Source of the DNA: an uncultured bacterium
GTDB lineage: Bacteria > CSSED10-310 > CAZUFC01
NCBI GenBank assembly: GCA_964619725.1
Contig: CAZUFC010000182.1
Location: forward strand, 1-13,439
DNA length: 13,439 nucleotides
Direction of reading: 5' to 3'
Positions 1 to 13,439 of the stretch are shown piece by piece; position 1 is the first letter of the stretch, and each line of letters starts with the position of its first letter. A program made the position numbers and the translations under genes. Under the pieces are notes generated by a model. The model was given only the letters and a program-made list of their open reading frames with translations. It was not told the origin of the DNA and made no database searches.

Positions 1-1
1 A

Positions 2-484
2 GCGTCTGAAGGCACACTCCGGGAGACAGAATGTATCAATCCCTGGTGGCGTGATGCCAACTGTCAGGAGGAATCGAGCGCCGTGCTGTTTTTGGGATAC
101 GTCTTCCTGCGAAACAACGGCTTTCGGAGGCAGTTGAACAATATCGATACCATCTTTGTCGGAGGCGATACCAGATACGGTCTTGGGAAAATATGCCGTA
201 TCGAATGGCATGAGATATCCGGAGACTTGCCTGTGTTCGGGAAACGGGTTCATCTGGATGGAGAGCATCCCGAAATACAGAGCGACATCGTTTGGGGACA
301 TGCCTTGGAAGGTGGTCAGCCTCAAATCCGGGGAATGCAAGGAGTGAAAGAGCTTCTTGGCGGCTGGGACCAAGGCAGTCCATGGAGAGGAGCGCTTACG
401 TGGGCTCCAGGCTCATTTCTGGAACGCTCAACGGCCTGGTCGATTGACAACTATGGTTACTGGATTCATCAAGACAAAAGATAG
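2..484 (+). CDS. 3' part of a probable CRISPR-associated RAMP-superfamily protein (type III, Cas5/Cmr3-like); 5' end lies outside the window
   Basis: The frame is open from base 2 (ASEGTLRETECINPWW...AVLFLGYVF), extending the 83..484 ORF. It has a RAMP-like Gly-rich loop (IFVGGDTRYGLGKI) and a C-terminal LTWAPGS. The motif order resembles, from memory, type III-C/III-variant Cas5-group proteins (EGSLHEVE...YLVGYIF...GGERxYGWG...WAPG). Confidence 0.5.
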   Translation, partial: ASEGTLRETECINPWWRDANCQEESSAVLFLGYVFLRNNGFRRQLNNIDTIFVGGDTRYGLGKICRIEWHEISGDLPVFGKRVHLDGEHPEIQSDIVWGHALEGGQPQIRGMQGVKELLGGWDQGSPWRGALTWAPGSFLERSTAWSIDNYGYWIHQDKR

Positions 485-496
485 GCGCGAGAAGAA

Positions 497-607
497 ATGA
501 CCAGGCGCTTCAAGCCTATTTTCACGATCACCAACCGGATCACCGCCGGGCGCATCGAGCGCACACAGTGGGTTCATTGCAAAATCGTCGAGGTAGGAAA
601 AGACTGA
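497..607 (+). pseudogene. Remnant of a Fic-family protein N-terminus (36 codons)
   Basis: ATG at 497 reads MTRRFKPIFTITNRITAGRIER, resembling the recalled FxPxFTITNRITAGLTRIER start of a Fic-family clade. The resemblance ends after ~22 codons and TGA is at 605-607. There is no HPFxxGNGR catalytic motif. Confidence 0.45.
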
Positions 608-1254
608 TGGCGGGCCCGATGGAACAATCTGAGAAGATGCTTTGGTCCGGAAGGATTGTATCCATCCAGCCCCGCATCCGGCTGATGCGGTCTTTCGACG
701 AGCGGAGCCACAGCTACCTGGGATATTTGCTTCGGGTTAAAGGGGCAATCGCTGATGAACCCGGCGAGAGCCAGGTTGCGCTTGGAAAGACCATACAAGC
801 GAAGAGCCGTTTCCGTGCATGTCTGGAGGCAAGTGGTCAGGCGGTTCCGATTCCTGATCCGCGGATTGAGACAGCCGGATTCTGCAAGGCAAGCGGTTTG
901 AAAATAATGAATGATGCTGAAGGTGATTACCCGGCTGGTCCGCCGTTCCATTGTGAGCCGCCTGACCTGGAGACCTGTCGCAGCCGGGGACATCGGCGTC
1001 TGGACACCCGGACTTTTGGCGCCAAGTGCACGACCTGTATCTGGGGCTGTCGAATGCCGTTGGAGATGATCATTGACCATTGGAATCCGTCCAGAAAACG
1101 ATACCGGTTCGAGGCCTTCCGTTACGGCCCGAAAATCTGCGCACTTCACAAGGCCGGACCGACACGCAAGGCGCCGGGGCGAAAGGACATGTCTTGCACC
1201 GAGGAGGACTGGGTCGACAAGGACGCCGTTGTCCACCGGGGGCCGGATGATTAG
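607..1254 (+). CDS. Conserved hypothetical protein with a Cys cluster (possible OB-like fold plus Zn site)
   Basis: ORF 568..1254, with a more likely start at ATG 607 (TGATG overlap with the upstream stop) or ATG 619. Protein-like sequence (WSGRIVSIQPRIRLMRSFDERSHSYLGY; KCTTCIWGC; YGPKIC) with an acidic tail EEDWVD. Confidence 0.6.
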   Translation: MAGPMEQSEKMLWSGRIVSIQPRIRLMRSFDERSHSYLGYLLRVKGAIADEPGESQVALGKTIQAKSRFRACLEASGQAVPIPDPRIETAGFCKASGLKIMNDAEGDYPAGPPFHCEPPDLETCRSRGHRRLDTRTFGAKCTTCIWGCRMPLEMIIDHWNPSRKRYRFEAFRYGPKICALHKAGPTRKAPGRKDMSCTEEDWVDKDAVVHRGPDD

Positions 1255-1324
1255 TCCGTTGCGCCAAGTGGAAATGAGATCGTTTAGAAGTGACCAGAAC
1301 AGATAGCAGTTCATTTACTAAAAT

Positions 1325-2199
1325 ATGCGTGCAAAGAGGAGGGGCCGCGTGACTTTGAAGAGGAACCATAATTTGTCAAGCCGTAGGATTCTTGATCTGG
1401 CAGATGAAATAGAGACTATCGAGGCGTATCAAAAATCCGAGCGCCTTTCACAACTCCCACCGCATCAGCAGGAAGAAGTGTTCAAACGATTGCGCCCCAC
1501 ACACCAGTTCGAGATATTGCAACACCTGGATCAGCAATCGTGCCATACGCTCATCAGTTCACTCGAATCCGATGATCAGGTTCGCTTATTGATGCAAATG
1601 CCGCCCGATATGGCGGAGGAGGTGAAAAGACAGCTGTCGCCCGAAAAAGTGAAATTTATCGACCAACTCCTTCAGTATCCGGAGGAGTCCGCCGGCCGCA
1701 TTCTGACCCCGGCTTTCCTGGCGCTGTCGCCCGACATGACTGTGGGTGAAGCTTTGGCTGTCATTCGTGAAAAGGCAGGGAACAGAAAAACATTCTGGTT
1801 TTACCCGTCACCGACAGCGACGGCCGACTGATTGGACTGACCAAGTTGGAATATCTGGTATATGCCGGGGCTGGTACGAAGATCAAAGAACTGATGCAGG
1901 CGGACCCTCCCAGCATTCAGGCCGAAGAGGATCAGGAGTTGGTGGGCAAACTTATACAGACTGCCGATCTGCCGGCTATTCCGGTGGTGGATGATAACAG
2001 GCATCTGTTGGGAATCATCACGGTCGATGATGTGATGGATATTATGGAACTCGAGCATTACGAGGACCTGGCCCGAGCCGGGGGGACCGAGCCGCTTGAG
2101 AAGCCTTATTTCAGTATGTCGATCTTTCACCTCATGCGAACTCGAGTCGTATGGCTGCTCCTGTACTTTTTAACAGCCAAGGCCGTGCTTGGGGTCTAA
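1325..2199 (+). pseudogene. mgtE: Magnesium transporter MgtE, frameshifted and lacking the transmembrane domain
   Basis: MgtE N-domain and CBS pair are present: LLQYPEESAGRILTP..MTVGEAL, then in the -1 frame KNILVLPVTDSDGRLIG..EEDQELVG..AIPVVDDNRHLLGIITVDDVMDIMELEHYED..RTRVVWLL. The frameshift is near 1775-1790. The stop at 2197-2199 falls within or just after TM1. A possible alternative start is TTG 1373, after GAGGA. Confidence 0.85.
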
Positions 2200-2520
2200 A
2201 GAGAGCGTAAAAGAAGTTATCCCGGAGATGTGGGAAGCAGGAGGGGAAATGCTTCAACACCGCTTCCCCCTCGCCTGGAGCGGACTGATATTTTATGTAT
2301 CAGCCGGAAGCTGGACCAGGGGGTTCGGCGACGAGTTGATCACCAGACAGCGGATACGGCCGTGAGAACGGAGACCGTTGCGGATGCCGGCGACATCGCG
2401 CTCGATCGATATCGGATGGGCTCCAACGGTTCCCGACCAAGCTCGTTCATCCCGCGGCATCAACCTGGAAAAGATCGCATCCCGCTGAACTTTTTTATCA
2501 TCAAATAGCGCCGGGTGACT

Positions 2521-2752
2521 GTGAAACCGGGAGGAACTCATCGTTTCGGAAATCACATGGCTGACTGCTGAATGAGCGTCCGAGCTTCAGTCTCACTTGG
2601 ATGCCGATTACCCTGAGGTTAAAGTTGCTTCGGCAAAGATCGAAATCCTCGAACGGCATGGCTACAGCCATGAAGGCTACTTTTTTCTGCCCACGAGTTG
2701 CCGGCTTGATAATTACTACCGCCCCATGCTCCTGTTCACACGTGATTATTGA
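2521..2752 (+). pseudogene. Internal fragment of a class I SAM-dependent methyltransferase
   Basis: VKPGG (2521), a frameshift, then LIVSEITWLTAE*ASELQSHLDADYPEVKVASAKIEILERHGYSHEGYFFLPTSCRLDNYYRPM with an in-frame TGA at 2573-2575. This matches the recalled LKPGG..SEITW..YPE..GYF.LP..CW.DNYY.P pattern. It is absent from the ORF track. Confidence 0.7.
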
Positions 2753-3053
2753 AAAATTCTCAATTATTTTAACTTTTCCTCTGCTTCACGAAGAAGAATC
2801 GCACCTGCATCCTATATTACAGCACCCAATCAAAAGCTGCCTCAAGGTTGCGGTTCTCGAGTAGTTGAAATTTCTGTTTTTTTGATTTACACTCTGTTTT
2901 CGAGAAATGCCTCCCCTTCACTTTAGTATTTCTATTAAAATCAGATAATAGCCGGAAAGTGGGGCCTTTTTTCAATTGTATTTATGTGATAACCGGGTTA
3001 AGGAGACCCTCTTTGGAGTAAGTCTAATTTGAAAATGAGCGGCGAAATCGGCC

Positions 3054-3566
3054 ATGTTGGAAAAGATTCAAAATATTATGGAGAAAATGAGAAAGCGACT
3101 GCCCGGCACGTGGATACACCGGGTACTTGGCGAGAGTCTATTCCACGAGCATCTGTGGGTGCGTGATCAGCGTGCGGTTGCCGGCGGGCTCGCCATCGGG
3201 TTATTTGTTGCTTTCACGCCAACTATTCCACTTCAGATGTTTTTGGCTGCCGTGGGGGCTATTTATTTCAAATTGAATATTCCAATCGCATTGGCCGCAT
3301 GCTGGATAACAAACCCTTTGACCGCCGGCCCTATCTATCTGGCTTCATGGAAGGTCGGAAGATACATTCTCGAAAATTTTGCGGTATTAGGGAATTTTTT
3401 CGATTTTTTCGGTCAGGGTAGAATGCATTCCATAGTGAAGCAAAGCGCGTATTTATGGACTGGATCGCTGGTATTCGCGAGCCTGGCCGCTATTTTGGGC
3501 TATTGGGTGACCGTGATGTTCTGGAACAGGGTGACACAATGGCATAAAGAAAAAAAAGGGGACTGA
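3054..3566 (+). CDS. DUF2062 family membrane protein
   Basis: RAVAGGLAIGLFVAFTPTIPLQMFLAA..LNIPIALAACWITNPLT..PIY..VG signature and a hydrophobic C-terminal helix (LWTGSLVFASLAAILGY). Confidence 0.9.
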   Translation: MLEKIQNIMEKMRKRLPGTWIHRVLGESLFHEHLWVRDQRAVAGGLAIGLFVAFTPTIPLQMFLAAVGAIYFKLNIPIALAACWITNPLTAGPIYLASWKVGRYILENFAVLGNFFDFFGQGRMHSIVKQSAYLWTGSLVFASLAAILGYWVTVMFWNRVTQWHKEKKGD

Positions 3567-3985
3567 TCAAACTGGGGTTAACTTTTTTCAAAACTTTCGA
3601 CAGTTTGTTTCAGTAATCGGAGTCGGTATCGGTATCGCAATCGCAATCGAATCAAAAGGAGGGGATATTCTGTAGGATTGTAACCTCAAAAGACGTATTT
3701 TTGATCAATGCCGGATCGGGGCTGATCAAACTGGGGTTACACTTTTTCATAAAATAAATTTGATTGGTAGTAATCCCCATAAACTGACACTGACCTGCAA
3801 CTATCCTTTTAACGAACTCACCGCTGTTTTTTTCATCAAGGGCCGTCTTTTTCGGCATCGGGATCGGCATCGCAACCGGAATAAGTAATTACGAGGAAAT
3901 GTGTTTTGTCTTTATCAGATTTTCAAAGCTCCTCAATTATTCAAGTATGCGAAGATTGTGACCTCAAAATACGGATATATGATCA
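3563..3985. repeat. Degenerate tandem duplication of a small element (B-C-A / B'-C'-A')
   Basis: CTGATCAAACTGGGGTTA occurs exactly at 3563-3580 and 3722-3739. The 32-mers at 3676-3707 and 3954-3985 match 27/32. ATCGGN/ATCGCA hexamer runs lie at ~3616-3653 and ~3851-3880. Confidence 0.75.
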
Positions 3986-4010
3986 GTCCTTTTTTTCCTT
4001 CACGAAGCTG

Positions 4011-4046
4011 AAAAAGCCCCGGAATCATGTTATTCCGGGGCTTTTT
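4011..4046. terminator. Bidirectional intrinsic terminator downstream of the giant minus-strand gene
   Basis: AAAAAGCCCCGGAAT-catgtt-ATTCCGGGGCTTTTT is a perfect 15-bp inverted repeat with U-tracts on both strands, 18 nt past the stop codon at 4065. Confidence 0.92.
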
Positions 4047-4064
4047 GATTTTTTCAGTCAGGTA

Positions 4065-4142
4065 TTAGTGTGATTTTTTGAGGATGATGAGTGAGAGGGT
4101 GACGATCAGGAGTGTGAGGATAGGGACTGAGGATGAGGGGAT
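4065..4142 (-). other. C-terminal anchor or sorting signal (IPTL-CTERM-like)
   Basis: IPSSSVPILTLLIVTLSLIILKKSH: motif, TM helix, basic residues. The paralog ends IPSASAGLLTLIVLIISVLISK. Confidence 0.6.
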
Positions 4143-7100
4143 ATCGTGAATTTCGGATTGGGAGTCAGATTTTTGATTTGAGAGTGCTGAGGCGAAGAGT
4201 TCTGTAGAGGAGGGTGAAGAGCAATCGAAGGTGAATATGCCGTTGTATGTATTGAATCCTGAGAGATGGTCATAGAGGTTTGTGATATTAATGTGTGATG
4301 TTTGTCCTTCGGAGCAGTCATTGCATCTGACTTTGAATTTAAGCAAGGCCAGGGCGCCGGATTCATTTTGATTGATTGATACGAAGGGATCGAATCCGGC
4401 AATTCTGAGGGTATTGTCCTGGAGCCTGTTGAAGTCGAAGAATCTGAAGCTGGAGGTAAGGTCTGCGGCGCGGCAGTCGATGAATTGCAGGATATCGGGA
4501 TCATATTGCAGGTCGAAGGCGAATGCCTGAACGTGTGATTGCATTTTAGCGATTCTGACAGGTATTTCGATAATATCGTCATGGCATCCGAAGGTTGGGG
4601 GCAAAGATATGCTGCCTTTGAAGGATTGTTTTTTCAGTTTCATGGCAGTTCTGGAACGGAATGCATTTTTCGCGACAACGGGGTCGGCGCAATCGCATGG
4701 CAGCCAGAGGAAGTGCTGGAAGATGCACTGGGCGTCTTCGGGAGTAATTTGCAGATTAGCGTTGCAGTCTGCGGAGCAGAGTTCTTCGAAGGTGGGGTAG
4801 GGGATGAGTTCCAGGTATAACTGGAATGTGATCAAGGCATCCATGACGGAGAGTTTAGCATCGTTGGTGACGTCTCCATCGTTCCAGCAATCGGGCGGGC
4901 ACGGGTCGCCTTGCCAGGCTTCGAGCCAGGGCGAGTATAGCACGTCGCCCCAGATTTCATCGCCGTTTCCGATTCCCAGGCCTGCGGGACCGCTGGGATC
5001 GCCCCACCAGTTGAAGTCGCACCGGAATGGTCCTCCTGCAGAGTCGTCATCGACGATAAGGCCGTAATTCTGGTTGCCCGCGAAATTATTGTATTCGGCA
5101 TAGCCTTTGGGGACGGCGTAGGGACCGGCGTAGGGTCCGGAGGCTGCGAAGATACGGAAGCCTTCGAAGTTGTTGATGATGTCGTTGCACATCATGAAGA
5201 GTTCGTCGACGTCCCAGAGTCTGATGCCCTGTCCGTCGCCGCTCTGTCCTTCGGATACGCCGTCGATGACGTTGTTTTCGATGACTGCGGTAACGGCGTG
5301 ATTGACTTCGAGGGCGGCCCACTGTTCGCCTGTTTCGCCGTGGTTTCCTCCGATATTCTGCCAGTTATTGTTTTTAATTTCTACGGAGGATGTTTTTGAG
5401 AGGTGATTGCCGCGCAGGGCCACTGTTCCGTTGCAGTCGTGAATATGGTTGTCGTTGAAAGTAATGCCGGTTATTTCAAATTCGTTTTCTCCTTTGGGAC
5501 CAGGAACGAAGGGGTCCATATCGAAGACGGAGAAACCGAGAATGTTTCTGAACTCGGTGTTTGTGATGGTGACTGAGCCGCTGATTCTGTTTCCGTAGAT
5601 GCCGTGTCGTTTGGGGACGTTTTCGCCGTCCAGGAGGCAGTCGTCCATGGTGAAGTTATGGACTGCGCCCGAGTTGCTGAACTGAACGATGCGGTTGTAG
5701 CCTGCTTTTCCTTTGAGGATGAGGTTGGAGATGGCGATGCCTGTAATATCGTAGTTGTTCTGGAATTTGATGCCTCCGTTGATGACGGGACGCGAGCCTG
5801 CATCGCTGGTGAGGGTAATGTCGTTTTTCTCGAACCATGGATCGAAGAGAATGGTTTCTTCGTAGGAGCCTTCGTTGACGTATACGGTTCCGCCTGATGA
5901 GACGGCGGGCAGAGCGTTTTTAATTTCTGCGAAGGCGTCGTACCCGAATTCATATTCGCCGCCGACTATTTCGCCGGGGGCCGTGCCGGTCCAGTCGTCG
6001 TCGACTCTGACGACGTTGGGAGCGATGGTGGGCGTAAGCGATGGTGTGGGAGTGGGCGAGACAGTGGGAGTTCTGGTGGGTGTGAGGGAGCCTGCGGGCG
6101 TGAAAGTGGCCGTGAATGTAGGGGAGCATGTGACGGTGGGAGTGGCGGTGATGGTGGGTGTCCTGGTGACGGTGGCGGTGAGGGTGGCGGTGGGAGTGAG
6201 CAGATAGAAGTTCTGTCCTGTGAGAAGGGTTCCAGAGACCTGGAGTCCGGCGAGGGATTGGGGCGCGTATCCTTGGGCGCCGGCGATAACGCTGTAGGTT
6301 CCATTGGGAATGCGTTCGATTTTATAATAGCCTGAGGCATTGGAGCCGTCCGGGTCTTTATATCCGTTGCCTGTGGCCACGACGGCGCCTTCCATGGGTT
6401 CCATCGTGCCGCCGTCTCTGACGTATCCGGTGATGCCGCCGCCGACGTGGAAGTTCCAGTTCCAGCCAGGTTCGTCGTAAAGGGTGGAATAATTGTTTGC
6501 GTCATGCGCTTCGACGGTCAGTTGCACGTAAGGGGAGCCGGAGGGTACGGTCCATTGCCAGGTATGGAAAGCTTCCTGGTTATGATCGAGACTGACGTTC
6601 CAGTCCTGACCTTCGTCATGGCTGTCCCATTCGACCGTGCCGGTATCCTGGTCGGTGTCGATTTTGAGCGTGTAGGCGGCGTTGTAGACGTTGAAAGGAT
6701 GGGGATTTTCAGCGCGGACCCGGATATGGACTGTTTCGCCGGGATAGAATGTTCGTGTGGGATTGTCTTCGATATCGTTAATATAGACGGACTGGACCCT
6801 GGGGTCCAGATCGAAGGTGATGGGAGCGCAGTTGTGCGGCATGAGAGCGGCGACGGCTTCGGCCTGGGAGAGGTTTTCCGCGCAGATATAGGCGGTTGAT
6901 GAGTCCAGAAGAATATAAGCCAGCGAACTTGTTGTGACGACGTAGTGGCCGCCGTTGAAGTGCTGGGTGTGAATGGAGAAGGAGTTTGAGGCGCTGCCGT
7001 TGGGATTGGCGTTGAGGAAACCGGGGTCGAAGGCGAACCCGTAAACGCCGTCGGGGATGATGTCGTTCAGTTCGCCGACGAGGTGTCCGTTGATGTAAAG

Positions 7101-10100
7101 GTCTATGTAGTGGGGCCTGACGTCTGAGCGGGGCGAGAAAATGGTGTAAATGACGGCCTGTTCGATGTCTTCGAGGGCGACGGAAACGTTGAAGCGCATG
7201 CCGATGTGTGGTCTGTTTGTGCAGAACCAGTCGGACATGGAGTAGCAGTATTCGGAGCCTTCGACGGTGACCTGGTAAAGTGATTTGGGTGAGAGGCATT
7301 CGAAAGTTACGGGCAGGGATACGGTTTCGTCTGCGGCCGAAGCTTTGAGTTGCCCGGAAAGCGTCGTAAGGCCGGGTTGGAACAGCGGTTCCAGCTCGAA
7401 TTCCTCGTATTCCAGGGAACCTACGTTGGAATGGTTGAACCGGGGAATGAACAGGGTGCGGCCCAGAAGTCCGTCTTCTGCGACGATCGACACGTCGGTC
7501 AGGGCGTCTCCGTTATTGGAGAATCGTAGCGTTTTGACCAGGGTGTCGGGGTCTTCGGATTCTTCTGTCAATTCGAAGTCGATCACGGGCCAGGAGACGG
7601 TGATGGAAGTGCGGGCGGAATCGGTGATGGGTTCGCCTGCTTCTTCTGCTGTGAGCATAACGACAACGTTGTCGAAAACGACGGGGCCGGGTTGAGTTCT
7701 CTGGACGTCCTGGGTGTGAATGACCAGTTCGACGGTTTCGGTCTGTCCGGGTTGGATGAGGACGGTTTCGTCTTCGCTGCCGGGACCGATGAAGTTGACG
7801 ATGAGCTCTTCGTTGGGATTGTCGATGCTGAGTTCCGCTTCATGGGCGATGACGTTCTGGTTATAGACCTGGATTGATGCATGCTGATCGTAATCTCTGT
7901 CGACGGTGAAATGGTAGGAGTCCTGATCGAATATGACGCCGTTGCCGACTTTGAAGGTCCATACGGCCGAGTCGGCGGAACCGCACAGTGAATCGACGTG
8001 CACGTACCATTCATAGACGGTGTTTCTGTCCAGGTTTTCCAATTCGGCATCATGCACGGTTTTACCGGAAGCGACCGGCGTCTGACTCCAGACCCCTGCG
8101 CCGGAAACTCTGCAGAAGAGGGTGGAATCGGCGGGAGATGATGTGGTGAAGCTGAAGGCGACGTCGCGTGAGCCGACGGTGGTTCCGTTGACGGGATGAC
8201 GTTGGGTGACGGTGATATCGCTGACGACATCCAGGTCCGCGTCGTCGGTGAAGGTTTCGGACATTTCCTGCGAATCGGCCTGGACCTGGAAGGAATAGGA
8301 GCCGAGAACCCCGCAGTTGTCCGGTATTGAAACGCTGAGTTTCGATTCGCCTTCTTCGCCTGCGTTGAGTTTCAGCGAAGCGGGTTCCAGGCTGTACCAG
8401 GCGGGCGGCAGCGTGCCGTCGACGGAAAGGTCGAAAGCATCGATGCCCAGGTTGTCGTTTTTGACGGTGATGTAGTATTTATAATCTGTTCCGGGAGCGG
8501 CCGAAGCGGTTTCCGGGAGCACGGTCAGGCCGACGGCATCCGGGCAGTATTTTATGGGAGCGGTCCGTGCGCCCGTGTTGTTGTTTTCATTGAGTTCAGA
8601 AACGTCGTCGTCTGCGTCGGCCGTAACGGAGATGACGGAGCCGCATACGGTCGTCCAGGTTTCCGAGAGGACGGCGGATTCGTCGACGTCGAGTGAGGCG
8701 ACGTTGTGGTCCGAACCGATCTGAACGGGACCGGAACCGTTGTCTTCGTAGAAGCGGACGACGAAGGAGCCTGAAGGAACGTTGCCGATGTTGGTCGTTT
8801 CGGCATCTATGCTTACCGTGACGTTTTCGTCGGGAACTGCGGGAGCGAAGGCGATGTCGGGGGCGCGAACCAGCAGATCGGCAGCGGGGTAAGGCGAATT
8901 AGTGGGTGAAGGGGTGGGCGTCCATGTGTATGTCGGCGGATATGTAGGCGTTCGAGTAGGCGTTTTGGTTGCGGTCCGTGTGGGGCTGAGCGTTGCTGTG
9001 GGCGAAAGGGTGGGAGTGGAGGAAAGCGTCGGCGTGGGCGTTATGGTGGGCGTTCGCGTTGCCGTGGGCGTATACATGCGGAAATCCTGATTTATGAGCA
9101 TCTCTCCCTGGACCTGGAGTCCTGTCAGAGCGCTCGGCGCATAACCTGCCGCAGAAGCTGTCACGTTGTAAGTTCCGTTCGGTATGCGTTCGATGCGATA
9201 GAAGCCTTCCGCATCTGTTCCGTCGGGATCGCTGTAACCTCCGGCTGCGGTAACCGAAGCTCCTTCCACGGGAAAGAGGAATATGCCGTCGCGGACGTAT
9301 CCGCTTATGCCGCCGCCGACGTTGAAGCCCCAGTTCCATCCGGGGCAGTCCCAGCATGTATCGTAGTCGGCGGCGTCATGCGCTTCCACCGTGACCTGCA
9401 TGGTGGGTGAGCCGCCGGGGATGGTCCAGAACCAGGAATGATAATCGTCGGAGTTGTGTTCCATGACCGCGATCCAGTCTTCGGCTTCCTGATAGCTGTC
9501 GTATTCAGGATTCTCCGTGTCGCCGTCGTAGTCTATTTTAAGGGTGTAACTGACGTTGTAGGCATCCAGGGGATGCGGATTCTCCGCGCGTATTTTCACC
9601 TGAACCGTTTCTCCGGGATAGAAGGTGTTCCGGGGATTACCCTGATCGTCGAGTATCCATACGGAGCGGATGCGGGGGTCCAGGTCGAAATCGTATTCGT
9701 CGCAGTTGTGAGGAAGGGTTAAAGCAATGGCTTCGGCCTGGGTCTGATTTTCTGCGCAGATGAAACCAGAGCTGGATTCCAGGGTCAGCGCCACCAGGTT
9801 GTTGGTGGATACGACGTAGTGGCCGCCGTTGAAATGTTGAGTGATCATTTTAAGCGTGTTGGAGCCTGTCCCGGAAGGATTGATGTTCAGGAAGGCGGGA
9901 TCGAACGCAAAGCCGTATGTTCCGCTGGGAACGACGTCGTTGAGCTCGCCGACCAGATGATTGTTGATGTAGATGTCGACGAAGTGGGGTCTGACGTCGG
10001 AGCGGGGCTGATAAGTCGTATAGACGACTGCGGTGTCGATGTCGCCTGTCCCTACCGATACGTGGAAACCCATATTGATGACGGGGCGGTTCGTGCAGAA

Positions 10101-12485
10101 CCAGTTGGCCATTGTGTAGCAGTATTCGGAACCTTGCACGTTGACTTCGTAAAGCGATTTGGGAGGATCGCAACTGAACGTCACCGGAAGCAGGACTTCG
10201 GTCCCGGCTGCCGTTGCGCTGAGATTGCCGGTCAAAGATGTCTGACCTTCCTGAAACAGAGGTTCGACCAGAAAGTCGGAGTGAGTCCCGCTGTTGATGA
10301 AATAATGGTCCACGTGAGGCAGGAACAACACGCTGCTTAAGAGGTCGCCATCCGCCGCCACCGTGACGTCGGTCAGGGGATCGCCGTCGTTGGTTATGCG
10401 GCAGGTCTTGACCAGGGTGTCGGGGTCTTCCGCTTCTTCGGAGAGGCTGAAGTCTATTACGGGCCATTGAACCGTGATCGCCGTGGGTGCAGAATCGGTG
10501 ATGGGGTCTCCGCCTTCGTCCGCGGTGAGCGTCACGGCTATATTGGTAAACGTTTTCTGACCCTGGGGGCCTTCTTCGACGTCCTGTGCGTGTATCACCA
10601 GCTCAATGTTTTCCGTTGTGCCGGGAAGAACGTTTACTGTCTCGTCTTCGCTTCCCGGTCCCACGAAATTGACGATCAGCTCGTCGTTTGGATTCTCTAT
10701 CTGAAGTCTCACTTCATGTTCGAGGATGTCCTGGTTGTAGACGGAGACCTGGGCGCCCTGGTCGTAGTCCCGTTCTACGCTGAAGGAATAGGAATCGTCG
10801 GTGAATATCACGCCGTTGCCGACCGTGAAACTCCACACGGGAGTATCAACCGATCCGCAAAGCGATTCGGCGCGTGCGTACCATTCATAGGTTTCGTTGC
10901 GGTCCAGGTTTTCTATTTCAATATTATGCGCTGTTTCTCCTTCTTGAACCTGGACTTCTGTCCAGTCTCCCGCTCCGGTCTGACGATAGAAAAGGGAGCT
11001 GTCCGCTTCGGTTGAAGTGTTCCAACTGAAAGTTATGTCGCGCGTTCCGGTGGTGGTTCCGTTGGTGGGATTGCGGCCGCTTATTTCGACGGTCGAAACG
11101 ACGTCAAGCTGTGCAGCATCGGTGAAAATTTCCCACATTTCGAAGGAACGGGCTGAAACTTCAAATGGATAGCTGCCGATGTCACCGCAGTCTTCGGGAA
11201 CCGTTACCATAAGATCGATTTCAGCGGTTTCGCCGGCGTTGACGGGGAGAGCCTGCTTTTCCAGCTCATACCAGCCGGAAGGAAGCGAGCCGTTGAAGAA
11301 CAAAGCGAAAAAATCCTCGCCCATGTTGCCGTTGGTTATCGAGACCTTAAATTCATATTCCGTGCCCACGTCCACCGCTGCGAGCTCAGGCGAAACGTTT
11401 ATCGTCACCGATTGCGGACAGAAGGTTATGGGCGCGTTGCGGCCCGCTGAATTGTTCGTTTCGTTCGATTCCGCCACTTCATCCAGTACATCGGCCGCGA
11501 CCGATATTTCGGCGCCGCATACCGCTGTCCAGGACTCCGCTAACTGATCTGATTCGCCGGGCGCCAGAGGTCCTAAAGGCTGGTCCGTTCCGAACTGAAG
11601 CGGCCCCGACCCGTAGTCCGCGTAAAACCTGACTGAAAATCCGGCCGCATCCTCGTTGCCTTCGTTGGTTACGAGAACGGTTACGGTTATCTCCTCGTTT
11701 TCTGAAGAATATGAGGGAAGGAATGAAAAATCCTGACTGCGAACGACCAGGTCGGGTTGAGGCATGGGCGTATGCGTCGCAGTGGGACTGGGCGTCCAGG
11801 TCATCGTCACGGTCCGGGTCGGAGACAGCGTGGGGGAACGTGTCGGAGAGAGTGTGGGCGAAAGGGTCGGTGAGCGGGTCGGCGTTCTGGTCGGCGTCCG
11901 CGTCGGCGTTCTGGTCGGCGTTTTGGTCGGCGTCCGCGTCGGCGATACTGTGGCCGTCGGTATGGCAGGTATGATCGGGACCGAGAAATAACGGTGACAG
12001 TAAAGATCATGTCCGCCGTTCGTCCAGATCGCACGACCCTGTATCCAGGTACCCCATCCATAACTGGCTTCCGTTACGGTCATTAAAGAGCCGCTAAAAC
12101 CTCCGGAACGCACAGTCCAGTACTGCATGTCGGAACCGTAAGTGTTTATGCTCTGAGTTCCGTTGGGAAATTTAAACGATCCGTCGCCCAGCGTGAATTC
12201 GCCGGCGAATCCCGCTATGCACCCGGAATCCCATCCGTCAATGTGCAAATAGTAGTACTGTCCGCCGGCATAATTGACTTCAGTATCAAAGTTATATGTG
12301 TGGGTCCAGTTGTTTCCTGAACCAAACTGTGAGCCGGCCGTCCCGTCATTAGTACTGATATAGACGTTGAAAGCATTATCTACCGTCATCGTCGCATGAA
12401 GATTCGTCGCCTGCGCTGAATCTAAACCTAGAATCATGACGGACAGGAAAATTGCTAATACGGCTATTATTCTTTCATGAAGCAT
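4065..12485 (-). CDS. Giant (2806 aa) secreted, C-terminally anchored multidomain surface protein or adhesin with CARDB, Ig/Fn3-like, CarboxypepD_reg-like, beta-helix, dockerin and cohesin domains
   Basis: Uninterrupted 8.4-kb ORF with RBS, signal peptide, three Thr/Pro linkers, CARDB motifs (PDLVV..VTNEG..ESNETNN), a C-terminal TM helix plus KK, and a terminator. Confidence 0.95.
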   Translation of the reverse strand: MLHERIIAVLAIFLSVMILGLDSAQATNLHATMTVDNAFNVYISTNDGTAGSQFGSGNNWTHTYNFDTEVNYAGGQYYYLHIDGWDSGCIAGFAGEFTLGDGSFKFPNGTQSINTYGSDMQYWTVRSGGFSGSLMTVTEASYGWGTWIQGRAIWTNGGHDLYCHRYFSVPIIPAIPTATVSPTRTPTKTPTRTPTRTPTRTPTRSPTLSPTLSPTRSPTLSPTRTVTMTWTPSPTATHTPMPQPDLVVRSQDFSFLPSYSSENEEITVTVLVTNEGNEDAAGFSVRFYADYGSGPLQFGTDQPLGPLAPGESDQLAESWTAVCGAEISVAADVLDEVAESNETNNSAGRNAPITFCPQSVTINVSPELAAVDVGTEYEFKVSITNGNMGEDFFALFFNGSLPSGWYELEKQALPVNAGETAEIDLMVTVPEDCGDIGSYPFEVSARSFEMWEIFTDAAQLDVVSTVEISGRNPTNGTTTGTRDITFSWNTSTEADSSLFYRQTGAGDWTEVQVQEGETAHNIEIENLDRNETYEWYARAESLCGSVDTPVWSFTVGNGVIFTDDSYSFSVERDYDQGAQVSVYNQDILEHEVRLQIENPNDELIVNFVGPGSEDETVNVLPGTTENIELVIHAQDVEEGPQGQKTFTNIAVTLTADEGGDPITDSAPTAITVQWPVIDFSLSEEAEDPDTLVKTCRITNDGDPLTDVTVAADGDLLSSVLFLPHVDHYFINSGTHSDFLVEPLFQEGQTSLTGNLSATAAGTEVLLPVTFSCDPPKSLYEVNVQGSEYCYTMANWFCTNRPVINMGFHVSVGTGDIDTAVVYTTYQPRSDVRPHFVDIYINNHLVGELNDVVPSGTYGFAFDPAFLNINPSGTGSNTLKMITQHFNGGHYVVSTNNLVALTLESSSGFICAENQTQAEAIALTLPHNCDEYDFDLDPRIRSVWILDDQGNPRNTFYPGETVQVKIRAENPHPLDAYNVSYTLKIDYDGDTENPEYDSYQEAEDWIAVMEHNSDDYHSWFWTIPGGSPTMQVTVEAHDAADYDTCWDCPGWNWGFNVGGGISGYVRDGIFLFPVEGASVTAAGGYSDPDGTDAEGFYRIERIPNGTYNVTASAAGYAPSALTGLQVQGEMLINQDFRMYTPTATRTPTITPTPTLSSTPTLSPTATLSPTRTATKTPTRTPTYPPTYTWTPTPSPTNSPYPAADLLVRAPDIAFAPAVPDENVTVSIDAETTNIGNVPSGSFVVRFYEDNGSGPVQIGSDHNVASLDVDESAVLSETWTTVCGSVISVTADADDDVSELNENNNTGARTAPIKYCPDAVGLTVLPETASAAPGTDYKYYITVKNDNLGIDAFDLSVDGTLPPAWYSLEPASLKLNAGEEGESKLSVSIPDNCGVLGSYSFQVQADSQEMSETFTDDADLDVVSDITVTQRHPVNGTTVGSRDVAFSFTTSSPADSTLFCRVSGAGVWSQTPVASGKTVHDAELENLDRNTVYEWYVHVDSLCGSADSAVWTFKVGNGVIFDQDSYHFTVDRDYDQHASIQVYNQNVIAHEAELSIDNPNEELIVNFIGPGSEDETVLIQPGQTETVELVIHTQDVQRTQPGPVVFDNVVVMLTAEEAGEPITDSARTSITVSWPVIDFELTEESEDPDTLVKTLRFSNNGDALTDVSIVAEDGLLGRTLFIPRFNHSNVGSLEYEEFELEPLFQPGLTTLSGQLKASAADETVSLPVTFECLSPKSLYQVTVEGSEYCYSMSDWFCTNRPHIGMRFNVSVALEDIEQAVIYTIFSPRSDVRPHYIDLYINGHLVGELNDIIPDGVYGFAFDPGFLNANPNGSASNSFSIHTQHFNGGHYVVTTSSLAYILLDSSTAYICAENLSQAEAVAALMPHNCAPITFDLDPRVQSVYINDIEDNPTRTFYPGETVHIRVRAENPHPFNVYNAAYTLKIDTDQDTGTVEWDSHDEGQDWNVSLDHNQEAFHTWQWTVPSGSPYVQLTVEAHDANNYSTLYDEPGWNWNFHVGGGITGYVRDGGTMEPMEGAVVATGNGYKDPDGSNASGYYKIERIPNGTYSVIAGAQGYAPQSLAGLQVSGTLLTGQNFYLLTPTATLTATVTRTPTITATPTVTCSPTFTATFTPAGSLTPTRTPTVSPTPTPSLTPTIAPNVVRVDDDWTGTAPGEIVGGEYEFGYDAFAEIKNALPAVSSGGTVYVNEGSYEETILFDPWFEKNDITLTSDAGSRPVINGGIKFQNNYDITGIAISNLILKGKAGYNRIVQFSNSGAVHNFTMDDCLLDGENVPKRHGIYGNRISGSVTITNTEFRNILGFSVFDMDPFVPGPKGENEFEITGITFNDNHIHDCNGTVALRGNHLSKTSSVEIKNNNWQNIGGNHGETGEQWAALEVNHAVTAVIENNVIDGVSEGQSGDGQGIRLWDVDELFMMCNDIINNFEGFRIFAASGPYAGPYAVPKGYAEYNNFAGNQNYGLIVDDDSAGGPFRCDFNWWGDPSGPAGLGIGNGDEIWGDVLYSPWLEAWQGDPCPPDCWNDGDVTNDAKLSVMDALITFQLYLELIPYPTFEELCSADCNANLQITPEDAQCIFQHFLWLPCDCADPVVAKNAFRSRTAMKLKKQSFKGSISLPPTFGCHDDIIEIPVRIAKMQSHVQAFAFDLQYDPDILQFIDCRAADLTSSFRFFDFNRLQDNTLRIAGFDPFVSINQNESGALALLKFKVRCNDCSEGQTSHINITNLYDHLSGFNTYNGIFTFDCSSPSSTELFASALSNQKSDSQSEIHDIPSSSVPILTLLIVTLSLIILKKSH
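4221..4616 (-). other. Cohesin-like domain
   Basis: IIEIPVRI..VQAFAFDLQYDPDILQF..LRIAGFD..GALALLKFKV. Confidence 0.8.
4689..4892 (-). other. Dockerin-like domain, Cys-rich
   Basis: Two F-hand loop-helix repeats, GDVTNDAKLSVMDAL and ADCNANLQITPEDAQ, with 6 Cys in the domain. Confidence 0.8.
4925..6017 (-). other. Right-handed parallel beta-helix (pectin-lyase-like) domain
   Basis: N-cap AFAEIKNALPAVSSGGTVYVNEGSYEE, repeated I.NN.I / F.DN.I rungs, and a C-cap NWWGDPSGP..YSPWL. Confidence 0.8.
6020..6197 (-). repeat. Thr/Pro-rich linker 3
   Basis: TPTATLTATVTRTPTITATPTVTCSPTFTATFTPAGSLTPTRTPTVSPTPTPSLTPT. Confidence 0.9.
6198..8879 (-). repeat. Internal module copy 2 (894 aa)
   Basis: Homologous to 9072..11753 with the same domain order: CARDB, Ig-like, Fn3-like, further beta-sandwiches, CTNRP/NGGHY domain, CarboxypepD_reg-like. 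Confidence 0.92.
8895..9071 (-). repeat. Thr/Pro-rich linker 2
   Basis: TPTATRTPTITPTPTLSSTPTLSPTATLSPTRTATKTPTRTPTYPPTYTWTPTPSPT. Confidence 0.9.
9072..11753 (-). repeat. Internal module copy 1 (894 aa)
   Basis: Aligns to 6198..8879 at a constant 2874-nt offset, checked at the start, WFCTNRP, NGGHY and the end. Confidence 0.92.
11765..11960 (-). repeat. Thr/Pro-rich linker 1 (TPTR / SPTL 12-nt repeats)
   Basis: Units GTCGGCGTTCTG and GTCGGCGTCCGC on the + strand; the protein reads SPTRTPTKTPTRTPTRTPTRTPTRSPTLSPTLSPTRSPTLSPT. Confidence 0.9.
11965..12407 (-). other. N-terminal beta-sandwich, lectin-like domain (~145 aa)
   Basis: MTVDNAFNVYISTND..GNNW..YYLHI..AGFAGEF..NGTQS..WG.W..AIW..YFS. 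It is aromatic-rich and resembles, from memory, the passenger domains of some small PEP-CTERM proteins. Confidence 0.5.
12408..12485 (-). other. Sec signal peptide (predicted cleavage SAQA|T)
   Basis: MLHERIIAVLAIFLSVMILGLDSAQA: short charged n-region, hydrophobic core, A-x-A site. Confidence 0.85.
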
Positions 12486-12491
12486 GGGTAA

Positions 12492-12498
12492 CTCCTTT
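12492..12498 (-). promoter_or_regulatory. Shine-Dalgarno sequence of the giant gene
   Basis: The minus strand reads AAAGGAG-ttaccc-ATG. Confidence 0.85.
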
Positions 12499-12510
12499 CA
12501 ACCCTCTTGA

Positions 12511-12580
12511 GTCAATAATGAAATATTGACCGAAAATCCTTTTAATTCATAATCAGTCTGATTTTGTATAAATACTGACC
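12511..12580. promoter_or_regulatory. Putative operator sites in the AT-rich intergenic region
   Basis: GTCAATA-N6-TATTGAC (12511-12530), AATCAG-T-CTGATT (12551-12563), and direct repeat AAATA[T/C]TGACC at 12521 and 12570. Confidence 0.45.
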
Positions 12581-12612
12581 TTAATAATTATATTTAAATC
12601 TTTTCCTTTCCA

Positions 12613-13439
12613 TTATTTTGCATTAATGTTTCCATAATTCTTAGAAATAAGAACAGAGATAATCAAAACGATAAGCGTGAGGAGTCCGGCGGAAGCGGAA
12701 GGGATGTAGTGACTGCGCGTAGAGGATTCTGAAGGCGATTGAGGATCAGCAGAGGCTTGAATTGAATGGGCGGCGGTTGAGGAGCAATTATGGGTAAAGT
12801 ATCCGTGTGATGCGCGGAAGGAGGCTATGTGGTCGTAGAGTCTGGCGAAGGAGAGGGAAGAAATGATGCCGTCGGGACATTCGGCGCAATTAACATTAAA
12901 CCGGAGGATTGCGATGGCTCCGTTTTCATTCTGCGTAATGGGCGTAAAGGGATCGAAGGCGGCGATTCTGATTTTATCAGAGTCGATGATGTTTGAATCG
13001 AAGAATCTGAAATGAGAAGTAATCGGTCCCTGTCGCGCTTCAATGAATTCCAGGATTTCGGGATCATATTGGATATCGAGAGCGAATGCCTGAATGGAGG
13101 ATTCGAGTTGAGCGATTTCGACGGGTATTTCGATGATGTCACCGTTGCATGCTGATGTATCAGGGAGAGAAATGATTCCCTGGGGTTTATGGTGATGGAG
13201 GGTGAGCGCATGTGAGGATGCTGAGGCATAACGATTTTCAGCAATGGGGTCTTCGCAATCGCAGGGGAGGAGGAGGAAGTGCTGGAAGATGCATTGGGCG
13301 TCGCTGGGGGAGATGTCGATATCGGCGTTGCAGTCTGCAGAGCAAAATTCTTCGTAAGTGGGGTAAGGAATCATTTCGAGATAGAGCTGGAAAGCAAGGA
13401 GGGCATCCCTGACGGTAAGCGCTGCATCGTTATTAACGT
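12613..13439 (-). CDS. 3' end of a paralogous surface protein: dockerin, cohesin, IPS-TM anchor; 5' end lies outside the window
   Basis: The frame is open to the window edge (VNNDAALTVRDALLAFQLYLEMIPYPTYEEFCSADCNAD...), so ATG 13374 is internal. It is clearly homologous to 4065-4892. Confidence 0.92.
   Translation of the reverse strand, partial: VNNDAALTVRDALLAFQLYLEMIPYPTYEEFCSADCNADIDISPSDAQCIFQHFLLLPCDCEDPIAENRYASASSHALTLHHHKPQGIISLPDTSACNGDIIEIPVEIAQLESSIQAFALDIQYDPEILEFIEARQGPITSHFRFFDSNIIDSDKIRIAAFDPFTPITQNENGAIAILRFNVNCAECPDGIISSLSFARLYDHIASFRASHGYFTHNCSSTAAHSIQASADPQSPSESSTRSHYIPSASAGLLTLIVLIISVLISKNYGNINAK

Follow-up and report, generated by a model that had tools for sequence, protein, structure and literature searches.

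Why would two neighbouring genes encode surface proteins that each end in a dockerin, a cohesin and a hydrophobic tail, thus carrying both halves of a binding pair next to their point of attachment? Cohesin-dockerin pairs are the classic case of modular extracellular assembly, and protein engineers make wide use of them as building parts. The question arises from the window, a stretch of 13,439 bases in a 9.2 Mb genome (90.9% complete, contamination 6.5%) of an uncultured bacterium. A first-pass annotation of this DNA had proposed a self-assembling, non-cellulosomal surface system, and our results, taken together with the content of the rest of the genome, allow that proposal to be weighed against its alternatives.

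Layout of the two genes

Genes A and B lie on the same strand. Gene A is an open reading frame of 2806 aa. The window is an entire contig, so that gene B, which runs off its end, lacks its 5' part. The features are the following, in coordinates of the window:

4011..4046, no strand: palindromic hairpin of 15 pairs with A and T runs on its flanks, 19 nt past the stop of gene A
4065..12485, minus strand: gene A, with signal peptide, N-terminal domain, PT-rich linkers, two repeat units of about 930 aa, a further region, dockerin, cohesin, spacer and probable sorting tail (ORF, translation, Pfam)
4068..4142, minus strand: C-terminal probable sorting tail of gene A, IPSSS...ILKKSH, with motif, hydrophobic helix and basic end (tail scan of the genome)
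4143..4205, minus strand: Ser-rich spacer of gene A (pLDDT <50 over cassette residues 239-264)
4206..4625, minus strand: cohesin of gene A (PF00963; Foldseek to type I cohesins)
4674..4907, minus strand: Cys-rich dockerin of gene A, with two repeats of Ca loop and helix (Pfam, paralog profile, model)
4908..5930, minus strand: region ahead of the cassette, possibly a beta-helix (weak DUF4957 match, E 0.0085)
6111..8903, minus strand: repeat unit 2 (alignment to unit 1, Pfam)
8991..11768, minus strand: repeat unit 1, with CARDB, Ig-like parts and CarboxypepD_reg (alignment to unit 2, Pfam)
11961..12407, minus strand: N-terminal domain of about 150 aa, the distal tip of the gene A protein
12408..12485, minus strand: predicted Sec signal peptide, residues 1-26, ending in LDSAQA (by eye)
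12486..12612, minus strand: AT-rich spacer of 127 bases between A and B, with the Shine-Dalgarno sequence AGGAG 8 nt upstream of the gene A ATG
12613..13437, minus strand: gene B, last 274 aa, 5' end open, cut at the contig end
12616..12705, minus strand: probable sorting tail of gene B, IPSASAG...
12748..13182, minus strand: cohesin of gene B (PF00963; jackhmmer residues 86-230)
13246..13437, minus strand: dockerin of gene B, with its N-terminal residues (about 15) missing (alignments)

The first-pass annotation had described one cassette shared by the ends of both genes, and this description stands. Read directly, each gene has a Cys-rich dockerin, a linker of about 20 aa, a cohesin, a Ser-rich spacer and the residues IPS followed by a hydrophobic helix and a basic end, and the two cassettes align with 140/268 identities (52%, E 3e-103). 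Such a low identity rules out that A and B are duplicates produced by the assembly.

Upstream of the cassette, the repeat units of gene A share 519 of 928 residues (56%), and Pfam recognises CARDB and CarboxypepD_reg in them, two stretches apiece. The N-terminal domain has no Pfam match, and its look-alikes in the Atlas, which score at most 0.87, are uninformative. The region that precedes the dockerin may be a beta-helix, a fold suggested by the equivalent region of the paralog C7, where Beta_helix scores 26.5 bits. A scan for promoters and terminators gave no excess of terminator-like sites over shuffled sequences (10 vs 11.2), and only the 15-pair hairpin stands out; from its sequence, it is likely a bidirectional terminator. 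The four sequencing runs listed as containing this DNA are all DNA runs of a single study, and no RNA run is among them.

Identity of the cohesin and dockerin modules

On the evidence of profiles and models, the cohesin modules of A and B are genuine and type-I-like. They match PF00963 at 38.9 and 36.2 bits, respectively, both above the cut-off of 24.1. The AF2 model of the gene A cassette (284 aa) has a pLDDT of 84.2 overall and of about 95-98 over the cohesin, where it shows the nine-stranded beta-sandwich of the cohesin fold. Foldseek related this model to type I cohesins (top 6kgf_A, E 5.8e-13, TMt 0.76; also 1aoh_A and 2xdh), and the cohesin of gene A gave 150 matches at E<=0.001, all the listed ones being cohesins.

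The dockerins required the help of their paralogs. PF00404 matches the module of gene A below its cut-off (12.3 bits vs 22.9, E 0.2) and has no listed match in gene B. The same model finds 10 of the 17 paralogous cassettes at E<=1 (best 1.2e-7), and nine paralogous modules from the same jackhmmer family exceed its gathering score. When a 27-sequence profile of the family was compared with solved structures, the top match was 4fl4_A (E 5.8e-4), 18 of the 20 matches at E<=1 were dockerin-bearing, and both Ca loops fell in register with those of 4fl4_A and 4uyp_B. Modelled alone, the gene A dockerin (pLDDT 87.8) adopts the three-helix fold expected of these modules (helices 25-35, 44-50 and 60-70). 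In Foldseek, each of the 23 top rows listed is a dockerin chain, at weak E-values (0.014-2.6) and with TMt up to 0.87; the model superposes on 2ccl_B with TMt 0.85 and rmsd 1.5, and on 1ohz_B with TMt 0.87. It also has the duplicated Ca-binding loop (positions 1, 3, 5, 9, 12), each followed by a helix. Judged by the paralog profile and the model, the modules of A and B are genuine dockerins despite their divergence, and the first-pass identification of both partners holds.

The dockerin of gene A has seven Cys, six of which are conserved in the family according to the 27-row alignment (the C-terminal Cys columns are poorly aligned in that of 150 representatives), and the visible part of gene B keeps the family Cys. 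The co-varying Cys of this dockerin subtype suggest three disulfides, for which the predicted pairs are C11-C48, C52-C77 and C65-C75 (numbered along the cassette).

Within their family, however, the A and B dockerins diverge most and have the lowest Pfam scores. Neither loop retains Gly at position 6, which has become A/L in gene A and A/I in gene B, and loop 1 of gene A has Thr at position 3, so that binding of Ca2+ and of cohesins may be weakened. These dockerins could thus be decayed relics, and A and B self-anchored giant adhesins that use only their cohesin to recruit dockerin-bearing proteins. This would agree with the good scores of the A and B cohesins, which group in the cohesin tree with those of other tailed cassettes (support 93/67, with an open fork). 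Yet Asp or Asn is kept at loop positions 1, 5 and 12 in gene A and in the visible part of gene B, as are the six family Cys, the dockerin model is confident, and the two dockerins are 72% identical, which argues for constraint. We find it improbable that these dockerins are relics.

Probable sorting tails and the genome-wide set

The tail, (I/V)P-A-x-x-x-x-G followed by a TM and basic residues, ends 204 of the 5508 frames in this genome that reach 200 aa or more, against 6-14 in the internal-window controls. Position 2 is Pro in all 204 tails and position 8 is Gly in 158 of them; the tail of gene A is without this conserved Gly. IPTL_CTERM is the commonest NCBIfam match, found in 4 of the 12 consensus-like tails tested (E<=0.055), of which one passes the cut-off of TIGR04174 (23.4 vs 20.5). 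TIGR04174 matched neither the A and B tails nor four other tails of cassettes or anchors (0/6), and no curated NCBIfam CTERM model matches the tails of A and B. A single exosortase-family gene occurs in the genome, at C134:12958-13527, and adjoins a tail-bearing gene. Its product has the exo_archaeo signature (65.7 bits, cut-off 23) and scores below the cut-offs of XrtH (TIGR04177, 76.6 vs 86) and ArtB (78.2 vs 150). Sortase PF04203 was not found in the 90.9% of the genome that is covered. Because IPTL-CTERM is the nearest known class of these tails, and because an exosortase-family gene, though only one, is present, the tail of A and B is probably a processed sorting signal, and not the plain membrane anchor of the first-pass annotation. 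Exosortase-type sorting systems have poorly understood substrates and products. Here, frames with the tail account for some 8.5% of the genome (258,692 aa), and the putative surface coat is therefore evidently central to this uncultured lineage.

A count across the genome gave 55 module-bearing frames, of which 16 are dockerin-only, 19 cohesin-only and 20 dual; these are stop-to-stop frames rather than curated genes, and their numbers are inflated by near-identical pairs of contigs (C276/C277, C42/C81, C86/C122) and by the 6.5% contamination. Tails are present in 14 of the 19 cohesin-only frames, in none of the 16 dockerin-only frames and in five of the 20 dual frames, A and B among them. As read from these sequences, the distribution follows a logic of receptors on the cell and ligands on the cargo, and this genomic context points to the non-cellulosomal surface assembly that had been proposed. 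Only a few bases separate the untailed giants with dockerin and cohesin from the next genes, which are tailed and encode 1 to 5 cohesins, in C2 (twice), C8, C15, C20, C64, C97, C154, C86 and C122. The tailed proteins have 2 to 5 cohesins in C2, C8 (five, at C8:63831-66596), C15, C20, C64, C97 and C154, and their sequences mark them as candidate multi-cohesin, cell-fixed scaffoldins of the kind that characterises a cellulosome.

Our results are best explained by A and B being part of a non-cellulolytic cohesin-dockerin surface assembly, a plug-and-socket system spread over the genome, and we put the chances of this reading at about even. The proteins of the set would probably fasten to one another and so build a coat on the cell. 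In the standard form, the sockets are on tailed proteins (1 to 5 cohesins), and the plugs are on giant cargo that has no tail and whose gene comes immediately before. A and B represent the rarer, fused form, in which a single chain unites the cargo with its plug, a socket and the tail. These enzyme-free giant surface proteins would be exported by Sec, after which the single exosortase-family enzyme would recognise the tail and attach the protein to the envelope. There, the cohesin next to the membrane could capture the dockerin of another giant, possibly the neighbouring paralog, and the protein's own dockerin could plug into a cohesin on a neighbour or on a multi-cohesin anchor. The outcome would be a Ca2+-dependent and non-covalent protein coat, either cross-linked or daisy-chained.

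The cassette might instead close upon itself. If the dockerin binds the cohesin of its own chain, or packs against it, the cassette would be one rigid unit and not a free plug with a free socket. It could then be the base of a stalk, an auto-inhibited plug shielded before assembly begins, or a dockerin to which the adjacent beta-sandwich gives stability, as the X module does in X-Doc dyads. The cassette model has a pTM of 0.75, with both modules above a pLDDT of 90 and a disordered linker. This pTM is reached even with roughly one residue in four disordered or in the tail, which suggests that in the model the dockerin packs in cis on the cohesin. However, AF2 may dock any cohesin-dockerin pair that it recognises, and the arrangement is deduced from the pTM and not from coordinates. 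A closed cassette would also fit the conserved succession of dockerin, short linker and cohesin, which is found in 20 of the 25 dockerin frames of the subtype and also in relatives without tail; the linker has about 20 aa in A and B and at most about 60 in the other cassettes. It would likewise fit one very divergent clade of eight cassette cohesins (end branches of 1.0-2.0 in 6/8 rows), as expected for modules that are no longer general sockets. On the other hand, the cassette cohesins of C64, C97, C20 and C276 nest within the clade formed by the cohesins of the adjacent anchors (support 100/99), and the closed cassette leaves unexplained the tailed multi-cohesin genes that constantly follow the untailed cassette proteins, unless the clasp opens. 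We thus regard binding in cis as an unlikely basis for the cassette.

In the plug-and-socket assembly, the nested cohesins fit a cargo that re-offers a socket of its anchor's kind, which would allow chain extension. The fused plug-socket cassette of A and B could extend chains. A bolder and rather doubtful version, which we offer tentatively, takes the cassette as a chain link, in which every dockerin would enter the cohesin before it and every cohesin would be the socket for the one after. Starting from exosortase-processed roots with several cohesins, the adhesin-like giants would polymerise head-to-tail and form a branched brush, held by calcium and stiffened by disulfides, which would be the outermost coat of this double-membraned bacterium of a candidate phylum and would have no role in the digestion of polymers. 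If this were true, cellulosome parts would here make up a self-assembling envelope layer.

Passengers and known systems

The cargo of the system consists of beta-helix, CARDB and lectin-like domains. The beta-helix fold is common to pectate lyases, and among the 17 cargo giants that we examined, 11 have abundant Beta_helix matches, in most cases together with abundant NosD. Their beta-helices might thus be polysaccharide lyases or hydrolases gathered on scaffoldins, as multi-cohesin, scaffoldin-like proteins are present, and a cellulosome-like degradative complex has been proposed for Cloacimonadota (PMC8542988). Against this, neither A nor B, nor any of the 17 cargo giants (0/17), matches a Pfam family of glycoside hydrolases, lyases, peptidases or CBMs at E<=1e-4. 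The first-pass annotation had already seen no recognisable cellulase, and no glycoside hydrolase family is found in either gene. The passengers of A and B, which are CARDB, Ig-like and CarboxypepD_reg repeats, look like those typical of adhesins in their domain content. On the evidence of the 17 cargo giants and of A and B, a degradative complex is very improbable.

Scaffoldins and adaptor scaffoldins carry both cohesins and a dockerin. Cellulosome scaffoldins include CipA, OlpB and SdbA of C. thermocellum, ScaA and ScaB of A. cellulolyticus, and ScaB and ScaE of R. flavefaciens. Like the system described here, adaptor and anchoring scaffoldins have cohesins and dockerin on one chain, multiply docking sites by means of cell-fixed multi-cohesin proteins, and show type-I-like folds. 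Unlike it, they bring together glycoside hydrolases with CBMs, are anchored by SLH or sortase, and have a C-terminal dockerin placed after the cohesins.

Amy4 of R. bromii is one secreted protein with a cohesin that binds its own dockerin, for which the authors inferred multimerisation, and the amylosome reaches the cell via a separate anchored cohesin protein, Sca2 (PMC4611034). As described there, Amy4 resembles A and B in having both modules on one chain, and differs from them by its GH13 enzyme, its Gram-positive Firmicute host, its C-terminal dockerin and its sortase-dependent anchor protein. A and B, known here from sequence, have instead a giant enzyme-free cargo, a Cys-rich dockerin that precedes the cohesin, and an exosortase-type tail on the same chain. 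In ANME archaea, some proteins combine a single dockerin with as many as five cohesins (PMC9012536). These and the module of A. fulgidus (PDB 2xdh) are, like ours, non-cellulosomal and from organisms that do not degrade cellulose, with a suggested role in the organisation of the cell surface or in cell-cell contact. They have different sorting systems and are described only as lists of domains. Our system differs from them by its bacterial candidate phylum, its fixed C-terminal dockerin-cohesin cassette, its conserved cargo/anchor gene pair and its IPTL-like tail. Since scaffoldins, Amy4 and ANME proteins hold both modules, the dual arrangement is not unprecedented, and the first-pass statement, which assigns the two partners normally to separate polypeptides, was too strong. 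As far as these descriptions go, what is new is the variant of the dual cassette found here, not the presence of both modules in one protein.

The tail has its own relatives. IPTL-CTERM/exosortase H (TIGR04174, TIGR04177) shares with it the tripartite tail and the single small exosortase-family enzyme with many targets per genome, and differs in the motif, in that a single consensus-like tail of the 12 passes TIGR04174, and in that the enzyme scores below the XrtH cut-off. A predicted IPTL-CTERM domain occurs in an S-layer protein of Methylomirabilis (PMC8671808).

This genome is an unusually clear and testable case, because it couples a strict division between tailed sockets and untailed plugs, a conserved cargo/anchor gene pair and exosortase-type sorting. 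If binding is confirmed, its modules would provide new orthogonal connector pairs, possibly stabilised by redox conditions.

The cassette is also found beyond this genome. A search for related loci with the gene A cassette alone gave no relative, and one with a 5-row cassette alignment gave at least six confirmed loci among the 591 pattern matches listed. At least four of the 10 public cassette-bearing clusters examined are on contigs with the same lengths as contigs of this genome, so that some of the public matches are its own proteins. An rpoB search gave no close named relative, the best full-length match, in a MAG, being at 63%. The exosortase has matches in all 13 genomes of the same phylum and in one of 17 others, and the cassette profile matches nine of the 13 and none of the 17.

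The shared cassette of genes A and B

Our analysis confirmed the observation of the first-pass annotation that genes A and B end in a shared dockerin-cohesin cassette (52% identity over 268 aa, E 3e-103), a pattern that extends well past the window. The source assembly has 9.17 Mb in 344 contigs (90.9% complete, 6.5% contamination), of which the window is one complete contig of 13,439 bases:

1325-1831, + strand: MgtE_N domain, in a frame different from that of the CBS domain
1846-2199, + strand: CBS domain, in a frame different from that of MgtE_N
3054-3566, + strand: gene for a DUF2062 membrane protein (120 bits), convergent with gene A
4011-4046: 15-pair palindromic hairpin with A and T runs on its flanks, 19 bases past the gene A stop, between gene A and the DUF2062 gene
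4065-12485, - strand: gene A, open reading frame of 2806 aa
12613-13437, - strand: gene B, open reading frame cut by the contig end, last 274 codons only

Gene B sits 127 bases upstream of gene A, whose ATG has AGGAG 8 bases ahead of it. The product of gene A has a signal-peptide-like start (judged by eye), an N-terminal domain of ~150 aa that matched no family, a PT-rich linker, and two ~930-aa units (519/928 identities to each other, 56%) in each of which Pfam finds CARDB and CarboxypepD_reg. Another PT linker and a ~340-aa region without assigned family lead to the cassette. Pfam gave no match to glycoside hydrolase families in gene A, in agreement with the stated absence of a cellulase. 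The genes in the left part of the window (DUF2062, MgtE-like N-domain, CBS domain) are unrelated to A and B, and the MgtE-like gene (1325-2199, +) appears broken, being split over two frames with no membrane domain after them.

The cohesin fold proposed for both genes is confirmed by Pfam, with 38.9 bits for A and 36.2 for B (cut-off 24.1), and by an AF2 model of the gene A cassette built on an alignment of 17 paralogous cassettes (pLDDT 84.2, pTM 0.75). The top matches of the beta-sandwich in this model are type I cohesins (6kgf_A, E 5.8e-13, TMt 0.76), and 2xdh, a non-cellulosomal cohesin of Archaeoglobus fulgidus, is matched too.

The dockerin assignment is upheld by fold modelling and by a family profile, but not by PF00404 itself, which the gene A module fails (12.3 bits, E 0.2, cut-off 22.9) and for which no match is listed in gene B. 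Both modules belong to a 25-module family identified in the genome by jackhmmer; in the genome scan nine of its members exceed the PF00404 cut-off, and a match to this model at E<=1 is seen for 10 of 17 cassettes. A 27-row dockerin profile, which takes in seven modules from relatives, matches solved structures (4fl4_A, E 5.8e-4) with both calcium loops in register with those of solved dockerins, and dockerin-bearing chains account for 18 of its 20 matches at E<=1 (the remaining two are LGR4). Modelled alone, the gene A dockerin forms three helices (pLDDT 87.8), and the best 23 Foldseek rows listed are all dockerins (1ohz_B, TMt 0.87; 2ccl_B, rmsd 1.5 A), with E-values that are weak (0.014 and above), as is usual for a module of 60 residues.

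The family consensus, CxNDGDVxNDGxLTPxDAQ...PTxEExCSADCNGDGxVTPxDAQCIF...CxCxDP, has six conserved cysteines, and the module had rightly been called Cys-rich. In the 27-row dockerin alignment (A2), C52 and C77 are present in every row, C11 and C48 are jointly lost in one row, and C65 and C75 are jointly lost in five and never singly. Since cysteines are lost in pairs, this dockerin subtype is suggested to have three disulfides. The dockerins of A and B deviate most from the family: in both loops another residue takes the place of the Gly at position 6, and the gene A module has Thr at position 3 of loop 1. We consider it unlikely that they have decayed.

C-terminal tails and a single exosortase gene

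At the C-terminus of both products, IPS is followed by a hydrophobic helix and a basic end. The membrane anchor proposed from these elements stands as far as their presence goes, but they are better read as a sorting signal. A pattern of [IV]P, a hydrophobic stretch of 14 residues or more and K/R near the end was found in 204 of the 5508 frames that reach 200 aa, against 6-14 for random internal windows of the same frames, with the consensus (I/V)-P-A-(L/A/F)-(S/G)-x-x-G-(I/L)-(L/I)-L-L. Tail-bearing frames total 258,692 aa, about 8.5% of the genome; 85 exceed 1000 aa, 30 exceed 2000 aa, and the largest have 12,092, 8,482 and 6,404 aa. This exosortase-type secretome is very large for one exosortase gene.

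The curated CTERM and exosortase models, whose use had been proposed, gave a divided answer: they revealed one exosortase-family gene, but matched none of six tails (those of A, B and four further cassette or anchor proteins). In a set of 12 consensus-like tails, IPTL_CTERM is the commonest match (4/12 at E<=0.055, one over the cut-off), and 'midcut-by-XrtH' matches 4/12 weakly. The exosortase-family gene (contig C134:12958-13527) passes the exo_archaeo signature (65.7 bits vs 23) and falls short of the cut-offs set for XrtH (76.6 vs 86) and archaeosortase B (78.2 vs 150). It adjoins a divergent, opposite-strand gene for an 879-aa tail-bearing protein, and downstream of it is a gene for a 214-aa membrane protein with no family. 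No sortase was found in the genome (90.9% complete). From the tail statistics, the IPTL_CTERM matches and the single exosortase gene, the tail of A and B is best read as a predicted, divergent IPTL-CTERM-like sorting signal. C-terminal signals of exosortase/archaeosortase systems are known to be cleaved.

Cohesins, dockerins and gene pairs across the genome

The genome-wide HMM count that had been suggested, made on stop-to-stop frames by combining Pfam genome scans and jackhmmer sets, gave 55 module-bearing frames: 20 with both modules, 16 with dockerin only and 19 with cohesin only. One cohesin match and one dockerin match could not be assigned to any frame, and these counts are approximate because of the 6.5% contamination and of near-identical module-bearing genes on separate contigs (C276/C277, C42/C81, C86/C122), which inflate them and may reflect strain heterogeneity or recent duplication. 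Besides the normal rpoB on contig C180, contig C78 (14707-17577) has another rpoB-like frame (1903 aa), which has diverged strongly and, at 249 and 225 bits, stays under the TIGR02013 cut-off; it may be contamination or a paralog.

Tails occur in 14/19 cohesin-only frames (a fifteenth, on contig C154, has a variant form missed by the pattern) and in 5/20 dual frames (A, B and those on contigs C7, C19 and C34), but in 0/16 dockerin-only frames. That cohesins carry tails and dockerin-only frames never do is the strongest argument for a predicted receptor-ligand system at the cell surface, in which sockets (cohesins) would go to the envelope and plugs (dockerins) would sit on cargo that otherwise lacks a way to attach. 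In the fused variant represented by genes A and B, tail, socket and plug are in one chain.

In this dockerin subtype, 20 of 25 modules have a cohesin after them in the same frame. A twenty-first such cassette (contig C12:40015-40775, -) is spread over three frames and contains a TAG, probably as a pseudogene or through an assembly error. Each untailed giant with this cassette is followed, a few bases on or overlapping, by a gene for an anchor of 1-5 cohesins, PT linker and tail (contigs C2 (twice), C8, C15, C20, C64, C97, C154, C86 and C122); on C8, two giants precede a five-cohesin protein. On contigs C106 and C19, a second dockerin subtype is paired in this way as well. In two ~3000-aa frames the dockerin, which passes Pfam, lies close to the N-terminus rather than the C-terminus (contigs C9:20059-20217 and C45:21436-21597); the C9 frame comes directly after a 5416-aa tail-bearing frame.

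Among 17 giants examined, 11 have Beta_helix, usually with NosD; two have CARDB with CarboxypepD_reg (contig C7, also FG-GAP, and C34), two Laminin_G_3 (C18, and C122 below its cut-off), and one PLD-like with TIG. A degradative, cellulosome-like complex is the least probable reading we considered: no glycoside hydrolase, lyase, peptidase or CBM family was found at E<=1e-4 in these 17 giants.

In a tree of 53 cohesins, whose bootstrap is not fully settled, those of A and B are sisters (100/98) and group with other cohesins of tailed cassette proteins, with the fork open at 93/67. The tree also has a divergent clade of eight cassette cohesins (98/92), and another four fall among the cohesins of the anchors encoded next to them (100/99).

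The first-pass interpretation is partly supported. A network in trans is the likeliest arrangement predicted for A/B-type proteins, at roughly even odds: an envelope-near cohesin would capture the dockerin of another protein, while its own dockerin would reach the cohesin of a neighbour or of a multi-cohesin anchor. Obvious candidate partners are the paralogs A and B, which lie in tandem. The main rival, distinctly less probable, is that both modules pair within one chain, as the high pTM of the one-chain model (0.75) and the strictly conserved dockerin-cohesin order suggest.

Known systems and relatives

The view that the two partners normally lie on separate polypeptides goes too far: scaffoldins and adaptor scaffoldins carry both. 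Among the reports, that on R. bromii Amy4 describes a cohesin that binds the protein's own dockerin, and its authors mention self-binding pairs in other systems (PMC4611034); that on ANME archaea describes proteins in which a single dockerin is combined with as many as five cohesins (PMC9012536). A and B resemble all these in having both modules on one protein. They differ in belonging to a bacterial candidate phylum, in the fixed C-terminal cassette with the dockerin first and Cys-rich, in the giant, enzyme-free cargo, in the cargo/anchor gene pair and in the predicted coupling to an IPTL-like exosortase signal. Dual-module proteins as such are already known. A cellulosome-like complex has been proposed in a report on Cloacimonadota (PMC8542988). 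Our literature search, with subscription journals largely outside it, found no paper joining cohesin, dockerin and PEP-CTERM, or CSSED10-310 and dockerin; the single paper that mentions cohesin, dockerin and exosortase deals with each of them on its own, in ANME. The genome announcement of candidate division CSSED10-310 predicts Gram-negative members, and its main text does not mention cohesin or dockerin modules (PMC8248873).

Searched against 1.84 billion representative proteins, some of the matches being the source genome's own, the cassette profile gave 3760 matches at E<=0.001, of which 271 reach E<=1e-30; a single matched stretch spans both modules in 51 of the 150 representatives listed. 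Among the matches listed in a separate search for related loci, the named records encoding the module bear the labels candidate division CSSED10-310 (3 loci) and 'uncultured bacterium' (2 loci). Among the 30 nearest genomes, the profile matches 9/13 same-phylum species and 0/17 of other phyla, with up to 84 matches in one same-phylum genome of 4.6 Mb, and an exosortase homologue is present in 13/13 and 1/17, respectively. In the relatives examined the cassette ends the protein without a tail at 7/7 loci (L143, L145-L150), and at two loci of candidate-division MAGs the protein ends in the dockerin alone.
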